DNA from: Escherichia phage vB_EcoM_DalCa | Strand: one strand, 5' to 3' | Sequence record: NC_054908.1 | DNA length: 64,000 nucleotides | Shown here: one piece after another, positions 1-64,000 of the stretch | Position numbering within the stretch: position 1 is the first letter of the stretch | Layout of the letters: every line of letters begins with the position of its first letter | Program-made: the position numbers and the translations under genes | Notes under the pieces: model-generated | What the model was told of the DNA's origin: nothing | Database searches by the model: none | Seen by the model: the letters and a program-made list of their open reading frames with translations, nothing else

Positions 1-2178
1 TTAGGCCGCAAGGGCCTTCATAGTTTTAGCGATTTGAGAAACTTCATCATCACTTAAAGAGTTGCGATATCCGATGAAGTCGGAAACAATACGGAATTTC
101 TTGGTAAACTCAGCAACCATTTTATCACTGTTTTTTGAAGCATTATTTGATAATACATCAAAAAGATTAGTTACTGTCCAGATGTCATGACCGATGGTAT
201 CTTTTCCACCATTAAAATATACACCGCGCAATGAACTAACTATATTAGCAAGTCGTGTATATTCTTCAGAAACTTCATCTGTACTGAAGTACTTCATCAT
301 AAAATCTAGTTCAGGATACTTGATAATTTTATCAATATATCGTTGAGCTGAACTTGAATAACCTACGTACTTATCATAATCTACATCATCAAAAGCATCT
401 ACATATAAATCACGCAAAGCTTCAAAAATACATTGGCACTGACCGAGTTCTTTTACCTTTTTCTGTAAAAGCGGACGAATAACATAAAATTCATTAATGC
501 CAATAAGATTAGCCATACGAATCAAAATATTCATAGATGGATGACAAAGAGATGTAGTACCATCCATAGAGAAAATATCAGAACGATGCATATACGCTAC
601 ATAACCAGTAATTTCATCTGCTTCTGATGTGAGCGTAAATAATTCCTCTTTTTCCCAGCGCCCGTCTTTAATTTCAAACTTAAATGCTGTAGCAGCTTTA
701 GGACGAGGAGCTTTACTTTTAACTACCTTTGGAATATAGCTTTTAACTAAAGCTTCGATTTCTGACAAATAATGAATGTTAACTTCATCACTTTCAAACA
801 TCGCCATAATATCAGGGAGTAAATCAATCTGCGATTCTACTTCTGGGTTAATAAACAGAAGGCGTTCATTGTGATGAATATTTAAAGTGTTATTAAATTC
901 GCTATCATCTAACGCTCGTGCTAATCCACGAACAATATTAACACGATTTTTAATATTATCAATAACGATATTAATTTTTGTTGTATTAATACCAAACAGA
1001 CGATAACTTGATGCAACGGCTGAAGTTTCATGACTTTGCTTAATGCGCTTCAGTCGAGGGTCAAGATTTACTTCATACACAACTCCTGCATTACATAACT
1101 TATTGTCAGGTTCAAACATGCTCTGCATCTTTTTATATGACAGATTTTTAGTCGTGAATTTGACTGAATTACTAATCATATAATCTCGAGCAGAATATCC
1201 CATCTTCATCAATTCACGATATGTGTGACGAGGAGATGTAGATTCTTTAAATCGTTTTACATCTTCATTAAATGCTTTCTCACTGAGTTCTTTAACTCGT
1301 TCAATAATATTTTTACGAGTACGATCATCCAATGAAAGAGCTTCGCGTGATGGAGCAATATCAAGTGAACCCATTGGAAACTTAATGTAATTCACTTCAT
1401 TGCGGATGCTTAACCAGTTACGGTCTCTAATAACACCATCGATAGGATAAACAATACCACCATAGATAGCATACAATCCATCACGATCTGGCCAGTATCT
1501 TTCTGGATTTACGCCGTAATAGTCATCAAAATCCGGAAAATAATCAATTTCGCGGTCAAGACCATTAATGATAGCCAAATCTTTGAATGGTCGCATGATA
1601 TAAGAAACTTCATAAGCAAAGTTTCTAAAGTCTTTTTCTTCAACTGGAACTACGATTTCAATACCAGTTTTATCATCTGGACCCATTTCTTTTACGAATG
1701 TAGGTTTAATCTGTGGGCCATCACCATCCATGTAAGCTACATAACCACGAATTTCACCTTTATGATACGAAGTAATACTAAACGTATCAGTATAACTAAA
1801 CGGAGATTTAGAACCTAAACCAAATCCGCCAATAAAGTCATTAGATTCAGCTTTAGATGAACTGAAGTATGAATTATACAACCCAGGAGAATTATCATCA
1901 CCTTGAATATCAAAATCACTCATACCCGGACCAAAATCTCGACAAACAAATCGTGGGTCTAAACGTCCAGGAACTTGTATGATAAATTTTTCAGGATTTC
2001 CATTGAGAGCATGGGCATCAATCATGTTAGTAATCAATTCACGAACTACTGCGCGAATCTTGTTTGTATACAAATCAGATGACAGAATTTTAAATACTTT
2101 AGGATTTGCTGCGATGCTAAATGCTTTTGATTTAGAACCATTGCCAAGAATTGTTTCTTTTTCAGTGGTGATAATCAT
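1..2178 (-). CDS. rIIA: rIIA membrane-associated protein
   Basis: 725 aa ORF, same length and genome-origin position as T4 rIIA; stop codon at window positions 1-3. Confidence 0.88.
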
Positions 2179-2188
2179 AATTTCCTCA

Positions 2189-2392
2189 TTAATTCATATT
2201 ACGTTTAATAACTTCAGCAACTTCTAGCAGTTCATCTTTAGTTGCGGTGTCGGATTGAATTTTATCTCTAATATCTTTAAAGCGGTTTTTAAATTCTTCG
2301 GCTTCTCCCATATCGAAAAAGCGTTGAATGATTCTATATTCTCGATGAACTGCTTTATCAAAAAGTTCTAAATTTACTTTATATGATTTCAT
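2189..2392 (-). CDS. small protein upstream of rIIA (rIIA.1-like)
   Basis: 67 aa ORF immediately 5' of rIIA, same position as T4 rIIA.1. Confidence 0.55.
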
Positions 2393-2417
2393 TTCAATAT
2401 CCTCATTTGCCCAATTA

Positions 2418-2447
2418 ATTATACCACATCCTTGTGGTAAAGTAAAC
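2418..2447 (-). promoter_or_regulatory. T4-type early promoter for rIIA.1/rIIA
   Basis: minus strand GTTTAC, 18 nt, TATAAT. Confidence 0.6.
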
Positions 2448-4267
2448 TACTGGCTCATCCATTCTTTACGAAGGTCAGCATTATCTCCCATGAGCATTTC
2501 AAAAAGCTCTTTCCAGTTCTCAGGAAGTTTAACAACATCATATACTGGGTTTTGAATCATCTCACGATATTCAGATTTTTCCAAAGAGCCAAGTCCTTTA
2601 ATATAACGGATGCTATGTTTAGGTAGAGCATCTTTGGCACTCTCATATTCAGCGACTGTATAAAACCATTCTTGTTTTTTACCAATCTGAGCGATGATTA
2701 CAGGAGTTTTGACAAAACGAATTCGTCCTTGCTCAAACAATTCTGGCCAATTACTAAAAAATCCAAGCAGAGAAGGATAAATGCTTCCTAGGCCATCATG
2801 GTCAGCATCAGTCATAATAGCGATATTATGATAATTCAAGTTTTCAGCTTTTTCACCGAGAACTAATCCAGTGATTGCGCAAATATCAAATAGTTCTTTG
2901 TTTTTAAGCATATCTGCATAAGACATACCCCAACTGTTGAGAACTTTACCACGTAATGGATAACCACCGTGAAGTTCTTTATCACGAACATCAATAAGAT
3001 ATCCGATAGCCGAATCACCCTCAGTCAAGAAAAGAGTAGTATCAGCATCTTTACCACAAAGATTCGCTTTAATATGTTTATGAACCTTAGCTTTAGAAGC
3101 CTTTTTAGCTGCTTTAGTTTCTGCTGCTTTTTCTGCCGCCAATTTACGAGCCAAAGCAGCTTCAATAATTGGCATCAGAATTGCTTCATTATTCAAAATA
3201 GCACGTGAAATCTTTTTAGCGTCAAGTTGAATATGACTACGAATTTCGCCAAATGGAGAAGTCAAACGCTCTTTAGTTTGAGAATCAAATCGCATGTTTT
3301 TCATATCACGAACAAACATAACGATAGTCAAACATTCTTTGACACGCGCTTTAGTTACATCAATTTTGAACTTACGTTTGATTTGTGGAATAAGGTCTTC
3401 ACAAATATCATCCATAACACAGTCAATGTGATGGCCACCATTCTTAGTGTGAATGTTATTGACGTATGTTAATTGACGAAAACCATCCGGTGAACGACCA
3501 ACCGCAATAGAACAATTTTCTTGTTCTTGAACGATAGCATGCTCATCATATTGGCGTGCATATTTCTTAAAATTGCCCTGAACCTTTTTACCATTAAAGG
3601 TAAATTGAATATCAGGATAAACTACTGCAAGTGTCTGGAGACGGTCCAGTGTAATGTCAAGATAAACCTGAGACAGCTCATTAGTTTCAAATGACATAAA
3701 ATCAGGAATGAAAGTAACACGAGTTCCTTTCCATTTTCCAGGAATATCTTCCCATGATTTATTTTCCATGCCATTTGAACAACGAACTACAATATTATTT
3801 TGACCATCACCAGTTTCACCGACAAACATCACAGAAAAAATGTTTGTCAAACTAGAACCAACACCATTCATACCGCCAGTGACGCGTTCTTTATCATCAC
3901 CAAAGTTACCACCTGCTTTTGGAATAGTCCACGCAGCAACAGGACCAGGAATTTCTTCACCGGTAGGTGTTTTGACCATCGCTTGTGGAATACCACGACC
4001 GTTATCTTCAACTGTTACTTGATTGTTTTTAATAGTAACATTAATTTTATTTGCGAATTTAAACTTAGTACGAATACCTTCATCTACTGAGTTATCGATA
4101 ATTTCATCAATAAGCTTAACAAGACCAGGTACATACTGAACACTTTCCCATTTACCAAACAGAAAGCGCTCATGCATTTCATTAGCAGAAGAGCCAATAT
4201 ACATGCCACTACGCTTTTTGATATGCTCAATATCGCTCAGAATTTTAATTTCATTCTTAATCATCAC
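2447..4267 (-). CDS. 39: DNA topoisomerase II large subunit, unsplit gp39 (GyrB-like ATPase + Toprim)
   Basis: 606 aa; GHKL ATPase motif VEDNGRGIP, Toprim motifs EGDSA and IMTDADHDG in one continuous frame. Confidence 0.9.
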   Translation of the reverse strand: MMIKNEIKILSDIEHIKKRSGMYIGSSANEMHERFLFGKWESVQYVPGLVKLIDEIIDNSVDEGIRTKFKFANKINVTIKNNQVTVEDNGRGIPQAMVKTPTGEEIPGPVAAWTIPKAGGNFGDDKERVTGGMNGVGSSLTNIFSVMFVGETGDGQNNIVVRCSNGMENKSWEDIPGKWKGTRVTFIPDFMSFETNELSQVYLDITLDRLQTLAVVYPDIQFTFNGKKVQGNFKKYARQYDEHAIVQEQENCSIAVGRSPDGFRQLTYVNNIHTKNGGHHIDCVMDDICEDLIPQIKRKFKIDVTKARVKECLTIVMFVRDMKNMRFDSQTKERLTSPFGEIRSHIQLDAKKISRAILNNEAILMPIIEAALARKLAAEKAAETKAAKKASKAKVHKHIKANLCGKDADTTLFLTEGDSAIGYLIDVRDKELHGGYPLRGKVLNSWGMSYADMLKNKELFDICAITGLVLGEKAENLNYHNIAIMTDADHDGLGSIYPSLLGFFSNWPELFEQGRIRFVKTPVIIAQIGKKQEWFYTVAEYESAKDALPKHSIRYIKGLGSLEKSEYREMIQNPVYDVVKLPENWKELFEMLMGDNADLRKEWMSQ

Positions 4268-4316
4268 TTATCCTCGTTTGGTTTCGGGAATATTATACTC
4301 CGGTAATCATAAAGCT

Positions 4317-4334
4317 AAAGGCCCGAAGGCCTTT
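4317..4334 (-). terminator. GC-rich stem-loop with UUCG tetraloop (transcript sense)
   Basis: aaaggcccgaaggccttt on plus strand, before the gene 39 -10 region. Confidence 0.55.
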
Positions 4335-4606
4335 TATTTAAAACGAATAGTTGAATCCTTAAAGAACAGCCCAGAATATACTGTTCCTTCTACTTTCTGC
4401 CCGGTAGGTCCAATAGCACGAAATCCAGTATGCTGGAAATCATTTTCAGAGCAACCGAACCAGTTATATCCAGTGATTTCAATATTAGTAAACCCACTTG
4501 AAGACAAAACTTTGGTTGCATTATCAGCATCAGTACATCCTACTAAAGATACTGCTAATACTAATGCCGCGATAGAACGATTAACATATTTCATAATTTC
4601 ACTCAA
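4334..4606 (-). CDS. putative lipoprotein
   Basis: 90 aa ORF; hydrophobic signal sequence ending in lipobox-like LVGC; start may be the internal Met (MKYVNRS). Confidence 0.5.
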   Translation of the reverse strand: MSEIMKYVNRSIAALVLAVSLVGCTDADNATKVLSSSGFTNIEITGYNWFGCSENDFQHTGFRAIGPTGQKVEGTVYSGLFFKDSTIRFK

Positions 4607-4976
4607 ATTTAATGGCTTGAAGGAGACTAATAATTCTCAAGCGACTTCTTTCATCTTTAACCGTAAATGAAAGAGGGTCACCAGATTTCATAGTGATAGT
4701 GCATTCAAAATCAAAATCTTCAGGAACTTCTTCGAAGAAGTCAAATTCTTCATCATAAATTAGAACATTACTCTGAAAACTGTGAAGAATTTTTCCATCA
4801 TTTCCAGATGCTGTACTAATCATTGTAACGTTATTACCTTTCATATCTTCAACGATAAATTCGCTTGTAGATATTACATTACTAATAGAACCATTCCTAT
4901 AAATAGCAGAAAATAGATATTTCTTTTCTTCACCTTCGCGAATGCGATATTTCTTACCGATTTTAAACATAATCAC
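4599..4976 (-). CDS. hypothetical protein
   Basis: 125 aa ORF, co-directional, 8 nt overlap with downstream gene. Confidence 0.5.
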   Translation of the reverse strand: MIMFKIGKKYRIREGEEKKYLFSAIYRNGSISNVISTSEFIVEDMKGNNVTMISTASGNDGKILHSFQSNVLIYDEEFDFFEEVPEDFDFECTITMKSGDPLSFTVKDERSRLRIISLLQAIKFE

Positions 4977-5149
4977 CCTTTAAGTAAGTCGTAAAATCCA
5001 CCATTCACATGCTTAGGAGCAGAAACTAACCGAACAGCAATCCGATGACAATCAGGACATACATCAGTATCCCTTTCAGAAATTTTCTTGATTTTTTCGT
5101 ATTCTTTTGCGCAGTCTTTTGATTGACATTTATAATCATAAAGAGGCAT
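4973..5149 (-). CDS. FmdB-type zinc-ribbon small protein
   Basis: 58 aa ORF below the ORF-track cutoff; MPLYDYKCQSKDC...CPDCH pattern; ATG overlaps upstream stop (TAATTATG) and its stop overlaps next start. Confidence 0.5.
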   Translation of the reverse strand: MPLYDYKCQSKDCAKEYEKIKKISERDTDVCPDCHRIAVRLVSAPKHVNGGFYDLLKG

Positions 5150-5151
5150 AA

Positions 5152-5571
5152 TTATTCCTTAAAGTGAGCTTTCAACATCTGATACAAGGACCATGCCTGT
5201 TCATTATTTTCAATAGTAACTTTCATGATCGGGAATTCTGTGAAATCTTCTATTTGTTCTTGCTCTTCCTGCTCTTGTTCTTCAGCTGCCTGATATGGAT
5301 TTTCCACTTCATTAAAGAACTCAGCTTCGCTCGTTGAAAGCCAAATAAAATCTTCATCCAAAATATCTTTACCGGAGGATAACGCCAATCTTCCAGTAGA
5401 TGTCACAATTTTAGTAGGACGACCAAGATGGTCAATATCTATAACTTTAAAAGGTTCCATACCTAAACGCCGCGCATAGATTCCGTTATCAGTATGGTCT
5501 TTAATAAAATTTTCTTGAGCTTGTTTATTTTTAAATTGATACCATTTATTAACTTCAAATTTAATAGCCAT
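5152..5571 (-). CDS. hypothetical acidic protein
   Basis: 139 aa ORF with [10 protein letters not shown] acidic tract. Confidence 0.5.
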
Positions 5572-5789
5572 TAATAAATTTCCTTCCAGTAAGTTGTGCC
5601 ATCTTCAGTGATTTCACGGAATACACCATAAATTGGTTGTTTATCACCGACTTTCTCATATACATAAACCGAAGTCAAGTGAGTAAACTTGATAGTGTGT
5701 TCCTTTTGAACTACTACCAAATCTGGATCGAATAATACATCTTCAAATTCATCATTAGTGCAATTCTGAACAATTTTACGTTTCATCAT
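5571..5789 (-). CDS. hypothetical protein
   Basis: 72 aa ORF, 1 nt overlap with downstream gene. Confidence 0.45.
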
Positions 5790-5960
5790 AATTTCCTCAT
5801 TAATTGAACATTGGAGCGATGCGTTTCAGAAGAGTATCAGCGCACCTTTAACGAATTATCCATTTTATTCTTCAAGTTGTTTTCTGTATCAGTAGTTGAT
5901 ATTGATATAGTACCATAATCAACTACTGATGTATATAGTTTTATGAAAAAATTTTAAACT

Positions 5961-6452
5961 TTATGCATAGCGAGCTTTGCTATAGTGTTTAATCCAACTT
6001 TCAGGAATGACTTTGTATGTTCCTAAAAATACCGCGTTGTATAACTTAACGCCATCTTCTACCCATTGATCAGTAATGTATGCACACATAGCGCGAGTAC
6101 GCCGAGGAAGTGGTTGTCCACCTTCGGTAAATTCAAACTCATAAGGAGCAATGAACTTGATAGCTTGACCAAGTTTCCACTTAAAGTCTACACCTACATG
6201 CGAAGTATCAATCGTTTCAATTCCTTTAGCAGGAACAGCTTTCAAAAACGCAGGCTCAAGAAATTTCCATCGAACATAACCAAACTGGGGCTTAGACATT
6301 CCATCTTTAGCAATGATACGTACTTTTACTTCAGAATCTTCATCTTTAACACCGTGTTTAAGCTGAATGCTTACAACTTCGACCAATTTTCCTGCTGCTT
6401 TAGAACGGGATTTATCAGATACACGAGCAATTTCACCGATATTAATATTCAT
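5961..6452 (-). CDS. hypothetical protein, paralog of 6526..7074
   Basis: 163 aa; C-terminal ITDQWVEDGVKLYNAVFLGTYKVIP resembles C-terminus of neighbouring ORF. Confidence 0.55.
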   Translation of the reverse strand: MNINIGEIARVSDKSRSKAAGKLVEVVSIQLKHGVKDEDSEVKVRIIAKDGMSKPQFGYVRWKFLEPAFLKAVPAKGIETIDTSHVGVDFKWKLGQAIKFIAPYEFEFTEGGQPLPRRTRAMCAYITDQWVEDGVKLYNAVFLGTYKVIPESWIKHYSKARYA

Positions 6453-6525
6453 AATTATCTCTCACTTGTTAAAAAGATTTTATACTCCACAGGACCATTA
6501 TACTCTGGTCCCAAGAGTTTGTAAA

Positions 6526-7074
6526 CTAGCTTACACGAACATTAATCACTGCGCTACGAGGAACTACAGAGTATTCTCCAGCATGAACTACGTTCAGAAG
6601 TTCAACGCCATCTTCAATCCACTGGTCTGTTACCCAACCACAGATAGGATTATCAAAAGGACGACGGATAGACACAGCAGCACACAACAGGTCTGTAGGG
6701 TCTTGTTCTTCAACTTCTTGGAACAGGATGAACTCATCTTCATAAACCAGGTTTTTCTTTATTTTGTTATTATCTAACCGGCGACCGTGGATGACGTAAG
6801 ATTTGTCAAACCACTCACTTTTGGCAAATTCTTCAACAATAAATTCGCCTTCGCCAAAAACATCAGTCAGAGTTTTATGACCAGAAATCAAGGCATTAGT
6901 TTTAATTTTAGGTTCAACCAGTTTGTAGGTTTTGCCGATTTCAATAGCGGTAGTCATAGTAGGTTCCTTAATTTCCAGTGGTTTAACAGGGCATACATAA
7001 GTGCTTACAACATCAAAATCAATCAGTTTAGCTACCGGATTTGGTATGTATTCAGGATTATAATTAAATTTCAT
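6526..7074 (-). CDS. hypothetical protein, paralog of 5961..6452
   Basis: 182 aa; C-terminal VTDQWIEDGVELLNVVHAGEYSVVP. Confidence 0.55.
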   Translation of the reverse strand: MKFNYNPEYIPNPVAKLIDFDVVSTYVCPVKPLEIKEPTMTTAIEIGKTYKLVEPKIKTNALISGHKTLTDVFGEGEFIVEEFAKSEWFDKSYVIHGRRLDNNKIKKNLVYEDEFILFQEVEEQDPTDLLCAAVSIRRPFDNPICGWVTDQWIEDGVELLNVVHAGEYSVVPRSAVINVRVS

Positions 7075-7076
7075 AA

Positions 7077-7577
7077 TTATCTCATTTCAATAAAATCTAC
7101 GAGTTCAGCATGCGATTTGCGGAACATTACTTGGTGCCCACCAATGATAACTTCATCTTCAGGAACTTCGTATACAGCGAGATAAAATCCTTTAGAAGAT
7201 AATTCTTCCCGCTCTTCTCGTGTGAACCATCTCATCATATCATATTCACTAGCGAAAGCAAAATGATAAAGACCTATAAACCATCCTGGAATATGATATT
7301 CTACTCCAACATAATCTTTCTTGAACTTAGTATTAATTACTATATTAGCGTTTTTAACTAATAGTTTATCTTCGTGTGGTAAAGGAATTCTTTTATTATT
7401 ATCGCTATGATGCATAAAATTAGGTCTGTCATAACCTACGTGTAATAGCCACTCTTCGCTCCATGAATCTATTATACTCCTGTACGGCGTTATTTGAACA
7501 CAAAGATTTCGACGTATTGTTATAGCATCTTCATAATCAAGAATACTAAACGATGATTCAACACGATAAATTTTCAT
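7077..7577 (-). CDS. hypothetical protein
   Basis: ORF-track ORF 7077..7616; likely start at internal Met (MKIYRVESS) preceded by GAGGA; longer start would overlap the promoter at 7600..7634. Confidence 0.5.
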   Translation of the reverse strand: MKIYRVESSFSILDYEDAITIRRNLCVQITPYRSIIDSWSEEWLLHVGYDRPNFMHHSDNNKRIPLPHEDKLLVKNANIVINTKFKKDYVGVEYHIPGWFIGLYHFAFASEYDMMRWFTREEREELSSKGFYLAVYEVPEDEVIIGGHQVMFRKSHAELVDFIEMR

Positions 7578-7599
7578 TTTATTATCCTCAGTAGCTATG

Positions 7600-7634
7600 G
7601 TGTTATAATACCACAACTAACCGAGGAAGTAAAC
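7600..7634 (-). promoter_or_regulatory. T4-type early promoter
   Basis: minus strand GTTTAC then TATTATAA. Confidence 0.5.
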
Positions 7635-7640
7635 AACTTT

Positions 7641-8324
7641 TTATCGTTTTGTTGGAAGAGATAGAGGATCGCAATCTTCCTCTGACGGAGCATCTTCAAG
7701 ACCCATAGCATATCGCAAAGCATACTTCATCATCAGAATATCTTTCGCACAGTCATGAATAGAATCATGCGCAACGAATCCATCTAAAGTTCCTTTTGGA
7801 AGAGGACACGTGGTCATATCACGAACAAGCAGAAGTGCTTCAATTCTGGTACGAATATCACGCTGATTCCAGAATTTACATGGTTCTAACTTAAATGTGT
7901 CAAGCTCATTCTCAGAAACACCATTAAGACGTTGAATATCACGAATGAGATCGACTAAAATTGGAAAATCAAACGACATTCCACGGCACCAGCCTTGAGA
8001 TTTCCAAGGATCGATATTATGTGCATTGATGTAATCATTAAATTTTGCAATACCATCGATGGTGCTTACATCTTCATCTGATGGTGCAATATTTTTTCGA
8101 GCTTCAGGAGACTGATTTTTCCACCATTCGATAGTGCTTTTAGTAAAAAGACGATGTCCTTTTTGGCTTTTTAAATCAAATTTGATTTTAATGCCGCGTG
8201 AAACTAATTCATCAAATGTTTCAACTACTTCTGGGTTAGGGTCAAAAGCAATTACAGCTAAATCAATAACAGCTGCTTTTTCACCACTTCCCATTGTTTC
8301 AAAATCTATAATAAAATCAAACAT
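7641..8324 (-). CDS. dexA: exonuclease A (DEDDh 3'-5' exonuclease)
   Basis: 227 aa as T4 DexA; N-terminal DFETMG exonuclease motif; position upstream of dda. Confidence 0.85.
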   Translation of the reverse strand: MFDFIIDFETMGSGEKAAVIDLAVIAFDPNPEVVETFDELVSRGIKIKFDLKSQKGHRLFTKSTIEWWKNQSPEARKNIAPSDEDVSTIDGIAKFNDYINAHNIDPWKSQGWCRGMSFDFPILVDLIRDIQRLNGVSENELDTFKLEPCKFWNQRDIRTRIEALLLVRDMTTCPLPKGTLDGFVAHDSIHDCAKDILMMKYALRYAMGLEDAPSEEDCDPLSLPTKR

Positions 8325-8599
8325 TAAATTTTCCTTGCTAAATCGCGAATTTGACCTACAGTATAATCTTGAATATAAACTTTATTAATAGGTTCATCAA
8401 TAAATTTTGCCATAGATTCAATATCTTTTTGCATCTCTTCAAGACTGTATATTATCTTTAAAGCTTTTTCGCGAATAGTAATATTTTCAGGACCAGAATT
8501 TTTCTCAATGACAGCTTTAACATTTGTCATAAGAGATTTAAACTGTTGCAAACTTAATTCAATCATTAATAACCGCCTTATAAAGATGGCTAATTTCAC
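8324..8599 (-). CDS. hypothetical protein (dexA.1-like)
   Basis: 91 aa ORF; start uncertain. Confidence 0.45.
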   Translation of the reverse strand: MKLAIFIRRLLMIELSLQQFKSLMTNVKAVIEKNSGPENITIREKALKIIYSLEEMQKDIESMAKFIDEPINKVYIQDYTVGQIRDLARKI

Positions 8600-8819
8600 C
8601 TAAAATGTAATCACTGATTGTAACAGTTTTTACTTCACCACAAAAGAATTCTAACGCAATTAAATCTCGTTCAATTTCTTCTAATTGAAGCATTAACTTT
8701 CCAGATTCAATTTTTACATTTCTACGATTTTTACTATAAGCTATTTCATAAATTTCGCTCACTTTATCTTGAAGCAGATAAAACTGGTCTTTAGTTATTT
8801 CCACGAATAGCTTCCTCAA
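8559..8819 (-). CDS. hypothetical protein (dexA.2-like)
   Basis: 86 aa ORF. Confidence 0.45.
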   Translation of the reverse strand: MRKLFVEITKDQFYLLQDKVSEIYEIAYSKNRRNVKIESGKLMLQLEEIERDLIALEFFCGEVKTVTISDYILGEISHLYKAVIND

Positions 8820-9051
8820 ATTTAATTAGTAATTTACAGACACTTTCATCTAGTGTAATTACCGTATCTGTATTACTGTGATATGATTGTTTTTCAATTC
8901 GTTTAATTGCTAATATAGTATCACTTATAAGATAAAGCTTATGAAGGAGCTCAGCTCCTGTTACCATAACATCGAGATTATCTTGCTTATTAGTATGCTT
9001 CCTTATACCATCTATTAGACGGTTTAAATATTTTGAATTGATGTTAATCAT
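8791..9051 (-). CDS. hypothetical protein
   Basis: 86 aa ORF between dexA block and dda. Confidence 0.45.
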   Translation of the reverse strand: MININSKYLNRLIDGIRKHTNKQDNLDVMVTGAELLHKLYLISDTILAIKRIEKQSYHSNTDTVITLDESVCKLLIKFEEAIRGNN

Positions 9052-9057
9052 ATAGCC

Positions 9058-10377
9058 TCACACATAAAACACATCATAACGACCACGTGTTACACCAACA
9101 TAAAGAAGTTGTTGAGCTAATTCAGCATCTGCATAATGAATACAAGGCGTATAAATGAAAGCACGGTCTACAGACATACCCTGAGCTTTATGGAATGTTG
9201 ATGCAGGAAGTGCTTTCACTTTACTAAACTGTGATTTAGCATCCCAAAAATCACTCCATGGAGCTTTTCCGCCTTTGTTCCAATTTTTATAAGTTTCTGC
9301 CGTTTTACCTAAAAATAGGTTAAACTTATACAATTCTTCATCGGATGAAATTATTTTAATCTTTTCACGATAATATTCATCATCGCCGTAAGTTTCTACT
9401 GTTAAATCCCAATGACGAATTAGATATTCCCCAGGAACACCACGAGCTTTAACAAACGTTGATGTATACTCAGCTTCTATAATACGAACTAATTGTCCGT
9501 TATTAAAAATAATTTCTGATACAGGCTTTCCATCAATTTTATATGTTTTAATTAATGGTTCCTGCATTACAATAATTTCACCGACAATAAAATCTTTATC
9601 AGTTTCAAAAATCTTTTTACGAATAATGCTATTTAACTTGTCAACAGATTTATTCGTAAATGCCATTACGCGATTTTCAAACAAATCATCTAAAGATTTG
9701 ACGATTGAAAAATAATTTACCATAAAATCGCGTAAAGCGGTATCACCAGTAAATCCACGTACTCCATGCCCGTCAACAACTTTATCATAAATCCACTTAC
9801 CGTTACGAACGTCAGTAGCTACATCAATAATAGGAGCATTACTGCGTTTAACTTCAGTAAGTTCACACTGATAAAAATCTTTATGTGTAAAGAATGGACT
9901 GATATAAGCAGTGTTTTCTCCTGGGTCAACAGGTCTAATTTGCTTATTATCGCCTATTCCAATTATAGTACACCAAGGTGGGATAGTTGAAAGCAGAATT
10001 TTAAACAGCTTTCTATCATACATTGACACTTCGTCACAGATTAATACTCTGCATTTAGCTAAATCTGGTACTTCCTTCTGCTCAAAGAGGACATTTTCTT
10101 CATATGTTACTGGGTTAATTTTAAGAATACTATGAATAGTACTCGCTTCTTTCCCTGATAGTTTTGAAAGAATCTTTTTAGCTGCATGAGTAGGAGCTGC
10201 TAAAATAATACCAGTTTCACCCGTAGATATTAAAGCTTCAATGATGAACTTAGTAAGAGTAGTCTTACCGGTACCGGCAGGTCCATTAATAGTTACATGA
10301 TGTTTCTTTTCTTTAATAGCCTTCATAACAATGTTAAAGGCATTTTTCTGGCCTTCGGTCAAATCATCAAATGTCAT
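9058..10377 (-). CDS. dda: Dda SF1B DNA helicase
   Basis: 439 aa as T4 Dda; Walker A GPAGTGKTT near N-terminus. Confidence 0.9.
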   Translation of the reverse strand: MTFDDLTEGQKNAFNIVMKAIKEKKHHVTINGPAGTGKTTLTKFIIEALISTGETGIILAAPTHAAKKILSKLSGKEASTIHSILKINPVTYEENVLFEQKEVPDLAKCRVLICDEVSMYDRKLFKILLSTIPPWCTIIGIGDNKQIRPVDPGENTAYISPFFTHKDFYQCELTEVKRSNAPIIDVATDVRNGKWIYDKVVDGHGVRGFTGDTALRDFMVNYFSIVKSLDDLFENRVMAFTNKSVDKLNSIIRKKIFETDKDFIVGEIIVMQEPLIKTYKIDGKPVSEIIFNNGQLVRIIEAEYTSTFVKARGVPGEYLIRHWDLTVETYGDDEYYREKIKIISSDEELYKFNLFLGKTAETYKNWNKGGKAPWSDFWDAKSQFSKVKALPASTFHKAQGMSVDRAFIYTPCIHYADAELAQQLLYVGVTRGRYDVFYV

Positions 10378-10685
10378 CGTAAATTCCCTGCAATTGGTAT
10401 ACTAACAATACGCCCAGTATCTAAAATTCGCTGATATAATCTTTGCGTGTCTACGTCAGGCTTAACATGTTTAACTTCTATTTTATTAAACCAAAATTTA
10501 CGTGGAGTCTCAACTAATCTTGGAATTCCCTTACCTAAAGCTAGTCGATACTGCTCTTTAAGAGTAGTAAATACTTTATCAGCAATATTCCATTCAAAAA
10601 ATACAGCAGGACGATGTTCATCAAGCGGAACTGGCGCCGTAAATCCGTCTTTGTCTCGGTAAACTATCGCGTATACATAAACCAT
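10374..10685 (-). CDS. hypothetical protein (dda.1-like)
   Basis: 103 aa ORF, 4 nt overlap with dda. Confidence 0.5.
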   Translation of the reverse strand: MVYVYAIVYRDKDGFTAPVPLDEHRPAVFFEWNIADKVFTTLKEQYRLALGKGIPRLVETPRKFWFNKIEVKHVKPDVDTQRLYQRILDTGRIVSIPIAGNLR

Positions 10686-10686
10686 A

Positions 10687-11433
10687 TTATCCTCGGATAA
10701 GTTTAAAAATTGAACAATTTAGCGGGTATCCTCTTTTCAGTTTAAGTTTATCAATAAAAGACAAATTTTGATACCGCTCTACACCTTGAATAATTTTATC
10801 ACACATATCATATTGCATTTCTGCTTCTGACAACTTTTTCACAATTTTCCAATCCGAGCCTTTAAGAAGAACGTTCAGTTTAACAACTTCAGCGCCTTCT
10901 GCTATGCGAGAACCATCAATACGAGCTTTAAGTGCTATAATCCTTAGCTTAATGTCAGAGGTCTGTTTTGATTTAGAAAGCTGAGAAATGTGTTCAATTC
11001 GGTTTTCACGTTTTTTCTGTATAGCTTTAATTTGATTATAAGTCTTTTTGATTTTAGCCCATTTCTTTTCATCTAAATTTAGTTTATGAACTTTTTTCGC
11101 AGATGAACGACCAATTCGCAAAGCAAATAAATCACGCTTTTCAATCAACTCTTCTAAAGTATAATCAGAACGAAATGTATTATACTTTTTCTTTACTGCA
11201 ATAACATTCCCTTTAATGTATCCAACGTTATTATCAAAACGTTCTAATGATAATTTCTCTCCTTCAACACGATTATCAAAAGGTTCTCCTGAGTAAGCAC
11301 AAACTTTCTGATCTAAAATGTTCTTAATGTAATTGAAGTCTAAGTTAAAATCTTTAGAACGTCTTTTTGCAGATGCCTGGGTATGCTCTAGACGACGTTT
11401 AATTTTACGAATTTGGTTATTAGACAGCTTCAT
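10687..11433 (-). CDS. Srd-like protein (by size and position)
   Basis: 248 aa basic protein between dda.1 and modA, where T4 srd (about 250 aa) lies; assignment not sequence-verified. Confidence 0.5.
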   Translation of the reverse strand: MKLSNNQIRKIKRRLEHTQASAKRRSKDFNLDFNYIKNILDQKVCAYSGEPFDNRVEGEKLSLERFDNNVGYIKGNVIAVKKKYNTFRSDYTLEELIEKRDLFALRIGRSSAKKVHKLNLDEKKWAKIKKTYNQIKAIQKKRENRIEHISQLSKSKQTSDIKLRIIALKARIDGSRIAEGAEVVKLNVLLKGSDWKIVKKLSEAEMQYDMCDKIIQGVERYQNLSFIDKLKLKRGYPLNCSIFKLIRG

Positions 11434-11555
11434 ATTTTTCTCACATCTTACGGACGGTTAACTACTTATACTATAACATTTTTACTTTAACTTGTAAACA
11501 ACTTTATGAAAAATGCTTTAAAACTTTCATGGTATAATGAATCTAAGTCCTTCCA

Positions 11556-12158
11556 TTACAGATTAAATCCTTCAAAATCAAGAGTATAGATAGTGTATGT
11601 TGAATACTTTTTGTATTCATATCTATCTGCAATTCTAAATACACTTCCAGCTGGTATCATTACTTCTTGTTCATCTGAAACTAATTCCATATTACGATAA
11701 CGATGACTATCCGGAAACTTAAAGTTTGGATTGTATTCTTTACAGCGTAGAGCTTTTATAGCATACTCCTGGAAATTGAATACCATAGGAGCTTTGAATT
11801 CAAAAATAACTTGTGTGTTATACTCTAAACCGGAAGCAAAATGTAGAGCTATATTTTTATCATATGAAGCTGATACGACTTTATCAAATGTAATAATATC
11901 AATTCCTTGATTTAATACTTGTTTAGTCTCAGCTGGAACACCTCTCCAAAGAGGTTTATCGTTTGGAACCAAACGAGATTTGATTATTTCATTTAACCAA
12001 GAATGATCGTCTGGTTTATTAGTAATACAATGAATTAAAAGTTCAATTTCAGATAAATTAAACCCTTCAGAAAGTAATTCTTCACGAATAGAAGCACGCA
12101 CCGATGCATCCATTGATTTTATTTTAAAATCTTTTAGTTGCATTACTGAGTATTTCAT
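11556..12158 (-). CDS. modA: ADP-ribosyltransferase ModA
   Basis: 200 aa as T4 ModA; R-S-ExE motif elements (LWRGV, SDEQEVMIPAG). Confidence 0.75.
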   Translation of the reverse strand: MKYSVMQLKDFKIKSMDASVRASIREELLSEGFNLSEIELLIHCITNKPDDHSWLNEIIKSRLVPNDKPLWRGVPAETKQVLNQGIDIITFDKVVSASYDKNIALHFASGLEYNTQVIFEFKAPMVFNFQEYAIKALRCKEYNPNFKFPDSHRYRNMELVSDEQEVMIPAGSVFRIADRYEYKKYSTYTIYTLDFEGFNL

Positions 12159-12778
12159 TCAACTACCTCAATATCATAAACTTTAAATGTTCCAAATGAA
12201 TCGTGTAATTTTTCTTTTGAAATAGAAGTTATTCTATACTTTCCAATTGGAATCATCCATTCCTGTTCACGCACAATCATCATTAAGTTATCAGTACGTT
12301 CTGAATCTAATCCATCAGTATCTTCATATGTATACTTAAACTCAGTATTAGGAGAAGAAAGTATAATATCGCTGATATGGTCAGAATAATTAAAAGCTTT
12401 ATCAGTTTTTAAGCGAAGTACTATTTCAGTGAAATATTCAGCATAAGAAAAAGAACACGCTGTATGCAAACTAGTAGTAAATGAATCTACTCTGTTCGTT
12501 GAAAACACTTCTCCAACTTGTAAATCTTTAATGAGTTCTTTTGTCGATTTTGATATACCACGATATAGCTGATAAGGTGATTTAGTTAAATGCTTTTTAA
12601 TGATTTTATTCAACTGCCGATGAAGAGCTTCATTCTTTTTGGCTTCCATACATTGCCAAAGAACTGACTGCTCAAAGTCAGTAAATTTTTCACAGACTTT
12701 TTTATACATATCATATTGAAAATCAACGCTTTCAGCTTTTATAGATAACTGTTCAACATCTGCAAGATTAATAATCAT
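12155..12778 (-). CDS. modB: ADP-ribosyltransferase ModB
   Basis: 207 aa as T4 ModB; paralog of ModA with YRGIS and VREQEWMIPIG motifs. Confidence 0.75.
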   Translation of the reverse strand: MIINLADVEQLSIKAESVDFQYDMYKKVCEKFTDFEQSVLWQCMEAKKNEALHRQLNKIIKKHLTKSPYQLYRGISKSTKELIKDLQVGEVFSTNRVDSFTTSLHTACSFSYAEYFTEIVLRLKTDKAFNYSDHISDIILSSPNTEFKYTYEDTDGLDSERTDNLMMIVREQEWMIPIGKYRITSISKEKLHDSFGTFKVYDIEVVE

Positions 12779-12804
12779 GATAGCCTCCGTATACTTCAGA
12801 AGCT

Positions 12805-12834
12805 ATCATATCATCGTTAGAAAGGAAAGTAAAC
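12805..12834 (-). promoter_or_regulatory. T4-type early promoter upstream of modB
   Basis: minus strand GTTTAC, 18 nt, TATGAT. Confidence 0.5.
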
Positions 12835-12845
12835 AACTTTTTGAA

Positions 12846-13028
12846 TTATTTTGCCCAGGGAGCCCAAGGCGGAGGGTCAAGATGGTATGAAGCTAGTTCT
12901 TCTAGAAGAGCATCTGGGGCTTCAATTCCATAATTCTGTAATACTATACGGTACTCTTTCTTATAATCACTAGAATCATTCTGGTTATTCGTAGAATGAT
13001 TATCTTCTAACATCTCAAATAAATCCAT
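12846..13028 (-). CDS. hypothetical protein
   Basis: 60 aa ORF. Confidence 0.4.
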   Translation of the reverse strand: MDLFEMLEDNHSTNNQNDSSDYKKEYRIVLQNYGIEAPDALLEELASYHLDPPPWAPWAK

Positions 13029-13036
13029 ATTAATTC

Positions 13037-13507
13037 CTAGCGATAAAAACCAAATTGACGATTAGCTTCAATAATCTTTCTTTCTTCTTCGGACATTCTC
13101 CAGCGTAGTCCAACATCAAAATGGGCCCAGACCATCTTAACAAATGCATTTATATCTTTAATATCTTCAATAATGAATGTTTTACTTTTCGAAGGTTGAC
13201 TCGCTAATTTAACTTTATCATCTTCAAACAGGTCAAAAAGACCATATTCATGAGCTCTTTTATAGCCTTTAATAGTTAAAGCTTCAGAAGAAGAAAACGG
13301 TGAATCAGTATTCTGCAAAATATCTTCAGTATGCTTTATAATTAGAATAATATTTTCTGGATATTTTCTTTCTTTTATATCTTTAATTAAAAAATCCGGA
13401 TTTTCTGCTAAAGGAATAATTAATGAGCATTTTTTATCAAGTGTATTTACTGATTTACCTTCTTTAGACATGAATTCTACTGAATAATGTTTTGCTACTT
13501 CAATCAT
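13037..13507 (-). CDS. hypothetical protein
   Basis: 156 aa ORF. Confidence 0.5.
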
Positions 13508-13664
13508 GTGATTTCCTTTTGCCTACTAATGGACCATCGGGAATTTTGTTTTCCTGGATATATTTCTCATTTTCTTCCATCATTTTACTACCAATTTTAA
13601 GAAGCAAATCCAGTGCTTCATTTGCTTTAACCTTAGCTTCTTCTAACGTCATATCTTTGTTCAT
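13500..13664 (-). CDS. small hypothetical protein
   Basis: 54 aa ORF read by hand ([13 protein letters not shown]...); ATG overlaps upstream stop as ATGA. Confidence 0.35.
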
Positions 13665-13864
13665 GATTTATCCCCATAGATGTCTCTCATCAATTTAAGC
13701 GCTGAGCGCTCTAATTTCTTTTCTTTCTCAGCGCTAATCATTGATTTCATCCATTCTTCCGATTCGTTCTGCATTTCTTTATTTGCTTGTTCAACCCAAC
13801 CATCATCAATATACATTGAGTTTGGTCTATTGAACCATTCAAACATTTTCTTCAGAACTTTCAT
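13661..13864 (-). CDS. hypothetical protein
   Basis: 67 aa ORF. Confidence 0.4.
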
Positions 13865-14336
13865 TTGTTTTACCTAAAACAATAGTAGGATTATCGTCAA
13901 ATTCATGAATTTTTAGCAAATTTGGATGTAAACTATTCCATACAGAAGAAATAAAGTATGATAAAGCGTCTTCACTCGCAATTATAAATTTATTTCCTTT
14001 ATCTATTTTCCAACTATATAATGAATCGTACGAATAGAAAGATAAAGGTTTATCATTATATTGTTCTGCGCTAACATTAATGTATTCGGATTTAGTAAAT
14101 GCTTCAATTGCTCTAAATGGAATATTTGGCACAGTTTCAATAATACCAATCTTTTTAAGTTTTATTTCAGCATCTTCTGGAACTGGCATTGAAACGAAAT
14201 TTTCTACGAGATACATTGGGTCACAATAACCCTTATCAATCATTACGGCTACAGTAATTGGAACATCTTTAGCAAATGACATGCTATTACTGTTAATATA
14301 CATTTCAAACAAAATAGCTTCCATAATTTTCCTCAA
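13839..14336 (-). CDS. hypothetical protein
   Basis: 165 aa ORF in the mrh region of the T4 map. Confidence 0.5.
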
Positions 14337-14674
14337 TCACAAGACGTAGATGAACAACTAGAATCACAAGAACTTCCACATGAATCGCCTGCCCATACAT
14401 GAACAGGAACATTCGTATCATATGAATCAGAACTAGACTGTGTATTCTGCGTATTAGATGATGTAGTAGGTGTTGACCAGCGCCAAGGATTTTTATAATA
14501 TTCTTGGGCTTCTTCATAAGTCATAGTAACTGCTTCTACTGTTCCATCTCCCATATAAACATACTCAACTACAGTTAAAGGAAGGTAGTCATTTGAAATA
14601 GGAACTACACCTTCTCCGGGAGTCGTAGAGAAAAAATCCGTAAAGAAACTTTTAAACCAATTAAAGATAAACAT
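14333..14674 (-). CDS. hypothetical protein with Cys/Ser-rich C-terminal tail
   Basis: 113 aa; C-terminus [18 protein letters not shown]. Confidence 0.45.
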
Positions 14675-14880
14675 TACAAAAAGCCTCTCTTGAATTCGAC
14701 TTGCTTTTCACCATAATCATATCGAATCTCTGCATTAAATTCGACAGAACCATCTGCGTACATCATAAATGAATGCACAATAACTTCTGTAGACCATGGC
14801 TGTAATTCATATTTCTTCATTACATGTCGTGAAATGATAATATCTAAATCTTCATTCGGTTTAATCCAACGATTTAACAT
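14674..14880 (-). CDS. hypothetical protein
   Basis: 68 aa ORF downstream of promoter 14907..14936. Confidence 0.45.
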   Translation of the reverse strand: MLNRWIKPNEDLDIIISRHVMKKYELQPWSTEVIVHSFMMYADGSVEFNAEIRYDYGEKQVEFKRGFL

Positions 14881-14906
14881 AGTGCTCTCCTCTATAAGAT
14901 AATTCT

Positions 14907-14936
14907 ATTATACCATACTCATTTTGGAAAGTAAAC
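14907..14936 (-). promoter_or_regulatory. T4-type early promoter
   Basis: minus strand GTTTAC, 18 nt, TATAAT; just downstream of soc terminator. Confidence 0.6.
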
Positions 14937-14970
14937 CGGTAAAATGAAAAAGGACTCCCGAAGGAGTCCT
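14926..14970 (-). repeat. promoter-plus-hairpin module, copy 1
   Basis: ggaaagtaaaccggtaaaatgaaaaa + hairpin; near-identical copy at 55896..55939. Confidence 0.7.
14951..14970 (-). terminator. stem-loop terminator downstream of soc
   Basis: aggactcccgaaggagtcct; U-run on minus strand; followed by early promoter. Confidence 0.65.
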
Positions 14971-14977
14971 TGAATTA

Positions 14978-15214
14978 TTAACCATCTATTGATGTAGGCG
15001 TAAACATTGCAGCATTCTTAGTTTTCCAGTCAGCTGCATCAGAAACTACAGTAGAATATGCTGCCTTTTCAGAAGGAAAGGTCTGATAATGAGAATTTGC
15101 AATACGATGCTCGTTAGAATAGATTTCAAACGGAACAGAAACTTCCATACCTTTAACTTCTTTGCCTTCACCTGCTGGATGAGTAAAGGTCTTTATATTA
15201 ACGAAACCACCCAT
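14978..15214 (-). CDS. soc: small outer capsid protein Soc
   Basis: 78 aa; HYQTFPSEKAAYSTV segment matches T4 Soc from memory; followed by hairpin terminator. Confidence 0.85.
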   Translation of the reverse strand: MGGFVNIKTFTHPAGEGKEVKGMEVSVPFEIYSNEHRIANSHYQTFPSEKAAYSTVVSDAADWKTKNAAMFTPTSIDG

Positions 15215-15253
15215 AATAAACTCCTTTATTGTTTAATTACAGGTGTATTTATA

Positions 15254-15427
15254 TCAATCTTCAATGAAAACTTGTGCCAGGAATTCATGCTCATCTTGAA
15301 TTTGTTTATATAAAGCCATTACAGCATTTATGTTAGAGCTATCTACTTTAAGTTGATAAGCATACCACTCATGTAAATTAATTAAAGCTTTTTGACGTCT
15401 AATAAATTCTTCTTTGGATATTTTCAT
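15254..15427 (-). CDS. small hypothetical protein
   Basis: 57 aa ORF read by hand (MKISKEEFIRRQ...); ATGA overlap with upstream stop. Confidence 0.35.
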   Translation of the reverse strand: MKISKEEFIRRQKALINLHEWYAYQLKVDSSNINAVMALYKQIQDEHEFLAQVFIED

Positions 15428-15624
15428 TTTGAATGCTCTATAATTAATTTTAAGGCTTCTTCACTGACAAAAATTTCGTCAGGACCTTTTTCTACAACCC
15501 AATCAACCATACGAAGCTGATTAGAAAAGAGCTCACATACGAGCTCCTTGTCATAATCTTTAAATAGCTGGTCAATACGCTTCTTGCGGGCTTTCTTGAG
15601 CTGGCGTTTAAATAAACGAGCCAT
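15424..15624 (-). CDS. hypothetical basic protein
   Basis: 66 aa ORF downstream of gene 56. Confidence 0.45.
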   Translation of the reverse strand: MARLFKRQLKKARKKRIDQLFKDYDKELVCELFSNQLRMVDWVVEKGPDEIFVSEEALKLIIEHSK

Positions 15625-16142
15625 TAATATCCTCTGTCTTGACGAGCGAAGTTTTCAGCATTTTTCAGATAATAAAGTTTAAAGATTTCCTCAGCTGACA
15701 TTCCAAGAGCAATGAATTTATTCATGAAAAAGTGAAATTGATCAATCAGTTCAAATTTAATTTCAAGCTGATCTTCGGGAGATAAATCTTGAATTTTCTT
15801 GGATTGCATTTCAGAATAACGTTTCTTCCAAGGTTTCCATACGGCAGAAGCTTCTTTTTCACCATTACTCATACCACCAAGAGAAGTATATAGCTCGCGA
15901 GTTTCATCTGCGATATAATCGTCTTGGTTTCGCAACCAAGCAAGAACTTCTCCTGCAGTTTCAAGTGAATCAGGATGACGATTTGTTTCTGGTTTATCAT
16001 TAGCCAAACGAATCTGTAAAGACCGCTGCATATCAAGCATAACCTGCAATGGGTCAATATTGTGCATAATATTCTCAGCATATGCACGAGTTGCTTTATC
16101 AACACCTTCGATCAAATGAGCACATTCATTAAAGTGAGCCAT
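15624..16142 (-). CDS. 56: dCTP pyrophosphatase gp56
   Basis: ORF-track ORF extends to 16235 but internal Met (MAHFNECAHLIEG) gives 171 aa, matching T4 gp56, with AGGA RBS upstream. Confidence 0.85.
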   Translation of the reverse strand: MAHFNECAHLIEGVDKATRAYAENIMHNIDPLQVMLDMQRSLQIRLANDKPETNRHPDSLETAGEVLAWLRNQDDYIADETRELYTSLGGMSNGEKEASAVWKPWKKRYSEMQSKKIQDLSPEDQLEIKFELIDQFHFFMNKFIALGMSAEEIFKLYYLKNAENFARQDRGY

Positions 16143-16213
16143 TATTTTTCCTTTCAATTCATGGATTAATAGATTAATTATACAATAAATATATAAAGCA
16201 ATAAGGAGGACAT

Positions 16214-16414
16214 ATGGTACAAAAATTAATGGCACTTGTTAATGCCATCAAAGGTAATAAGAAACGTATAGCTTTTACTATTTCTGCTATGGTAGGAATT
16301 TTACTCTGGAACTTTATTTTATCACCAATTGCAATTGCGCATGGTGTTAATATTCCAGTAGTTACTCTTGATACATTCGTAGATCTAGCATTTGCTTTAG
16401 TTGGGTTAATTTAA
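16214..16414 (+). CDS. small single-pass membrane protein (plus strand)
   Basis: 66 aa ORF with AAGGAGG 4 nt before ATG; hydrophobic core; only convincing plus-strand ORF in window, in the 56-61 intergenic gap. Confidence 0.45.
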   Translation: MVQKLMALVNAIKGNKKRIAFTISAMVGILLWNFILSPIAIAHGVNIPVVTLDTFVDLAFALVGLI

Positions 16415-17439
16415 ATCTTGGCATATTTAGATAACCGCATTTTAGCCATTAACCCCTGGGCAATATTATTTTTCATATATTCCATAATTTGTTCAGGGGT
16501 TGCACCTTCCTTTCTAATCATATCATTAACATCTTTTGATTTCCAGGGAGATTTATCCCAAAACATAACCCTTTCTCCTGCATCAACTAATTTAGTCATT
16601 CGCTTGATAGTGTCAGGGTGACGAGGTTCATTATCTAAAACCCACACTCGTCTATCTTTAAATGGAATAACTTCTAGGTCTAATTGACCACCCGTAATAG
16701 CTATACCATTTTCAATAAAAAGCGAATCTATAGGTCCTTCTAGAACATATACATCACCATCTTTGACTCGTTCGACTCCATAGATTTTTGTTGCCTCAGG
16801 ATAAGCTTTGATGGTGATATATTTTTGAGGAGCATCTTTCTTTAATGCACGTCCTTGAAAAGACTCAGCTTTTCCGTTAGCATTATAAATTGGAATAACA
16901 AGACGAGGCTCAGGTGTTTCCTTTTTATATGTTCCTGGAGCTATACTATTAACTAATTTAGGCCATTCAGTTGTAAACCAAAGATATTTCCATTTATCCT
17001 TTGGAATACAACGAGCTTTTACATATTTTATAATTGGATGGTCTTCCGCCAATTTATCTAATCTGATGCATGACGGAAGAGATTTAATTATTTTCTTCTC
17101 AGGTTGTTTAGGAAGTTCTTTAGGTTTTTCTACTGGACGACTTTTACCTTTTTCTTTTCTTATTTCAAAGATATACTCACGATATAAATCAGGTTCAAAC
17201 TCCTTTAAATATATTCCGATTGGTGCATGATAGTTACAGTTATAACAATGAATATTTCCTTCATTATTATCGCCATAATACCATCCACGGGCTTTATTTT
17301 GATCGGTTTTTGAATCTCCACAAACGGGACATCTAAACCGTAATTTAAAAGTTGAACTATTATTTACTTGTGCGAATTTAGGTAAATGAGCCAATGCACG
17401 GTATGCAAACTCATTATCAATCCAAGGTATTGATGACAT
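16411..17439 (-). CDS. 61: DNA primase gp61
   Basis: 342 aa as T4 gp61; N-terminal zinc ribbon CPVCGDSKTD...CYNC; Toprim-like core. Confidence 0.9.
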   Translation of the reverse strand: MSSIPWIDNEFAYRALAHLPKFAQVNNSSTFKLRFRCPVCGDSKTDQNKARGWYYGDNNEGNIHCYNCNYHAPIGIYLKEFEPDLYREYIFEIRKEKGKSRPVEKPKELPKQPEKKIIKSLPSCIRLDKLAEDHPIIKYVKARCIPKDKWKYLWFTTEWPKLVNSIAPGTYKKETPEPRLVIPIYNANGKAESFQGRALKKDAPQKYITIKAYPEATKIYGVERVKDGDVYVLEGPIDSLFIENGIAITGGQLDLEVIPFKDRRVWVLDNEPRHPDTIKRMTKLVDAGERVMFWDKSPWKSKDVNDMIRKEGATPEQIMEYMKNNIAQGLMAKMRLSKYAKI

Positions 17440-17441
17440 TT

Positions 17442-17606
17442 TTACTCTTCTTTTTCTTTAGATTCCTCTTTTTTCTTTTTAGGAATCTGTTCAGGACCTT
17501 TATTTACTACAGCACCTGACGTTGTTCCAGTGGAGATATTTTCAGGATTACCACCTGAATCTCCAGCTACCATATCTTCTTTAATAAATTCTTTATATGT
17601 TTTCAT
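17442..17606 (-). CDS. small Lys/Glu-rich protein
   Basis: 54 aa ORF read by hand (MKTYKEFIKEDMVAG...), GAGG RBS. Confidence 0.35.
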   Translation of the reverse strand: MKTYKEFIKEDMVAGDSGGNPENISTGTTSGAVVNKGPEQIPKKKKEESKEKEE

Positions 17607-17607
17607 A

Positions 17608-17964
17608 TTAACCTCTATTCATAAAAGCATTAAAAATTTGGTCATCAATAGATGGTGCAGTAATATTTTCTGCATCATTTAGCAAATCATTAATTTCATC
17701 AGATAGCATAACACATGTACCTTTATTTCCTGTAATTGTTACTGCGCAATTACGAACGTTTTCTTTATTAAATTTTAGGTTAATATTTTCGTAATGAAAA
17801 TCCTTTAATGCTGAATATATTTTTAAAATAAAATTGTCTTTTACTACAATAAACCCAACCTCACTATTAAAACGTGGTTCATGGAAACTGTAATAAACCT
17901 TTTCATCTATAAAATCGTATGAAATTTTTTCCATTTTTAAATATGAAAATTCAGAACTATACAT
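17608..17964 (-). CDS. hypothetical protein
   Basis: 118 aa ORF between primase and sp. Confidence 0.5.
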   Translation of the reverse strand: MYSSEFSYLKMEKISYDFIDEKVYYSFHEPRFNSEVGFIVVKDNFILKIYSALKDFHYENINLKFNKENVRNCAVTITGNKGTCVMLSDEINDLLNDAENITAPSIDDQIFNAFMNRG

Positions 17965-17976
17965 ACTAACCTCTAA

Positions 17977-18270
17977 TTACTCACCTACCACTTCAGCGAT
18001 GATATTTTTGTTATTAAAGTTTTTATCGCAATACAGAACATAATTATACTGCATTACACCGCCAGACTTAAGCTGTTTTTGTACTTCAGCTTTCATTTCA
18101 GGACGATCGCGCTCAACAATATTCATAATATCCGCCTCAATTTGAGTTTCAACTTCAGTCTGATCTGCAGTCATAGACCATTCGCACAAATCTTTATCAT
18201 AACCTGCCATAGCAGGCTGAGTAGCACAAGAAGATAAAGCAAAAATTGTAGCAAAGATAAATTTTTTCAT
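17977..18270 (-). CDS. sp: Spackle periplasmic protein
   Basis: 97 aa as T4 Sp; signal peptide MKKFIFATIFALSSCATQPAMA. Confidence 0.8.
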   Translation of the reverse strand: MKKFIFATIFALSSCATQPAMAGYDKDLCEWSMTADQTEVETQIEADIMNIVERDRPEMKAEVQKQLKSGGVMQYNYVLYCDKNFNNKNIIAEVVGE

Positions 18271-18296
18271 GATAATCTCCTCAGTAGTTTATGTTT

Positions 18297-18328
18297 ATAT
18301 AGTATCTCAATTTCCAACAAAAGTAAAC
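18297..18328 (-). promoter_or_regulatory. T4-type early promoter upstream of sp
   Basis: minus strand GTTTAC then TACTATATAA. Confidence 0.5.
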
Positions 18329-18330
18329 AG

Positions 18331-18630
18331 TTATTTTAAAACTTCTGCGTAATCACATGTTACAAACTGTTTCTCTAGCTTAACGATCTTACGAAAATAC
18401 CTTTTACACTGACGAATCTGTCGCTTCGTAGGACGTACAGCAAACTTAATAAATTCCACTCGACCAAATGGAGGACTTTCTTCTGCTGGAATATCTAACA
18501 CCAATTCCCACGTATCTGAAATAAGTGCTTTGAATTGCGTATTTTTCCTGACGTTATACGGAGTAGGTTTAAATAAAACAATATGCATATTATCCTCGGC
18601 AATCCACTTCACACACTTTCTTGTCATCAA
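18331..18630 (-). CDS. hypothetical protein (61.4-like)
   Basis: 99 aa ORF between sp and dmd. Confidence 0.5.
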   Translation of the reverse strand: MMTRKCVKWIAEDNMHIVLFKPTPYNVRKNTQFKALISDTWELVLDIPAEESPPFGRVEFIKFAVRPTKRQIRQCKRYFRKIVKLEKQFVTCDYAEVLK

Positions 18631-18772
18631 TGAAAGCTTTAACTAATGCTTTATTAACTTCGGCATATTGAGTAGTAGCCCATTGAACGTCATCTTTCAT
18701 CATTGTAGTTTCTTTAGTAAACATGCTTTCATTCTTAAACCACCCCATAAAAACTACCTTTACCAATTCCAT
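18590..18772 (-). CDS. dmd: Dmd, discriminator of mRNA degradation (RnlA/LsoA antitoxin)
   Basis: 60 aa, matches T4 Dmd length and remembered sequence (MELVKVVFMGWFKNESMF...); directly downstream of gene 41. Confidence 0.8.
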   Translation of the reverse strand: MELVKVVFMGWFKNESMFTKETTMMKDDVQWATTQYAEVNKALVKAFIDDKKVCEVDCRG

Positions 18773-18800
18773 AACAATCTCCTCATTTAACCAACAAGAC

Positions 18801-18830
18801 TACTATACCATAGTCTTGTCAGCTTGTAAA
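18801..18830 (-). promoter_or_regulatory. T4-type early promoter upstream of dmd
   Basis: minus strand GTTTAC, 18 nt, TATAGT. Confidence 0.55.
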
Positions 18831-20258
18831 CTAAAATTTTAATTCATTTGCCAAAGCATCTAACTGAGCTCGAGTGGATTCATTTCTTTGATAGCGATTC
18901 TGCTCAGCCTGAATCTGTTGTGAACCTGCTACTTCACTCACTTCAGTTGGAGTAGAATCTTGTTCAATTTCTACCCATTTTTGATTTCCTTTTTGAACAC
19001 CCATCAAAAACTTATTCCACTTATTCTTATCACCATATCGTGATTTGATTTGCTTAATAAGTTGTTGTTCAGCAGCTGCTAGCTCCTCGGTTTCAATGAC
19101 CGCAAGCATAAAATCAGCTGTTGCTGGAAGACCAGCAGATTCTGCAATATCGCTCATGTTAACATCGGAAGAGTCCCAAGCTTGTTTACCAACCTGTGCT
19201 GCAGTCCAAAGAACAGTTTCGGTTTCAACAGCCAGAGCACGCAATTCCTCTGCGATAGCTTTAACAGTTGTGTAACTATTTTCTGAATAAACTCTAATAC
19301 GGCAAGATTTACAAATACCTAGATAGTCGACAATAATGATTGTTGGAACAAAATTCTTCTTGAGCTTTAATTCATTTAAAAGTGATCGAAATGTATTAGC
19401 GTCTGCTCCACCAGTAGGATATTGCTTAACGATTAAACGACCAAGGGTAGATTTCTCGCGCCATTTTTCCATTTTTCCTTTATACTCAGCGTAAGAAATA
19501 TGCCCGTCATCAATGTCATCAAGAGAAACATCAAGCATATTAGCATCAATACGCTTAGCACAGACTTCTTCTGCCATTTCCATGGAAATGTAAAGAACAT
19601 TGTGTCCGAGCTGCAAATAATCTGCTGCCAATGAACACAATCCTAATGACTTACCGACGTTAACGCCAGCCATTAAAACGTTCAGTGTTCCAGTCTCAGC
19701 TCCGCCTTTAGTAATTTTGTTTAGAATTCTGAGTTTAAATGGAACCTTACGAGCTTTATTCATATAAGATAGCCAACGTGCTTCGTAGTCATCCATCCAA
19801 TCATGACCAACGTAACTATCAAATGAAATAGATAATGCCTGGCGCATGATGTCAGGAATAGCACCAACATCTGGCATTTTCTTATTTCGTTTTTCCGGAG
19901 GAAGCTCAGCATTAGTTTGAATTTCGATTATTTTAGACGTAGCATTAAACATCGCCCTTTGCTGAACATATTTTTCTGTTTCTTTTATTAACCAACTGTG
20001 GTCTTCCGGAGAATCAGCCAGTTTTGAAATAAGTGTTTTTACACCAGAATATTCTGTTTCAGTAAATGAACTATTTTCTAATGCAACATTTAACGCATTA
20101 ATAGATGGAACGCTATGATACTCATTAACATGAGATTTAATTAATTTGAATGTATTTTTAGCTGGACCACTTTCAAAATATTCTGAATCCATATATGGCC
20201 AAACTTTTGAAAAATAAGCTTGATCAAATATGAGATGAGAAAGAATAATTTCTACCAC
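18831..20258 (-). CDS. 41: replicative DNA helicase gp41 (DnaB-like)
   Basis: 475 aa as T4 gp41; Walker A GVNVGKS. Confidence 0.9.
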   Translation of the reverse strand: MVEIILSHLIFDQAYFSKVWPYMDSEYFESGPAKNTFKLIKSHVNEYHSVPSINALNVALENSSFTETEYSGVKTLISKLADSPEDHSWLIKETEKYVQQRAMFNATSKIIEIQTNAELPPEKRNKKMPDVGAIPDIMRQALSISFDSYVGHDWMDDYEARWLSYMNKARKVPFKLRILNKITKGGAETGTLNVLMAGVNVGKSLGLCSLAADYLQLGHNVLYISMEMAEEVCAKRIDANMLDVSLDDIDDGHISYAEYKGKMEKWREKSTLGRLIVKQYPTGGADANTFRSLLNELKLKKNFVPTIIIVDYLGICKSCRIRVYSENSYTTVKAIAEELRALAVETETVLWTAAQVGKQAWDSSDVNMSDIAESAGLPATADFMLAVIETEELAAAEQQLIKQIKSRYGDKNKWNKFLMGVQKGNQKWVEIEQDSTPTEVSEVAGSQQIQAEQNRYQRNESTRAQLDALANELKF

Positions 20259-20267
20259 ACTTACTCC

Positions 20268-20630
20268 TTAAAAGAATTTAAACTTTTTCTTTGACCTTTT
20301 ATTGAATGCATCTTGCAGTTGCATTGTAATACATTTTTCTACATGAGGAGCTAACTCAGCTTTTCTTTCTTGGTCAAGAACAGCAAAGTCCATTACAACC
20401 TTTCCATCAACCCAATCCAGTTTAGTTACATACACTATATGTGTAGAACCATCTTCTAGTTTAATGACAATCTCCTGGATAACATTTTCCATGGCAGATT
20501 TAATTATCTTAAGAGACTCATTAAAAAGACGTTCTTTTCTTTCTTCTTCCCCCTCCGAAGAGGGGGATTCATCGATAATTTCTAGATCTAAATCTAAATC
20601 ATCTTTATTCATTAAATTCTTCCATATCAC
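20268..20630 (-). CDS. 40: gp40 head vertex assembly chaperone
   Basis: 120 aa ORF between uvsX and 41 as in T4. Confidence 0.65.
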   Translation of the reverse strand: MIWKNLMNKDDLDLDLEIIDESPSSEGEEERKERLFNESLKIIKSAMENVIQEIVIKLEDGSTHIVYVTKLDWVDGKVVMDFAVLDQERKAELAPHVEKCITMQLQDAFNKRSKKKFKFF

Positions 20631-21786
20631 TTAACTGTTCGAGGTCAGTTTCTAAATCAGCAGCTGATTTACTTTTACTTTCTGGAGATTTAAATTTTTC
20701 AACCTTTGAGTTAATCAATTCATCAACTTCAGCTTCAACAATTTCATTACTATCAATAGCACCTAACTGATAAGCACGTTTAATAGCATCTCGGAATGGT
20801 TGATGCTTAAATAAAGGACCCCAGAATGTAGTGCAGTTGGTATCTTTTGCACGCCAAGATTTTTCTTCGCGAATCATCTCGCCGGTTTCTTCATCAAGAA
20901 ATTCACGAGCATACCAACCATTTTTAGGTTTTACCACAAATCCTAATTCTAGAGCCATATCTAACAATCCAGAATAAGGATCGATACCACCGTCAAATTT
21001 AACATCAATAAAGAATTTACTTTTTTCTTTAACGGTACGAGATTTTTCTACATTTAGAACAAATTGATACCCCTGAAGATCAGAACCATCTTTAATCTGA
21101 CGCTTACCGATAATGAATACGGTATCAGCCGAATACATTACGCCTGTACCACCTGTCATCACGGTTTTACTAAACATTTCAATGGTTTCAATTGTATGGT
21201 TAACTGCAACACATGGAATATTTTTAATGCTAAAATAAGGAGTAACAATACGGAATAATGACTTCAGTGATTTAGCACGAGTCATATCTGCCACAGATTT
21301 TTCATTCAAGGCATCTTCAGTTTCTTTCTTAGAAGCCATATTACCAATTGAATCGATGAATACAATAACTTTTTCACCACGCTCAATAGTTTCAAGCTGA
21401 TTCACCATATCAATTTTCAGCTGTTCAACTGACTGGATTGGCGTATGAATTACTCGTTCTGGGTCAACTCCCATAGACTTAAGATAAGCCGGAGTGATAC
21501 CAAACTCTGAGTCATAGAACAAACAGATAGCATCAGGATACTTATTCAAATAAGCTGCTACCATTGTCAGTGACATATTAGATTTAAAATGTTTAGAAGG
21601 CCCTGCGAAAATAGTTAAACCAGACTGCATACCGCCATCAATCGCACCAGAAATAGCAATATTAAGCATTGGAATTTTTGTACGAATTACATCCTTTTCA
21701 TTAAAGAATTTAGATGTAGTCAGTTCAGCAGTCATTTTAGAAGTGGAAGCTTTAATCAAACGGGATTTTAAATCTGCAATAGACAT
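20605..21786 (-). CDS. uvsX: UvsX recombinase (RecA-like)
   Basis: 393 aa; N-terminus closely resembles T4 UvsX; RecA-like P-loop region. Confidence 0.9.
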   Translation of the reverse strand: MSIADLKSRLIKASTSKMTAELTTSKFFNEKDVIRTKIPMLNIAISGAIDGGMQSGLTIFAGPSKHFKSNMSLTMVAAYLNKYPDAICLFYDSEFGITPAYLKSMGVDPERVIHTPIQSVEQLKIDMVNQLETIERGEKVIVFIDSIGNMASKKETEDALNEKSVADMTRAKSLKSLFRIVTPYFSIKNIPCVAVNHTIETIEMFSKTVMTGGTGVMYSADTVFIIGKRQIKDGSDLQGYQFVLNVEKSRTVKEKSKFFIDVKFDGGIDPYSGLLDMALELGFVVKPKNGWYAREFLDEETGEMIREEKSWRAKDTNCTTFWGPLFKHQPFRDAIKRAYQLGAIDSNEIVEAEVDELINSKVEKFKSPESKSKSAADLETDLEQLSDMEEFNE

Positions 21787-21863
21787 TCATTTTTTCCATA
21801 GGCATCATTATATTTTCCTCACTGGTTAAAGATAGAGTAATTATAACACAATAAATTTAGGCA

Positions 21864-22706
21864 TTAATCAACTGCTATTGGATGAATAGCATTAAACTTA
21901 TGAAATGCTTCTGATTTTTCTTTACGCGAAACGCACATGCGAAGAACCTTTAATGGCTCGTCTTCTTCACCCAACGATTTTCGTTTTTCAATATTAGAAG
22001 TTTTCCAACGAGCTTGCTCTGGAAACTCTCTATTGATTTGCTCAAGCGCTCTATTATGTTTAGAATTACTACGAATTGAACTGCACCCTCCAGGAGCTTG
22101 TGCTTTTCCAGATACAACCAGATATTTGAACAAGGCCAAATGCGGATAACCTTGATTAATTAAATTGAGAAATGCATACATATCTTCGCACAAATCAATT
22201 TTTCCATACCCAATTTGTTCTGTCGTAAGTTTTCCAAGGTCATACCATGTATTCGTGAATCCATATGAATTTTCACGATAATTACCCCAAGATGAAGTAA
22301 TTTTAAAAATTGGTAGGCGAGCATGACCGTGATAATACCCACAATCCATGGCATCTTCGACGTATTGAATCAATTCATAGAACTGTTCACGAGTCAATTG
22401 ATTGACTTTATCCACACAACGACGATCATCTCTTTTTCGCATTGAACTCATACGAATAGTAGTATCATCGTCAATCATCCAGATTCGTTGACCTGCATAC
22501 ATATCAGTAATTGCTTTACGAGTACCGGCAATTCCATTAACATCATCAGGAATAGTTACAATTTTAGCTTTAGACCCATAGGCATCATAATAAGCTTTTT
22601 CTTCATGTTCACGTACTACGATATGAGGTTCATAATCAGTCGGAAACATATCAAGGGCAGAAACTGCCCCTACACGTTGATAGCTCGGAATTACGAATTG
22701 AATCAT
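21864..22706 (-). CDS. GT-A-fold glycosyltransferase at the beta-gt locus (possibly beta-glucosyl-HMC-alpha-glucosyltransferase type)
   Basis: 280 aa; N-terminal IPSYQR and DxD-like IDDDTT motifs; not similar to remembered T4 beta-gt (351 aa). Confidence 0.6.
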   Translation of the reverse strand: MIQFVIPSYQRVGAVSALDMFPTDYEPHIVVREHEEKAYYDAYGSKAKIVTIPDDVNGIAGTRKAITDMYAGQRIWMIDDDTTIRMSSMRKRDDRRCVDKVNQLTREQFYELIQYVEDAMDCGYYHGHARLPIFKITSSWGNYRENSYGFTNTWYDLGKLTTEQIGYGKIDLCEDMYAFLNLINQGYPHLALFKYLVVSGKAQAPGGCSSIRSNSKHNRALEQINREFPEQARWKTSNIEKRKSLGEEDEPLKVLRMCVSRKEKSEAFHKFNAIHPIAVD

Positions 22707-23344
22707 TTAAGTGCCTTACATTTATCAAAATGGTATCTTGTCATATTTGGCCCACGTCCTTTTAGTCCGCAATGCGGACATATTTTTTCTATCAAATTAT
22801 GAGGTTTTCCTTTACGATTTTTAGACATCGTTTCTTTAATTATTTTAGCTTTTTCTACGCCAAAAATTTCTTCATAAGTTTTACCAGAATTTTCCTTGGC
22901 TCGATTTATAATTCCATATGCCTGCTCATTTTTACCATACATTGGATTACCTTCGCCTTTCATTCTTTTAGAATGATCAGGACGCTTGATTCCACGAAAG
23001 GCATTTCCGCACTTATATCTTTCTTCTGGAGATAGTTTTTTACCGTACATTCCATTTAATTTGCCTGGAAAACTTCCTCCCCATGCTTCATTCTTTAAAT
23101 TATATGAATCCGGACAATTAGCAGCATCTAAACAAGTTAAAATAATTTCTTCAACCTGTCTAAACATTGGTCCTTCATATAATATTTCTTTATTAAAGGA
23201 TTTTATTCCATATTTCTTTTTAACATGTTGCCAAACTACACCCGAACCATCATAATTCGGGTTGTGACCATCATGACTTCCTATATACCACTTTTTAGTT
23301 TTAGGATGTTTATACTTATAAACATGCGGCACATTTACTTCCAT
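22703..23344 (-). CDS. GIY-YIG homing endonuclease (Seg-like)
   Basis: 213 aa; N-terminal VYKYKHPKTKKWYIGS GIY-YIG-like motif; NUMOD-like repeats GKKLSPEERYK, GNPMYGK, GKPHN; C-terminal CPHCG. Confidence 0.75.
   Translation of the reverse strand: MEVNVPHVYKYKHPKTKKWYIGSHDGHNPNYDGSGVVWQHVKKKYGIKSFNKEILYEGPMFRQVEEIILTCLDAANCPDSYNLKNEAWGGSFPGKLNGMYGKKLSPEERYKCGNAFRGIKRPDHSKRMKGEGNPMYGKNEQAYGIINRAKENSGKTYEEIFGVEKAKIIKETMSKNRKGKPHNLIEKICPHCGLKGRGPNMTRYHFDKCKALK
22703..23344 (-). mobile_element. free-standing homing endonuclease gene inserted between glycosyltransferase gene and gene 42
   Basis: HEG overlaps the upstream gene by 4 nt and gene 42 by 10 nt; no ORF lies here in T4 gene order. Confidence 0.65.
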
Positions 23345-24075
23345 TTTCCAGTATAATCCTTTTTAGCAATATGAGTCTCACCGGTGTTCCACCAATGGTC
23401 AACTAAATAAAACTGATTTTCGTACACATGAAGACTTCCAACGTTCCATATAATAGAACCTGCTTTATATTGCCGCGATGGGTCGCCTGCATTCAAATCA
23501 GATACTAATTTATCTAGTACGTATTTTTGCCAAGCATAATCATTACGATAGCCTGCCCAGCAATCATTGCTTCTCATGCTAACAACCGCATTGACTTTCT
23601 TATCACGAATCAGGTACTGTACTGTATTAGTACACATGAAATCTGACATACCATCTTTATTGTAGTCAAATTGCATGGATGGACGAGTATAAATCATGAT
23701 ACCACGTCGAGAATCAGGATTTTGACCAAGTTCAGCTAAACACATATCATACTGGGCATAGTTATCTTCTGACCAAATAGCCCAACCATAATTCGAGTTA
23801 ATTTCGCCTTTAGAAGATGCTACCTGCTGCCAAATCTTTGGTGTTTCACCTGGAATATCTTTAACAAACAAACTCTTAGATTTATACCATTCAAGTTCAC
23901 GCTGAATGTATTCATCATTAAGAGCGCCAAAAATAAACGGTTCATCTGCTACAAATGATGCGCCAATAATTTCAATAGTTTTAACACCGGTTTTATCAAC
24001 TACGAAATCTTTTTCTTTTAATGCAAGCCCCAAATGAAGACGGATTTCTTCAACTGTCATAGAGTCACTAATCAT
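23335..24075 (-). CDS. 42: dCMP hydroxymethylase gp42
   Basis: 246 aa as T4 gp42; thymidylate-synthase-like fold expected. Confidence 0.9.
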   Translation of the reverse strand: MISDSMTVEEIRLHLGLALKEKDFVVDKTGVKTIEIIGASFVADEPFIFGALNDEYIQRELEWYKSKSLFVKDIPGETPKIWQQVASSKGEINSNYGWAIWSEDNYAQYDMCLAELGQNPDSRRGIMIYTRPSMQFDYNKDGMSDFMCTNTVQYLIRDKKVNAVVSMRSNDCWAGYRNDYAWQKYVLDKLVSDLNAGDPSRQYKAGSIIWNVGSLHVYENQFYLVDHWWNTGETHIAKKDYTGKWK

Positions 24076-24082
24076 TTAAACC

Positions 24083-24232
24083 TCAATTGATACATTCATA
24101 TTTAACTTGTAACAGTAATAAACCCCACCCTATGATAAGAGTTGGAATCATAAGAGGAACCGTTACACTATAGTATATACTTATTATAATCATCAAGATT
24201 AAAAGCAACACTGCTATAATTTTGCTTTTCAT
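24083..24232 (-). CDS. small hydrophobic protein
   Basis: 49 aa ORF (MKSKIIAVLLLILMIIISIYY...), codon-checked; ATG overlaps imm stop as ATGA. Confidence 0.4.
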   Translation of the reverse strand: MKSKIIAVLLLILMIIISIYYSVTVPLMIPTLIIGWGLLLLQVKYECIN

Positions 24233-24480
24233 TCCTTCTCTCTGATGATAATTACCTGATTTGGCTGTGCAGACTTTTTAGTTTCACCCGCAATTGACCA
24301 AATAAATGTAATAAACCAACCAATAATTGACCAGTTAAACAGCAAAGATGTGAAAAAGATTCCTACTGTCGATTTTGACCCACGCATCAAGGCGATAAAC
24401 CATGGAAGCATGTATATAATAATAGCCAACACACCTGAAACTAAAACCATAAAAATTGAACCTGCTACTAAAGTTTCCAT
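24229..24480 (-). CDS. imm: Imm, immunity to superinfection membrane protein
   Basis: 83 aa as T4 Imm; two hydrophobic helices; position next to gene 42. Confidence 0.75.
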   Translation of the reverse strand: METLVAGSIFMVLVSGVLAIIIYMLPWFIALMRGSKSTVGIFFTSLLFNWSIIGWFITFIWSIAGETKKSAQPNQVIIIREKE

Positions 24481-24487
24481 GTTTTCC

Positions 24488-24868
24488 TCACTTAGTCAAA
24501 TTTTTTACACATGAATTATAAGAATTCACTACATACTCCATCGGAGCATTTTTACCTGTACGCCATTGGTAATTATTAGCCCAATTAGCCCAAAGCTCGG
24601 CGCAGTAGTTTTCAATTTTTTCTTCGCGTGTAATTACATCCGAATTACGATATGCTTGAGCAGATTCATCTGGACGAATAGCTTCGTCAAAATTCGCCTG
24701 CATTTGTTCTACTGTCTGTTTTGGAGCTTCTTTATAACACTTGACATTAGGATTATAAAACTTGCTTGAACAGTTTACAATTTTTCCTACATCAGACTGA
24801 TTTACTACCGGTCCTTGAGCTACACAACCAGTAAGACCTAATGCAATAACCAAAATAGCGATTTTCAT
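24488..24868 (-). CDS. putative lipoprotein
   Basis: 126 aa; signal peptide with LTGC lipobox. Confidence 0.5.
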   Translation of the reverse strand: MKIAILVIALGLTGCVAQGPVVNQSDVGKIVNCSSKFYNPNVKCYKEAPKQTVEQMQANFDEAIRPDESAQAYRNSDVITREEKIENYCAELWANWANNYQWRTGKNAPMEYVVNSYNSCVKNLTK

Positions 24869-24878
24869 AATAATTTCC

Positions 24879-25127
24879 TCAAATACAAGTAGTAATTACT
24901 CCAGTAGTGCTTACACAGATATTACCTAATTGAACACCCAGCGTTCCATTAGTATTCATATGAAGATTATCATCAATTTTTGTTGATACTTTACCATTCA
25001 TGTGAATAACAGTATTAGATTCAATCACATTCTGAGTATCATTTTCAACACTAACAAATGGAACTGCTGCTAATGCAACTAAACAAACTGCTAAGCATCC
25101 CATAACAATTTTCATTTTATTCTCCAA
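24879..25127 (-). CDS. secreted/periplasmic small protein
   Basis: 82 aa; N-terminal signal peptide. Confidence 0.5.
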   Translation of the reverse strand: MENKMKIVMGCLAVCLVALAAVPFVSVENDTQNVIESNTVIHMNGKVSTKIDDNLHMNTNGTLGVQLGNICVSTTGVITTCI

Positions 25128-25153
25128 ATCCGTATCAGTAGTTGATAGTTGTA

Positions 25154-25182
25154 TAGTACCATGGAAGAACAGTCTTGTAAAC
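25154..25182 (-). promoter_or_regulatory. T4-type early promoter
   Basis: minus strand GTTTAC, 17 nt, TACTAT; part of repeated module. Confidence 0.55.
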
Positions 25183-25269
25183 AGTTTTGTGAAAATTTTT
25201 TAGGGAATTCTAAAGGTCCAGAACCATCTGTTTTTCATAAGTATAGATTTATATTACTTGTATGAAAAA

Positions 25270-25285
25270 GGGACCCGGAGGTCCC
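25270..25285 (-). terminator. stem-loop downstream of gene 43
   Basis: gggacccggaggtccc, 6 bp GC stem. Confidence 0.55.
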
Positions 25286-25298
25286 TAGATTTATTCTA

Positions 25299-27995
25299 TC
25301 AGCCAAACAGGAAGTCTAACGAAGCTTTTTCTTCATAGTCCATACCTGCCGATTCACACATACCCGCAAGCGGTTTAACAAACGATTTTTGGAACAAAGT
25401 TGAGTAGTCAATCCAAGATAGTACATCAGAACGAATTTCTTTTGGAAGTTCTGTACCTGATGGCCAAGCAATGCACTTGTCACCAAATGGATTTCCTTCA
25501 CGCAATGGAAGGACCATTACTTTATTTCCATCCAAAATTGGAGCTACACCCAGACCACTAACAGCTCGACGATAAGTTAGCACACCACGAATATGGAACG
25601 GACATTTAAATCCTGGCCAACCTTTATCATCATATTTCGCTATATCGTTCGCAGTTTTTACTTCAGCAATAACTTTATAGTCAAGTTGACGATATTCTTT
25701 CTCGAAGTTCTTGTAATATTCTTGGACAGACTCTTCACCTTCCTGAAGAATACGACGAATACTTTCTTCGAGAGCTTCTTGGACCGCTTTAGGCGTTGAA
25801 CTCTGCTGAGTTTCCATACCCATGATTTTTAGATGTGGTTCAGCAAATCGCTTATCTTCCATATCATAAACGTTCAGAGCATAACGCTTTTTCGCTTTCC
25901 AAAATCCACCAACGCCCTTTGAACCAAGTGGAGGGCAAGAAATAGCTTCACGGTCCATATGCATCAGATGCTCGCGGTTATTCATATAATCACATAACTC
26001 ACGATATGCAACATCAATCATAGGTTCCATCTTTTTCTTACCGAACTGATTCATGAATTCAACTAAATCGTTCTGCTCTTTGAATCGGTCAAGACCAACT
26101 TTTTCAATAACTTTATCTACACAAACATATACCGAATCAGTATCACCTGCTGCGATGAAATCTTCACCATTAGTTCCGCACACTTTATTCAGATACTCAT
26201 TAATTTTACGAGCAATCCACTGAATACCAACTTGACCAAAAATTGTGATAGCAGTAGCATTTCGCAAATCATAGTAACGGAAATGAATATTACCAAGAGC
26301 ACCGTAAAGGCTGTTAATAAGAATTTTACGGTTCAGCTGATTTGTATTAGCAAGTGTAGCCGCTTTTTCACATTCCTCAATCAGACTATTGAGAACAGAT
26401 TCAGTATAATTCGATAGTTCATTTAAGAAATCATCACTGAACTTAACATATCGTTCAACTTCAGGTTTAGTTGAACAAGACCCTGCGCCTTTCATAATAA
26501 TCTTTTTAATAGCTTCGGCATTCATTTCTTCAGCGAACATTTTCTTTTTCCAATCTTTACGCTGGAAAAATACTTTAGCGATTTCCTTTGGAATGATACC
26601 TTCTTGATGCTTATCATACATCCATCCATTCGGAGAACAAGAATATTCATCACTCGGTTTAGGAGCTGTTCCTGCGATATATTCATGAATTGGATGAACT
26701 TTAAACTGACCACGAATAGTCTCAGGACTAATGTTAACCTGACGAATAATGCTAGGATACAGAGACGTCAAGTCAAAACTCATAATATATCGACGAGCAA
26801 TTGGTTTAGGTTCAAATACAAATGCACCTGGAAAACTTTGTTTAACGTGCGAACCTTGTTGAGGAATAACCTTATGTTCACCTTTCAATGAGTTAAAAAT
26901 AATAGCATCCCAGGTTTTAATAGGACTCATTACACCAGAAAAAGGCATTTTAGCGTAATAAGACATACTTAAAACTAGATCGATAAACCCGCGAATTTTA
27001 TCAATTGCTTGAACTGATTCTACGTCAATGATGTTATAACTAATATATCGTTGATGATTAGTCTCACGAAGTTTATTAATAGGACCATCGTACGGCAATT
27101 TACCTTTTTTGGTTTCGTGCTGAGCAACTGATTCCAAAGAGAATGATGGCAAATTAGTAAATGCGAATTTTTTGTACAAATCTAAATAATCAAGAATAGA
27201 TACGCCATCAATCGAATAAATTTCTTTGCTACCGTACATATTTTGAATTAGTTTAGATTTTACTCGACCGATTGGAGAGAAGCGTTTCATACTACGTTCA
27301 CCAAGAACCATTTTAACACGATTCATGATATACGGAACGTCAAATCCCTCAATATTCCAACCAGTAAAAATAGCAGGTCGTTTCTGTTCCCAGAGATTAA
27401 TATATTCCATGAGCATATCACGCTCATTATCAAATGGCATATAAATTACTCGGTCAAGAATTTCTTGAGGAACTTCATCACCACCTTCACAGTCAAGTTT
27501 AGCAGCTAACTTTGCATCCCATTTTGATACTGAACCGTACATTGAATTCAACAAATCAAAGACGTAAAAACGATCGTCAATTGAATCATAATGAGTGATA
27601 GCATCAATTTCATATTCCGCTTTCATTGGGTCAGGAAATTTATCGCCAGTAACCTCAATGTCACAGTTAGCTACACGAACAAATTTTCGGTCATAAACAA
27701 TTTCTGAACCATATGTATCACTGATATAAGCGAGTTTAAAATCGTTCATACCGAGAGCTTCGAGACCGATGTCTTCCATTCGTTTCATCCAATCTCGAGC
27801 ATCTTTCATTGATGGAAATTTTTGAGGAGCGCAGTTTTTACCATAAATGTCTTTGTACTTTGACTCTTCCTTACAATGTCTAAACATAGTTGGAAGATAT
27901 TCTACTTCACGAGTACGTTCCTTTCCGTTTTCATCAATATAACGTTCAACAATGTTATTTCCGACTGTTTCAATAGAGATATAAAATTCTTTCAT
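25299..27995 (-). CDS. 43: DNA polymerase gp43 (family B)
   Basis: 898 aa as T4 gp43; family B motifs (DxxSLYPS-like, YGDTDS). Confidence 0.95.
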   Translation of the reverse strand: MKEFYISIETVGNNIVERYIDENGKERTREVEYLPTMFRHCKEESKYKDIYGKNCAPQKFPSMKDARDWMKRMEDIGLEALGMNDFKLAYISDTYGSEIVYDRKFVRVANCDIEVTGDKFPDPMKAEYEIDAITHYDSIDDRFYVFDLLNSMYGSVSKWDAKLAAKLDCEGGDEVPQEILDRVIYMPFDNERDMLMEYINLWEQKRPAIFTGWNIEGFDVPYIMNRVKMVLGERSMKRFSPIGRVKSKLIQNMYGSKEIYSIDGVSILDYLDLYKKFAFTNLPSFSLESVAQHETKKGKLPYDGPINKLRETNHQRYISYNIIDVESVQAIDKIRGFIDLVLSMSYYAKMPFSGVMSPIKTWDAIIFNSLKGEHKVIPQQGSHVKQSFPGAFVFEPKPIARRYIMSFDLTSLYPSIIRQVNISPETIRGQFKVHPIHEYIAGTAPKPSDEYSCSPNGWMYDKHQEGIIPKEIAKVFFQRKDWKKKMFAEEMNAEAIKKIIMKGAGSCSTKPEVERYVKFSDDFLNELSNYTESVLNSLIEECEKAATLANTNQLNRKILINSLYGALGNIHFRYYDLRNATAITIFGQVGIQWIARKINEYLNKVCGTNGEDFIAAGDTDSVYVCVDKVIEKVGLDRFKEQNDLVEFMNQFGKKKMEPMIDVAYRELCDYMNNREHLMHMDREAISCPPLGSKGVGGFWKAKKRYALNVYDMEDKRFAEPHLKIMGMETQQSSTPKAVQEALEESIRRILQEGEESVQEYYKNFEKEYRQLDYKVIAEVKTANDIAKYDDKGWPGFKCPFHIRGVLTYRRAVSGLGVAPILDGNKVMVLPLREGNPFGDKCIAWPSGTELPKEIRSDVLSWIDYSTLFQKSFVKPLAGMCESAGMDYEEKASLDFLFG

Positions 27996-28055
27996 AGATA
28001 TTCCTTAGTTTATAGCCCGAGTTATTAGGCTCTTGATATATTATACTCCAAATAA

Positions 28056-28069
28056 GGGGCCGAAGCCCC
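28056..28069 (-). terminator. stem-loop between regA-side ORF and gene 43
   Basis: ggggccgaagcccc; UUCG loop on transcript. Confidence 0.55.
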
Positions 28070-28073
28070 TTGC

Positions 28074-28337
28074 TTAAATTAGTACTATTTGCCGGGTGAA
28101 AATTGTCAATCCATCTGCATTAATTGACTTAACGACTGCAGTAAAATGTTTTTGTTCTGGGTGAACTAATTTTTGAAATTCTACCTGAAATTTTAATTGG
28201 AGGTTTTCTGGTAAATCAAAAAGTGTTTCTGTTGCAGAAAGATTATATTTTTCTTTAAGAGACGCCATGTATTCTTGCGGAGTTATAGCAGTCATATTAA
28301 TTACCAATCGTATATTTAGGAACGAGTTTCCATTCAT
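28074..28337 (-). CDS. hypothetical protein
   Basis: 87 aa ORF overlapping regA 3' end by 41 nt; real start may be internal Met. Confidence 0.4.
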   Translation of the reverse strand: MNGNSFLNIRLVINMTAITPQEYMASLKEKYNLSATETLFDLPENLQLKFQVEFQKLVHPEQKHFTAVVKSINADGLTIFTRQIVLI

Positions 28338-28665
28338 GTTTTTGTTTAAAAGAAATAACTCGGAAGTTATTAGTTAAATCTTTCATAAAAGTTCTTTGAC
28401 CAGGAACGATTTCAATCAGTCCCCAATCTTCTAACAGCCATGCAATCGAATCACGACGAACTTCATCTTCTTCTGTCATTTCAACTTGACGGCCATCCAT
28501 ACGAAGCATTTCTTTAAAATGAACGATATAGTATAGTCCTTTTTTCTGAAGAATATGACAGGACTGATACAGAACTTTATCTTTATTATTAGCAATTCCC
28601 ATACGAGTCAAAGTTTCTTTTACTTTCAGAAAATCTTCAGGTTTTTTAAGAGTAATTTCAATCAT
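28297..28665 (-). CDS. regA: RegA translational repressor
   Basis: 122 aa as T4 RegA; position between 43 and 62. Confidence 0.8.
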   Translation of the reverse strand: MIEITLKKPEDFLKVKETLTRMGIANNKDKVLYQSCHILQKKGLYYIVHFKEMLRMDGRQVEMTEEDEVRRDSIAWLLEDWGLIEIVPGQRTFMKDLTNNFRVISFKQKHEWKLVPKYTIGN

Positions 28666-28666
28666 T

Positions 28667-29230
28667 TTACCATTCCAATGCTAGTTTTTTGAGTTGTTTC
28701 TGTTCTTTTACGTTCTTAGTCACTTCTTTCAAAAAATCATCCGTGACTAATCCTTTAAGTTCTTTTAATACTAAAGGTAGTTTTCCATTTTTAGTAAGAA
28801 TTGATTTATAGTTAATTGCATCATTTGTATTAACTTGATAACGCTTAGCAAGTAACTTAATAATCAATACTTCGGTGGAATCTTCAACTAGTTTTGCCCA
28901 TTTACCATATCTTTTACCACGAGGAACTGCAGCCATTAGATAATTAAAATGGGCTTCATCACTTAAGCCTGATCCAATTAAATTCATAGCATATACAGCT
29001 GGCATGCACTCTGGAAATTGTGATAATGCATTTTCAACCATGAATTTTGAATAATCTTTTTGAGCAATAGAGCATTTAGTTTTATTATTAATAGCTCCAA
29101 TTATTTCAAAAAACTCATTTTCAGCTTTTTCTTTAAAAGAATCAGCAGCGGATTGGACAGCTGTCCAATCTTTTGAATACCAAGCAACTTGATGCTCGTT
29201 TAATTGAATATCATCTTCAAATAAGCTCAT
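28667..29230 (-). CDS. 62: clamp loader small subunit gp62
   Basis: 187 aa from internal Met, matching T4 gp62; ORF-track start 29251 would overlap gp44. Confidence 0.8.
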
Positions 29231-29231
29231 A

Positions 29232-30191
29232 TCACTTCCACTGCATTTCACATGCTAACTGAATGAAAAGATAAGCTAAATGCAATTCAGTATTAGCTGC
29301 AATACCATGATACTGATTATTTTCGCCGACAATTTCGTACATACGAATAATACTCTGTGGAGTTACACGTGAATAGATTTCTTCGGCAAGTTTACCCACG
29401 AACCACGAATAATCGGCTGCATATTTTGGTGCTAAAGCTCTGAGTTGTTTAACATCTTTATTTTTGAGAGACTCAAGAACATCATCAATAGCACCACGAT
29501 CGTTAGTAACCAGTGATAAAATACCAGCATCCAAAACACCCTTAGATGAATAACTATCGAGCTCGCCAATAGTTTTACGAAAATCAGGAAAATTCTTTTT
29601 AACCAAAGCTGCTACAACTTTCATATCAGCTATAGCAATTCCTTCATGCTTGCAGATTTCAGTCAATCGACGAATCATCTGCTTCATCATTTCAATTTTA
29701 TCTTCATCAGTTGGTTGACCGAATGTAATAACTCGGCAGCGTGACTGAAGTGGTTTAATAATACCATCAATATTGTTAGCAGTAATAATAATACTACAGT
29801 TTGAACTATAAGCTTCCATAAAGGAACGAAGATGTCGCTGAGACTCTGCTAGCCCTGAACGGTCAAATTCATCAATAACGATTACTTTTTGACGACCATC
29901 AAATGAAGCTGCGCTGGCAAAATTAGTCAAAGGACCGCGAACGAAATCAATTTTACAATCTGACCCATTCACAAACATCATATCAGCATTTACATCATGA
30001 CACAATGCTTTTGCTACAGTTGTTTTACCTGTTCCTGGAGAAGGAGAATGAAGAATAATATGTGGAATCTTACCTTTACTTGTAATAGATTTAAAGGTTT
30101 CTTTATCAAAGGCGGGAAGAATACATTCATCGATAGTAGATGGACGATATTTCTGTTCAAGAATGTGTTCTTTTTCATTTACGGTAATCAT
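29232..30191 (-). CDS. 44: clamp loader large subunit gp44 (AAA+)
   Basis: 319 aa from Met MITVNEKEH; Walker [11 protein letters not shown]. Confidence 0.9.
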
Positions 30192-30226
30192 AATTTCCTC
30201 ATTCAAGTTTTAGTGTAAATTATAAA

Positions 30227-30238
30227 GGGCCGAAGCCC
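30227..30238 (-). terminator. stem-loop between genes 45 and 44
   Basis: gggccgaagccc. Confidence 0.5.
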
Positions 30239-30242
30239 TCTA

Positions 30243-30929
30243 TTAAAAATCGTGGGTAGAATCAGCTTCAAGAGCTACTACATAATTCGCGTGTTCACCT
30301 TCAAATTTAGCAGCACCTTGTTTACCTTTTGCCCAGAGCAGAAGTTTATAATTTCCTGGTTGCATTTTCATATTTGCCATATTGATAATGAAATTAAATG
30401 TATTTTCACCATCATAATCACCAAGAGTCAAAGAATATTTAACACGGGTCAGAGCAGAATCTTCTACTTTATTAAAACCGTTAATTACGATTTTACCTTC
30501 TTTTACCGTGATAGCAATTGTATCAATTTGCAGACCACGAGATACACGCAACAGTTGTTGAAGGTCTTCAGCTTTAATTTCAGTAACAACAGATGCTACC
30601 GGAAATGGAATTGGTTTATTAGGAGCAACTACTGTACTCGGATCGGCTGCTGGCCAAAAAATTGTTGAACGAGCATCAGCAATTTTAATATTTCCATCTT
30701 CTGACTGGGAAATTTCTGCATCATCATTAACTAGCGACAGAATACCGAGAAAACCGTTCAAATCGTAAATTGCTACATCAAAATCAATAACGTCAGAAAT
30801 ATTTGCTTCCGCGTAAGTTGTACCATTAACTGCGCGAGTCATAATAAATTGACCGGATTTAAGCATAATGCCAGAGTTAATAGTAGCGAAATTTTTCAAA
30901 ATATTCAGTGTATCTTTAGACAGTTTCAT
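30243..30929 (-). CDS. 45: sliding clamp gp45
   Basis: 228 aa as T4 gp45; position upstream of 44/62. Confidence 0.85.
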   Translation of the reverse strand: MKLSKDTLNILKNFATINSGIMLKSGQFIMTRAVNGTTYAEANISDVIDFDVAIYDLNGFLGILSLVNDDAEISQSEDGNIKIADARSTIFWPAADPSTVVAPNKPIPFPVASVVTEIKAEDLQQLLRVSRGLQIDTIAITVKEGKIVINGFNKVEDSALTRVKYSLTLGDYDGENTFNFIINMANMKMQPGNYKLLLWAKGKQGAAKFEGEHANYVVALEADSTHDF

Positions 30930-30984
30930 GTAATTTCCTTCAATTCAAATGAGATTTAATTTTATAACTAATTTAATAAAGCAA

Positions 30985-31374
30985 TTAACGATTAAAATCA
31001 GCCGCAATTGTTTCCGCAACAATTTGAGCAGCAACAATTAGACGTTCATCTGCATTACCACAATAATCATCTTCAAGGCGTTCACCACATGAAGTCATAA
31101 TAAATTTAGCACCGGCGTTTAGGGATTCTGTAGTATGTTTGCGCATTAGTTCAATCCATTTATTACTTACTTCACGATCGATAGCTTCATAATACGCATG
31201 ACGAGCAGGTGCAGATTTAATTTTATTCTGAATAACTTCCATTGCGTTATCAGAAAGAGACAAAACCCATGCGCGACGAATTTTATTTTGGTTTTGTGGA
31301 TTTGATTCAGAACGCACGTGTTTTGGCTGAATATCTTTTACATCAACAGTATAATTCACAGTAATTTTAGTCAT
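30985..31374 (-). CDS. rpbA: RpbA RNA polymerase binding protein
   Basis: 129 aa as T4 RpbA, position between 45 and 46. Confidence 0.65.
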
Positions 31375-31383
31375 AATACACCT

Positions 31384-31572
31384 TTAGTCATAATAATCAG
31401 TAACAGTCCAAGCTTCATTTCTATTGGACATTATTTTTGTATATTCTGCTTTAAATGCATTCCTAAGCATAGATTCAGTAACTATATGCTCTTCATTAGA
31501 AAAATTATTTCTCAGAATATATCGTTTTATTTCAGGAATAGTTAATAGATGCTGTCCAGTTGAATATTCCAT
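31384..31572 (-). CDS. hypothetical protein (45.2-like)
   Basis: 62 aa ORF. Confidence 0.45.
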   Translation of the reverse strand: MEYSTGQHLLTIPEIKRYILRNNFSNEEHIVTESMLRNAFKAEYTKIMSNRNEAWTVTDYYD

Positions 31573-31627
31573 GTTTTTCCTCCATAGAGATTATACTCTA
31601 ATAAATTAAAGCATAATCTCTTATAAA

Positions 31628-33310
31628 TTAAACCATTATAGTAAATCGACCAACTTTCTTCATTTGAAGATGCTGACCATATTCTTGCGGGTCATGGTCT
31701 TTATGCGAAATTATAAAAACATTAGTGTTTTTCATTGAATTTATAATATTAGCTACACCTTTAATACCTTCGGCATCAAATGACCCATCAAACACTTCAT
31801 CAAGAATTAATGTACTAATACTAACACCAGATACGATAGAAGCAATATCACGCCAAGTAAATAAAAGAGCAATATCAATTCGTGCCTTTTCACCTTCACT
31901 AAATGAAGCATAACTAAAATCTTCACGACCACGGGATTTAATTGTCTCATTAAATTCTTCATCTAATGTAAACACATAATCCGCTTCCATTATTTTAAGA
32001 TAATGGTTAATCTGCTTATTAAATAATGGAATGTACTTTTTAATAATAGCACCTTTAATACCAGAATCTTTGAGCATATCAGTCAAAATTCCTCGGTGGT
32101 ATTTTTCCATTACTAAATTAGTTTTTGTCTTAACAATTTTATCAAGTTCTTCTTGAAGCAGTGCTATTTCATCAGCATGGTCAATAAACTCAGAAGATGC
32201 TTTTTCTATAGCCGCTTTAACTTTTTTAGCTTTATCTACCGTCGTGATTAGAGATTGCTTTTTATTGCGAATATCATTTGCCAACGACTGCTGGGTTTTA
32301 ATATTATCTCGGTATTCATCAACAAGAACTTTTAAATTATCACGGTGTGTTGAAAGCTGTTCAAATGAATGCGTACATTCAGAAACTTTATCTTTAATTT
32401 TAGAAACAACTTTATCACCGGAACTTAATTGTGACAAACAGGTTGGACATAATCCACCTTCATGATACATATTAATGACTTTATTATACGAGTCAATTTT
32501 TGATTTAATTAAAAATGCTTCTTGACCGATTTTATTAAATGCATCAGTCGGGTCTTCATCTAAAACAATATTAACTAATCTTTCATTAGCTTCTTCTATT
32601 TCCGATTTTAGCGTTCTAGCTTCTTTTGCCAAATCATCATACATATTCTGCAGACGAGTAAGGTTGTCACCAGACAATTTTTTCTGGCGTTCAACGTTAT
32701 CATTATATATTTTAATTTGTTGGATAATACTATCTTTTTTAACATCAAGCACTTGGTTCTGCGAATTTAATTCACGTATTAGTGCTTTATTAAGCTTATC
32801 CATTTCAGCTAATGTTCCTACCTCAAGCAGGTCTTCCACAAGCTTTCTTCGTGCAGGGGTCGACAAACCCATGAAAGGGGTATACCCTGCTGTACCAAGG
32901 ACAACAATCTGCTTGAAACTGGCATATGACATTCCGATAAGCTGTTCAAATTCTGCTTGGAAATCTTTACTGCTGGCAGATTCATTAAGACGTGTACCGT
33001 TAACGGTGATTTCGAAAACGTTTGGTTTTTGTCCTCTTTTGATATAGTACTTTTTCTCATCATATTCCATCCACAGTTCAACTAAAAGTTCTTTCTTATT
33101 TGTGCTGTTTATTAATTGACCTTTCTTTACATCACGAAATGGCTTACCAAAAAGCCCAAATGTGATGGCTTCTAGCATAGTAGACTTACCACCGCCATTT
33201 CGTCCAGTAATAAGAGTTTTTTGAACCTTATCTAATTGAATGTCAATAGGATTTCCACCTACTGACATTATATTTTGATACCTAACTCGGTTTAGTTTAA
33301 AATTCTTCAC
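31628..33310 (-). CDS. 46: recombination nuclease subunit gp46 (Rad50/SbcC-like ATPase)
   Basis: 560 aa as T4 gp46; Walker A GRNGGGKST, central coiled coil, C-terminal signature region. Confidence 0.9.
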   Translation of the reverse strand: MKNFKLNRVRYQNIMSVGGNPIDIQLDKVQKTLITGRNGGGKSTMLEAITFGLFGKPFRDVKKGQLINSTNKKELLVELWMEYDEKKYYIKRGQKPNVFEITVNGTRLNESASSKDFQAEFEQLIGMSYASFKQIVVLGTAGYTPFMGLSTPARRKLVEDLLEVGTLAEMDKLNKALIRELNSQNQVLDVKKDSIIQQIKIYNDNVERQKKLSGDNLTRLQNMYDDLAKEARTLKSEIEEANERLVNIVLDEDPTDAFNKIGQEAFLIKSKIDSYNKVINMYHEGGLCPTCLSQLSSGDKVVSKIKDKVSECTHSFEQLSTHRDNLKVLVDEYRDNIKTQQSLANDIRNKKQSLITTVDKAKKVKAAIEKASSEFIDHADEIALLQEELDKIVKTKTNLVMEKYHRGILTDMLKDSGIKGAIIKKYIPLFNKQINHYLKIMEADYVFTLDEEFNETIKSRGREDFSYASFSEGEKARIDIALLFTWRDIASIVSGVSISTLILDEVFDGSFDAEGIKGVANIINSMKNTNVFIISHKDHDPQEYGQHLQMKKVGRFTIMV

Positions 33311-33570
33311 AAAAGATTCCTTTTAATGTATCTTTTAGACCATTCTATCATATCATCATAATCTAAAAAGTATTCATCAAATTCAGCCATGCAAACAACA
33401 CCTTGTGCTGTTTTTGATGTAATATAAATTATTCCAACATATCTAGAATCTTCTTCGGTATAATCAATATTTGCTATGAATTCATCATTAATGTCAAATG
33501 TCGAAAACTTCACAATATGCATCCTTAATACAAGATACAGCCATATCTCGTAATGATTTAGGTGTGTCAT
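33307..33570 (-). CDS. hypothetical protein (46.1-like)
   Basis: 87 aa ORF; overlaps next ORF by 77 nt, start uncertain. Confidence 0.4.
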   Translation of the reverse strand: MTHLNHYEIWLYLVLRMHIVKFSTFDINDEFIANIDYTEEDSRYVGIIYITSKTAQGVVCMAEFDEYFLDYDDMIEWSKRYIKRNLL

Positions 33571-33757
33571 TATCTAAAATGTTGAAGTTAAAAGATACAG
33601 CCCAGTCAGTGCAGACCGTAACCTTTTTAATACAATTATCTTCAACCTCTAGCGGTTCAAACCAATATTCAATAATTTCTTTATGACCAATATCATCTTT
33701 TACTTCGCATTCAAAATGCTGACTCATCATAACATTTTTAAATTCATCAAAAGTCAT
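33494..33757 (-). CDS. hypothetical protein (46.2-like)
   Basis: 87 aa ORF. Confidence 0.4.
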   Translation of the reverse strand: MTFDEFKNVMMSQHFECEVKDDIGHKEIIEYWFEPLEVEDNCIKKVTVCTDWAVSFNFNILDNDTPKSLRDMAVSCIKDAYCEVFDI

Positions 33758-34773
33758 TGTGTTGCCTCTACATATAACTGATTTGCATATTGAATAAGTG
33801 CTTCGCGATCAGAATCAGTGATGTCTGGAATTGCATTAATGTATTCTTCCATCAACGTCTGAAGAGGTTGAACTTCAACTTCTTCACTGTCATCTGACTC
33901 GACAGAGTTATCAATCTTTGACACAACTCGTAATGAATGCACAACTTTTTCTAGTTCAGATTCGAACTTCGTTAGATTTTTGTCTACTTCAGTTACTATA
34001 ACACGTACTGATAGATTTGTAAAATCTTTATAGTCAATTTTTCCTTTAAATGGATAATGAATTCTACGATGCCAGGTAGTATTGTTTGGAATAAATTCCA
34101 TTCGTTCTGTTTCTGTATCAAACATCCAGAACCCACGAGGGTCATTCTCGTCACCTGCAGTTAGTGTCCATGGTGTCCCAATATATCTGACGTTTGCAGC
34201 CTCAGAAATAGTATGGAAGTGACCAGACCACACTTCTTTATAAGTCTTAAGGAAATCAGGTTCAAGACCATGAGATTTCATTCCTTTATAAAAATAAAAT
34301 CCATTCAGTTCCCAGTGACCAACACAAAAAGAAGCAGATGAAGTTTTGATGTGTTCAAGAATTTCACCAGTATTTTCTTCACACATCCAAGGAATTAAAT
34401 CAATTAAACATCCGTCAAAATCTACTGTAGTAGGCTTATCATATACTTTAACATTAGGATATTTAGCCAAAAGCTCAGTAGAGGCATTTGGAGTTAAAGT
34501 ATTTTTAAAGTGCATATCATGGTTTCCTACAATAGTATGTAGGGTAATACCAGCATCATCAAGCATTTGAACTATTTCACGAGCAAACTCCATAGTTTTA
34601 TGCGTGATCGCTTTTCGCACATCAAAAATATCGCCGTATTGAATCCAGGTAGTAATTCCATTTTTCTTAGAATATTCTATTGCTTGTTTAATTCCATCCA
34701 ACTGAATGGATTGAACCCACTCATCATCAGCTTTAACGCCTAAATGCCAATCACCTAAATTTAAAATTTTCAT
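33754..34773 (-). CDS. 47: recombination nuclease subunit gp47 (Mre11/SbcD-like)
   Basis: 339 aa as T4 gp47; phosphoesterase motifs LGDWHLG, GNHD, GHWE. Confidence 0.9.
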   Translation of the reverse strand: MKILNLGDWHLGVKADDEWVQSIQLDGIKQAIEYSKKNGITTWIQYGDIFDVRKAITHKTMEFAREIVQMLDDAGITLHTIVGNHDMHFKNTLTPNASTELLAKYPNVKVYDKPTTVDFDGCLIDLIPWMCEENTGEILEHIKTSSASFCVGHWELNGFYFYKGMKSHGLEPDFLKTYKEVWSGHFHTISEAANVRYIGTPWTLTAGDENDPRGFWMFDTETERMEFIPNNTTWHRRIHYPFKGKIDYKDFTNLSVRVIVTEVDKNLTKFESELEKVVHSLRVVSKIDNSVESDDSEEVEVQPLQTLMEEYINAIPDITDSDREALIQYANQLYVEATQ

Positions 34774-34934
34774 ATATCAAGAACCGTCATTGAAATGCAA
34801 AATAAAATTATTGAAATAAATCCATCTGGAGTGCTAAAGAACCCAATCCAACATGCTCTAGTGAATAGATAAAATGCAAGAAAAAGTATCACATATCCAA
34901 GAAATATCATTATATCAAACTCCGTATAAAGCTA

Positions 34935-34950
34935 AAGGGCCGAAGCCCTT
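34935..34950 (-). terminator. stem-loop at 3' end of alpha-gt
   Basis: aagggccgaagccctt overlapping the stop codon. Confidence 0.55.
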
Positions 34951-36152
34951 TATTTTGTAATAATGTCAAACTGTTCTTTAAAACAGAAGCTTGAATCTTG
35001 GTGCTGATACAAAAATTCATATGCTTTTTCTCGCTCACGGTCATAAAGAGCTCGGTCAGATGACAGTTCTTTAATACGTTCAAATGTTGATTCCATATCA
35101 TTTTCATCAAACCAAATGATACCGCTATCATGCGAGGTCAAAGGAGTATTATCAACACGGAATTTTAAATTTTCGCCAGTAGATTTCCAAAATACCGGAA
35201 TTGTTCCACACGCGCCAAGCTCGAGATGAGTATATTCTAAAGAACGTTGTAGATATTTTTTATCCAACTTACTCAACTGATAACCAAAACCGGATTTACT
35301 CATACGTTCAAGCATTTCGCTATTTACATAACGGTCAAGAATTTGCGTTGGCAAATTAGGAGCAATTTTAATTTGGTCTACTTGATGAAGACGATAATAC
35401 TCGTATGGAATTCCTTTTTCTTTAATAGGAATGAACGCTGGAGAACGTTCCAGACCTTCCATAATAGTACTTAGTCCTGCAGGTTTAAGATGTTTTTCAT
35501 GAAAATCAAACATCTGATAAAAACCTTTCCATGTAGTCGTACGACCAATCCAACGGTTGATATTCATGTTAATTTCAGAAACATCTTTCCAGTAGGTTGA
35601 TCGAACCTTCGCAATATCCATCGGAGGCTGAAAGTTATATACTGTCGGTGCTTCTTCAATATCATCAAACAGAGAAACTGTTTCTGGATACCATTCTTTC
35701 ATCAGAACTTTATTAAAATCGCCATTATCAGAATGGCTAAAAATAACATCAGCTCGACGAACAGTTTCTTCTAATCCCAAATTTCGACGCAAAGAAAGAG
35801 AAGAATGGTCATGTTGATAAACTACAACACGAACCGAAGGTTTAATGTTATCAATAATTTTTTTATAGTTATTAATAGTGTCTTCTTCAACTGAAGTAAC
35901 AGGAACTGAATTGATAATTAGAATATCACAATCATTTACCAGCTTAAGTGTTTTATCGTATTCTTTTGCCAATAAAACCGGAATTGAAAATGATTTATAA
36001 TCATGTGCACAGTTACGAGTAAATGATTTATCTTTAGCATAAACCAAAGTTACTTCATGACCATTTTTAATAAACCAATCACGTTGCTCAAGAGAAAATT
36101 TAGTTACACCACAACCTTCAAGACCTCGAGCCATAAAAATACATACTTTCAT
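34950..36152 (-). CDS. agt: DNA alpha-glucosyltransferase
   Basis: 400 aa as T4 alpha-gt; N-terminus resembles remembered T4 AGT; position between 47 and 55. Confidence 0.8.
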   Translation of the reverse strand: MKVCIFMARGLEGCGVTKFSLEQRDWFIKNGHEVTLVYAKDKSFTRNCAHDYKSFSIPVLLAKEYDKTLKLVNDCDILIINSVPVTSVEEDTINNYKKIIDNIKPSVRVVVYQHDHSSLSLRRNLGLEETVRRADVIFSHSDNGDFNKVLMKEWYPETVSLFDDIEEAPTVYNFQPPMDIAKVRSTYWKDVSEINMNINRWIGRTTTWKGFYQMFDFHEKHLKPAGLSTIMEGLERSPAFIPIKEKGIPYEYYRLHQVDQIKIAPNLPTQILDRYVNSEMLERMSKSGFGYQLSKLDKKYLQRSLEYTHLELGACGTIPVFWKSTGENLKFRVDNTPLTSHDSGIIWFDENDMESTFERIKELSSDRALYDREREKAYEFLYQHQDSSFCFKEQFDIITK

Positions 36153-36204
36153 TTAATATCCTCTTTGTTTTGGTTTATTTTACCAAAATTTTATAAAGCA
36201 ATAT

Positions 36205-36220
36205 AGGAGCCGAAGCTCCT
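36205..36220 (-). terminator. stem-loop upstream of alpha-gt
   Basis: aggagccgaagctcct. Confidence 0.5.
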
Positions 36221-36395
36221 ATCCACATAATACGCCATACAGAGGCTCATTAGAACTTTTAAATTTTATGCGCTTATATTTTATAGTTCCTTCTGCTTTA
36301 GCTTTATCATGAGACGCTTTAAAGAGTCTCATCATTTCCTCTTTAGAGGAACGAATTTTATTATAATCTATTTCAGAAGTCTGGGTGTTCATCTT

Positions 36396-36602
36396 TCATA
36401 ACTGCCACCATTTTTTGACTTGATAAGAATCAACCCACACTTTCATATTAGGGTCTGCTCTTACAATAGGAGGATTAACTTCTTTAATTGAACTATCATG
36501 GTATTCTTTTTCAGAAATTTTCACACAAAGATGACCATTCAAAGATTCAGTAAATCCTGCATTAATTTTAAGACGCTTGAATTTTACGTGTGTAAGCATC
36601 AA
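36396..36602 (-). CDS. hypothetical protein
   Basis: 68 aa ORF. Confidence 0.4.
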   Translation of the reverse strand: MMLTHVKFKRLKINAGFTESLNGHLCVKISEKEYHDSSIKEVNPPIVRADPNMKVWVDSYQVKKWWQL

Positions 36603-36885
36603 TCATATCCTCAATTTGCGATCTAGTAGTCTTCCAAAGAATACTGATGAGTTCATCGTTATATGGCTGTTTTAGAATATCCCGACTTTTCTTGATAGCA
36701 TATTCGTATTGAGCAAAATTATTATTTTCAGCTGCAATCTGAGCGTGCTTATAAAGACGATTCAGTTCGCGTTTGTTTTTAGACAATAACTTATTTGCTT
36801 TTCTTTCTGCTTCAAGACGGTTCTTTTCTTCAATAGAAGAAATAAGCTTTTCCACTTCATCATTAATTTCGGGTTTATCAGTCAT
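36568..36885 (-). CDS. hypothetical protein
   Basis: 105 aa ORF. Confidence 0.45.
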   Translation of the reverse strand: MTDKPEINDEVEKLISSIEEKNRLEAERKANKLLSKNKRELNRLYKHAQIAAENNNFAQYEYAIKKSRDILKQPYNDELISILWKTTRSQIEDMIDAYTRKIQAS

Positions 36886-36886
36886 A

Positions 36887-37105
36887 TTATTTCTCTAATA
36901 TAAAATAAAAATCATCATCTGTTAAATGATACCTGTAATTTAATTCTACACCATTAGATTTAAAAGCGGTATCATACGGATTTTCTGGATCAATATCAAT
37001 GTCAAGAGCTAAAACTTCCCTGAGATACATTTTAAGTAAATAGGGAATAGCTTCAACTTCAGGTATTTCTTCCAAGAATCCGGAGAGGTTAATCGTTAGC
37101 CTCAT
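36887..37105 (-). CDS. hypothetical protein
   Basis: 72 aa ORF. Confidence 0.45.
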
Positions 37106-37652
37106 ATAAAAAATCCAAACTAGGAGAATCGTCTACAACACTTTTCTTTTCAGCCCCCGGTGTTCTATAGGTTGATTCTTCGTAATGCGTCATTTTATCA
37201 TAGATGTCTTGAATAAAAGTTTCATCTACTAACGCAACCATATCGTCGTCACGGCTGTCATAGACATTGTGAACGAAGTAACTATATTTCTTTGCAACTT
37301 CCTTACGTTCTTTTTTAATACGTTGGACGAATGCATTAAAACAAGCTTGAGTTATATACGCATGTGGGTTTTTATATTTCGTTTCATCAAAATTATGAAG
37401 CCCCTTAATAGAAGCTTCTATACCATCTGCAATCATTTCTTGTTTCCAAGACTGGGTGTATCCTGAAAAGTTGAAACGTTTAGATAAGCCTTCTGCAATA
37501 AGCATAATGGCTAATCCGATAGTATCATTCTGACGAACTACTTTATTTGGGTCTTTATTATTTGCTAATTCTGTTTTCCAATCAATAATAGCTTGTAAAA
37601 GCTCTTTATTGTTTACGTAATTATATTTAGGCTTAGTTTCTGACATTTTCAC
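37089..37652 (-). CDS. 55: late-promoter sigma factor gp55
   Basis: 187 aa, near T4 gp55 length; position after alpha-gt block. Confidence 0.85.
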
Positions 37653-37724
37653 CTCTTAGCTCAATTCATAGATCTATTATATCATAATATTTGAAGATCT
37701 ATCTTAAAGCATAGAGGATATCAG

Positions 37725-37994
37725 TTATCTAAGTAAACAGTATGCTTGGAACACTTTATCCATCATCTTTTTAAATTCATGAATATCTATATAATGACTA
37801 GTTAGATCAGCATGATATAAAAAGTCTAAAAACTTTTCATGTGTACTAGCATATTCGCTTTCATTTAATTCAGAAACATGGCTTTCCCAATATCCAACAC
37901 CAGTCTTATTTGGGAAAAATGAAATTTTCATGTATTGGTCAACATAGAAAATGCCATAATTTTCAATAGTAATAGAAATATTAATAAATTTCAT
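37725..37994 (-). CDS. hypothetical protein (55.x)
   Basis: 89 aa ORF. Confidence 0.45.
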   Translation of the reverse strand: MKFINISITIENYGIFYVDQYMKISFFPNKTGVGYWESHVSELNESEYASTHEKFLDFLYHADLTSHYIDIHEFKKMMDKVFQAYCLLR

Positions 37995-38206
37995 ACATTC
38001 ATCAACTTAGCCGCTTCAAGAGCTGCATCTAGTGAATCAAATTGGTCAACATATTCAATCAATTCGCCGTAATTAGCGTATAACCACCATTGACTGAATT
38101 CATATTCAAGGATAAATCCATTTCCCTCAATTTGAGTTAAACCAATGCCATTTGTATTTACTTCATATCCGGCAAGACGCAAATCGTTAATAAGAGCTTC
38201 GTTCAT
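37991..38206 (-). CDS. hypothetical protein (55.x)
   Basis: 71 aa ORF. Confidence 0.45.
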   Translation of the reverse strand: MNEALINDLRLAGYEVNTNGIGLTQIEGNGFILEYEFSQWWLYANYGELIEYVDQFDSLDAALEAAKLMNV

Positions 38207-38208
38207 AA

Positions 38209-38535
38209 TTATGCCTTAGTAATTTTCAGGTCAGCAAATTTTTTCTTGCGTTGATTTTTCATGCGACGAATAGTTTTATCGGAAATTTCATGCTTTTGAT
38301 AAGCTTTAGATTCTACACCAAAAGCTTTAACATCAAATTCTGACAAGATATATTGAACCAATAATTCACGGACAGTATTGCGTCCAATCTTCTGATCATT
38401 CTGTTTCATCATTTGATGAAGCTCTTTTTCCCATTTATCCAAAATTTGAGGAGTTACAATATCGCCTTTTTCTAACAAAGAAACTACTTTATCATATGCG
38501 TAAGAATTGATGGCGTTTTTAATTTGAATAGTCAT
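38209..38535 (-). CDS. hypothetical protein (55.x)
   Basis: 108 aa ORF. Confidence 0.5.
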   Translation of the reverse strand: MTIQIKNAINSYAYDKVVSLLEKGDIVTPQILDKWEKELHQMMKQNDQKIGRNTVRELLVQYILSEFDVKAFGVESKAYQKHEISDKTIRRMKNQRKKKFADLKITKA

Positions 38536-38574
38536 ACATTATCCTCAATTGCATTAAAATTTTATTATCCAAAA

Positions 38575-38588
38575 AGGGCCGAAGCCCT
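38575..38588 (-). terminator. stem-loop in 55.x region
   Basis: agggccgaagccct. Confidence 0.5.
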
Positions 38589-38788
38589 TAGCTAAACCGT
38601 TTGGCACCCTTCCAGCCTTCGTACATCATTGCAACTGATAATGACAAAGCTCCTTCGCATGCTGCATACTTATTATTCCAGAACCAATTTAGAAAAACTT
38701 CATCCTCAATACCATTGTGTTTCATGTTCTGGAAAAATTTGGCGCGTTCTTCAGCAATTCGCTGCGATAATTTAGATTCAGGATTCAT
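38588..38788 (-). CDS. hypothetical protein
   Basis: 66 aa ORF. Confidence 0.45.
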   Translation of the reverse strand: MNPESKLSQRIAEERAKFFQNMKHNGIEDEVFLNWFWNNKYAACEGALSLSVAMMYEGWKGAKRFS

Positions 38789-39004
38789 TTAAATTTCCCA
38801 ATTACCATTTTCATCAATAAATTTAATCCAGTCATTTACTGACCACTTGGTCGTATCGCCTTTTGGAGTAACATTTAAAGTATATAGCCCTTGCTTAAAA
38901 AGCATTCGCTTGATATTCATATTTTCCTCAGCTGTAACGATAGCACTCGTTTGATTTGCGCTTAGCAACTCGTTGAGAAATATTGTAATCAAAATCATCG
39001 TCAA
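38789..39004 (-). CDS. hypothetical protein
   Basis: 71 aa ORF; overlaps next ORF, start probably internal. Confidence 0.3.
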   Translation of the reverse strand: MTMILITIFLNELLSANQTSAIVTAEENMNIKRMLFKQGLYTLNVTPKGDTTKWSVNDWIKFIDENGNWEI

Positions 39005-39260
39005 TGTAAACTGATTTTTTCAACTTTCTTACTTCGCCGCGTAATTGACGATTCAATTCATTCTTAACCTCTGAATCAACACCCCGCATACGTCGCCATT
39101 TATCTGAGCGAAAAATGTTTTCAACCATATCTTTATGACTTACACCATCAGGAGCTTTACGCTTTCCGAAATAGTCATAATCACGTACTTTTAAATCTTT
39201 ACGACGATACGTTTTACCCATGGTGTTTAATTTCCTTAGCAACTGAACTAAATGCAACAC
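38928..39260 (-). CDS. hypothetical basic protein
   Basis: 110 aa ORF, Arg/Lys-rich; start may be internal Met. Confidence 0.45.
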   Translation of the reverse strand: MLHLVQLLRKLNTMGKTYRRKDLKVRDYDYFGKRKAPDGVSHKDMVENIFRSDKWRRMRGVDSEVKNELNRQLRGEVRKLKKSVYIDDDFDYNISQRVAKRKSNECYRYS

Positions 39261-39396
39261 GATCGCAAATCATGCGTTTATGTAACTTGAGTATAATATA
39301 GCAAACTTCAAAACTATTTACATGAGTAACACGAACAGCATTACCATTAATGAGATAATACTGTCCCTTTTTAATTTCTTTATCAACCACAACCAT
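39214..39396 (-). CDS. hypothetical protein
   Basis: 60 aa ORF downstream of promoter 39426..39455. Confidence 0.4.
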   Translation of the reverse strand: MVVVDKEIKKGQYYLINGNAVRVTHVNSFEVCYIILKLHKRMICDRVAFSSVAKEIKHHG

Positions 39397-39425
39397 ATCA
39401 ATTCCTCAAAGGCAATTCATGTGTT

Positions 39426-39455
39426 AATAATACCACAGTTTGAACTTGTTGTAAA
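39426..39455 (-). promoter_or_regulatory. T4-type early promoter
   Basis: minus strand GTTTAC, 18 nt, TATTAT. Confidence 0.55.
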
Positions 39456-39536
39456 CAACTTTGTGAAAATTATTTTAGGGAATGATAAGAAGGGAACGAT
39501 AGCTTAGAATGGTAATATACAGAATGTGAGAAAGAA

Positions 39537-39551
39537 GGGCCCAGAGGGCCC
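39537..39551 (-). terminator. stem-loop downstream of nrdH-like gene
   Basis: gggcccagagggccc palindrome. Confidence 0.5.
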
Positions 39552-39554
39552 GTC

Positions 39555-39878
39555 TTAGTCTTCTATGATATCTCTATCATATCCAAGTGAAATGAGAGTT
39601 TCTTTGAAGTGTTTAATGTTCTTTTGTCTAGAATCATTAATGAAAATGACAGGATACCGAATATTAAGAGATGTGAATCCGGCGCGTTTGGCAAGAGATA
39701 CAATCAGTGGACGATCATACTCAATCTTACCATTATTAGTAAGAACTTTATAGAAAGTAAAAGGAGCATTGAGCTCCTTTAGAAGTTTTGTAACTGATTG
39801 ACATCCAGGACAACGACCTACTTCATCTGGAATTCCATAGACTTCAATCTTATTCTTTAAGTTCGAGTTTTGTTCCAC
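39555..39878 (-). CDS. NrdH-like glutaredoxin
   Basis: CPGC redox motif in IEVYGIPDEVGRCPGCQSV; ORF-track ORF 39555..40007 has an implausible N-terminus, GTG start at 39878 with AAGGA upstream proposed. Confidence 0.55.
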   Translation of the reverse strand: MEQNSNLKNKIEVYGIPDEVGRCPGCQSVTKLLKELNAPFTFYKVLTNNGKIEYDRPLIVSLAKRAGFTSLNIRYPVIFINDSRQKNIKHFKETLISLGYDRDIIED

Positions 39879-40161
39879 GAGAAATAATTCCTTGGTAAGC
39901 CCAATAAGGAGGATTAACAGAATCCTCACCAGAGTTTTCTTCAGGAAAATAAACCTGGATAACGAAGCCGGATTCATCAAAGGTAAAATAAACCGTAGGC
40001 AGTTCACCTAACAATTCTGCACGAGCATTAATTTCTTCGAGATCTCGTTCACGTCCAGCCCAAAAACTAGGATTTAGACTACATTCGTAAAAATAATAGT
40101 CATTACCGAACATATCAAACCCCTTCCAACTCTCTACTACATACCGCTCAAAACTAATCAT
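39850..40161 (-). CDS. hypothetical protein
   Basis: 103 aa ORF. Confidence 0.45.
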   Translation of the reverse strand: MISFERYVVESWKGFDMFGNDYYFYECSLNPSFWAGRERDLEEINARAELLGELPTVYFTFDESGFVIQVYFPEENSGEDSVNPPYWAYQGIISRGTKLELKE

Positions 40162-40163
40162 AA

Positions 40164-40379
40164 TTAAGCCTTTTTATCAAGAACAGCATTCAGCTTGTTA
40201 GTAATTTTATCCAGACGCTCATTGAACTCACTAGAAGATAAGCCCTTTTCTGGAGAAATTAAACTAATCACGAAAAATATAGCAATAAAAGGAATAAGGA
40301 AAATAGCTCCAACTGCCATAAACAGAAAGAATGTTACAGTTGTAAGAAAATCAGCTAAACCTTTACGAAATTTATACAT
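40164..40379 (-). CDS. small membrane protein
   Basis: 71 aa with one long hydrophobic helix. Confidence 0.45.
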   Translation of the reverse strand: MYKFRKGLADFLTTVTFFLFMAVGAIFLIPFIAIFFVISLISPEKGLSSSEFNERLDKITNKLNAVLDKKA

Positions 40380-40494
40380 ATTTTACCCTTAATTGATTAA
40401 CCAAGCATTGATAAGCACTAAACTATATTGGGAATAAAATTCTGGACCAAAATGAAAAATCATATCATTTATAGTATCCATAATGTAATTCAAT

Positions 40495-40965
40495 TTAATC
40501 ATGTTTCCACACCCCATCGGTATTTGACCAAAGTCGCTGATTATCTGATCCTCGCCACAGCTTTTTAGTCGGAAGATTTTTCTCATACTTCCCATCAATA
40601 ATAACATCAACATATTTAAGCATTTCTAGTTGTTTAATATCTTCAAACTTATATCCTGTCCACAACCAAATGCTTTTATTGGGATAAAGATTTTTAATAG
40701 TTTGAACCACAGAGTGAATCACGTCTCTGTTATCAGGATAAAGAGGGTCACCTCCGGTTATAGTTAATCCTTCTATATAATCATTATTCAAACATTCAAT
40801 TAATTGTTCTAGTGTTTCACCAGTGAATGGAATACCATTTCTAGCATTCCATGTTGATTTATTATAACACCCTTCGCATTTATGCAAACAACCTGTAACG
40901 AAAAGAACGGTCCTGCAGCCAGGACCATTAACAAAATCGCAAGGATAAAATCTATCATAATTCAT
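40495..40965 (-). CDS. nrdG: anaerobic ribonucleotide reductase activase NrdG (radical SAM)
   Basis: 156 aa as T4 NrdG; CxxxCxxC cluster GCLHKCEGCYN. Confidence 0.85.
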   Translation of the reverse strand: MNYDRFYPCDFVNGPGCRTVLFVTGCLHKCEGCYNKSTWNARNGIPFTGETLEQLIECLNNDYIEGLTITGGDPLYPDNRDVIHSVVQTIKNLYPNKSIWLWTGYKFEDIKQLEMLKYVDVIIDGKYEKNLPTKKLWRGSDNQRLWSNTDGVWKHD

Positions 40966-42779
40966 TGGTGTTTAACCCTATGCATGATTTCTTTATTTTT
41001 GCCGAGATTAAATCCGCGTTCGTTCGGATTTCCCAAATAACCACATGTTCTTCTTATTGTGTTCATCTTTTTAGGATCAGTTTCTCCACAAATAGAACAA
41101 ACAAATCCGTTTTCAGTAGGAGTCATTTCATGGGTACTTCCACATGTAAAACATTTATCTACTGGCATATTAACACCAAAATAATCTAAATGTTGTGCAG
41201 CATAATCCCATACGGCCTCAAGACCCTTTAAGTTATTTTTCATATCAGGAAGTTCAACATAAGAAATGTGGCCGCCTGTCGCAATGAAATGATATGGTGC
41301 TTCGCGAGAAATCTTTTCAAACGGAGTAATATTTTCTTCTACTGAAACATGGAAACTGTTAGTGTACCAACCTTTATCGGTAACATCCTTTACACTTCCA
41401 TATTTTTCGGTATCAAGTTTACAGAAGCGATAACAAAGGTTTTCAGCAGGAGTAGAATACAAACTAAAAGCAAACCCAGTTCTTTCAGTCCACTGTTTAA
41501 GACGAGCATTCATTTTAGTTAAAATTTCCTGTCCAATATCACGACCGACAAGAATATTCAATTCGTGAATACCAATGTATCCTAGAGACACTGAACTTCT
41601 GCCATTTTTAAATAACTCAATTATATCGTCATCAGGTTTAAGACGAACCCCGAATGCACCTTCTTGGTAAAGAATAGGAGCAACAGTCGCTTTAACTCCT
41701 TTTAAGGAACTAATTCTACACATCAAAGCTTCAAAACATAAATCCATTCGCTCATTGAACAATTCAGTAAATTTCTGTTCATTGAACTGTGTTCCAATAT
41801 AAGAATCTAATGCGATACGAGGAAGATTCAGTGTTACAACACCGAGATTATTACGTCCATCAAGAATTTCATTGCCAGTCGAATCTTTCCATACGCTCAA
41901 GAAACTACGACAACCCATTGGAGAAACAGGAATAGATGAGCCGGTGATAGCTTTATTGTTCTTAGCCGAAATGATGTCAGGATACATTCTTTTGCTTGCG
42001 CACTCTAAAGCAAGCTGCTTAATATCATAGTTCGGGTCGTCTTTATAAAGATTAACACCTTCTTCAACGAACATAACAAGTTTAGGAAAAATAGGAGTTA
42101 TCCCATCACGACCGAGACCTTTAATACGATTTTTCAGAATTGCTTTCTGAATCATTCGTTCAGTCCAGTCAGTTCCCGTACCAAATGTAATTGTTACAAA
42201 AGGAGTCTGTCCGTTTGAACTAAAGAGAGTATTTACTTCATATTCATAAGCTTGGAATGCATCGTATACGTCTTTTTCTGTTTTAGATTGAGCATAATTC
42301 AACGCATCAGCGATTTGCCATTTTTCTGCATCTTCAATATGTTTTGCATAGGTGCGTTTAACATAAGGAGAAAGTACTTCATCTACATTCGCAAAAGTCG
42401 TTCCGCCATATTGATGGGAAGCAACCTGTGCAGTAATTTGTGCCATAATTGCAGTAGCAACACCGATTGATTTAGGAGTTTCAATCTGCGCATTACCGAG
42501 CTTAAATCCGTTCTCAAGCATTCCTTTTAAATCTACTAAACAGCAATTAGTAAATGGAAGAGCAGGGGAATAATCAATATCATGGAAATGAATAATTCCG
42601 CTTTCATGCGCTTTCATAATAAAAGACGGGACCATATTTTTGGCAATGTGCTTAGACACAATACCAGCCATAAGGTCCCGTTGAGTTGGAAAAACACGAG
42701 AATCTTTATTAGCATTCTCGTTTAAAAGGTCTTTATTAGTTTTATGAATCAATCCTTCAATTTCTTTTTCAATTGTCAT
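40962..42779 (-). CDS. nrdD: anaerobic ribonucleoside-triphosphate reductase NrdD
   Basis: 605 aa continuous ORF; C-terminal glycyl-radical motif RRTCGYLG and Cys-rich zinc site. Confidence 0.9.
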   Translation of the reverse strand: MTIEKEIEGLIHKTNKDLLNENANKDSRVFPTQRDLMAGIVSKHIAKNMVPSFIMKAHESGIIHFHDIDYSPALPFTNCCLVDLKGMLENGFKLGNAQIETPKSIGVATAIMAQITAQVASHQYGGTTFANVDEVLSPYVKRTYAKHIEDAEKWQIADALNYAQSKTEKDVYDAFQAYEYEVNTLFSSNGQTPFVTITFGTGTDWTERMIQKAILKNRIKGLGRDGITPIFPKLVMFVEEGVNLYKDDPNYDIKQLALECASKRMYPDIISAKNNKAITGSSIPVSPMGCRSFLSVWKDSTGNEILDGRNNLGVVTLNLPRIALDSYIGTQFNEQKFTELFNERMDLCFEALMCRISSLKGVKATVAPILYQEGAFGVRLKPDDDIIELFKNGRSSVSLGYIGIHELNILVGRDIGQEILTKMNARLKQWTERTGFAFSLYSTPAENLCYRFCKLDTEKYGSVKDVTDKGWYTNSFHVSVEENITPFEKISREAPYHFIATGGHISYVELPDMKNNLKGLEAVWDYAAQHLDYFGVNMPVDKCFTCGSTHEMTPTENGFVCSICGETDPKKMNTIRRTCGYLGNPNERGFNLGKNKEIMHRVKHQ

Positions 42780-43249
42780 TTTAAACTCTTTCTAAGCTGC
42801 TTCTTGAATGAAGCTATTAATTGTGTTTTGGTGTCAGATTCATTATATTCAAATCCTCTTTGAAGCATCTCAGCCATCATTTCCTCTTTTCCTAAACGAG
42901 AAAATTCCTTTGATTTATCTCCAACGAAGTTAGGGTGAATATTATTTTGGGTGTAATCGGATTTTAAATAAGTAAGTAAATTTTCTAACCATTCAAGATA
43001 ATCAACCCCTTGTCCCTTTAAGCCAGAACGATTAAATTTATGCTTCATTTGACCTTCTGCGGCATTGCAGAGATTACAAAGCAATCCACGTACCTTTCCT
43101 GCTTTTGGTCCATTTAATTCATGGTCATGGTCGAGGTGATTAGCTTGAACGTCAGGATTTAGTTCTCGTTGGCAAATTAAGCATTTACCATTTTGTGCAT
43201 CATAAAATTTCTGTTTTTCTTCTTTATATAATTTGCCAGTCAATAACAT
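42776..43249 (-). CDS. 49: endonuclease VII gp49 (Holliday junction resolvase)
   Basis: 157 aa as T4 gp49; zinc/His-Me region HLDHDHELNG...CNLCN. Confidence 0.85.
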   Translation of the reverse strand: MLLTGKLYKEEKQKFYDAQNGKCLICQRELNPDVQANHLDHDHELNGPKAGKVRGLLCNLCNAAEGQMKHKFNRSGLKGQGVDYLEWLENLLTYLKSDYTQNNIHPNFVGDKSKEFSRLGKEEMMAEMLQRGFEYNESDTKTQLIASFKKQLRKSLK

Positions 43250-43291
43250 AATAAAACCCTTACCTTAAATAGATAAGGGTATTTATTATTT

Positions 43292-43795
43292 TCAAGTATT
43301 GTAAAACATTTGATGCAATCGCTTATATTGCTGAATCATTCGGTCAGAAAAAGAAATTTGAGTTTCAAGCCATTCAATGTATTCTGCGGCAGCTTGCATC
43401 AGGTTACCTTCATAGCCATCGTTATTTTCTTGCGCAGCTAATTTAGCTAATGCGTATGAAATACGTTCACCTTGAAAATCGGCTTTAGGCTTCTGAACAA
43501 CTTGATTAGTTCGCTCTACAACTTCTTCAATTTCGCCATTTTCAACGGATTCAGTATTCCATAAGCACCAATACGTAATTGGCTTATCATAGATATTAAT
43601 AATCTTTCCGTCGGAAAGTTCAATTTCAATAATTCCAGTATCAGGCTCTATATCATCTTCACATTCTTTTGCAAGTTCACGAACTTTAAAGACAGTACCT
43701 GCACTAAGTTCCGGCCAGTAATTACACAGCCCTGTATCAGCACGATTAATTCTAAACCACTTATCTACTGTAATCATGTCCCATCTCCATATCAA
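43292..43795 (-). CDS. hypothetical protein (Pin-like by position)
   Basis: 167 aa ORF adjacent to gene 49 where T4 pin (about 161 aa) lies. Confidence 0.5.
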   Translation of the reverse strand: MIWRWDMITVDKWFRINRADTGLCNYWPELSAGTVFKVRELAKECEDDIEPDTGIIEIELSDGKIINIYDKPITYWCLWNTESVENGEIEEVVERTNQVVQKPKADFQGERISYALAKLAAQENNDGYEGNLMQAAAEYIEWLETQISFSDRMIQQYKRLHQMFYNT

Positions 43796-43900
43796 TTAAG
43801 TCATTTATCGTTGGTTCATTATATACTGTTTCTTCATCAGTGTAAACCGGTTCTTCCGGCTCTGGCTCTACAGTTTCCCATCTAGCCGCCCACCAAGGTT

Positions 43901-44221
43901 TTATAGCGTAATCCATTCTCGTACTATCTGAGTTACTACACGTTCACGGGGCTCGACTAGTTCAACAGTCGGAACTGCATAATACCAGTCAGAATGATAA
44001 GAACCTGACCGAGATTCATTTACCGCTACATGTACATTATGTTTTGGACTAAAGTAAACACACTGACGATATTGGCATTTACCATCTTGCACCCAGTCTT
44101 CTATTTCGATAGGTTTAAGATAGTCGGAAAAATCGAAATCATAGTTTTCCGAAAATGCATCATGGTCTTCAATAATTTCGCTCAGAACTGCATCAACATC
44201 TAATTTATTTTCAATAGTCAT
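43901..44221 (-). CDS. hypothetical protein
   Basis: 106 aa ORF. Confidence 0.45.
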   Translation of the reverse strand: MTIENKLDVDAVLSEIIEDHDAFSENYDFDFSDYLKPIEIEDWVQDGKCQYRQCVYFSPKHNVHVAVNESRSGSYHSDWYYAVPTVELVEPRERVVTQIVREWITL

Positions 44222-44231
44222 TTTTCACCAA

Positions 44232-44441
44232 TTAATTTCGCAATTTATTAAGTTCTTCATCATCAATCCAGGATTCTAGTCCTGATGGCAGGTCACATTC
44301 AATTTCCCAAAGAAGTTCTTCAATTTTCTGAAGACGATCTAGTTCTTCGGCTGGAATAGTAACCATTGACGGAGCTCGTGATACATTAATATCGTAAATC
44401 ATATTTACCCCAGTTTGACCATACAATCGCCGTATTTCCAC
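44232..44441 (-). CDS. hypothetical protein
   Basis: 69 aa ORF. Confidence 0.4.
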   Translation of the reverse strand: MEIRRLYGQTGVNMIYDINVSRAPSMVTIPAEELDRLQKIEELLWEIECDLPSGLESWIDDEELNKLRN

Positions 44442-44620
44442 TTAGAAATAGACTTTTCACCATTAGAATAATAAACTTCAAGTTTAGCACGATTATTTTT
44501 AATTTGAATAACCTTTGCTGTCATCAAAGTTCCATACCCATAATAAACTGCAACTTCATCACCTACATATACCGCGATTCCGCGGTAATCGTGAATATAG
44601 TCAGTTCCTTCGAGCATCAT
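44405..44620 (-). CDS. hypothetical protein
   Basis: 71 aa ORF. Confidence 0.4.
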   Translation of the reverse strand: MMLEGTDYIHDYRGIAVYVGDEVAVYYGYGTLMTAKVIQIKNNRAKLEVYYSNGEKSISKWKYGDCMVKLG

Positions 44621-44880
44621 TTAAAATATTCTCGCAGTTGGTCAAATCCACCAATATGACTTCCATCAGGAGCAAATACCTGGGGCATTGTCAAGCCGAT
44701 TTGAGTATCACGACCTAGTTTAGTTAGAAGCTCAGCGATTTTCTCATCATCAAAAACACCTTTTTCCGGCATAATGTTGATAAATTCAAACGGCTGTTTC
44801 TTCACGGTCAAAAGACGTTTTGCATTATCACAATACACACATTTATGGATGTTGCTATCATAACCATATACTTTAAACAT
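44617..44880 (-). CDS. nrdC: NrdC thioredoxin/glutaredoxin
   Basis: 87 aa as T4 NrdC; CVYC active site near N-terminus. Confidence 0.8.
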   Translation of the reverse strand: MFKVYGYDSNIHKCVYCDNAKRLLTVKKQPFEFINIMPEKGVFDDEKIAELLTKLGRDTQIGLTMPQVFAPDGSHIGGFDQLREYFK

Positions 44881-44881
44881 A

Positions 44882-45139
44882 TTATTCCTTAATTCCTAGT
44901 ACTTGTTTAAAAGTCTCGTCGTAATCAAGACTTTGGCCCGTTTGTTCTTTATGTTTGTATATAATATCACTTACTTCTGATAGCATATTTTTATATGAAC
45001 GAGTTAAAGCAGATTTAAGCACGCTGTATCTATCAGGAAATTTACCATGTTCATTATAATAAGCTATTGCTAATTCACGGACTGCCTTTTCAGCAGTCTC
45101 CATATATTCTTTACGCTTGGTCATTTTCTTCTCGGTCAA
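44882..45139 (-). CDS. hypothetical protein
   Basis: 85 aa ORF. Confidence 0.45.
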
Positions 45140-45407
45140 ATCGGTGTTTACAATGGCGACATTTATAACGAAGATTATTAGTCTGCCAATGAACTAATTG
45201 TACCTGTTCAGTACCGCATTCAGGACAATTAGGAACGTTTTTAGAAGCCCTTTCGCGACGCTTAACCATAGCCATAATGGCATCCCATGCTGGAGGTTTA
45301 AAATCTAAATCGTCAGTAACTAGCAGTCCTTTATCAAACCCAGCGCATGGAGTCCATTCAGGAAAATCTGAAGCTTCGGCAATATCTTCTAATAAACGCT
45401 TTTTCAT
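45111..45407 (-). CDS. zinc-ribbon protein
   Basis: 98 aa; CPECG...CRHCKHRF four-Cys ribbon. Confidence 0.5.
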
Positions 45408-46330
45408 TTCAGTACCTCAATAGCATCACGTAAACCATTTGCTTTGGCGGTTAAAGCCTTAAGAACTTTAGTATGCTCTTCAATCTGTTTTTCAACTTCA
45501 ATCAAACGAGCACTGAGATATTCGCGTTCTTCTTTCATAGTATCATTCCCACGATTGGGCTTTGGTGTAGGTTTAAATTCACTAGGGTCCTTTAATTTAA
45601 TAACAAATTTAGTTTCAAACAGTGAAAGACCATAATTCGTATTATCATCAAAGGATTTGACTACATCCATATCAGATAATAACGTACGAAGATTATAAGT
45701 CAAAGAACGAATCGTTTTATTATGTTTATTAGCTTCACACGGTTTCATATATGGAAGATTTTTATATATCTCATTCGGAGCGCAAACGATAATTGACAAT
45801 TCAAATTGTCCATTCTGGGACGATGGAATGAATTTAGCCGTAACCCAGTCTTTTACATTCACATTAATAGTACGGTTATCACCATGACAAAACAGTCTAC
45901 GAGAATGCTTAAAAAGCATATTCACGTTATTATTGAATTCGTGTGAAAATTCACTAGCAAATTTTTCTTTACTATTTTTAGAAAACCATTCTTCTAAATA
46001 AGTTCTTTTCACGTCATTAATAATATTAAATGTAACAACATTAGCATTTGATACATTAGTCTCAATGTAGCTTGGATACATAAATTTTTTAACATTATTA
46101 ACAGCTATCACAGAAGATAGTAATCGGGAACGTTTAAACCATTCAAGCAAATTGCCTAACGAATGAGAATACGCATTTTGTGTATCTTTACAAATATGGT
46201 TTTCCCATCCAATATAGTCTAAAAAATCACGAAGAATATTATTGATTACTGCTCTGTGTCCTATCTGATAATTACGATGTTTAGTAATAAGACTGTCAAA
46301 ATAATCAATATAATGTTTACGAGTTTTCAT
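45404..46330 (-). CDS. hypothetical protein with C-terminal coiled coil (array member 1)
   Basis: 308 aa; Pro/Lys-rich linker then about 50 aa heptad-like C-terminus. Confidence 0.5.
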   Translation of the reverse strand: MKTRKHYIDYFDSLITKHRNYQIGHRAVINNILRDFLDYIGWENHICKDTQNAYSHSLGNLLEWFKRSRLLSSVIAVNNVKKFMYPSYIETNVSNANVVTFNIINDVKRTYLEEWFSKNSKEKFASEFSHEFNNNVNMLFKHSRRLFCHGDNRTINVNVKDWVTAKFIPSSQNGQFELSIIVCAPNEIYKNLPYMKPCEANKHNKTIRSLTYNLRTLLSDMDVVKSFDDNTNYGLSLFETKFVIKLKDPSEFKPTPKPNRGNDTMKEEREYLSARLIEVEKQIEEHTKVLKALTAKANGLRDAIEVLK

Positions 46331-46382
46331 GTTCTTCTCACTTGGTTAATGATTTATACTCCGAGCCATCCTTGGCTTTAAA

Positions 46383-47381
46383 TTACTTAATTAACTGTAA
46401 AGCTTGTTCAAGACGATCCAGGCGATTAACAGATTCTTCCCAAATCCTTTTAGCCTGCTCATATTCTTTCTGCGCTTTATTAGAAATTTCTAGAACTTCT
46501 TTATAAGCTTTTTCTAATGCAATAACTTCTGGACGAATTTCTACCGGTTCAGGTGAATCATCAAGATTATCCATTAGTTCCTCAAGGGTAGTTTCTTCTT
46601 TAGGAGTATTCACAATTTCATCACATTTTTGTTGGTAAATTTCTTTATCAGTAGGTGAATAAGCACATTTCACTTCACGAAGGCTAATTATGAGTTTATA
46701 TCCTTCCCAACCGCATATATTTTTAAAAGGATATGTATGAATATTTTCTACTGTTTCCATACAAAGTAATGCGGTCTCTAACTGACGAGTTATATCACTA
46801 GCAATTGAGAAAAATTTATTAATATTCTTTTGGTTAGCGTTTGGTGTAAAAAATCCATAATTCACAAAAATAGCTACTTTATTTTCATCAAGCTCATATT
46901 CTTTTACGATAATCATATCAGAAGCCAAAGGATGAATTTGACGATAATCGCCATAACATAATTTAGAAGCTGATTTTAGAATTTGTCCTTTGAAAAGTCT
47001 GAAATTACTAATCCAACGACGAGTAAAAATATTCTCAGGGGCTTCTTTATTAAGATGATAAGAATTAACATCACCGAACCAATTATATCCTACTACATCT
47101 TTGGTTCGTTTAATTTCTTTCCCAAAATTACCAAGAATATCCCGATTAACCAAATATGAAAGAAGACGAGATCCTTTAAAGGTTTTCTTAATGGCATCTT
47201 TATTTGTACGACTAGAAATTTCATGAACTTCATGAATAAATTTGCCGGAAGAAACAATACTTGCATCAATATTATTGAGCCATTGATTGATAATAGAAAG
47301 AACACTATTTTGGCCAAACAGCGGTATAACTTTATCATCAATAACGCTATTGAATGATTTGATATATTCGTTACGAGTCAT
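46383..47381 (-). CDS. hypothetical protein with C-terminal coiled coil (array member 2)
   Basis: ORF-track ORF to 47411; start at internal Met (MTRNEY) with GAGGAG RBS avoids the promoter at 47410..47439. Confidence 0.5.
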   Translation of the reverse strand: MTRNEYIKSFNSVIDDKVIPLFGQNSVLSIINQWLNNIDASIVSSGKFIHEVHEISSRTNKDAIKKTFKGSRLLSYLVNRDILGNFGKEIKRTKDVVGYNWFGDVNSYHLNKEAPENIFTRRWISNFRLFKGQILKSASKLCYGDYRQIHPLASDMIIVKEYELDENKVAIFVNYGFFTPNANQKNINKFFSIASDITRQLETALLCMETVENIHTYPFKNICGWEGYKLIISLREVKCAYSPTDKEIYQQKCDEIVNTPKEETTLEELMDNLDDSPEPVEIRPEVIALEKAYKEVLEISNKAQKEYEQAKRIWEESVNRLDRLEQALQLIK

Positions 47382-47409
47382 ATTAATCTCCTCAGTAGAA
47401 AGTAAGAAC

Positions 47410-47439
47410 ATTATACCACATCCTTGTGGCGAAGTAAAC
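47410..47439 (-). promoter_or_regulatory. T4-type early promoter
   Basis: minus strand GTTTAC, 18 nt, TATAAT; near-identical to promoter at 2418..2447. Confidence 0.6.
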
Positions 47440-48458
47440 TAGTTCAGTGCATTTAGTGCGTTGTTCAGTTTAGAACGTTGCTTCGTGAGATTTTTGACTT
47501 TTTCTTGAGCTTTTTCTAGCATCTTTTCAGCTTCTAGCACTTCATTGGTCGCTTTAACGAGTTCATCATCTACTGCCTTGATAGACTTCTCAATCGCATC
47601 CGCGTGCCATTTTTCAACAGGTTTAAGACTCGGATTTTCAATAGGAAGAAAATTCACTTTATTGAATTTCCATGCATCTTTATTGCCTGAACTATACATC
47701 CAAAATTTAGGATCGTTTGATGAGTAATTAGATAAATTTAAGTTATCTTGCACTTCTTGCTTTTTCTCTTGCGGGACTTCATCCTTTCTCAAAAAATCGT
47801 ATTTAAATGAAACGATCATATCAAGTTCATATGTTGTTGTATGTTCCCAATTTCGCTCAAAACGAGGTAAAATCTTAGAATGAACAGCGGCAACAACATC
47901 CATATACTTAAATGCTTCTGTCAACTGCGATTTAAGGCATTCGCAAATTGAAAGAGAATTTTTTGTATTAGGTTTAAAGCTAATTCGTGCAGTTCTATTA
48001 TTTTCTTTTAATGGTCTTACTTCCATCTGAAGAGTATAACCATCAAATTTCAGGTTCTTTAAGTTAATGTCAGAACCTTTTAATCGACTAGCCGTCGACA
48101 AAATTTGCTTTAATTGTTTACGGAATAGAGCAATAAATCTCCATTCAAGACGATAATGATTTGGATTAAAAAATCCTGTTGATAAATCAACCTTACTCTG
48201 ACCAACGCCTTGAACAAATAGAGGATTTTTATAATCAATAGTTTTACAGAAATCGGTGAGCTGCTCACGAGCAGTCATTTGTGTAATATATCCCGCTTTA
48301 CTAAAATGACGTAACCATTCACTGCTATTCATATACTTAAAGTGAATATCACGATTAACTTTATCAGGGTCTAAATTATTTTCACACAAAAATGTCATAA
48401 CATCACGAGTATAGCTGGCATTACGAACCATATCTTCAATTTGAGAACGAGTTTTCAT
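47439..48458 (-). CDS. hypothetical protein with C-terminal coiled coil (array member 3)
   Basis: 339 aa; C-terminal EAEKMLEKAQEKVKNLTKQRSKLNNALNALN. Confidence 0.5.
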   Translation of the reverse strand: MKTRSQIEDMVRNASYTRDVMTFLCENNLDPDKVNRDIHFKYMNSSEWLRHFSKAGYITQMTAREQLTDFCKTIDYKNPLFVQGVGQSKVDLSTGFFNPNHYRLEWRFIALFRKQLKQILSTASRLKGSDINLKNLKFDGYTLQMEVRPLKENNRTARISFKPNTKNSLSICECLKSQLTEAFKYMDVVAAVHSKILPRFERNWEHTTTYELDMIVSFKYDFLRKDEVPQEKKQEVQDNLNLSNYSSNDPKFWMYSSGNKDAWKFNKVNFLPIENPSLKPVEKWHADAIEKSIKAVDDELVKATNEVLEAEKMLEKAQEKVKNLTKQRSKLNNALNALN

Positions 48459-48466
48459 AGTGTTCC

Positions 48467-49375
48467 TTAAGATTTAAGTAAATCAACAATTTTAATTAAC
48501 TTTTCACGCTCAGATTTAGCTTTACTACTCAATCCAGATAGTCTGAAAATTTCATCGTCATATTGTTGAATAGAAATATTCAGCTCTTCAATTTGCTTAT
48601 TAAAATAATCAATTTGTTCAGAATGTTTTTCATTACTACAAACTGGTACAGGTTTTGTAGGTAATTTAGTTGAACTGGATTCATCCGGGCGATAAATTAA
48701 AATACAACTTGAACCAATAGGACATTTTACACCAGACGAATATTCTAATGTTCCAGATTCTTTTAAAACTTCAAAAGCTAAACAGAGATGATGCCCCATA
48801 TTGACATAATCTGTAGAGTGAGCTCTGATATAATAATCATCGCCGCGAATACTAAATTTAAAGCATTTAAGGTCTTCTGTATTATTGGTCTTAAAAATCA
48901 TTTGTTTATCTAGACCTTTAGCTAATCGAGCGCCTAATGCTAATAATCGTCGTTGATTTTCCCACAAATCCGCAATCATTTGATCGAATGATAATTTCGG
49001 CATTAGTCGACCATAAAGGTCGTATCCTTTATTATAATTGCGAAGGATTTCACTCGCATTAATACGAGACAATGCTCCAATTTTATTAAGGGCTTTCATA
49101 ATGCGATTAGATAAACCCATTCCAGACCCGTTTGTTCGCTGTAAATGTTTTTCTAATCCAAATCCAATATCAACTTTAAACTTATCTAAAATTTCTGCAT
49201 GAACATCTCTGTCAATAACATTCAAATCCAAAGTTGGGTTAAATCTATGAAAAAATTTATCTGGCTCTCCACGACGAAGTACAGTCCATTCATTCAATTT
49301 TTTATTAACTAAAGATTTAATTACTGCATTGACATTATTAATTACTACTGACATATTTTCCTCACTCAATTTCAA
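48467..49375 (-). CDS. hypothetical protein with C-terminal coiled coil (array member 4)
   Basis: 302 aa; C-terminal coiled-coil-like segment. Confidence 0.5.
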   Translation of the reverse strand: MKLSEENMSVVINNVNAVIKSLVNKKLNEWTVLRRGEPDKFFHRFNPTLDLNVIDRDVHAEILDKFKVDIGFGLEKHLQRTNGSGMGLSNRIMKALNKIGALSRINASEILRNYNKGYDLYGRLMPKLSFDQMIADLWENQRRLLALGARLAKGLDKQMIFKTNNTEDLKCFKFSIRGDDYYIRAHSTDYVNMGHHLCLAFEVLKESGTLEYSSGVKCPIGSSCILIYRPDESSSTKLPTKPVPVCSNEKHSEQIDYFNKQIEELNISIQQYDDEIFRLSGLSSKAKSEREKLIKIVDLLKS

Positions 49376-49769
49376 TTTTACTAAATACGCAGAATATGAT
49401 GGAAAAAACTATATAAGCACCGCATACAGATTGAACTAATACCATTCCAAAGAACCAAACAATATTATCAAACAATGTCTGTTTTACGTCGAAAGGACGT
49501 AAACTTACAGTAATATTATCACCTTTTTCTATTGAAGAATACATCTCTGGTGAAATATATTCGCTAAATCTATAACCATCATTCAGCTCATATACAGCAA
49601 TAAACGATAAACTAGACCCCTTTCCTTGTGTTCCTGTAAAGGTATTAACTACAGTAACATCATAATCTTTATAATGCATATAATCATTAATTGCGTAATA
49701 ACCATATGCAATTACTATACATAAACAACATATCAATAAATTCAATCTTTTAATTATCAACTGTTTCAT
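49362..49769 (-). CDS. membrane protein
   Basis: 135 aa; hydrophobic helices at both termini. Confidence 0.5.
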   Translation of the reverse strand: MKQLIIKRLNLLICCLCIVIAYGYYAINDYMHYKDYDVTVVNTFTGTQGKGSSLSFIAVYELNDGYRFSEYISPEMYSSIEKGDNITVSLRPFDVKQTLFDNIVWFFGMVLVQSVCGAYIVFSIIFCVFSKIEIE

Positions 49770-49824
49770 AATAATCTCAATTAAAAGGGCTTAGAACCAT
49801 TATACCATCCTTGGTATAAAGCGG

Positions 49825-50352
49825 TTATGCGAGTACCGTCTTTAACCGTTCTTCAAACTTCCGAAGAGTATTTTGGCGTTCAGCTCTTTGCTTTTTGTAA
49901 GTTTCAATACGCTCTGAAATGAGAGTGTATCGTTCATTTACTGATTCTTTCATAAAATCAGGAATTTCACGAGAAGCTTTAATCTCATCAAATTTATCAA
50001 TAACAGCTTGCTCTTCAGCAATTAAGTTATCATACATCAAAATATCTTTCTTGATGAACTCAATATCTTCTTGAGTTACACGAGATAACTTAGATGCTTT
50101 ATCCTTTTTGTACTGTTCGTTAGTATCACGAGACCAATGTAATGTACGATTTTTATTCGTATTTTTGTAAATTTCTACAATACCAATCTCATCAATAATA
50201 ACGATCCAATTCCAACGGGATTTGTAAATTTGTCCTCCATCAACCGCGATTTCACCACCGATTGAGACATCATTAAAGAACTTGCTTTGAGCTTCAGATT
50301 TAAATTTACCATCATTGTAGTTTACTAAGTTGAAAATATCTTTAGCATTCAT
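49825..50352 (-). CDS. hypothetical protein
   Basis: ORF-track ORF to 50412; probable start at Met MNAKDIF with GGAGG RBS; C-terminal helical region. Confidence 0.5.
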   Translation of the reverse strand: MNAKDIFNLVNYNDGKFKSEAQSKFFNDVSIGGEIAVDGGQIYKSRWNWIVIIDEIGIVEIYKNTNKNRTLHWSRDTNEQYKKDKASKLSRVTQEDIEFIKKDILMYDNLIAEEQAVIDKFDEIKASREIPDFMKESVNERYTLISERIETYKKQRAERQNTLRKFEERLKTVLA

Positions 50353-50380
50353 TTTCTGTTCCTCCGTAGTTGATAGTTGT

Positions 50381-50410
50381 ATAGTATCACAGAGGAACAG
50401 TCTTGTAAAC
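50381..50410 (-). promoter_or_regulatory. T4-type early promoter
   Basis: minus strand GTTTAC, 18 nt, TACTAT. Confidence 0.55.
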
Positions 50411-50412
50411 AA

Positions 50413-50727
50413 CTAAAAGAAACTTCTTTCACAATTTTTTCCACTAAACCATGCGCTCACTGCTTTCTTAGTCTCAGGAGCAGTGTTATCCATAAACCAT
50501 TCAAAGGCAGCCTTTTTATGATTCTGGAGGGCTTCTCGGGCTTTAATCTGCTCACGGTCTATTAACACTAACATATGAGCCTTTCTTGTCACCAAGGGCT
50601 TCTTATGATTTTTTGAATACTCCCAATCATTTGTCCATCGCATCGTTGTTGCGAACTGAAATACTGCTTCTTTAATTTTAGTTTCGTAAATTTCACGAGC
50701 CTTTGAGTATAACATCATTACCTCCAT
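50413..50727 (-). CDS. hypothetical protein
   Basis: 104 aa ORF. Confidence 0.45.
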   Translation of the reverse strand: MEVMMLYSKAREIYETKIKEAVFQFATTMRWTNDWEYSKNHKKPLVTRKAHMLVLIDREQIKAREALQNHKKAAFEWFMDNTAPETKKAVSAWFSGKNCERSFF

Positions 50728-50815
50728 TTACCAGTTTAATTCTAGTCATTTTTTGATGGCAGTCCATATAATCTATTTCTGAACTGCCTTTTTATCTTAG
50801 AAGGCCTCTTATGAA

Positions 50816-51796
50816 TTATTTCAGAAGAGTAACCTCAGCGATTTCTTCCCAACCGTTTTTGTCGGTCATAATAAAGTCAGCAAGATAAAGTGCAGTACGC
50901 AGTGAAACATTGCGTAAACGATTAACATTAACTTTCATCCATGATAATGCTTTATAAGTTTCTTCATCAGAAAGACCGCGTTTTTGCATCATGTCAGTTG
51001 AAAGAATAACATCTTCAACCCTGACCATAATTTCTTCATTAGTGTGAACACCCAAATCCAAATAAACTGAGCGGGAAACTAATGCTTGTAAATGTGGAGC
51101 AAGTTTAGTACCACGGTCTAATTCGCGGTCAATGTCAACGTTTGTGATAAAAACAATCGTTCCTTTAAATTCAAACTCACGCTCAATGCCTTTTTCTTCT
51201 AAGTAAGAAGATGCGGTGCTCCAGCAGACTTTACGGGTCTCTCCGGTGTCCAGAGCAGCTTTCAGAAGATTAAGAATGTCCATATCAGAGAAAACATCCA
51301 CATCATCAATCAAAAGGACAGAATTCTCTTCACGATTATTCCAAAGCTGTTCATAAAGACCGATACCAGAGATTTTACCATTAATGCTTTTATATTCGAT
51401 GTATCCAATATCATTTGCTTTATTTAAAGCTTTATCTAAAGAATACGTTTTACCAATACCTGCTGCTCCAGAGATAATTAATGAACGAATGTTTCCGTTA
51501 ATAATACCATTCGTCATCATTCCCATAACATTAAATCTTTTATTAATGCGGGTTTTCATATCTTCATACGATTCTTTAACTTCTTCAACTTTTACACCAT
51601 CATATGAAATGTCTGATTTGTAAACCCAAACACCGCGACGCTTACCGTCAATTTCAACAAAAACTTTACCATCTCCTTGTGCATCTACCGGAGCATTATC
51701 TGGGAACCATTCACCTAAGAGCTCAAAAGTTCCAGAGATTTCTTTACCGAAGTAGATACCCTTATTGATAGTTACAGTTTTCATTTTATTCTCCAA
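50816..51796 (-). CDS. P-loop ATPase (AAA-like) of unknown function
   Basis: 326 aa; Walker A GAAGIGKT and Walker B-like LLIDDVD. Confidence 0.6.
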   Translation of the reverse strand: MENKMKTVTINKGIYFGKEISGTFELLGEWFPDNAPVDAQGDGKVFVEIDGKRRGVWVYKSDISYDGVKVEEVKESYEDMKTRINKRFNVMGMMTNGIINGNIRSLIISGAAGIGKTYSLDKALNKANDIGYIEYKSINGKISGIGLYEQLWNNREENSVLLIDDVDVFSDMDILNLLKAALDTGETRKVCWSTASSYLEEKGIEREFEFKGTIVFITNVDIDRELDRGTKLAPHLQALVSRSVYLDLGVHTNEEIMVRVEDVILSTDMMQKRGLSDEETYKALSWMKVNVNRLRNVSLRTALYLADFIMTDKNGWEEIAEVTLLK

Positions 51797-51820
51797 TTTT
51801 ACATTTGTTTTGATAGGGTA

Positions 51821-51850
51821 ATAATATCACACTACTACCCTGCTGTAAAC
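51821..51850 (-). promoter_or_regulatory. T4-type early promoter upstream of ATPase gene
   Basis: minus strand GTTTAC, 18 nt, TATTAT. Confidence 0.5.
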
Positions 51851-51853
51851 AAT

Positions 51854-52117
51854 TTATTTTAATGTTTGCCAAATTTTTACTGCTTCACGACGAGATACTT
51901 CTACAGCTCCAAGTTCTACAGCTTTTTGGCGTCGCCGAGCGTGTAAGTCATAATGTTTAATGCGTTTATCTTGAAACCAAGAACGTTTCATTCCTATTGC
52001 TTCTGCCATTTCGTGAAGCTCTTCAATATCTCCATCAGTGAACATATGACAATTTTTAGTTGGATGACCGCGAAGTTTCCATCCATGATTCATTAAAACA
52101 TCTACGTAAACTGTCAT
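51854..52117 (-). CDS. hypothetical protein
   Basis: 87 aa ORF. Confidence 0.45.
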   Translation of the reverse strand: MTVYVDVLMNHGWKLRGHPTKNCHMFTDGDIEELHEMAEAIGMKRSWFQDKRIKHYDLHARRRQKAVELGAVEVSRREAVKIWQTLK

Positions 52118-52263
52118 TGATTCTTCTCCAAATAAGTTTCGATAATTTTCTGGGCGAGATAAACCGCGTTATCTTCAGTTGCGTCTTCCAAGAAACTTTC
52201 AAAACACTCTGAAATTTCTTCTGTATCAATCAACTTTTTTACTTCAATTGGTGTAATTTTCAT
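52114..52263 (-). CDS. small hypothetical protein
   Basis: 49 aa ORF read by hand (MKITPIEVKKLIDTEE...), ATGA overlap with downstream start. Confidence 0.35.
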   Translation of the reverse strand: MKITPIEVKKLIDTEEISECFESFLEDATEDNAVYLAQKIIETYLEKNQ

Positions 52264-52299
52264 TTTGTTTTCCGTTTAAGTGTTTGTTTTGATAGTTGT

Positions 52300-52329
52300 A
52301 TAGTACCATAAAGCTTTATGCTTGTAAAC
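52300..52329 (-). promoter_or_regulatory. T4-type early promoter
   Basis: minus strand GTTTAC, 18 nt, TACTAT; directly after terminator 52359..52376. Confidence 0.55.
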
Positions 52330-52358
52330 AGTTTTGTGAAAAATTTTTGAAATAAAAA

Positions 52359-52376
52359 GGGAGCCCGAAGGCTCCC
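52359..52376 (-). terminator. stem-loop terminator downstream of nucleotidyltransferase gene
   Basis: gggagcccgaaggctccc followed by U-run and early promoter on minus strand. Confidence 0.65.
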
Positions 52377-52378
52377 TA

Positions 52379-53392
52379 TCATTTATAATAACTTCGGTGG
52401 TTTTCAAGATAGACCTTCTCAAGGAAGTCATCCCAGAAACTCATGTCTACTGTTTTAGGCATACCGTTCTTAGAAGCTTCAATAGATGCTGCTTCTACTT
52501 GATCGACCACATCTTCCAAAAACTCTTGAACCGTTTTAAATGGATGTTTACCCAACTTCACGTCGAGAATAAATGGAGCATCTTGGAGTGGATAAACCAA
52601 GTCACCAGTTTTGTAAATTTCCAATAGTTGGAGTCCACCACGGCAAGCATGACTCAGAGCTTTCCAGTCAATACCTTCATTGGCTTCGGCCTTACGAGCA
52701 CGTTCACCATATTCAGCATCTAATTTGTTCAGTGACTGCTTAAGCTCAATAAGAGAAAGCGTTGTCTGATATTTACGACCCAACACAGTGTAGAACGTTT
52801 GTGGGCCTGTTTTCTCATGATTATGGAACACCCATTCACAGAATTCGTTTTCTGGAAGACGATGCTTAATATCTTCAACTTTAGTGCGACGCTGCTTAAT
52901 AGAACCATCTTCTTGGTAATCAATCCACTGCTCAGGGATTTGATTAACTACTTTCAATACATCACGTAATGCAGCCAAACGAGAACCCTTGACACCGTAT
53001 TTAGAAGCTTGCTTGCGGACATATCCTAAATAGGATTTCATGTTAGTCGTATAAAAACGAGAACGGTTGTCTTGAATAAACTTCCACACATCAGGCAAAT
53101 CAGATTTAACCACTAGTTCAGGTGGAGTGTGAAGCATATCCAATGCTACAGTTTCACCATCTGCTGCTAATTTAAAGAAATATTTAAGACTGTATAGTTC
53201 ATGGTCAATATCATCTTTAGTGTTTTTAGATGATGTGTTGTTAGTGTTTTTACTCATGTGCTCTTTGACATTTCCGATAAGAATATCACGAGCAGGAGGA
53301 ACAAAAATTTCTTTAAAATCTACATCAGATTCTGGGGTAGAAGTTCCATAAAGATGACTACCAAAATAGCTTTTCATTACTGTTTTCATCAT
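52379..53392 (-). CDS. Pol-beta-superfamily nucleotidyltransferase of unknown function
   Basis: 337 aa; N-terminal GS-x9-DxD signature (YFGSHLYGTSTPESDVDF) and helical C-terminal domain. Confidence 0.6.
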   Translation of the reverse strand: MMKTVMKSYFGSHLYGTSTPESDVDFKEIFVPPARDILIGNVKEHMSKNTNNTSSKNTKDDIDHELYSLKYFFKLAADGETVALDMLHTPPELVVKSDLPDVWKFIQDNRSRFYTTNMKSYLGYVRKQASKYGVKGSRLAALRDVLKVVNQIPEQWIDYQEDGSIKQRRTKVEDIKHRLPENEFCEWVFHNHEKTGPQTFYTVLGRKYQTTLSLIELKQSLNKLDAEYGERARKAEANEGIDWKALSHACRGGLQLLEIYKTGDLVYPLQDAPFILDVKLGKHPFKTVQEFLEDVVDQVEAASIEASKNGMPKTVDMSFWDDFLEKVYLENHRSYYK

Positions 53393-53856
53393 TCAGCCTT
53401 ATATTCAATAACAGGACATACTTTAGCTTTACGAGCTTTTAAAAATTCAACGATAATCGATTTCTTGGGTTGAATAGGAGGTAAACCTTTATACGCCCTA
53501 TCAATATTTTCTATGTGTAAAGCATAATCCTTTTTCCATTTATAATCTTTATATTTTTCATGCAAATGTGCAGGAATAACAAATGAACCGATAATAAGTA
53601 AAACAACCAAAAGTGCAAGTATAAATGCCGATGGAAGAAGAGTCCATAAACTACCGAAAATAAGCCAACGTTGTAAGCTTTCTGCACAAATAATTGTTAG
53701 CCCTACGAGTATAGCACATCCAAAAATAGAAACGAAAAATGTAGGAATGGCAATAGACCAAAAATATGCGCATAGTGTCTTAGGTCGTTGCCATTCATCG
53801 TTAAACAATTTGAATAATTTATAGTGCCAAGAGTTTTCATTAATAACCATAATCAT
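53389..53856 (-). CDS. polytopic membrane protein
   Basis: 155 aa; about three hydrophobic helices; 4 nt overlap with nucleotidyltransferase gene. Confidence 0.5.
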   Translation of the reverse strand: MIMVINENSWHYKLFKLFNDEWQRPKTLCAYFWSIAIPTFFVSIFGCAILVGLTIICAESLQRWLIFGSLWTLLPSAFILALLVVLLIIGSFVIPAHLHEKYKDYKWKKDYALHIENIDRAYKGLPPIQPKKSIIVEFLKARKAKVCPVIEYKAE

Positions 53857-53858
53857 AA

Positions 53859-54380
53859 TTATCCTTTCATTGAAGGCGTAACGGTTGTTAAATACTTAAT
53901 CATAGCTTCAGCTTCTGATTTTGATAATGAAATTTCTCCATTGTTTTGACGAATAGAAATAAAATCCGGATGACGGTCACCACCAGCTTTTAAAACACAC
54001 ATATAAGTATCAGTTTCACCTTCAATATTTGAAATGATTGAAGCAGTTCCACATGAATGCGGTTTTTGATAAATCAATGCAGCTTTTCTTCCGCCATTTG
54101 ACTGCTCATAGGCTTTTAATACATCAAGCAAATCAGTTCTTTTATCAATAGCTAAAATGTTATTTTCATCTTCAATGTTAAATCCTTCGGATACTTCATA
54201 AAGTGTTACCCATAAATCACCAATGTCAATAACAGCATTTACTTTTCCACGGCTTTCAAGAGTATGACAAATTTTCTTGATTTCGTCATAACTCATTTTA
54301 ATAATATCATCTCCTTGACTAAGGAAGATGTCATTTTTAAATTCAACACGAATTAAACCGCTTCCACTTGAAATAAACAT
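53859..54380 (-). CDS. hypothetical protein, paralog of 54387..54932
   Basis: 173 aa; C-terminal motif SKSEAEAMIKYLTTVTPSM shared with neighbour. Confidence 0.5.
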   Translation of the reverse strand: MFISSGSGLIRVEFKNDIFLSQGDDIIKMSYDEIKKICHTLESRGKVNAVIDIGDLWVTLYEVSEGFNIEDENNILAIDKRTDLLDVLKAYEQSNGGRKAALIYQKPHSCGTASIISNIEGETDTYMCVLKAGGDRHPDFISIRQNNGEISLSKSEAEAMIKYLTTVTPSMKG

Positions 54381-54386
54381 ATTTCC

Positions 54387-54932
54387 TCACTTTGAAATCA
54401 TAGTTGGAATGACAGAATCAAGATAAGTCTTTAGCGCAATAGCTTCGTCTTTGGTAAATGTGACAATATGTGCTCGAAAATCATCAATTTGACGAATAGT
54501 TAAGACATCTCCATCTTCATAACATTTTGATACGTTTAAAACAGTTTCATCATTCTGATTGCAAGCGTTAGTAATAATAGCATTGCAATTTTTAAACCAT
54601 TTTAAACTATGTTTTCTTTCATTAGAATAATAAAAATATTTAATCTTATCTATAAAACTATCCCAATGGATAACTGATAAGCATATTGACTCGCTTTCAA
54701 TATTAAATCCTGGGCATGAAGAATAAAAATGAATTTTATGCTCATCATTAATGCTTACAATTTTATCAGTATAAGGATTTTCAATTTTGGTTAAATGAAT
54801 GATTTCACTAGGCGTAAAATACAGCATATCGTCTTCTTGTGTCAAACGATACATATTATTTACTTTTTCTATAGCCAATTCACCAAAAAGTGAACTAACT
54901 TCTAATACTAATCGTTTCGCCTCGCTCATCAT
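54387..54932 (-). CDS. hypothetical protein, paralog of 53859..54380
   Basis: 181 aa; C-terminal TKDEAIALKTYLDSVIPTM. Confidence 0.5.
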   Translation of the reverse strand: MMSEAKRLVLEVSSLFGELAIEKVNNMYRLTQEDDMLYFTPSEIIHLTKIENPYTDKIVSINDEHKIHFYSSCPGFNIESESICLSVIHWDSFIDKIKYFYYSNERKHSLKWFKNCNAIITNACNQNDETVLNVSKCYEDGDVLTIRQIDDFRAHIVTFTKDEAIALKTYLDSVIPTMISK

Positions 54933-55052
54933 TACATACTCCTCTGAATCATATCAATAATGTTGTTCACCAGATTATAAGTAAACATTGGGTAATTATA
55001 TTGAATCACCACATACACAACAAACAAAACTTTCATTCTCTTCTCCTTGGCA

Positions 55053-55082
55053 GTTGACAAGATTACTATATCATAACCTTGC
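55053..55082 (-). promoter_or_regulatory. T4-type early promoter
   Basis: minus strand GTTTAC, 18 nt, TATAGT. Confidence 0.55.
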
Positions 55083-55086
55083 CAAC

Positions 55087-55260
55087 TTGTAAACCATTAA
55101 ATGACGTTTTCGATAAAATTCTGAAGCTTTGTATGAGCATCAACCATGATTTTCATTTCTTCTTTAGCGAAAGCTGTACCTCTTTCCCGAGAAGAATACT
55201 CATAATCAGAAACTGCATTAGCATATTCTTCAATTAGCTTCATTAAAAACATCTGCTTTT
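55087..55260 (-). CDS. small hypothetical protein
   Basis: 57 aa ORF read by hand, TAATG overlap. Confidence 0.3.
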
Positions 55261-55454
55261 CAGTTTTCATTATTCCACCTAATCATTTCAAGATATTGAA
55301 CTAACTTAGCTTTAGATTTATCCAAATCCTTTTTAGCTGATTCTATACCATCGTATGAATATCCTTCACAATGCTCAACTGCTAATTGGTATGAATCTAT
55401 TTCAATATCACGTGCTAATTTAATGATTTTTTCAAACTGTTCGCGTGTTAGCAT
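55260..55454 (-). CDS. hypothetical protein
   Basis: 64 aa ORF. Confidence 0.4.
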   Translation of the reverse strand: MLTREQFEKIIKLARDIEIDSYQLAVEHCEGYSYDGIESAKKDLDKSKAKLVQYLEMIRWNNEN

Positions 55455-55456
55455 AA

Positions 55457-55696
55457 TTAAACTCTAGTATTATGATCGATAATTTCATCAAGAAACATAT
55501 CTAACGCTTCTAAAGCATTATCAACTTTAGCTTCAAGTTCATCAATGCCTTTATTTGCAATGCCTGACGAAAACCAAGCAAAGTCACTAAGTTCCTCGTC
55601 TGCTTTACGAATTAAAGCTACCAATTCTTTAATCTTATCCGCTTGTTCGATACTAATCATTATTCCACCACATATGAAAGAGAGAATATTGCACAC
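55457..55696 (-). CDS. hypothetical protein
   Basis: 79 aa ORF; start may be internal Met. Confidence 0.4.
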
Positions 55697-55848
55697 GCCA
55701 TGTGAGTTGCAACTTCATCACACATATTATAACGTTTCTTAAGAAGTTCTACAAGTTCTTCACTAGTAACTTCATCCATGTTGACGAAAAAATCACCATT
55801 AATGATGACGTAGATATTTCCTTCATGATTAAGTGCTTCAATTTTCAT
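55660..55848 (-). CDS. hypothetical protein
   Basis: ORF-track ORF to 55893; start at Met [10 protein letters not shown] with GAGGAG RBS, downstream of promoter 55877..55906. Confidence 0.4.
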
Positions 55849-55876
55849 GATGTTCTCCTCTTTATCCGATGGTTGT

Positions 55877-55906
55877 ATAGTACCACAGCTCAAACGGAAA
55901 GTAAAC
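55877..55906 (-). promoter_or_regulatory. T4-type early promoter
   Basis: minus strand GTTTAC, 18 nt, TACTAT; directly after terminator 55922..55939. Confidence 0.55.
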
Positions 55907-55939
55907 CGGTAAAATGAAAAAAGTCTCCCGAAGGAGACT
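55896..55939 (-). repeat. promoter-plus-hairpin module, copy 2
   Basis: first 26 nt identical to 14926..14951; hairpin stem differs by paired compensatory changes. Confidence 0.7.
55922..55939 (-). terminator. stem-loop terminator downstream of rI.-1-like gene
   Basis: agtctcccgaaggagact; same module as 14951..14970 with compensatory stem changes. Confidence 0.65.
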
Positions 55940-55943
55940 AATG

Positions 55944-56330
55944 TTATTCGAGGGAAAGAAGATACTTACTTTGGTAAAACATTCCAGTAATATCATCTAT
56001 CGTGCTTTGGATGGCTGGAGGCATTTCTTTATAAATGCTGTTAGATTGGTCTAGTATACGATCAATCATTTTAATTGTGTCGGTAGGAAGTTTACTGGCA
56101 TCTGGAATTGAAGGCGTGTATTTTCTACCAGAATACCCCAAATATTGCTCACCAAATTTATCAATCAAATCTGGTAACTCAGAGAAAATAAAATCGTATG
56201 CTTTGTGTCTAGCATAACTTTTAGTTTCAAAATGTGCAGAATGAAAATAAGCTTGTGCAGCCATTAATAAACCTAAGTATTCATCTGCCTTTGAAGGTTT
56301 TCCACTTTGTGAAAAGTCGCTGAATTTCAT
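55944..56330 (-). CDS. hypothetical protein (rI.-1-like)
   Basis: 128 aa ORF immediately downstream of rI. Confidence 0.5.
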
Positions 56331-56620
56331 TCAGTCTCCAATTTAATGTTCATAATTCTAGCGTATGATTGTGCCATCTCCGCGCCTCGTTCTATACATT
56401 CAAAATCAGAAGAGCACGGGTCATTTTTATAGGTCGTTCTCATAAAACTATAGAATTGTTCAGACGATTCTACGCTTTTATTTTCAAAAAGCATATAAAC
56501 GTGCCTAATACCAGATTCCATAAATTTATCAAAATGAGGATCGACATTCGCTTCAATCGATGGAGATAAAACAAATGACAATCCTAGCATGGCAAATAGT
56601 GCCGTTGCTTTTAAGGCCAT
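56327..56620 (-). CDS. rI: lysis inhibition regulator RI
   Basis: 97 aa as T4 RI; N-terminal signal-anchor MALKATALFAMLGLSFVLSPSIEA; position next to tk. Confidence 0.75.
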   Translation of the reverse strand: MALKATALFAMLGLSFVLSPSIEANVDPHFDKFMESGIRHVYMLFENKSVESSEQFYSFMRTTYKNDPCSSDFECIERGAEMAQSYARIMNIKLETE

Positions 56621-56681
56621 AAAGGCCTCCTATCATTTTTGTCCTGTATTTACTTTATGCCGATGCACGGCCTTAACTTTA

Positions 56682-56846
56682 TCAAGGTATTTTTTCAAAA
56701 TTTCGCAATCTAGTATAGTCTGCCGGAGATTGGTTGAGTGATACTTCTCGACGCAAAGCTGAAATAACATTTCCAACTTCCCTACGAATTTCATCTAATT
56801 GAAGCACAGTAAGATTGCGAAGTTGCTTTTCAGTTAATTGTAGCAT
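56682..56846 (-). CDS. small hypothetical protein
   Basis: 54 aa ORF read by hand ([12 protein letters not shown]...), AAAGGGG RBS. Confidence 0.35.
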
Positions 56847-56888
56847 ATATACCCCTTTAGTTAGATAAACCTATTTATAACTTTTGCA

Positions 56889-57470
56889 CTAACCGAGCTT
56901 TTTAGTTAATTCGTTCCAGTGTTTTCTACACAAAGAAACATAAATTTCATCACCAATACAGATTTGATTACCTTCTTTAACTGGTGTTCCATCTTCCATT
57001 AATCGAGCTGTCATAATAGCTTTTTTACCACAATGACAAACTGCCTTTAGTTCAATAAGTTTATCTGCAATCGCCAAAAGTTCTTTAGAACCTTCAAATA
57101 ATTTTCCAGCGAAATCAGTCCTTAGCCCATAAGCCATAACAGGAACATTATATGTATCAACAATTCGACTTAATTGATGCACCTGTTCAGTTTTTAAAAA
57201 CTGAGCTTCATCTACAAATACACAATGAATATCTTTTTGTGCTTCAGCCCATTTATAGAACTCAAAAATATCCATATCATCCGTAATAATATTCGCTTCC
57301 TGCTTAATTCCAATGCGAGAAACGACTTCACAGACAGAATCGCGAGTATCAATAGCAGGCTTAAGAACTAATACACCCATTCCGCGTTCTTTATAATTAT
57401 GTGCAGCAGTCAAAAGAGAAGCAGATTTTCCAGCATTCATTGCTGCGTAAGTAAAAATTAAACTCGCCAT
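56889..57470 (-). CDS. tk: thymidine kinase
   Basis: 193 aa as T4 Tk; P-loop YAAMNAGKSASLL and C-terminal zinc Cys pairs. Confidence 0.9.
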   Translation of the reverse strand: MASLIFTYAAMNAGKSASLLTAAHNYKERGMGVLVLKPAIDTRDSVCEVVSRIGIKQEANIITDDMDIFEFYKWAEAQKDIHCVFVDEAQFLKTEQVHQLSRIVDTYNVPVMAYGLRTDFAGKLFEGSKELLAIADKLIELKAVCHCGKKAIMTARLMEDGTPVKEGNQICIGDEIYVSLCRKHWNELTKKLG

Positions 57471-57479
57471 ATCACCTTC

Positions 57480-57665
57480 TTAAAGCATATTCACATAAGC
57501 TATTAATTCGTTTTCTTTCTTATCAAACCGATCAGCAAATTCTTCTTGCTGTTCGGGAGATAGCGGGCCGTATTCATCATAAAAGGTGTTTGCTTCTGTA
57601 TGCTCATCTAGAAGTTCATGGATAAGCTCAAACAATTTATCTTTTTGTTCTTTACTCAGACTCAT
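57480..57665 (-). CDS. hypothetical acidic protein
   Basis: 61 aa ORF. Confidence 0.4.
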   Translation of the reverse strand: MSLSKEQKDKLFELIHELLDEHTEANTFYDEYGPLSPEQQEEFADRFDKKENELIAYVNML

Positions 57666-57835
57666 ATATTAATTTCCAGGAGTTTTAAAATAATTCGCTT
57701 TTGCTTAAATATTTCCATAGTTAAATGACCAGTATCTTTTTGACCGATTCCAATGGCAAAACCTTTATTGACAGCGAGTTCAATTAAATTATCAATCTCA
57801 CGTAACACTTCATACTGTAACTCAAAACTATTCAT
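57662..57835 (-). CDS. small hypothetical protein
   Basis: 57 aa ORF read by hand, ATGA overlaps at both ends. Confidence 0.35.
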   Translation of the reverse strand: MNSFELQYEVLREIDNLIELAVNKGFAIGIGQKDTGHLTMEIFKQKRIILKLLEINI

Positions 57836-58044
57836 TTCGGTTTACCTTCTTTAACGAAATCTGGATAAGGATAAAATCCCGAATAAAATCCTTCACCTTT
57901 ATGATTGATGCATCCTTTATTAGAACAATAGCACCAATAATCGAAATCACAAGCCATTTCATCGTTGCATAAAGCAAAAACAACTGGCCATTTACACTTT
58001 TCACAATGGGCATTTTTAAGAATACTAGTTTGGCTCATAACCAT
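57832..58044 (-). CDS. Cys-rich small protein
   Basis: 70 aa; several Cys pairs (CEKCKW, CNDEMAC, CYCSNKGC). Confidence 0.45.
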   Translation of the reverse strand: MVMSQTSILKNAHCEKCKWPVVFALCNDEMACDFDYWCYCSNKGCINHKGEGFYSGFYPYPDFVKEGKPK

Positions 58045-58262
58045 GTAACCTTTAAGCAGTATTCTTCTACATGCTGTTTACGACCTTTCTTATCAATAAA
58101 GGTATATTCAACGAATGTTCCAATGTAGTCTTTATCTACATCATGCGGACTATTAATTGGACATTTAGTACGGCAAATGCGTTCCCATTGACGAATAATT
58201 ACTGCCTTATTCTTTGGGTCATATGGATGTGGATAATGTATATTCATAATAACGGTTCCCAA
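58035..58262 (-). CDS. hypothetical protein
   Basis: 75 aa ORF. Confidence 0.45.
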   Translation of the reverse strand: MGTVIMNIHYPHPYDPKNKAVIIRQWERICRTKCPINSPHDVDKDYIGTFVEYTFIDKKGRKQHVEEYCLKVTWL

Positions 58263-58711
58263 TCAACAATCACAATTTCTAATTTAGAGGAATATGTATC
58301 TAAAATCCCCTCAATAATATCCCAGTTCCCTTTACCTATGCCTGCACCAATCCTAGGCATATAGATTGTAGGTTTAATCAGTTTATTTTCACCAAACTCA
58401 TTTAATTCTAACATACAATTCATTAAAGCGGAATACTCAAAATTTGGCCCTGGTTGAAATTGAGTATAAAGGTTGAAGCAATACGCTTTATGAGTCCTAA
58501 AGTATTTTTCATAGACTGAGTAAGAACCGAGTTTAGTTACATCACCCCATTCAGTCTGTAATTTATCAGCTTCCAAAATTTTAGGGAAAGCTTTGGTTAA
58601 TTGACCCGCTACGCCTGAACCCATAGTATGAAAACAATTGCATCCATGCGCAATATTTTTACCTTCAGCGAAAAGGGCGACAATATCGCCCTTGATATAT
58701 TTTACAATCAT
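58244..58711 (-). CDS. macro-domain protein (ADP-ribose binding/processing)
   Basis: 155 aa; macro-like motifs NIAHGCNCFHTMGSGVAG and MPRIGAGIGKG. Confidence 0.6.
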   Translation of the reverse strand: MIVKYIKGDIVALFAEGKNIAHGCNCFHTMGSGVAGQLTKAFPKILEADKLQTEWGDVTKLGSYSVYEKYFRTHKAYCFNLYTQFQPGPNFEYSALMNCMLELNEFGENKLIKPTIYMPRIGAGIGKGNWDIIEGILDTYSSKLEIVIVDWEPLL

Positions 58712-59049
58712 CTAGTACTCAATCCTCGATTATAAGAATCTACTAAACGGTCAACCATTGAATGACAAGCGGCTTTATCTTTCTCCTCCGCAACTGAACA
58801 TTCTAAGGTATTCCACTTTTTAGCATATCGTTTTAACAATGTATCATTTTTGTATCTGCTTGATTTATCTCTTTCTCCGTCTTTATATGCATATATTAAT
58901 TTCTGCGCAAATTCAGCTTGGCATGCTTTATTTTTCCCGCAATAATCCGCTGCAGTACGGTTTACATACTCTCTAATTTCAGTATATGATGTATCTGCTA
59001 ACACAGAAAATGAAATTAATCCTATACATAAAACCAAAATTTTAGTCAT
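58708..59049 (-). CDS. secreted small protein
   Basis: 113 aa; signal peptide MTKILVLCIGLISFSVLA; four Cys. Confidence 0.5.
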   Translation of the reverse strand: MTKILVLCIGLISFSVLADTSYTEIREYVNRTAADYCGKNKACQAEFAQKLIYAYKDGERDKSSRYKNDTLLKRYAKKWNTLECSVAEEKDKAACHSMVDRLVDSYNRGLSTR

Positions 59050-59587
59050 TTACTATTTCCAAAAGTTTATTATTTTTAAGGTAATTAGCCTTTTCTAGGA
59101 CTTCAGAAGCATATTTAGAACCTGCTTTAACATTCCATCCCGAATTATAAGATGATATTGCTTTTCTTATATCACCCTTATGTATATTTAACCAATAAGA
59201 AAGTTCAATGTACGCCCAGGAAGCTGAATTGGACCGTTTATTCAACATTCTTTTTATTTCAGCATCGGTCATATTATAACCAAGTTCCTTGACTCTCGCT
59301 CGCATAGTAGGCAAATAATTTTGGAACATTCCATAGGCATGATGCTTTGGTTTAGATTTTAAATTAACTCCGGCAGAGCTTTCTTGCCACAAAATAGCAG
59401 CCATTATATGACCCAATCCGCTCTTATGGATGTTTTTGTGTGTTTTATATTTTCCATCCTTAGAAAATTGTTCCCCGAATTGATACGCGTAACGCATGTT
59501 ATCGAGTTGGACATTACTGAAAGTATGCTCGGAGCTATGTGCCATCATTGAAATGGCCAATAGACCAGCGAGTAGTGCTTTTCTCAT
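59042..59587 (-). CDS. secreted SLT-domain lytic transglycosylase-like protein
   Basis: 181 aa; signal peptide; SLT-like motifs WQESS, GMFQ, SYNSGW. Confidence 0.55.
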   Translation of the reverse strand: MRKALLAGLLAISMMAHSSEHTFSNVQLDNMRYAYQFGEQFSKDGKYKTHKNIHKSGLGHIMAAILWQESSAGVNLKSKPKHHAYGMFQNYLPTMRARVKELGYNMTDAEIKRMLNKRSNSASWAYIELSYWLNIHKGDIRKAISSYNSGWNVKAGSKYASEVLEKANYLKNNKLLEIVND

Positions 59588-59594
59588 GCTTACC

Positions 59595-60056
59595 TCATTG
59601 AGTTTTAATTACTGCTTTAGAAGCCTTTCCTGGTAAACGACGACTGTTGATAATTGCCATCCTACATTGAAGTGACGGGTCTTTGAACTTCGCGTTAGGT
59701 TTACAAACTGTAAATCCAAGCCAAAGATTTCCATCTGTGATTTCTAAACGTCCAGGACGATATTCAACCCCATCAATAAAATCCTCGTCAATGTCAGGAC
59801 GCGGAGGCATACTCAGGAATTCATTAACTTCTAAAACATGGTCTTTTATTTTATGGAATAATTCAAAAACATATGTCTCATCAATCTCCCGTTGAATTGC
59901 ACGATCAAGAAGATGTTGAGAATATTTTAGATGAAACGATGAGACTCCTGCTGCTTTTGATGCCTCACGAATCTCATTGTTAATTTGACGAAACTCCGAC
60001 TCAAAGTGACGACGAAGCTTATTTCGACGGATAAAAACTTCTGTATTGATAGTCAT
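59595..60056 (-). CDS. regB: RegB endoribonuclease
   Basis: 153 aa as T4 RegB; GAGGAG RBS; early promoter immediately upstream. Confidence 0.8.
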   Translation of the reverse strand: MTINTEVFIRRNKLRRHFESEFRQINNEIREASKAAGVSSFHLKYSQHLLDRAIQREIDETYVFELFHKIKDHVLEVNEFLSMPPRPDIDEDFIDGVEYRPGRLEITDGNLWLGFTVCKPNAKFKDPSLQCRMAIINSRRLPGKASKAVIKTQ

Positions 60057-60083
60057 GTTATTCTCCTCTTAACTGATAGAAAA

Positions 60084-60113
60084 ATTATACCACAGTCAAG
60101 AGGAAAAGTAAAC
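60084..60113 (-). promoter_or_regulatory. T4-type early promoter upstream of regB
   Basis: minus strand GTTTAC, 18 nt, TATAAT. Confidence 0.6.
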
Positions 60114-60115
60114 AG

Positions 60116-60394
60116 TTATTCTTTAAATCTAATCAATTTATTCATAGACTTTGAAACTTCTGCACGAACCTCATGTAGATTTTTGAGCTGTTCAAGACGC
60201 TGCTCATAGTAAGCAATTTCATCTTCTTCGAGACAGTCCTGTGAATCTTCTTTAAGATAACGTGCATAGTCCTGGAAAGCGTTACGAACTACTTCCTGGA
60301 AGTCATCAAGACTTTGAATTTTCTTAGGAGCAACAGATACACGACGAGGGGCAGTATAATACTCATAACCAAACCCTGCGCTTAATTGAGCCAT
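60116..60394 (-). CDS. hypothetical protein
   Basis: ORF-track ORF to 60436; internal Met start avoids overlap. Confidence 0.45.
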
Positions 60395-60660
60395 TAGTAT
60401 TTTTCCTCTAGTTGGAACACAGCACGACAAGCCCACATACTGGCTTCTTTGAGTTTCATTTTAGCAATAGTTAACTGATCGAGGCTTTCGGCGTAATTCT
60501 TCGCGAGTTCATCATCTTCACAGCTATCAAATGCTTCCCAGAATTCATCATATAAAGCATCAAAGATAAGCCCTAAACGAACTTCAGCATCTTTGATAGC
60601 ATTCACTTTACTGATTTTATCGTCAGTATGTGGTTTATAACCTTTAATGTCTTCAATCAT
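60394..60660 (-). CDS. hypothetical protein
   Basis: 88 aa ORF. Confidence 0.45.
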
Positions 60661-60874
60661 ATTTTACTTCCTCACCTGTTCCCAAATCATATTCAACTAA
60701 ACGAATAGGTTCATGAATGCCATATCCTTGAACAGAAATTTCTGTCGTAGGATAAATTCCATTAATATCACCCATGTTCCATGCTTCGTTAAATTGCTGT
60801 TCGCCTGAATTACTAAACCACTCGGCGAAAGCATTTAGCACATCTTCAGAACCTTCAATAATTATCTTTGCCAT
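60653..60874 (-). CDS. hypothetical protein
   Basis: 73 aa ORF. Confidence 0.45.
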   Translation of the reverse strand: MAKIIIEGSEDVLNAFAEWFSNSGEQQFNEAWNMGDINGIYPTTEISVQGYGIHEPIRLVEYDLGTGEEVKYD

Positions 60875-61236
60875 TACAAACTCTCGGTGAAGGTACGAGC
60901 GATAACGTCGCGCTGCTGTTCCGGAGTCAGAGAGTTAAAGCGAACTGCATAACCGGATACACGGATGGTCAGCTGCGGATATTTTTCCGGATGCTTAACT
61001 GCATCTTCCAGAGTTTCACGACGCAGAACGTTAACGTTCAGGTGTTGACCACCTTCAATTTTAACTGTAGGCTGTTGCTCAATTTCAATTTCACGGGCAT
61101 GCAAACCATAGAAAATTTCTGGGTCTACAAAAGAGTCCTCTTTAAAGGTTTTAGAGACAATAATTCGTGCTTGAATACCATCTTCAAAATAAATAGTACC
61201 TTTATGTGTGCCTTCAAGAATTTGATATGCTTTCAT
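60874..61236 (-). CDS. autonomous glycyl radical cofactor (GrcA/YfiD-like; T4 Y06I-type)
   Basis: 120 aa; C-terminal glycyl radical motif [29 protein letters not shown]; 3' half visibly GC-richer than surroundings. Confidence 0.8.
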
Positions 61237-61242
61237 ATAACC

Positions 61243-61569
61243 TCAATTAGAAAATAAATTTATCCAAGATTGTTCTTTAATTAAAAATGGCTCAGAATCA
61301 TATGCCATTAAACTCTGTGTGATTAGTCCTTTAAAAGGCCCATCAATAAATTCCATGGTAAAATATGGAATTTTATTCATTAGCCGTGCATTAGGAGCCG
61401 TGCACAAAACTCTGCATCCTTTGAATACGCCTTTTTGTAATTTGTATTGCTTGGGATAAAATTCGCTCAAAATGTTATTTTTTGCCAAAATTTCAAAATG
61501 ATTCACCAATTTATTTTTAATAGTTTTTGGCGAAAAATAAAGATATTCGAAAAGCTGAGTGTCTGTCAT
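61243..61569 (-). CDS. hypothetical protein
   Basis: ORF-track ORF to 61623; probable internal Met start. Confidence 0.45.
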   Translation of the reverse strand: MTDTQLFEYLYFSPKTIKNKLVNHFEILAKNNILSEFYPKQYKLQKGVFKGCRVLCTAPNARLMNKIPYFTMEFIDGPFKGLITQSLMAYDSEPFLIKEQSWINLFSN

Positions 61570-62108
61570 CATTGCATTCCGATTACGAAAAACTGTGGAC
61601 GAGTAATACCACCAATGCAACATTTAATATTACAGCAGCAGTGTACAGTGTCAATATGGACACTATAAATCTTATCCATATCAGGAGATTTGACAGGCTC
61701 ATCAATTATATACAAAATTCGCGAAAGCGATAAACCTCTGAACTTGCTTCCTTTATTACCAATAAAACTGCGCACAGAATCAGTAAATAAACGAAAACGT
61801 ATATCATCATTAGAATAACGCGAAAATTCCTTTTTAATATTATCTGCGGAAATTTTAGCGTAAGCTGAAGTATTAGAAAGAACAATAACTGTTCCACCGT
61901 CATACAACCAATTAGCGGCAAAATTAGTTACTGCAGTTGATTTACCAGATTGACGCCCACCATCTAGTCGAAGTGTACAATACTGTTTAAGTAAGTCTTC
62001 AAATGGCGGGATATATTCGTTTTTACAAATTTCTTCTACTCTAGCATCAGAATGGTGTGTAAAAGCATTCATCAGGGATAGATAAGGACCAGTTAAAAAT
62101 GTTCTCAT
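61569..62108 (-). CDS. P-loop protein of unknown function
   Basis: ORF-track ORF to 62156; start at Met MRTFLTG; Walker A-like GGRQSGKST. Confidence 0.5.
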   Translation of the reverse strand: MRTFLTGPYLSLMNAFTHHSDARVEEICKNEYIPPFEDLLKQYCTLRLDGGRQSGKSTAVTNFAANWLYDGGTVIVLSNTSAYAKISADNIKKEFSRYSNDDIRFRLFTDSVRSFIGNKGSKFRGLSLSRILYIIDEPVKSPDMDKIYSVHIDTVHCCCNIKCCIGGITRPQFFVIGMQ

Positions 62109-62253
62109 TTTGTTCTCTCTAGGTTTGGGCCATTCCATGGCGCATGAATTGTCCATTTCTGTATTTACCCATTACCGCACTTGGGCTCGACCTTATTACA
62201 GGTTGGCGGGAATCCCTCACAGAATCATGAGGTCCAGGTTATTCCCATGTTAT

Positions 62254-62670
62254 TTAAATGTAAATATTTTTGCCGTAATACTTATACCAGTGTGGCTTCA
62301 TTAAAATTTTTTCATCGAGTCGTTGTTGACTCAACTTAATAGCTGATTTGCATGGATTATAATCATTTTTCCATTCTACTGGAATATCGCTGATGTCAGG
62401 AACTTCAGTATCTTTTATACTGAACCCGCGTTTTAAGCATTCCGTTATAATGTCCGATTGACGCTTTCGCAAAAATTCTAACTTATCGTAAAAGAAAGTA
62501 ACATGACCAGAACCTAAAATAAATTTAGAAGATATTTTAAAATCTTTAACGCGCTTACCGTTTGCCACATGCTTACGAACTATACCAAAAACACGCGGCA
62601 ATTCACGGTATTCTGCGATTAAATGTTGATCAGCAAGTTCAGATACTAAAGTCAAATTAATACGAGTCAT
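62254..62670 (-). CDS. denV: endonuclease V (pyrimidine dimer DNA glycosylase)
   Basis: 138 aa; near-identical to remembered T4 DenV ([17 protein letters not shown]...WYKYYGK). Confidence 0.92.
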
Positions 62671-62694
62671 TTTATCCCTCCAAGTAACTGTGAA

Positions 62695-62725
62695 TATACT
62701 ATCACAATTCTAGGAGAAAGTAAAC
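62695..62725 (-). promoter_or_regulatory. T4-type early promoter upstream of denV
   Basis: minus strand GTTTAC then TAGTATATT. Confidence 0.5.
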
Positions 62726-62729
62726 AACT

Positions 62730-63260
<531 letters not shown>

Positions 63261-63716
63261 TTAAAAGAGGCTGTTCATTATTCGGTAAAGTGAAGGACCC
63301 ATCACATATTGCCACTGAGTACGAGGAATAAGAGCAAAAGCATCCATCTCTGGAATCATAACGCCATCTTTATTTTCAAAATAAGACTCGCAATGGCAAT
63401 TTCTAAACATCTCATGCTCTACTGGAATCGTATAATAAAATAACTGTAAGTCTTTATTACTAGAATATTTAAATACACCTAAGTCTTCTAGAAGGTCTGG
63501 ATTATAATCGATAAAACCAGTCTCTTCTGAGCATTCTCTTTTTGCAGCTTCCAGTGCATTCAAATCAGAACTTTCTACGCGGCCCTTTGGAATATCCCAG
63601 CGATGTGCCATCATTCCAGGCTTACGAGAACCAGTAACCCGACCCATAAATAAATCTTTATCTTCTGTCATAAAGATAATACCAGCTGATAGTGTTTTCA
63701 TTTTAATTTCCTGCAT
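63261..63716 (-). CDS. nudE: Nudix hydrolase NudE
   Basis: 151 aa as T4 NudE; Nudix box GRVESSDLNALEAAKRECSEETG. Confidence 0.8.
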   Translation of the reverse strand: MQEIKMKTLSAGIIFMTEDKDLFMGRVTGSRKPGMMAHRWDIPKGRVESSDLNALEAAKRECSEETGFIDYNPDLLEDLGVFKYSSNKDLQLFYYTIPVEHEMFRNCHCESYFENKDGVMIPEMDAFALIPRTQWQYVMGPSLYRIMNSLF

Positions 63717-64000
63717 TCAGTGATAAAGTTATTTAAATTTTGAGTATATTTCTTTTCATCAAAAATCTTTTGTTGTCTGCGTAAACGCCATGGCATTTCA
63801 ATGAACATACGCCATATTCCTGATAATACTGCTGCTGTAAAAATATTAACAAGTATAGTTAAAAGAACCCAATCTCCTATTCTGTCCATTGGATTTTTTA
63901 TAAAAAAGTAAAATACGAACGATGATATAGGAAGACTAATGATATACCACAGAAGAACCTTCTTATCTGTGAACCAATCAGCATTCGTTAACTTAGCGCG
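63698..64000 (-). CDS. membrane protein, possibly 5'-truncated at window edge
   Basis: ORF-track ORF 63698..63889 (63 aa); frame stays open upstream to position 64000. Confidence 0.4.
   Translation of the reverse strand, partial: RAKLTNADWFTDKKVLLWYIISLPISSFVFYFFIKNPMDRIGDWVLLTILVNIFTAAVLSGIWRMFIEMPWRLRRQQKIFDEKKYTQNLNNFITECRKLK

Follow-up and report, generated by a model that had tools for sequence, protein, structure and literature searches.

The endonuclease I-TevI, encoded by the intron of the T4 td gene, cuts 23–25 bp from the intron insertion site. The free-standing endonucleases of T4 typically cut hundreds of base pairs away, inside a functionally critical neighbouring gene: SegA is an active enzyme that cleaves uvsX, while SegF and SegG cut T2 at remote sites in genes 56 and 32, with localized marker exclusion (PMC2988022). 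Here we describe an open reading frame (ORF) between gene 42 and the adjacent glucosyltransferase gene in a 64,000-nucleotide stretch of Escherichia phage vB_EcoM_DalCa (NC_054908.1), hereafter called the window. The ORF encodes an intact, so far uncharacterised Seg-type GIY-YIG protein, and we consider it a likely free-standing homing endonuclease within the Seg family of T-even phages, with a stretch of the canonical gene 42 (patch 1, see below) as its predicted target.

The ORF resembles T4 SegA in several respects: both genes lie in the 42–uvsX interval and fall into the same size class (221 aa for SegA, 213 aa for the ORF), the proteins are 32% identical over 167 aa with Y-x-GSG and KKYG motifs in common, and both have a SegE-type GIY-YIG domain without the Arg-bearing helix. 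Both are also inserted beside the gene thought to be cut (PMC2988022). They differ in location (gt|uvsX for SegA, 42|gt for the ORF), in target (uvsX as opposed to, presumably, gene 42) and in the C-terminal CCHC module of the ORF, for which pairwise BLAST found no match in SegA. They are not orthologous: in T4 the closest match to the ORF is only about 35% identical and lies in the segC region. One record labels the ORF 'SegD'; orthology to T4 segD was rejected, as T4 contains nothing closer than this identity and its segD has another position, flanked by genes 23 and 24. Like SegF and SegG, the ORF is a free-standing endonuclease gene downstream of, or adjoining, an essential conserved gene, and its cleavage site is expected hundreds of base pairs away; cleavage and marker exclusion are experimental findings for SegF and SegG, whereas for the ORF the evidence consists of population-genomic footprints. 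With I-TevI and I-BmoI it shares a host gene of the thymidylate-synthase family, to which gene 42 belongs, but in contrast to the intron-encoded I-TevI it is free-standing, and its predicted cut lies about 200–250 bp from its gene. No seg gene between 42 and gt was described in the literature we searched, a weak negative, as the sources were mostly outside subscription journals.

Results

Position of the ORF and distribution of empty sites

The ORF occupies positions 22703..23344 on the minus strand of the window, starts with ATG and encodes 213 aa. Upstream of it on the same strand lies gene 42 (23335..24075, matches to PF00303 and PHROG160), the gene for dCMP hydroxymethylase, which is the upstream host gene and the presumed target. 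The downstream flank is the beta-glucosyl-HMC-alpha-glucosyltransferase gene, ba-gt (21864..22706, minus strand), whose 280-aa product matches PHROG842 (2.8e-89) and PF20691. As the first-pass annotation had stated, the ORF overlaps both neighbours by a few nucleotides: its ATG lies within gene 42, giving a 10-nt overlap with the end of that gene, and its stop codon overlaps the ba-gt start codon in the 4-nt sequence ATGA. These overlaps had been taken for the signature of an insertion; in themselves they are not, because gene 42 and ba-gt overlap by the same ATGA in the empty site.

The insertion is instead seen by alignment with T2, RB3 and ECML-134, whose empty 42|ba-gt junction reads ...GAGTGGAA|ATGATTCAA..., while the filled junction reads ...AAATGGAA|GTAAATG...CTTAA|ATGATTCAA.... 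The net insertion is 632 nt (22707..23338, minus strand), with a boundary that is ambiguous by 1–2 A residues. Beside it, the last ~50 nt of gene 42 (patch 4; 23336..23386, minus strand) are divergent in both the junction and the fixed-difference alignments: a change of GAGTGG to AAATGG supplies the ATG with which the ORF starts, and gene 42 now ends in a new stop codon, TAA.

The ORF is by no means universal in T-even phages. Of the approximately 475 Tequatrovirus records that have the same glucosyltransferase, 76 contain it, and the exact empty site was found in six relatives examined (T2, RB3, ECML-134, phiD1, ECML-363 and Killian). In T4, as annotated earlier, no gene separates 42 from gt. 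A distinct seg gene, segA, follows one gene later, at the boundary of beta-gt with uvsX. The earlier view of a lineage-specific element, on the other hand, has to be abandoned, since Klebsiella Jiaodavirus phages have the element at this junction too, and in unrelated phage contigs it lies beside thymidylate-synthase-family genes. About 10 Jiaodavirus records have a 65–70% identical homologue there, with presence being sporadic, most records of this genus empty and exact empty sites seen here too, and all nine further homologues examined (43–70% identity) lie directly downstream of a PF00303 gene. The downstream partner varies among the lineages with seg: ba-gt, a T4-type beta-gt, a 276-aa ORF, small ORFs, IMPDH or dCMP deaminase. 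The Tequatrovirus copies are all at least 97.5% identical, and decaying ones with frameshifts or deletions occur in Shinka, REP2/3, PYps5T and MLP2, as is expected in a homing cycle.

Coding status and expression signals

Many records annotate the ORF as a hypothetical protein only, as would suit a chance reading frame in a spacer. This explanation is so improbable that we regard it as refuted: the protein matches PHROG314, 'homing endonuclease', at 8e-30, it has 70 homologues with identities down to 30%, and its fold is predicted with confidence. Polymorphism is biased towards third codon positions, which account for 22 of the 27 polymorphic sites among nine intact copies, and pN/pS values of 0.00–0.11 in the same set indicate purifying selection.

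No promoter of its own was found for the ORF, sigma-70-like matches being at chance level, and no late promoter TATAAATA is present within kilobases of it. Terminator-like matches are likewise at chance level, except for a hairpin within ba-gt, which is also present in T2, a phage without the ORF. A search for a clear ribosome-binding site was negative, and RNA at the start codon folds no better than shuffled sequences (z -1.1). The ORF is probably co-transcribed with gene 42 and would be translated from the ATG that overlaps the last gene 42 codons.

Fold, catalytic residues and DNA-binding modules

The protein consists of a GIY-YIG domain (aa 7–90), a NUMOD3-like segment (aa 94–138), a helical region and a CCHC knuckle (aa 186–209). 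Sequence searches with the protein itself gave little: there was no match to Pfam GIY-YIG, TIGR01453 remained sub-threshold (2e-4, 21 bits against a cut-off of 56 bits), and a PDB sequence search with the single protein returned nothing meaningful, with the family profile reaching I-TevI at an E value of 0.05 only. Among 30 aligned homologues, PF19835 (SegE_GIY-YIG) was matched by 11 and PF01541 by 6. As the PDB sequence searches were weak, the fold assignment rests on structure prediction and Foldseek. The AlphaFold model has a pLDDT of 86.6, exceeding 90 through the nuclease domain (23075..23326, minus strand), where strands 7–12, 19–24 and 51–57 and helices 36–45 and 61–72 form a beta-beta-alpha-beta-alpha fold. 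The top Foldseek matches, 1mk0 and 1ln0, are both the catalytic domain of I-TevI (probability 1.00, rmsd 2.9 Å), 1mk0 being the best with a TM score of 0.66 on the target. At the sequence level the similarity to I-TevI is marginal (hhalign probability 68%).

The active-site residues were compared with those of I-TevI using HMMER and hhalign. The GIY...YIG motif is present as HVY(9)-x10-WY(20)IG(22), and Y9, Y20, E65 and N82 align with Y6, Y17, E75 and N90 of I-TevI, E65 thus corresponding to the metal-binding glutamate, while G22 aligns with G19. The conserved positions of the nuclease domain are Y9, Y20/G22, Y31-GSG35, E65 and N82: Y20 and G22 are invariant among the 30 homologues, Y9 and N82 are at least 90% conserved, and E65 is Glu in most of them, below the 90% conserved columns. 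The leading Gly of the GIY motif is Pro/His in the window copy. The GIY-YIG-like N-terminus proposed in the first-pass annotation is therefore real though atypical, given the PHROG314 match, the Pfam matches of homologues and I-TevI as the best fold match, with the tyrosines, the Glu and the Asn in place.

The catalytic arginine (I-TevI R27, helix alpha-1, motif B) is absent, since both HMMER and hhalign place a 10-residue gap there throughout the family. The lack of a helix that canonical GIY-YIG enzymes have would be compatible with a Seg-like protein that is inactive or has been domesticated, for example as a DNA-binding regulator or as a factor interfering with competitors, that does not home, and whose link to the variant gene 42 allele reflects one ancestral insertion; the strong purifying selection is also expected from a function beneficial to the host, and the near identity of the Tequatrovirus copies fits one origin. 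We nevertheless consider such a protein quite improbable. T4 SegA, which has the same Y-x-GSG arrangement and likewise lacks the helix, is listed as active on uvsX (PMC2988022), so the Arg feature is evidently absent from the whole SegA/SegE-type subgroup. Frameshifted copies of the ORF exist, and its patchy presence among genomes with mosaic flanks, as well as the occupation of this junction in another genus where gene 42 has the same two forms (see below), also speaks against domestication and in favour of a homing endonuclease.

The two NUMOD3-like repeats (NGMYGKK... and ...GEGNPMYGK; 22931..23065, minus strand), described earlier as NUMOD-like, are just sub-threshold in the query (residues 125–138, 18 bits against a cut-off of 20.4 bits, E 0.0027) and significant in 19 of the 30 homologues, at best 4.5e-10. 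In this segment N97, M99, S125, G130, N133, P134 and G137 are nearly invariant, and GEGNPMYG aligns with GENNSFF of I-TevI. The C-terminus has a zinc-knuckle-like motif, CPHCG-x12-H-x3-C (C189, C192, H205 and C209; 22718..22789, minus strand), all four residues of which are invariant in the 30 aligned homologues; the region is modelled as a short beta-hairpin and a helix, and a tblastn search showed the same module to be shared by further phage endonucleases of the HNH and GIY-YIG types. I-TevI, in contrast, ends in a zinc finger and a helix-turn-helix, and it possesses the R27 helix.

Linkage of the ORF to a variant 3' end of gene 42

Gene 42 of the window is 96% identical to that of T2/T4 over nt 1–480 and just 78–79% identical over nt 481–741. 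A comparison of 8 genomes with the ORF and 6 without it revealed 42 fixed differences, all of them within the 250 nt at the 3' end of gene 42, with none in the 1.2 kb further upstream and none in the 2 kb downstream. Thus ba-gt is unlinked to the ORF: it carries no fixed differences, and its identity to the window does not separate the two groups. The ba-gt alleles of phages with the ORF are not monophyletic either, and this, together with the mosaic flanks, requires repeated recombination, which again argues against domestication after a single insertion.

Nineteen of the fixed differences fall into patch 1 (gene 42 nt 492–528; 23548..23584, minus strand), the proposed immunised recognition or cleavage site. 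The variant codes for VVS-MRSND-CWAGY-R, phages without the ORF have MRSND-VVFGF-R, with ATGCGCTCAAATGACGTGGTCTTCGGATTC as the T2-type sequence, and even unchanged residues switch codon families (Arg CGC to AGA, Ser TCA to AGC). The association is strictly one-sided. Variant patch 1 occurs in 88 records, 76 with the ORF and 12 without, so the variant segment is kept in 76 of 76 records with the ORF, which is found in none of the approximately 450 records with a canonical gene 42. A target in the neighbouring gene, already thought probable in the first-pass annotation, is supported by this pattern, and the variant stretch is probably the immunised target of the endonuclease; the association could in part be inherited from one insertion into an allele that already existed.

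The same dimorphism is seen in Jiaodavirus, where JD18 and KpV477, which lack seg, have VVFGY with Ser TCN, and KLB2 and Mexia, which have it, show CWAGY with Ser AGT. The window patches are nucleotide-identical to those of KLB2, although the rest of the gene differs by ~28%; all genomes with the ORF carry a mosaic 250-nt donor-type tract of gene 42, the patches of which are identical to Jiaodavirus. In total, the switch of Ser from TCN to AGY accompanies seg in five lineages. Next to two more distant seg homologues (contigs L026 and L029), the adjoining thymidylate-synthase-family genes carry codons of the canonical type (CGC TCA ...).

Patch 3 (gene 42 nt 654–663; 23413..23422, minus strand; HVY-ENQ-F versus HVY-SRH-F) is co-inherited in Tequatrovirus, but it is not universal among lineages with seg: two such contigs, L032 and L033, combine CWAG with SRH. 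As an equally good target it was therefore rejected, and its co-inheritance is better explained by covariation at the protein level, WAG and Q covarying across 120 gp42 homologues. In 74 of these distant homologues the xWAG...Q form is found, so the notion that the CWAGY allele is unique to phages with seg was also rejected; being a common natural variant, this form did not arise solely as an escape allele.

The endonuclease might also home to a different site, be it the extreme 3' end of gene 42, the 42|gt junction or patch 3, with patch 1 merely co-converted or hitch-hiking. If the junction were the target, the insertion itself would disrupt the recognition site. It is true that every genome with the ORF differs at patch 4 and the junction, that WAG-type gp42 is widespread independently of seg, and that recombinants lacking the ORF, such as BYEP01, keep patches 1–3 with T2-type sequence at patch 4 and the junction. 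We consider these targets unlikely all the same: the varying downstream partner means that a site spanning the junction would not be conserved, and the SRH contigs count against patch 3. Moreover, patch 1 stays linked to the ORF across 125 nt in which the sequence is identical to T2, whereas linkage in the downstream direction is gone within 100 nt, and it is patch 1 that contains the Ser switch seen in the five lineages. Patch 1 of the canonical gene 42 consequently remains the preferred target.

Discussion

Nuclease activity, the position of cleavage and homing itself are what we infer from these sequence comparisons, and the following mechanism is proposed. The NUMOD3-like minor-groove repeats and the C-terminal CCHC zinc knuckle would serve DNA binding. 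In mixed infection with a phage that lacks the ORF, the enzyme would cut the canonical gene 42 allele, most likely within the stretch encoding the active-site loop MRSND-VVFG(F/Y)-RND, ~200–250 bp upstream of the insertion point. Double-strand-break repair by the phage would then copy the 3' end of the donor gene 42 together with the endonuclease gene into the recipient, and the donor would be protected by the recoded stretch AGA AGC AAT GAY TGC TGG GCA GGC TAT in its own gene 42. Co-conversion of intervening markers, described for SegF and SegG (PMC2988022), matches the donor-type tract of gene 42. Several observations speak against this explanation: the 10-residue segment bearing R27 and a Pfam GIY-YIG match are both missing, 12 records have the variant allele without the ORF, canonical codons stand beside the seg homologues of L026 and L029, and neither an own promoter nor a clear ribosome-binding site was found.

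The gene 42 motif MRSNDVVFG|FRND, recoded in all genomes with seg, has its paralogue in td, where the intron interrupts the codons for QRSVDVFLG|LPFN. A wider, rather speculative hypothesis may be put forward: the ORF may stand for a clade of free-standing GIY-YIG enzymes, widespread and dedicated to genes of the thymidylate-synthase family, which recognise the DNA for the universally conserved R-S-x-D...G active-site loop and are counterparts or relatives of I-TevI and I-BmoI, which use the same motif in td and thyA. Escape pressure might then have helped to spread CWA...Q over VVF...H in dCMP hydroxymethylase by repeated gene conversion between genera. If this were true, the catalytic site of an essential enzyme would have its sequence shaped by a selfish nuclease.

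The two genera constitute a natural experiment, each having sensitive, immune-plus-endonuclease and immune-but-cured alleles, the putatively immune gene 42 allele without the ORF being seen, for instance, in the recombinants BYEP01, VMC02 and GCA_024790105. Such a set may be used to follow the life cycle of a homing endonuclease and the extent of nuclease-driven amino-acid change in an active site. In practical terms, localized marker exclusion by the ORF would be predictable wherever Tequatroviruses for therapy or laboratory use are grown together, and I-TevI-type fusions for genome engineering may gain a new GIY-YIG specificity from its protein. An uncharacterised seg gene with a predicted gene 42 target is thereby added to the classical T-even set (segA-G, segH), and at least three different insertions of endonucleases, namely the ORF, segA and one in uvsX, make the 42–uvsX interval a hot spot.

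Locus and gene context

The minus-strand gene order in the window, established by ORF calling and from annotated relatives, is 43, imm.1, imm, 42.1, 42, the ORF, a glucosyltransferase gene, uvsX, 40 and 41, a cluster of the Tequatrovirus replication/recombination type. The ORF (213 aa, 23344 to 22703, minus strand) lies downstream of gene 42 (dCMP hydroxymethylase, 23335-24075, minus strand), its start ATG sitting 10 nt inside the end of that gene, and its stop TGA overlaps the ATG of ba-gt, the beta-glucosyl-HMC-alpha-glucosyltransferase gene (280 aa, 21864-22706, minus strand; PHROG842 at 2.8e-89). The first-pass annotation had described a free-standing GIY-YIG homing endonuclease gene overlapping both neighbours, and ORF calling and profile searches of the flanking genes found its coordinates and description correct. 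No expression signals for the ORF were found among promoters, terminators and start-codon RNA folding; because the reading frames overlap, we assume that it is co-transcribed and translationally coupled with gene 42.

At 22652-22672 on the minus strand, ~35 nt into ba-gt from the 5' end of its coding sequence, there is a hairpin rich in G+C, TAGGGGCAGTTTCTGCCCTTG, with a T-rich tail after it; this hairpin is kept in the ORF-less T2, RB3 and ECML-134 and is labelled a terminator in the fPS-2 annotation. The stretch between genes 42 and 43 is a further variable spot within the cluster: its two small ORFs (24083-24232 and 24879-25127, minus strand) are present in some relatives and absent from others. 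One is the 49-aa gene 42.1; the other, upstream of imm.1, starts with TTG, encodes 82 aa and has counterparts annotated as hypothetical proteins of 78-85 aa in HY03, phiD1 and T2.

Protein family and nuclease domain

A Pfam search of the ORF protein returned no GIY-YIG match and NUMOD3 only below threshold, and a PHROGs profile search assigned it to phrog_314 'homing endonuclease' (8e-30). Database matches, weak for this protein alone, are clear for the family: when 30 of the 70 homologues returned by a database search with the ORF protein (alignment A1) were scanned singly, NUMOD3 was matched in 19/30, PF19835 (SegE_GIY-YIG) in 11/30 and PF01541 in 6/30. Invariant or nearly invariant in A1 are Y9, Y20, G22, Y31, G33-S34-G35, K44, G46 and N82, as are the NUMOD3-type positions N97, M99, S125, G130, N133, P134 and G137, and the C189, C192, H205, C209 motif is invariant across all 30 proteins.

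The AlphaFold model built from A1 (mean pLDDT 86.6) has an N-terminal beta-beta-alpha-beta-alpha domain, whose best solved-structure matches are 1mk0 and 1ln0, the I-TevI catalytic domain (probability 1.00, rmsd ~3 A, TM 0.66 on target). Residues were mapped to I-TevI twice and independently, by HMMER profile alignment and by hhalign against I-TevI from the T4 genome, and the two alignments concur that Y9, Y20 and N82 correspond to Y6, Y17 and N90 of I-TevI; hhalign also pairs E65 with E75. Both alignments place a gap at the I-TevI segment carrying the catalytic R27, so the family lacks that helix. T4 SegA has the same 'Y-x-GSG...KKYG' arrangement (32% identity over 167 aa) and, according to the Edgell/Gibb/Belfort review (PMC2988022), is active and cuts uvsX; this argues that the nuclease domain of the ORF is a SegA/SegE-type variant of GIY-YIG rather than a dead domain. 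Purifying selection acts on the protein: 27 sites vary among the nine intact copies in Tequatrovirus, 22 of them third codon positions, with pairwise pN/pS of 0.00-0.11.

Distribution, empty sites and damaged copies

In the phage collection, ORF DNA at >=95% identity occurs in 76 records, all Tequatrovirus-like, and the same glucosyltransferase gene in ~475. T2, RB3, ECML-134, phiD1, ECML-363 and Killian have a direct ATGA overlap of gene 42 and the glucosyltransferase gene, and, aligned with such empty sites, the filled junction has a net gain of 632 nt (22707-23338). T4 has a non-homologous beta-gt adjoining gene 42, with no gene between and segA on its far side. Damaged copies include a 1-nt insertion (Shinka), genes of altered length (641 nt in REP2/REP3 and BCH953P2, 639 nt in MLP2) and one broken into two pieces (PYps5T). 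In the genus Jiaodavirus, ten Klebsiella phage records carry a homologue at the same junction (65-70% aa, ~74% DNA identity), which is empty in most records of that genus.

Dozens of public genomes annotate the ORF as a hypothetical protein, 'putative homing endonuclease', 'site-specific intron-like DNA endonuclease' or 'SegD', the last of which is wrong. The 2010 review of T4-family mobile elements (PMC2988022) gives no seg gene at the 42|gt junction, and full-text literature searches turned up no study of the ORF. It is an uncharacterised member of a well-known kind of gene.

Linkage to a variant gene 42

When eight ORF+ were compared with six ORF- Tequatrovirus loci, all 42 fixed positions fell within the last 250 nt of gene 42, and none in its preceding 490 nt, in the 700 nt upstream of the gene or in the 2 kb downstream; ba-gt identity to the window did not separate the two groups. 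The differences form four patches. Patch 1 (gene 42 nt 492-528, window 23548-23584) changes MRSND-VVFGF-R to MRSND-CWAGY-R in ORF+ phages, with Arg CGC becoming AGA and Ser TCA becoming AGC; patch 2 (nt 594-603, 23473-23482) changes DST to DPS, and patch 3 (nt 654-663, 23413-23422) YSRHF to YENQF; patch 4 (the last ~50 nt, 23336-23386) is a divergent 3' end that makes the ATG of the ORF. The stretches between patches are identical to T2.

Over a 552-nt probe that covers the patches, identity to the window is 95.8% or higher in every one of the 76 ORF+ records, and patches 1, 3 and 4 are kept even in the two most divergent. A 60-nt probe found variant patch 1 in 88 records; therefore, 12 genomes have the variant without the ORF. 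The other ~450 records with a gene 42 match are canonical, and none has the ORF. BYEP01 combines patches 1-3 with a gene 42 whose final 45 nt are of T2 type and whose junction is exactly empty. In an NCBI assembly with the variant and no ORF, CWAGY is paired with SRH, and gene 42 is followed by ba-gt, a segA-like gene and uvsX.

The same pattern in Jiaodavirus and distant homologues

Within Jiaodavirus, the seg-less JD18 and KpV477 have the loop VVFGY, with Ser TCT and patch 3 ERH in the former and TCG and SRH in the latter; KLB2 and Mexia, both with seg, have CWAGY, Ser AGT and QNQ; VMC02, a variant-only recombinant lacking seg, has CWAGY, AGC and QNQ. Over gene 42 nt 1-480 the window and KLB2 are ~28% different, and despite this divergence the window patches AATGATTGCTGGGCAGG, AAAATCAGTTTTAT and CATATTGCTAAAAAGGATTAT are nucleotide-identical to KLB2. 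Of the 54 sites in nt 481-741 that distinguish the window from T2, KLB2 has the window base at 32 and the T2 base at 12. The patches of the window and KLB2 thus appear to share an origin.

Nine further homologues (43-70% identity), from one Yersinia phage and metagenomic or sequencing-run contigs, all lie directly downstream, on the same strand, of a PF00303 thymidylate-synthase-family gene, and their other-side neighbours differ (T4-type beta-gt, a 276-aa ORF, small ORFs, IMPDH-like, dCMP deaminase plus DNA polymerase A, helicase, nucleotidyltransferase). The xWAG loop is found in every seg+ lineage at >=52% identity and the AGY Ser codon in every one at >=56%; patch 3 is not constant (ENQ, QNQ, SRH, ERQ). 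The distant homologues L026 and L029 adjoin thymidylate-synthase-family genes with canonical codons, a case in which specificity has probably drifted within the seg clade.

Among 120 gp42 homologues (P0071-P0190), WAG pairs with Q in 74 (xWAG[YF] with H-V-Y-x-x-Q) and V/L-F with H in 31 (x[VI]FG[FY] with H-V-Y-x-x-H); exceptions are few, only ~8 being mixed. This suggests two alternative structural solutions at two strongly covarying active-site positions of the dCMP hydroxymethylase family, and such covariation would explain why patch 3 is co-inherited. As WAG/Q is a common natural variant, it was recruited or imported, not invented as an escape allele.

A candidate target in gene 42

The ORF shows the population pattern typical of homing endonuclease genes: it is sporadic and its empty sites are precise, some copies are damaged, the intact ones are under purifying selection, and the neighbouring gene is conserved. 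A genome carrying an endonuclease must lack its target. Every genome with the ORF has the gene 42 variant, while the variant also exists without the ORF; an association in this direction is what an immune form of the target should give. Linkage reaches 250 nt upstream, through segments that match ORF- phages exactly, and <100 nt downstream; this asymmetry speaks for selection over simple hitch-hiking.

Patch 1 is the best candidate target of the putative endonuclease, because it alone is shared by every close seg+ lineage, its changes are the most densely packed, its Arg and Ser codon-family switches alter the DNA and preserve the catalytic residues, and the distal edge of the tract falls there. 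The enzyme would then cut canonical gene 42 200-250 bp from its own gene, consistent with free-standing T4 endonucleases, which cut at a distance inside a functionally critical neighbouring gene (PMC2988022). The cross-genus association of the ORF with a recoded gene 42 active-site stretch, and with thymidylate-synthase-family genes generally, makes this a sharp, cheaply testable prediction.

A parallel is provided by I-TevI. The last codons of td exon 1 in T4 are ...CAA CGC TCA GTA GAT GTT TTC TTG GGT (QRSVDVFLG) and the first of exon 2 are CTA CCG TTT AAT (LPFN), which places the intron and the I-TevI homing site on the active-site loop of thymidylate synthase. This exon-junction stretch is paralogous to canonical patch 1, ATG CGC TCA AAT GAC GTG GTC TTC GGA TTC CGT AAT GAT (MRSNDVVFGFRND). 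If the prediction holds, two T-even GIY-YIG endonucleases would exploit one conserved motif in two thymidylate-synthase-family genes, I-TevI from within an intron and the enzyme of the ORF as a free-standing one.

Other endonuclease insertions between gene 42 and uvsX

The 42-uvsX interval has at least three different endonuclease insertion points: the ORF, a segA-like gene and an insertion at uvsX. The segA-like GIY-YIG gene (221 aa, PF01541 match) lies between ba-gt and uvsX in some Tequatrovirus (loci L034 4085-4750 and L035 2424-3089), and gene 42 of these genomes is the CWAGY and SRH recombinant. Several relatives have uvsX annotated at only 930 nt (310 aa), followed by a 'NUMOD3 motif protein' ORF (HY03, L008 4059-4988 and 5032-5642; BYEP01, L017 3679-4608 and 4652-5258; likewise L021 and L022), which looks like an additional endonuclease gene inserted in or after uvsX; uvsX of the window is intact (20605-21786, 393 aa). 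In KLB2 (Klebsiella phage vB_KM5a1-KLB2), right after the seg homologue comes another ORF (251 aa, L006 4629-5384) annotated 'site-specific intron-like DNA endonuclease', in the position of the glucosyltransferase gene of Mexia, placing two endonuclease genes in tandem.

Follow-up and report, generated by a model that had tools for sequence, protein, structure and literature searches.

Escherichia phage vB_EcoM_DalCa very probably carries a T2/T6-type beta-glucosyl-HMC-alpha-glucosyltransferase gene in the cassette slot of T4 beta-gt

The closest known relatives of the gene considered here are the ba-gt genes of phages T2 and T6, whose cloning and sequencing date from 1993 (Winkler & Rueger, NAR 21:1500, as cited in PMC11946311). 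In T-even phages hm-dCMP is produced by gene 42, and alpha-gt attaches glucose to the hmC of the DNA in alpha linkage; in T2 and T6 the ba-gt product then extends this with a second, beta-1,6-linked glucose. The resulting gentiobiosyl-hmC makes up ~5% of the cytosines of T2 and 72% of those of T6 (PMC6024577, PMC13216743, PMC13390438). A table in Thomas et al. 2018 (Viruses) lists 12 RB phages with both a-gt and ba-gt (PMC6024577), and the T2/T6 enzymes have been assigned to Pfam family PF20691, with a GT-A fold predicted by AF3 and a position sister to GT2 (NAR 2026; PMC13216743). Among T-even phages the combination of alpha-GT with TAGT is common, whereas the alpha plus beta pair of T4 is rare, found in 6 of 753 genomes (PMC13216743), and TAGT has been described as lying “at the position syntenic with” T4 beta-GT (AEM 2026; PMC13390438). 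The products have also been seen directly in phage DNA by HPLC/MS, with gentiobiosyl-mdC detected in Solly, QOTSP, EL, and T6 (PMC13390438). Solly, QOTSP and others contain about one third hmdC and two thirds alpha-gentiobiosyl-mdC, EL, BGP, and Geo contain hmdC, alpha-glc-mdC, and gentiobiosyl-mdC at ∼1:2:2, and the beta-glucosyl form was found in none of Solly, QOTSP, EL, BGP, or Geo (PMC13390438).

Several other systems frame the comparison. T4 beta-gt (PF09198, GT-B, PDB 1JG7) sits in the same cassette slot between gene 42 and uvsX, and like ba-gt it uses UDP-glucose as donor and forms a beta linkage on modified phage DNA. The two differ in that T4 beta-gt is a 351-aa GT-B enzyme with hmC itself as the acceptor, while ba-gt is a 280-aa GT-A enzyme acting on alpha-glucosyl-hmC. 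In RB69, ORF003c/Aat is an arabinosyltransferase candidate with a predicted GT-B fold (PMC6024577). The TET/JBP-associated glycosyltransferases share the Pfam family and the R11, DDD, ED, and GG motifs with ba-gt, and are paired with TET/JBP oxygenases and thought to glycosylate the hydroxymethyl base directly; in DalCa, by contrast, gene 42 would supply hmC as a nucleotide, and the glucose would be added to a sugar that the base already bears. According to PMC7968844, the TAGT family described by Iyer et al. (2013) is related to the C-terminal domain of GREB1. Inverting GT-A glycosyltransferases of the GT2 family (BcsA 9fmv, TarP 6h1j, and the chondroitin and hyaluronan synthases) are also counted among the closest known systems.

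We examined a 64,000-nucleotide stretch of the DalCa genome (NC_054908.1), hereafter the window, in which an earlier note, made from the letters alone, had drawn attention to a 280-aa protein with GT-A hallmarks and had asked for a comparison with the T2/T6 enzymes. Using reference ba-gt and beta-gt genes drawn from the T2, T6, and T4 records, the ORF was found to be identical over its full length to T2 ba-gt at 276 of 280 residues (99%) and to T6 ba-gt at 274 of 280 (98%), and the protein of Shigella phage JK23 is 100% identical to it. A megablast search of 50,697 phage records matched the gene in 477, ∼473 of them at ≥90% identity and usually under the label “beta-glucosyl-HMC-alpha-glucosyl-transferase”; identical copies (100%) occur in Escherichia phage G4498, Shigella phage JK23, WL-3, and several Yersinia and Salmonella isolates. 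At the protein level tblastn matched 687 records, among them more distant relatives from Klebsiella and Enterobacter phages (∼65% identity) and from a Serratia phage (48%). Matches in so many records, at both the DNA and the protein level, lie far beyond chance and establish this as a real gene. Profile searches agree: PHROG 842, which is named for the ba-gt enzyme, covers residues 1-275 (E=2.8e-89), and Pfam PF20691 (TAGT, TET-associated glycosyltransferase) scores 38.1 bits against a gathering cut-off of 27.5, with residues 3-207 corresponding to profile positions 2-205 of 205; NCBIfam offers no model for the protein. We therefore read the ORF, with a probability of about 94%, as a T2/T6-type beta-glucosyl-HMC-alpha-glucosyltransferase that would add the second glucose to alpha-glucosyl-hmC DNA, its catalysis being taken from the literature. 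The coordinates of the gene, its motifs, and its partners are collected in Table 1.

Table 1. Features of the DalCa window that bear on the ba-gt assignment, with the T2 and T6 reference alleles
Feature	Position	Strand	Evidence or remark
uvsX, flanking landmark	20605..21786	minus	Pfam T4_UVSX_C E=4.7e-39, and RecA
ba-gt, predicted beta-glucosyl-HMC-alpha-glucosyltransferase (TAGT family, GT-A fold), 280 aa	21864..22706	minus	ATG to TAA
E174-D175 “ED” motif	22182..22187	minus	candidate catalytic base of an inverting GT-A enzyme
IDDDTT, residues 78-83	22458..22475	minus	
DDD, residues 79-81	22464..22472	minus	DXD motif, putative metal and UDP-sugar diphosphate binding
IPSYQR, residues 6-11	22674..22691	minus	strand beta-1 and following loop, putative nucleotide-sugar binding motif
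Seg-like GIY-YIG homing endonuclease ORF, 213 aa	22703..23344	minus	PHROG 314 E=8.1e-30; inserted DNA ∼22709..23338
gene 42, dCMP hydroxymethylase, hmC precursor, 246 aa	23335..24075	minus	Pfam Thymidylat_synt E=1.3e-14
alpha-gt, DNA alpha-glucosyltransferase (GT-B), 400 aa	34950..36152	minus	Pfam AGT PF11440 E=8.4e-237, full length
T2 ba-gt	L003:3581-4423 (PV958097)		R11H
T2 ba-gt	L006:7295-8137 (LC348380)		R11H
T6 ba-gt	L005:7138-7980 (MH550421)		Q10 amber
T6 ba-gt	L001:3001-3840 (NC_054907)		DDD to DD

The hallmarks on which the earlier reading rested, IPSYQR and IDDDTT, were both located in the ORF, and a family alignment shows how they relate to the TAGT enzymes at large. When 1.84 billion cluster representatives were searched exhaustively with HMMER, 330 clusters emerged at E ≤1e-3, compared with 11 from a word-indexed protein search. 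We aligned 66 full-length members, for the most part 20-35% identical to the DalCa protein, and all 66 match PF20691. Residues R11, D80, D175, G186, and G207 are invariant among them, and I6, P7, D79, D81, G206, R212, and P229 are near-invariant (≥90%). From this conservation, the two hallmarks are exactly the conserved N-terminal and DXD motifs of the family. DalCa ba-gt keeps every invariant and near-invariant residue in an intact reading frame.

The AlphaFold2 model, for which 10 sequences were aligned, has a mean pLDDT of 69.9 and a pTM of 0.72; the N-terminal, Rossmann-like half is confident, while loops 126-151 and 194-211 are of low confidence. The DXD motif follows strand E74-77 of the model, and the protein combines this motif with the GT-A fold, a single Rossmann-like nucleotide-diphospho-sugar transferase fold. 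Searches of the PDB with the single sequence and with the 66-member profile gave chance matches only, which indicates that no member of the TAGT family has a solved structure, and it is for this reason that we infer the catalytic residues rather than read them from coordinates. The GT2 motif “IPxYN” is comparable to IPSYQR, and general knowledge of GT-A enzymes suggests a role for it in binding the sugar nucleotide. DDD(79-81) would likewise be the site for the metal and the UDP diphosphate. D175, ∼95 residues after the DXD motif, is a candidate catalytic base by analogy with general GT2 architecture, and in the GT2 enzymes SpsA and BcsA an acidic base is similarly spaced after DXD.

The breakpoints of the cassette were mapped by blastn of window positions 18000-28000 against the T2, T6, and T4 reference loci, which also confirmed the gene 42/ba-gt junctions as read by eye. 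Homology to T4 (∼94%) runs as far as 21774, a short way into the start of uvsX, and picks up again at 23343, where gene 42 ends. Between these breakpoints T4 has beta-gt and segA, while the window has ba-gt and a different seg-like gene. Viewed against T4 (L002:2570-4500), the stretch 21775..23342 is a clean cassette swap between T4 and T2/T6-type phages, with breakpoints at the gene 42 stop and the first uvsX codons. The two versions of the cassette each pair a glucosyltransferase with a GIY-YIG seg gene, in reversed order and with sequences unrelated save for a weak SegA similarity. Over 18000-26900 blastn shows the window to be colinear with T2 and T6, apart from a 630-bp insertion at 22709..23338. 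The position of ba-gt upstream of uvsX and its partners alpha-gt and gene 42 are alike in T2, T6, and DalCa, and of these three only DalCa has the insertion. A scan of 21600..24300 for promoters and terminators stayed at background level, with 14 promoter-like sites against 11.4 expected and 2 terminator-like sites against 1.1. On the far side of gene 42, the minus-strand interval up to the DNA polymerase (24083..25127) holds small membrane-protein ORFs of 49 aa, imm (83 aa), imm.1 (126 aa), and 82 aa; the last of these (24879..25127) lies in a stretch, 24869..25101, for which blastn finds no match in the T4 and T6 loci used.

The insertion carries the homing endonuclease ORF, which shares 36% identity with T4 SegA along 111 aa (E=3e-9). 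The earlier note had placed the glycosyltransferase between uvsX and gene 42; it does lie upstream of uvsX and downstream of gene 42, but the endonuclease ORF stands between it and gene 42. T2 and T6 have the stop of gene 42 overlapping the start of ba-gt (AAATGA), while in the window the endonuclease ORF begins within the last codons of gene 42 and its own stop overlaps the ba-gt start as ATGA. T2, T6, and Solly lack the insertion; 76 phage records have it, every time adjoining gene 42. Several Klebsiella phages also have a GIY-YIG endonuclease annotated beside the TAGT gene, which suggests a recurrent homing site. The 23339..24880 block is ∼94% identical to T2/T6, compared with ∼97% for 18000..22708, and co-conversion around a homing site would be expected to leave such a tract of higher divergence beside the insertion. 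At the 3′ end of gene 42 (23339..23480), the last ∼100 nt look more diverged from T2/T6 than the ba-gt side.

The window also encodes the partners that a gentiobiosylation pathway would need. The gene 42 region is 94% identical at the nucleotide level to that of T4 and is labelled dCMP hydroxymethylase in JK23, and the alpha-gt that the earlier note had reported is borne out by its Pfam AGT match and by identity to T6 a-gt at 366 of 400 residues (92%). Both co-occur with ba-gt in the 64-kb window, in which tblastn with T4 beta-gt finds no T4-type beta-gt. In the proposed pathway, gene 42 would form 5-hydroxymethyl-dCMP, which would be built into the DNA at replication. The GT-B enzyme alpha-gt would then glucosylate hmC in alpha linkage with UDP-glucose as the donor, and its product would be the acceptor for ba-gt, a GT-A enzyme predicted to place a second glucose from UDP-glucose in beta-1,6 linkage onto the alpha-glucose, yielding alpha-gentiobiosyl-hmC. 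In this last step DDD(79-81) would hold the metal and the UDP diphosphate, with D175 the likely catalytic base. An inverting GT-A mechanism fits this chemistry, since an alpha-linked UDP-glucose donor gives a beta-linked product.

What the DNA of DalCa carries can be predicted from phages whose DNA has been analyzed. DalCa ba-gt differs from the Solly enzyme by two conservative changes only, K46R and V50I, and from the EL enzyme by seven substitutions, and because Solly is the nearer of the two, a T6/Solly-type pattern is our best prediction. Judged by sequence, the DNA should contain roughly two thirds gentiobiosyl-hmC and one third bare hmC, in proportions that we infer from relatives, with little mono-alpha-glucosyl-hmC and no beta-glucosyl-hmC. 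The exact proportions in DalCa are uncertain, because the ratio of glucosyl to gentiobiosyl forms varies among relatives (1:2:2 in EL compared with the Solly pattern). Taken together, orthology with T2/T6, the presence of alpha-gt, the lack of a T4-type beta-gt in the window, and the Solly HPLC/MS data support the earlier expectation of an hmC glycosylation unlike that of T4.

The reference alleles themselves differ at residues of interest. R11, invariant in the family, is changed to histidine (CGT to CAT) in every T2 record and in the T2-like phage SV76, and the first 60 nt of ba-gt take their exact T2 form in these 8 records alone. In one T6 record (MH550421) Q10 is an amber codon (CAG to TAG) and “ggt” is annotated from M20 as 261 aa, while in another (NC_054907) an in-frame loss of one GAT from GATGATGAT reduces the DXD motif from DDD to DD. 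Either these T6 lesions are genuine mutations of laboratory stocks, or they stem from errors in sequencing or assembly. The window has neither R11H, nor the Q10 amber, nor the D81 deletion, and its codon 11 (22674..22676) encodes arginine. The T2-private R11H may explain the observation, now 60 years old, that gentiobiosyl-hmC reaches only ∼5% in T2 compared with ∼72% in T6, in which case R11 in the window would represent the “active” state.

Since the cassette position is that of T4 beta-gt, from gene 42 to uvsX, the ORF might instead be a diverged functional equivalent of that enzyme, placing a single beta-glucose directly on hmC and leaving a T4-like mono-glucosyl pattern. TAGT homologs do occur in phages that have no alpha- or beta-gt, and the family may include enzymes that act directly on the base (PMC13216743). 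Yet BLASTP finds no similarity between the DalCa protein and T4 beta-gt (351 aa, AF158101; best E=2.2), on which ground a diverged T4 beta-gt was rejected, and PF09198 is not found by a Pfam scan that returns E=9.4e-98 for T4 beta-gt itself, in keeping with the lack of resemblance that the earlier note had described. The difference in fold class (GT-A vs GT-B), the 98-99% identity to the T2/T6 enzymes, and the lack of beta-glucosyl-hmC by MS in near-identical phages (PMC13390438) also argue against a beta-gt equivalent, which we regard as extremely improbable. An arabinosyltransferase, raised in the earlier note, finds as little room. Donor specificity is unreadable from sequence, so another sugar, such as the arabinose of the RB69 type, or a linkage other than that of the T6 enzyme might be imagined, but BLASTP against the RB69 candidate ORF003c, itself predicted to be GT-B (PMC6024577), gives no similarity (best E=1.1), and an RB69-type arabinosyltransferase was rejected on that basis. 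With an enzyme two conservative changes away from that of Solly, whose DNA carries gentiobiose, and a locus colinear with T2 and T6 over 18000-26900, a different sugar or linkage is likewise exceedingly doubtful.

It might also be supposed that the gene is inactive or poorly expressed, for instance through the endonuclease insertion upstream, leaving DNA that is mainly mono-alpha-glucosylated as in T2. The R11 substitution in T2 and the different lesions in two T6 records imply that the gene tolerates damage, and the endonuclease gene comes between gene 42 and ba-gt, which are translationally overlapped in T2/T6. The intact frame and the retention of the invariant and near-invariant residues speak against this reading, and led us to reject a pseudogene; moreover, the endonuclease stop overlaps the ba-gt start by ATGA just as gene 42 does in T2, which argues that translational coupling is preserved, and the same arrangement recurs in 76 phage records. 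An inactive or poorly expressed ba-gt is thus highly improbable. A broader departure, in which the window allele would be unlike the T6 enzyme, either by using another acceptor or linkage or through expression altered by the insertion, and would give a ratio of mono- to di-glucosyl forms unlike both T2 and T6, we consider very unlikely.

The T2/T6-type assignment thus identifies the ba-gt of the window as an ordinary, already characterised gene, and the earlier reading of it is correct. Its GT-A fold, its position syntenic with T4 beta-gt, and the altered modification pattern have all been published before (1993; Viruses 2018; NAR 2026; AEM 2026), and because alpha-GT with TAGT is the common state (PMC13216743), the window represents the rule among T-even phages and not an exception. 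Its value lies in correct annotation: DalCa would be a T2/T6-type Tequatrovirus, in whose DNA alpha-gentiobiosyl-hmC is expected rather than the T4 mix of alpha- and beta-mono-glucosyl forms. A gentiobiosyl pattern would predict how the phage behaves towards McrBC, type IV enzymes of the GmrSD/BrxU type, Brig1-type glycosylases, and CRISPR effectors, and would alter how sensitive it is to defences directed at glucose, such as Brig1 and GmrSD-type enzymes.

Follow-up and report, generated by a model that had tools for sequence, protein, structure and literature searches.

The nrdC.3–nrdC.6 array of a T4-like phage: diverged paralogs with coiled-coil tails and a proposed role in counter-defence

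Introduction

Even in T4, the best-studied phage, three of the four genes nrdC.3 to nrdC.6 are without known function and the fourth, nrdC.5, is known by a phenotype alone. T4 nrdC.5 has been described as early and non-essential, with a phenotype that is specific to defence: in a single complementation experiment plasmid-borne nrdC.5, with no other gene, allowed a deletion clone to plate again on Dsr1-carrying cells (Srikant, Guegler and Laub, eLife 2022, PMC9391042). The same four genes lie side by side in Escherichia phage vB_EcoM_DalCa (NC_054908.1), of which a stretch of 64,000 nucleotides (the window) is analysed here. The question that this locus raises is whether the encoded proteins are related by descent or by a C-terminal segment passed between unrelated domains, and what such a set of proteins may do for the phage. 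The genes themselves are already known; the architecture at the level of the family has not been described, nor have roles been assigned to NrdC.3, NrdC.4 and NrdC.6.

Identity and Gene Content of the Array

The window is part of a Tequatrovirus (T4-like) genome. The four consecutive ORFs reported by a first-pass annotation of this DNA are indeed present on the minus strand at 45404-49375 (308, 342, 339 and 302 aa) and are the orthologues of T4 nrdC.3, nrdC.4, nrdC.5 and nrdC.6 (Table 1). The nucleotide sequence of the region is 94-97% identical to T4, T6 and fPS-65 (94.4% for a megablast of the whole region against T4T), and the proteins are 93.8% (NrdC.3), 92.2% (NrdC.4), 92.9% (NrdC.5) and 96.9% (NrdC.6) identical to their T4 counterparts. 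The four belong to the Tequatrovirus nrdC.3-nrdC.6 orthologue set, with synteny kept between nrdC.2 and nrdC.7 as in the annotated T4T locus. Two of the ORFs extend upstream of the conserved starts: that of nrdC.4 reaches 47411, with the conserved start at M11 (47381), and that of nrdC.6, starting with TTG, reaches 49375, with the conserved ATG at 49354.

The NrdC.5-like protein matches DUF7235 (PF23882) with 423 bits (cut-off 30), covering model positions 1-307 of 307, and the same Pfam search yielded no DUF7235 match for the NrdC.3-, NrdC.4- and NrdC.6-like proteins. PF26897 and PF26899 gave no hit for the window proteins in the Pfam copy searched; all close homologues of NrdC.4 and NrdC.6, respectively, already carry these labels. 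The adjacent nrdC.7 is missing from the Mosigvirus and Dhakavirus arrays. A fifth ORF, nrdC.8, had been thought to end in the same way as the four. Its membership of the family is not supported, as the periodicity of its C-terminus is weak (p = 0.09) and HHalign finds no similarity between it and any of the three family profiles (P at least 0.12). It is also slow-evolving, with 68-83% identity between genera.

Table 1. Genes of the array, their neighbours and the C-terminal helices (positions in the window).
Feature	Position	Strand	Remarks
nrdC.3 orthologue	45404..46330	-	308 aa; globular domain, Pro/Lys linker, coiled-coil tail; phrog_1435, E 5e-99
nrdC.4 orthologue	46383..47381	-	332 aa from conserved ATG; homologues carry PF26897
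nrdC.5 orthologue	47439..48458	-	339 aa; Pfam DUF7235 (PF23882), E 8e-127; orthologue of published T4 anti-Dsr1 gene
nrdC.6 orthologue	48467..49354	-	295 aa from conserved ATG; homologues carry PF26899; most distant of the four paralogs
nrdC.7 orthologue	49362..49769	-	small predicted membrane protein beside array (predicted membrane protein in T4T annotation); phrog_2547; not a family member
nrdC.8 orthologue	49825..50352	-	175 aa; helical C-terminus; not a family member
NrdC.3 C-terminal heptad helix	45407..45538	-	about aa 265-308; periodicity p = 0.013; a/d occupancy 0.77
NrdC.4 C-terminal heptad helix	46386..46532	-	aa 284-332; predicted helix 284-331; periodicity p = 0.0004
NrdC.5 C-terminal heptad helix	47442..47621	-	aa 280-339; periodicity p < 0.0002; eight heptads, one register
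NrdC.6 C-terminal heptad helix	48470..48634	-	aa 241-295; periodicity p = 0.0024

Architecture of the Four Proteins

The proteins share a layout of three parts. A head of ~230-240 residues, in which a helical N-terminal part precedes an alpha-beta-beta-alpha-beta-beta sandwich, is followed by a flexible, proline-containing linker of 20-60 residues that is modelled with low confidence, and then by a tail of 44-58 residues, an amphipathic helix of heptad repeats that ends the protein. The AlphaFold2 model of the NrdC.4-like protein (pLDDT 82.8) places the helical part at 3-84, beta strands at 88-110, the alpha-beta-beta-alpha-beta-beta arrangement at 118-234, the low-confidence linker at ~240-283 and the terminal helix at 284-331 (pLDDT about 76-83). 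The model of the NrdC.5-like protein is poor overall (pLDDT 55) and has a single C-terminal helix at 280-338. The linkers had been characterized as Pro/Lys-rich; proline is present in all four, whereas richness in both residues is confined to NrdC.3 (KPTPKP), NrdC.6 (KLPTKPVPV) and, in part, NrdC.5, the linker of NrdC.4 being rich in proline and glutamate.

The heptad-like helix that had been noticed on each protein is confirmed by the AlphaFold2 models for NrdC.4 and NrdC.5, and by hydropathy periodicity and heptad register for all four. Periodicity in the tails peaks at 3.4-3.5 residues (the p values in Table 1 are against 5000 shuffles), one unbroken register runs over 6-8 heptads, and core hydrophobic residues occupy 50-77% of the a/d positions versus 7-17% elsewhere. 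The helices modelled for NrdC.4 and NrdC.5 span 48 and 59 residues; they are long and free of Pro/Gly breaks, with a continuous register and hydrophobic a/d positions, as is typical for a coiled coil. Within each family, conservation declines from a/d through e/g to b/c/f. This is the signature of self- or mutual association through a coiled coil, rather than of a docking surface that is conserved and faces outward. A common interaction partner of the four, as had been suggested, may or may not exist.

Common Ancestry of the Heads

The four genes go back to one ancestral gene that was copied over its full length, and the copies have since diverged; their products have the same fold and the same architecture. 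NrdC.3 and NrdC.4 fall into one PHROG and their families align by HHalign with a probability of 98% (E 1.7e-13), and the combined NrdC.3 and NrdC.4 profile aligns with NrdC.5 over 148 columns (probability 92.5%, E 4.8e-7). With the NrdC.4 model as query, Foldseek retrieves from BFVD both the NrdC.3 of fPS-65 (E 6e-8) and the NrdC.6 of JS10 (E 2.2e-5), each with a probability of 1.0. Homology of the heads has statistical support for all four, by HHalign or Foldseek, and a single NrdC.3/4/5/6 superfamily is proposed. NrdC.6 is the weakest link, as its membership relies mainly on similarity between predicted structures; its alignment with the merged profile is collinear from end to end, and the sequence profiles taken alone, being below significance, are suggestive (P 0.002 local, 6.5e-4 global). 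The description of the N-terminal domains as divergent is correct at the level of BLAST, yet these domains are homologous. NrdC.3, NrdC.4 and NrdC.6 are 10-25% identical to NrdC.5.

The tails, on the other hand, are barely similar in sequence between paralogs. HMMs built from the tail of each family did not retrieve the tails of the other paralogs among the 557 ORFs of the window, and tail-only profile-profile comparisons gave P values of 6e-4 to 0.23, versus 0.03 to 0.8 for reversed-tail controls. A terminal motif, L-x-x-A-[LI]-x-x-[LIVM] within the last 13 residues, is found only in NrdC.3, NrdC.4 and NrdC.5 among 127 minus-strand ORFs, although this motif was defined post hoc. Within a paralog, the tail sequence is retained from one phage genus to another, with 60-83% identity. 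The notion of one C-terminal module common to variable but otherwise unrelated domains is not supported, as the heads are homologous along their length and the tails are paralog-specific and hardly alignable with one another. Since the N-terminal domains are homologous throughout, the simplest history is that the ancestral gene had its tail before it was duplicated as a whole.

Evolution of the Array

The view of these genes as a diversified family is supported, as one fold and one architecture are combined with divergence far faster than that of the neighbours, a pattern read here as the mark of an arms race. Identity between genera is 26-58% for the array versus 68-90% for nrdC, nrdC.8, nrdC.10, nrdC.11 and gp49, and dN/dS is 0.17-0.36 for NrdC.3-NrdC.5 versus 0-0.05 for nrdC, nrdC.8 and nrdC.9. 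For all four array genes dN/dS is below 1, which does not demonstrate positive selection. In each paralog, conservation is highest in the tail: that of NrdC.3 is 76-83% conserved between alleles and genera versus 53-56% for the core, that of NrdC.6 is 60% conserved between genera versus 34-43%, and residues 316-330 of NrdC.4 are the most conserved stretch of its family.

Natural deletions and in-frame hybrids are common, and a duplication is also found. Mosigvirus arrays consist of NrdC.6-NrdC.5-NrdC.3 and those of Dhakavirus of NrdC.6-NrdC.5-NrdC.4, phage ACG-C40 has only NrdC.6, and phage Manna has NrdC.3 and a hybrid in which the head of NrdC.6 is joined in frame to the linker and tail of NrdC.4. 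The existence of such natural swaps indicates that the tails may be functionally interchangeable. In P0056, an NrdC.5 core is joined to the C-terminal half of NrdC.3. Even the distant Acinetobacter phage Acj61 has this architecture, in the syntenic position.

A Possible Role in Counter-Defence

The window orthologue of NrdC.5 is of the same length class as the T4 protein and has the same genomic position. NrdC.3, NrdC.4 and NrdC.6 are paralogs of NrdC.5 with the same head-linker-tail layout, although only NrdC.5 has a phenotype. As NrdC.5 is published as blocking Dsr1, the other three are candidate immune blockers. On balance, the array is probably a diversified counter-defence family that combines variable, target-binding heads with an oligomerizing coiled-coil tail. 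The fast-evolving heads would bind host immune proteins, the target of the NrdC.5 head being the sirtuin NADase Dsr1, while the conserved tail would form a coiled coil and render the inhibitor dimeric or of higher order. Such an oligomer could provide multivalent, high-avidity binding ahead of the appearance of late phage proteins; the TPR sensor of Dsr1 is reported to recognize the phage major capsid protein and to be triggered by it (PMC12803255). NrdC.3, NrdC.4 and NrdC.6 may neutralize other defence proteins. Direct target binding, tail-driven oligomerization and the anti-defence role of these three are inferred.

The neighbourhood suits this proposal. PinA, an inhibitor of Lon, and Gp49.2, an inhibitor of OLD (PMC13096335), are encoded near the array in the same early, variable gene 49-nrdC region and likewise neutralize host proteins, although both are small, single-domain proteins that are paralogous neither to each other nor to the NrdC.3-6 family. 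A functional analogue of NrdC.5 is DSAD1, which is encoded by a phage and is reported to repress a defence based on a SIR2-domain NADase, one that responds to a structural protein of the phage (PMC10981675, PMC11087589). DSAD1 differs in its target (DSR2, not Dsr1) and in its phages (Bacillus SPbeta-like), and a C-terminal coiled coil is not among the features that the abstracts describe for it. Searches of PADLOC, NCBIfam and PDB sequence families gave no match that would lend independent functional support; among the PADLOC defence-system models nothing was significant, the best being BrxC (E 0.0044), restricted to the coiled-coil region of NrdC.4.

Alternative Explanations

A mobile linker-plus-helix module, grafted onto unrelated N-terminal domains and docking them all to one common host or phage partner, is unlikely to explain the array. 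It would account for the tail being the most conserved part of each protein, for the exchanges in Manna and P0056, for the terminal motif common to NrdC.3, NrdC.4 and NrdC.5, and for the metagenomic P0230 (173 aa), in which an unrelated N-part carries a tail identical to that of NrdC.5; however, P0230 comes from a contig of 803 bp and could be a chimera of the assembly, the heads are homologous, and the tails are specific to each paralog across genera. Moreover, the tail HMM of one paralog misses the others, tail-only comparisons are barely above the reversed controls, and the outward-facing b/c/f positions are the least conserved. Joining of the four proteins through their tails in one hetero-oligomeric complex that displays several heads together is similarly improbable. 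The genes are neighbours on one strand with little space between them, hence probably co-expressed, the tails are alike in length and heptad character, and the conservation of e/g positions, almost equal to that of a/d, is compatible with specific pairing; against this, viable phages have one, two or three members in varied combinations (Mosigvirus, Dhakavirus, ACG-C40, Manna), and nrdC.5 alone restored the anti-Dsr1 phenotype from a plasmid (PMC9391042).

There is still less reason to expect that the proteins have no part in counter-defence and serve instead in phage physiology, such as nucleotide metabolism or redox reactions, or as a virion or assembly component with a tail-terminator-like subdomain. 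The array sits among nrd genes and many GenBank records label its products thioredoxin, yet Pfam and NCBIfam contain no thioredoxin or other enzyme-family match for them and the label reflects propagation of a name from nrdC. Viable phages often lack these genes or have them fused, the array diverges far more quickly than the metabolic genes nearby, T4 nrdC.5 is early and dispensable with a defence-specific phenotype, and Foldseek returns no significant PDB match. A possible resemblance to tail-terminator and tail-completion proteins (lambda gpU, T5 p142, SPP1 gp17-like, GTA neck protein) would be at the level of the fold only, with 3-15% identity and no sequence-level signal, and the NrdC proteins differ by their helical N-domain, linker and coiled-coil tail, their early accessory location and their dispensability. 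Nor do NrdC.3-6 look like gpU-like proteins in size or location: those are single-domain proteins of about 120-200 aa from the late structural module, whereas the array products have 295-339 aa, additional domains and a coiled coil, and their genes lie in the early accessory region around nrdC. A speculative variant of the counter-defence proposal, which we regard as very doubtful, is that the heads originate from, or imitate, a structural fold like that of phage neck or tail-terminator proteins, so that early coiled-coil oligomers would act as non-activating decoys. These would occupy in advance the solenoid/TPR pattern-recognition sensors of host immune proteins (Dsr1, Avs-type), which normally envelop structural proteins of the phage, and each paralog would jam a different sensor.

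Implications

The favoured reading, that of a counter-defence family, concerns proteins with fast-evolving heads and a conserved coiled-coil tail whose genes keep their locus in T4-like phages as far apart as those of enterobacteria and Acinetobacter. If each head blocks a different immune sensor, the array would represent diversification of anti-defence functions by tandem gene duplication, and, if this is true, new inhibitors of bacterial immunity of the sirtuin/TPR type could be drawn from it.

The nrdC.3 to nrdC.6 locus

The window comes from a T4-like genome (Tequatrovirus), and all its long ORFs between 43 and 53 kb lie on the minus strand. The four-gene array gives megablast matches to 501 phage records, with nucleotide identities of 96.6% to Yersinia phage fPS-65, 95.1% to T6 and 94.4% to T4T, and the T4T genes beneath the match are nrdC.3, nrdC.4, nrdC.5, nrdC.6 and nrdC.7. 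The encoded proteins are 93.8% (NrdC.3), 92.2% (NrdC.4), 92.9% (NrdC.5) and 96.9% (NrdC.6) identical to those of T4. Conserved ATG starts lie at 47381 for nrdC.4 and 49354 for nrdC.6, and both ORFs should be trimmed to these positions. The array is tightly packed: nrdC.6 and nrdC.5 lie 8 nt apart, the other gaps measure 52-57 nt, and the stop of nrdC.3 overlaps the start of nrdC.2. In a promoter and terminator scan of the region, promoter-like sites were no commoner than in shuffled sequences.

Features of the array and its surroundings in the window
Feature	Position	Strand	Remark
gp49.2-like ORF, 106 aa	43901-44221		Orthology to T4 gp49.2 rests on matching position and length only
Two small overlapping ORFs, 69 and 71 aa	44232-44620		T4 has a single gene, 49.3, there; first ORF annotated 'antitoxin' in related phages (phrog_3402)
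nrdC.2	45111-45407		Strongly diverged from T4
3' half of nrdC.3	45404 to about 45890	minus	Nucleotide similarity lost in most Tequatroviruses
nrdC.3, nrdC.4, nrdC.5, nrdC.6 array	45404-49375	minus	
nrdC.8 orthologue	49825-50352		
nrdC.10 orthologue	50816-51796	minus	Sub-threshold AAA/STAND-like P-loop NTPase matches
nrdC.11	52379-53392	minus	Nucleotidyltransferase annotation in related phages
Terminator-like hairpin, strong	52377-52358		Immediately downstream of nrdC.11

PinA and Gp49.2 are also encoded near the array; in T6, Gp49.2 is reported to inhibit the OLD defence nuclease (PMC13096335). Unlike the array, nrdC.10 and nrdC.11 are about 80% conserved between genera. The divergence of nrdC.2 from T4 (dN 0.23, dS 0.55, 46 nonsynonymous differences) looks like an allelic replacement, since nrdC.1 and nrdC.3 on either side keep 94-100% identity. 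In GenBank records of related phages, many homologues of NrdC.2 to NrdC.11 are labelled 'thioredoxin'. This label was rejected, as no thioredoxin-fold or domain match was found, and it looks like propagation of a name from nrdC.

Homology of the globular heads

The first-pass annotation described the N-terminal domains of the four proteins as divergent and saw in their C-termini a module shared by these variable domains. At the level of BLASTP the divergence stands, with a single weak match, between NrdC.3 and NrdC.4 (E 0.004). These two also share PHROG 1435, and HHalign relates them with a probability of 98% (E 1.7e-13). After the profiles had been enlarged with Mosigvirus and Dhakavirus sequences from annotated genomes, the combined NrdC.3 and NrdC.4 profile matched that of NrdC.5 with a probability of 92.5% (E 4.8e-7) over 148 columns, spanning the helices 'SRLLS...L..F', '...ILK.ASRL..GD' and 'L..AL..MD.V'. 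NrdC.6 is weak by sequence profile (P 0.002 local, 6.5e-4 global) and collinear from end to end, and a search of the BFVD predicted viral structures with the NrdC.4 model retrieved both the NrdC.3 of fPS-65 (E 6e-8) and the NrdC.6 of JS10 (E 2.2e-5) with a probability of 1.0. The AlphaFold2 model of NrdC.5 (pLDDT 55) is too poor for fold searches; it has the same predicted order of elements as NrdC.4, namely helices, alpha-beta-beta-alpha-beta-beta, linker and one long helix. The heads are therefore homologous by profiles and structure, and NrdC.3 to NrdC.6 are full-length paralogs that inherited their tails; they did not arise from unrelated domains picking up one module.

The C-terminal tails

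The proposal that all four proteins end in heptad-like helices is borne out. AlphaFold2 predicts a single uninterrupted helix at residues 284-331 of NrdC.4 (a good model, mean pLDDT 82.8) and at 280-338 of NrdC.5 (from a shallow alignment, in the model that is poor overall), each preceded by a low-confidence, proline-containing linker. The description of this linker as Pro/Lys-rich holds for NrdC.3, NrdC.6 and, in part, NrdC.5, but that of NrdC.4 is Pro/Glu-rich. Tail hydropathy has a periodicity peak at 3.4-3.5 residues that exceeds 5000 shuffles (p = 0.013 for NrdC.3, 0.0004 for NrdC.4, <0.0002 for NrdC.5 and 0.0024 for NrdC.6), and each tail keeps one unbroken heptad register over 6-8 heptads, with core hydrophobic residues at 50-77% of a/d positions versus 7-17% of the others. 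Conservation falls in the order a/d > e/g > b/c/f, as expected of a coiled-coil interface. The nrdC.8 orthologue, which the first-pass annotation saw ending in a similar way, was rejected as a fifth member, as its periodicity is weaker (p = 0.09) and profile comparison shows no likeness to the four proteins (P >= 0.12).

As a common sequence module, the tail does not hold up. Pairwise BLASTP among the proteins found no match between tails, and the tail-only HMM of each family, run against all 557 ORFs of the window, did not retrieve the tails of the other paralogs; the tails are thus not a recognisable shared sequence domain. Tail-only profile-profile comparisons gave P values of 6e-4 to 0.23, against 0.03-0.8 for reversed-tail controls, with five of the six pairs better than their controls by a modest margin. 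Of 127 minus-strand ORFs, just NrdC.3, NrdC.4 and NrdC.5 carry the motif L-x-x-A-L/I-x-x-L/I/V/M, defined post hoc, in their C-terminal 13 residues. Each paralog keeps its own specific tail across genera, and the likeness between tails of different paralogs is only generic.

Evolutionary rate and plasticity of the array

The array proteins of Tequatrovirus share 26-58% identity with those of Dhakavirus or Mosigvirus, versus 68-90% for the neighbours NrdC, NrdC.8, NrdC.10, NrdC.11 and gp49, which, together with the homology of the heads, upholds the earlier suggestion of a diversified family. In every paralog, conservation is highest in the tail (60-83%) and lowest in the globular core (20-56%). 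Relative to T4, dN/dS is 0.17-0.36 for NrdC.3 to NrdC.5 and 0.07 for NrdC.6, versus 0-0.05 for nrdC, nrdC.8 and nrdC.9. These ratios indicate selection that is relaxed or in part diversifying, on genes that are, overall, still constrained and coding.

The composition of the array differs by genus, being C6-C5-C4-C3 (C for NrdC.) in Tequatrovirus, C6-C5-C4 in Dhakavirus and C6-C5-C3 in Mosigvirus, and, of 50,697 phage records searched by tblastn, 652 have an NrdC.3-type gene, 552 an NrdC.4-type, 580 an NrdC.5-type and 740 an NrdC.6-type gene. Deletions and in-frame hybrids within the array occur in viable phages. In Salmonella phage Manna (L010 2715-3752, corresponding to 46383-49354 of the window), a deletion has removed nrdC.5 and the greater part of nrdC.4, and an in-frame hybrid gene of 345 aa joins NrdC.6 residues 1 to about 270, through a shared 'DEI' junction, to the linker and tail of NrdC.4 (aa 250-332). 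Another hybrid protein (P0056) joins an NrdC.5 core to the C-terminal half of NrdC.3, a deletion in phage ACG-C40 (L003 5802-6213) has spared a 71-aa piece of NrdC.5 and a remnant of the NrdC.3 tail, phage Pinarejo (L011 3439-3652) has a frameshifted nrdC.6 remnant, and in the NrdC.6 of Shigella phage Sf25 (P0121) about 83 aa are duplicated internally. A 173-aa protein (P0230, L004 120-641) ends in 53 residues identical to the NrdC.5 tail, and its first 120 residues match nothing among the phage sequences. The protein could reflect a genuine domain swap or a chimeric assembly, and was rejected as solid evidence of module shuffling because it comes from an 803-bp ENA metagenome contig and its N-terminal part matches no phage record.

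The array and its architecture are ancient, because the distant T4-like phage Acj61 of Acinetobacter has both at the syntenic position. Its tandem genes p120 and p121 (L009 35452-37472; 304-330 aa), between nrdC and nrdC.10, share the fold (Foldseek probability 1.0) and repeat the layout of head, proline linker and C-terminal helix. The BFVD search with the NrdC.4 model also matches uncharacterised proteins of 280-370 aa in T4-like phages of Enterobacter, Pectobacterium, Klebsiella, Erwinia, Serratia, Yersinia, Acinetobacter and Aeromonas. Run exhaustively against 1.84 billion representative proteins, an HMMER search with the NrdC.5 profile gave only 13 matches, every one a phage-like fragment or a distant protein of the NrdC.5 type, and no cellular relatives.

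A possible role in counter-defence

Searches of Pfam, NCBIfam and PADLOC found no enzyme or known-domain match for the array proteins beyond DUF families; sequence searches of PDB, NCBIfam and PADLOC gave nothing significant, nor did Foldseek against the PDB. The decisive evidence on function is published: a T4 clone that has lost accessory genes fails to plate on ECOR17 and on MG1655 with the dsr1 gene of ECOR17, and T4 nrdC.5 expressed alone restores its plating (PMC9391042). According to a 2026 preprint, the major capsid protein of the phage triggers the TPR sensor of Dsr1 (PMC12803255). We lean, by a little, towards reading the array as a counter-defence family that has diversified, in which the fast-evolving heads would bind host immune proteins and the conserved tail would form a coiled coil, yielding a multivalent inhibitor. 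The NrdC.5 head would bind Dsr1, probably via the Dsr1 sensor. It is improbable that the heads act as structural-protein-like decoys that jam pattern-recognition sensors. Gene identity, paralogy, the architecture of the proteins, the heptad nature of the tails, the pattern of conservation and the plasticity of the array are shown here. Direct binding and oligomerisation of the tails are inferred features of the counter-defence reading, as are the putative anti-defence roles of NrdC.3, NrdC.4 and NrdC.6; the anti-Dsr1 phenotype of T4 nrdC.5 comes from the literature (PMC9391042).

Other functions have been considered for this arrangement. The notion that a shared C-terminal module on variable domains docks on a common partner is weakened by the homology of the heads and by the paralog-specific tails. 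A hetero-oligomeric complex of all four proteins is likewise weakened, as viable arrays have one to three members and nrdC.5 works alone. A physiological or structural role fits poorly with genes that are dispensable, evolve fast and lack enzyme motifs, which weakens this explanation as well.

The finding is not categorically new, because these genes are long-annotated T4 ORFs, one of them with a published anti-defence phenotype. No description of NrdC.3, NrdC.4 or NrdC.6, of the paralogy or of the tail turned up in the literature searched. That NrdC.3 to NrdC.6, now split over three Pfam families, make up one superfamily appears to be undescribed, as do its conserved coiled-coil tail behind heads that evolve fast, its ancient presence in T4-like phages and the recombination among its paralogs. 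As members of one superfamily with the published NrdC.5 phenotype, the three remaining uncharacterised T4 genes become directly testable as immune inhibitors.

What the first reader, a model, noticed from the sequence alone, without database searches (positions are those of the whole stretch)
58244..58711. Macro-domain protein in the tk-regB interval
The 155 aa ORF carries macro-domain-like motifs, predicting ADP-ribose binding or removal. The same genome encodes the ADP-ribosyltransferases ModA and ModB (11556..12778), so the phage may both write and erase ADP-ribosylation, or counter host ADP-ribosylating defences.
Basis: partly seen in the sequence, partly recalled or inferred. Interest (0 to 1): 0.45.

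Follow-up and report, generated by a model that had tools for sequence, protein, structure and literature searches.

The report
T4 Tk.4 (AdfM) anti-DarTG2 macrodomain

Summary

T4 annotation has carried the macro/"A1pp phosphatase" label since at least 2006. A November 2025 preprint found tk.4 as the only transposon hit under DarTG2. It showed that a clean knockout makes T4 sensitive to DarTG2, and renamed the gene adfM.

The most likely mechanism is removal of ADP-ribose from DarT2-modified thymidines in single-stranded DNA. This is inferred, not shown for this protein.

My one addition: the Tk.4 family lacks the catalytic Lys of DarG/TARG1 and has an invariant Gln84 (102/102 homologues). It shares this with Streptomyces SCO6735, a proven thymidine-ADP-ribose hydrolase. 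PhiKZ "AdfM" is a Lys-type, DarG-like protein, so the name covers two lineages.

ModA and ModB are present as stated. Erasure of their arginine-linked marks by this class of macrodomain is chemically unlikely.

Verdict: already known, low interest.

The parts
58244..58711 (-). tk.4 / adfM coding sequence, 155 aa, a stand-alone macrodomain (stop codon included)
58613..58648 (-). Loop 1 of the ADP-ribose pocket, H22-G33 (HGCNCFHTMGSG), including Asn25 (58637..58639)
   Evidence: N25 is conserved in 101/102 homologues and G33 in 102/102. N25 aligns with PhiKZ AdfM N23, whose mutation reduces activity. By offset it corresponds to SCO6735 N27, whose N27S mutant is nearly dead.
58460..58474 (-). N80-L-Y-T-Q84 strand end. 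Gln84 (58460..58462) occupies the position of the catalytic Lys of TARG1 (K84) and DarG (K80).
   Evidence: Q84 is in 102/102 homologues. The profile alignment to TARG1 puts Q84 opposite K84. MAFFT puts it opposite the FPTK lysine of DarG and PhiKZ gp104. SCO6735 Gln85 sits at the same position and is essential for thymidine-ADPr hydrolysis.
58322..58357 (-). Loop 2 (diphosphate-binding loop), P119-W130 (PRIGAGIGKGNW). Gly126 stands where TARG1 has the catalytic Asp125.
   Evidence: P119, I121, G122 and G124 are invariant. Position 126 is only Ala or Gly in 102 homologues. Alignment to TARG1 PRIGCGLDRLQW.
60084..60112 (-). Sigma-70-like promoter upstream of regB (TTTACT-17-TATAAT with TG). It is the probable early promoter for a regB-vs.1-vs-tk.4-tk.3 transcript. 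This is inferred only.
   Evidence: It is the best promoter-like site in the consensus scan, and no minus-strand terminator lies between it and tk.4. The total number of promoter-like sites is no higher than in shuffles, so the evidence is weak. ATGA start/stop overlaps on both sides of tk.4 fit a translationally coupled operon.

Best explanation
The ORF is the tk.4 (adfM) gene of a T4-like Tequatrovirus. It encodes a stand-alone macrodomain of the ALC1/TARG1-like class. It is probably made early in infection from the regB-vs-tk.4 transcription unit. It protects the phage from the host toxin-antitoxin defence DarTG2, whose toxin DarT2 attaches ADP-ribose to thymidines in single-stranded DNA (TNTC motifs) and so blocks replication. 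The most likely mechanism is that Tk.4 binds the ADP-ribose moiety in its macrodomain pocket and hydrolyses the thymidine-ribose N-glycosidic bond, restoring unmodified DNA. It would do this without the catalytic lysine used by DarG and TARG1. Instead it would use the Asn25/Gln84 arrangement described for Streptomyces SCO6735, in which Gln positions the distal ribose and an activated water attacks.

Shown: gene identity, the macro fold, the conserved pocket residues, and (published, for the identical T4 protein) the genetic requirement under DarTG2. Inferred: the hydrolase activity, the DNA-thymidine substrate, the Gln-type chemistry and the early expression.
For: The protein is 155/155 identical to T4 Tk.4, and the locus is collinear with T4 from tk.3 through vs.4, which includes tk.4, vs, vs.1 and regB. 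The HIDEN-SEQ preprint 10.1101/2025.11.20.689424 found tk.4 as the single significant hit under DarTG2. A clean knockout sensitises T4 to DarTG2, and the AF2 model resembles the Mtb DarG macrodomain. Earlier work showed that T4 lacking adfA and adfN is still DarTG2-resistant, which predicted another factor.

SCO6735 has Gln85 at the same position. It cleaves thymidine-linked ADPr-DNA and protects against DarT, and its Q85A mutant is dead. PhiKZ AdfM, another phage macrodomain, removes DarT2 marks from DNA in vitro. T5, which is DarTG2-sensitive, has no Tk.4-family gene.
Against: No biochemical assay of T4 Tk.4 was found in the searchable literature, and the genetic evidence comes from a preprint. 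Tk.4 lacks both residues of the TARG1 Lys/Asp dyad, and at residue 32 it lacks a lysine that is important for DNA activity in SCO6735. The Q84 to SCO6735 Q85 equivalence is transitive, through TARG1 and BT1257 alignments, because I could not obtain the SCO6735 sequence to align directly. T4 DNA carries glucosyl-hydroxymethyl-C (established knowledge), so the TNTC motif is chemically altered. It has not been shown which DNA DarT2 modifies during T4 infection.
Confidence: 0.78

Rival explanations
1. Tk.4 neutralises DarT2 mainly by binding the toxin, or by shielding ADP-ribosylated DNA, without needing catalysis.
For: Catalytically dead SCO6735 Q85A still inhibits DarT in vitro, more strongly than DarG K80A or TARG1 K84A. 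Tk.4 lacks the canonical Lys/Asp dyad.
Against: The active-site residues N25, Q84 and the GxG loop are invariant across 102 diverged phage homologues, which argues for selection on catalysis. Tk.4 has no counterpart of DarG's C-terminal DarT-binding domain: it matches only positions 2-146 of 338 in the DarG model. PhiKZ AdfM acts catalytically.
Confidence: 0.1
2. Tk.4 is an ADP-ribose-1''-phosphate phosphatase (Poa1p-like) that clears a by-product of RNA repair. This is the legacy 'phosphatase' annotation.
Against: 'A1pp' is simply the old SMART name for the macrodomain, and no assay lies behind the annotation. From established knowledge, the T4 PNK/Rnl1 repair route does not produce Appr>p, which comes from the Tpt1/KptA pathway. 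The only phenotype known is DarTG2 sensitivity.
Confidence: 0.05
3. Tk.4 is the eraser for the phage's own writers Alt, ModA and ModB, removing ADP-ribose (or RNAylation) from host proteins to time the infection programme.
For: ModA and ModB are encoded in the same window. Writer-plus-macro pairs exist in other systems, for example sirtuin-Macro pairs.
Against: ModA targets arginine (Arg265) and Alt also modifies arginines. Arginine-ADPr is cleaved by DraG/ARH enzymes, while TARG1-like macrodomains cut ester or thymidine linkages. tk.4 lies about 46 kb from modA/modB with no linkage. tk.4 was a hit only under DarTG2. Many phages carrying Tk.4 homologues belong to families not known to encode Mod-like ARTs.
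Confidence: 0.03
4. Tk.4 broadly counters other NAD/ADP-ribose-based defences, such as CmdTAC mRNA ADP-ribosylation or Thoeris signals, with DarTG2 only one target.
For: Macrodomains accept many ADP-ribose conjugates. SCO6735 also acts on protein Glu/Asp-ADPr.
Against: CmdTAC robustly defends against T-even phages even though they carry tk.4 (abstract). SCO6735 was inactive on 2'-OH RNA-ADPr. No data exist for other systems.
Confidence: 0.04

Closest known systems
Phage T4 Tk.4 = AdfM (NP_049723.1; HIDEN-SEQ preprint 10.1101/2025.11.20.689424)
   Same: 155/155 identical protein, same position between tk.3 and vs, same length.
   Different: Nothing at the protein level. The host phage is not T4 itself: the cassette between tk and tk.3 differs, and the flanks are 97-98% identical at the nucleotide level.
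Streptomyces coelicolor SCO6735 (PDB 5e3b) and Bacteroides BT1257 (2fg1/2afc): Gln-type ALC1/TARG1-like macrodomains
   Different: They are cellular, not viral, and only about 26-29% identical. Residue 32, where SCO6735 has the DNA-positioning Lys34, is Ser here and Ala/Ser in the family. The direct SCO6735 alignment covers only the C-terminal loop.
DarG antitoxin macrodomain (Mtb 5m3i, T. aquaticus 5m31/5m3e) of DarTG2
   Different: DarG uses Lys80 (FPTK) where Tk.4 has Gln (LYTQ). DarG has a second, DarT-binding domain (338-position model) that Tk.4 lacks. Tk.4 scores 30 bits against an equivalog cut-off of 250.
PhiKZ gp104 'AdfM' (Cell Rep 2026, PMC13309987)
   Same: A phage-encoded stand-alone macrodomain that counters DarTG2. 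The conserved loop-1 Asn (N23 there, N25 here) is important.
   Different: gp104 is a close DarG relative: E=9e-25 to Mtb DarG, 133 bits on PADLOC DarG against 36 for Tk.4, and it keeps the FPTK lysine. It is only about 18% identical to Tk.4. It is imported into the phage nucleus, which T4 does not have.
Human TARG1/OARD1 (4j5r) and yeast Poa1p (6lfq)
   Different: The TARG1 K84/D125 dyad is replaced by Q84/G126. The substrates of those enzymes are protein Glu-ADPr, OAADPr and Appr1p.

Membership tests
Macrodomain superfamily (Pfam PF01661) | Sequence match above Pfam's gathering score | tested here: met
   27.7 bits against a cut-off of 22, E=2.9e-6, profile positions 2-113 of 118.
Macrodomain superfamily (Pfam PF01661) | Three-layer alpha/beta/alpha macro fold | tested here: met
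Macrodomain superfamily (Pfam PF01661) | ADP-ribose binding | not testable with these tools
ALC1/TARG1-like macrodomain class (TARG1, DarG, Poa1p, SCO6735) | Closer in structure and sequence to this class than to the MacroD, PARG or macroH2A classes | tested here: met
TARG1/DarG Lys-type hydrolases | Catalytic lysine (TARG1 K84, DarG K80) | tested here: not met
   Gln84 stands at that position in Tk.4 and in 102/102 family members.
DarG antitoxin (NCBIfam NF048014 equivalog) | Full-length two-domain protein scoring above the equivalog cut-off, encoded next to darT | tested here: not met
   30.3 bits against a cut-off of 250. Only model positions 2-146 of 338 are matched. The neighbours are vs and tk.3, not darT.
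SCO6735-like Gln-type thymidine-ADPr hydrolases | Gln at the catalytic-Lys position plus the loop-1 Asn that positions it | tested here: met
   Q84 and N25 are present and invariant or nearly so. Equivalence to SCO6735 Q85 and N27 is by transitive alignment and residue offset.
SCO6735-like Gln-type thymidine-ADPr hydrolases | Hydrolysis of DarT-made thymidine-ADP-ribose on ssDNA | not testable with these tools
   This needs an enzyme assay. It is supported only indirectly by the T4 tk.4 knockout phenotype.
Anti-DarT factor AdfM (T4 Tk.4) | Orthology to T4 tk.4, the gene shown genetically to be required under DarTG2 | tested here: met
   100% protein identity and conserved synteny. Phenotype from the preprint.

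The most novel reading that the evidence does not exclude
Besides neutralising DarT2, Tk.4 might also trim ADP-ribose or RNAylation marks written by the phage's own Alt/ModA/ModB enzymes. T4 would then be a self-contained write-and-erase ADP-ribosylation system. A milder version, which the sequence data already favour, is that phages recruited thymidine-ADP-ribose hydrolases at least twice, from chemically different macrodomain lineages: Gln-type Tk.4 and Lys-type PhiKZ AdfM.
Probability: 0.05. Interest if true: 0.6.

Novelty: already known. Interest (0 to 1): 0.15.

Why it matters
The gene shows how T-even phages stack several counter-measures against DNA ADP-ribosylation: AdfA, AdfN against DarTG1, and Tk.4/AdfM against DarTG2. 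That story is already in the literature for the identical protein. What remains open is biochemical. Is T4 Tk.4 a thymidine-ADP-ribose hydrolase that works without the catalytic lysine, like SCO6735? And how does DarT2 act on glucosyl-hmC-containing T4 DNA? The observation that two unrelated macrodomain lineages now share the name AdfM is a minor clarification for annotators.

Tried and rejected
1. I tried to get a direct SCO6735 (5e3b) alignment across Gln85 by querying the PDB with the C-terminal 96 residues of Tk.4. Only the PRIGxG loop aligned, so the Q84/Q85 equivalence stays transitive.

2. MAFFT of Tk.4 with BT1257 shifted the Gln region by two residues. I relied on the HMMER profile alignment, which pairs Q with Q.

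3. I looked for bacterial Tk.4-family members next to darT, to test an 'orphan antitoxin' origin. The two 'bacterial MAG' homologues I examined are on T4-like phage contigs carrying Rnl1, PNKP, dCMP deaminase and a T4 spanin, so they gave no information.

4. Pfam finds nothing for ModA/ModB. PHROGs and nucleotide matches to annotated records were needed.

5. The plus-strand terminator-like hairpin inside the tk.4 5' end (58673..58693) is no more than shuffles predict, so I dropped it.

6. The CmdTAC and AdfN papers contain no data on Tk.4.

7. A search for Tk.4 together with ADP-ribos* found only three papers, and only one of them is functional.

Full report
**Observation.** It lies between thymidine kinase (56889..57470) and regB (59595..60056). 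Its start codon overlaps the stop of the upstream vs gene (ATGA). Its stop overlaps the start of the downstream tk.3 gene (ATGA).

The macrodomain assignment holds up on several independent tests:
- Pfam PF01661 scores above the curated cut-off (27.7 against 22 bits, E=2.9e-6, nearly full-length).
- PHROG 335 matches at E=1.3e-65.
- Sequence hits to solved macrodomains include BT1257, Poa1p, SCO6735, DarG and TARG1.
- An AlphaFold2 model built on 102 homologues has pLDDT 96.1 and pTM 0.91.

There are two adjacent ORFs of 200 and 207 aa. Both match PHROG 832, 'RNA polymerase ADP-ribosylase'. Both are 98% identical in DNA to records annotated modA/modB.

**Identity.** The window is a T4-like Tequatrovirus. 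The 2.3-kb region around the ORF matches 727 phage records, the best being Yersinia phage PYps5T at 99.7%. The protein is 155/155 identical to T4 Tk.4 (NP_049723.1). RefSeq annotates that protein as 'phosphatase; contains A1pp phosphatase motif'. A1pp is the old SMART name for the macrodomain, and a 2006 comparative paper already reported this match for tk.4 orthologues. Other records call it 'macro domain protein' or 'Poa1p-like family protein'. The domain observation is therefore not new.

**Function in the literature.** The HIDEN-SEQ preprint (bioRxiv 10.1101/2025.11.20.689424, November 2025) screened a T4 transposon library on cells expressing DarTG2.
- tk.4 was the single significant hit.
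- A clean tk.4 deletion made T4 sensitive to DarTG2.
- The authors noted structural similarity to the M. tuberculosis DarG macrodomain and renamed the gene adfM.
- They infer, but do not show, enzymatic removal of ADP-ribose from DNA.

This filled a gap left by earlier work showing that T4 lacking adfA and adfN is still DarTG2-resistant. A 2026 Cell Reports paper independently gave the name AdfM to PhiKZ gp104. It showed in vitro that gp104 removes DarT2-made ADP-ribose from a TNTC oligonucleotide, with N23A reducing activity. A search for Tk.4 together with ADP-ribosylation found no biochemical study of the T4 protein.

Within that class it is not a DarG equivalog:
- It scores 30 bits on the NCBIfam DarG model, whose cut-off is 250.
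- It covers only the macro half of that two-domain model.
- On the PADLOC DarG model it scores 36 bits, against 133 bits for PhiKZ gp104.

The catalytic lysine is missing:
- The profile alignment to TARG1 places Tk.4 Gln84 opposite the catalytic Lys84, and Gly126 opposite Asp125.
- MAFFT places the LYTQ motif opposite the FPTK motif of both DarG structures and of gp104.
- In 102 homologues of 34-98% identity, Gln84 is invariant (102/102).
- Asn25 and Thr83 are each present in 101/102.
- Tyr82 and the G122-x-G124 loop are invariant.
- Position 126 is only Ala or Gly.

This pattern matches Streptomyces SCO6735. A 2022 study showed that SCO6735 has Gln85 at the Lys position and cleaves thymidine-linked ADP-ribose on DNA. 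It protects against DarT. Q85A kills it and N27S nearly kills it, and it is proposed to work through an activated water rather than a lysine.

Tk.4 is thus best described as a Gln-type, SCO6735/BT1257-like enzyme. PhiKZ AdfM is a Lys-type close relative of DarG (E=9e-25 to Mtb DarG). The two 'AdfM' proteins share about 18% identity and represent different lineages. The equivalence of Tk.4 Q84 with SCO6735 Q85 is transitive, because I could align only the C-terminal loop of 5e3b directly.

**Mechanism.** The best-supported account has four steps:
- The gene is transcribed with regB, vs.1 and vs, probably from an early sigma-70-type promoter at 60112..60084. This rests on a consensus match only.
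- The protein binds the ADP-ribose attached by DarT2 to thymidine in ssDNA.
- It hydrolyses the N-glycosidic bond, with Asn25 and Gln84 positioning the distal ribose.
- Replication can then proceed.

The genetic requirement is shown for the identical protein. The fold and the conserved pocket are shown here. The chemistry and the substrate are inferred from SCO6735, DarG and PhiKZ AdfM. One small correlational check fits: T5, which the preprint used as the DarTG2-sensitive control, has no Tk.4-family ORF in a six-frame HMM search (best E=0.04). The window has exactly one, at E=7e-65.

**Rivals.**
- Purely stoichiometric inhibition of DarT2 is possible, because dead SCO6735 still inhibits DarT. 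The invariance of the pocket residues argues for catalysis.
- The legacy 'Appr-1''-p phosphatase' reading rests on a domain name rather than an assay.
ModA modifies arginine, arginine-ADP-ribose is removed by DraG/ARH enzymes, and TARG1-like macrodomains cut ester or thymidine linkages.
- A broad anti-ART role is not supported. CmdTAC still defends well against T-even phages that carry tk.4, and SCO6735 is inactive on 2'-OH RNA-ADPr.

**Distribution.**
- tblastn finds homologues in 2845 of 50,697 phage records. Most are large myoviruses of Enterobacteria, Klebsiella, Vibrio, Acinetobacter, Aeromonas, Pseudomonas and Campylobacter.
- The large protein collection gives 203 hits.
- Two homologues labelled as bacterial MAG proteins sit on T4-like phage contigs.

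**Verdict.** The finding is already known at both the domain and the functional level. The only increment from this analysis is the Gln-type active-site assignment and the distinction from PhiKZ AdfM. Interest is low.

Noticed in passing
window 57471..58033 (minus-strand ORFs 57480..57665, 57662..57835, 57832..58044): The segment between tk and tk.3 is not collinear with T4. T4 has tk.1 and tk.2. The window has a diverged Tk.2-like ORF (54% aa identity, DUF7438), a 57-aa ORF with no family hit, and a 70-aa phage zinc-binding-domain ORF (PF23895). The flanks are 97-98% identical to T4. Yersinia phage PYps5T has the same number and sizes of annotated ORFs here. This is a small swapped cassette right next to tk.4.
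   Followed up: partly
window 58708..59049 (-): The vs gene (valyl-tRNA synthetase modifier) is 113 aa here against 115 aa in T4, at 96.5% identity. The 2-residue difference lies near the N-terminus. The HIDEN-SEQ preprint reports vs as the most strongly depleted gene in minimal medium.
   Followed up: no
window 59042..59587 (-): vs.1 encodes a 181-aa protein with a hydrophobic N-terminus (MRKALLAGLLAISMMAHS), which I read by eye as a possible signal peptide, and an SLT lytic-transglycosylase domain (Pfam E=4.8e-5). It is 99.4% identical to T4 Vs.1. A macro gene followed, one ORF further on, by an SLT-domain gene also occurs in a distant T4-like contig (L007).
   Followed up: no
window 60084..60112 (-): This is the best sigma-70-like promoter match in the region (TTTACT-17-TATAAT with an extended -10 TG), just upstream of regB. 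No minus-strand terminator-like site lies between it and tk.
   Followed up: no
L004 6948..8595 (phage T5 record 56447..58094): T5 encodes two proteins annotated Sir2 (T5.102 and T5.105), that is NAD-dependent enzymes. It has no Tk.4-family macrodomain anywhere in its genome.
   Followed up: partly
window 58673..58693: A perfect 8-bp inverted repeat (AAGGGCGA-caata-TCGCCCTT) lies within codons 7-13 of tk.4. The scan scored it as a plus-strand terminator-like site, but the number of such sites is no higher than in shuffled sequence.
   Followed up: no
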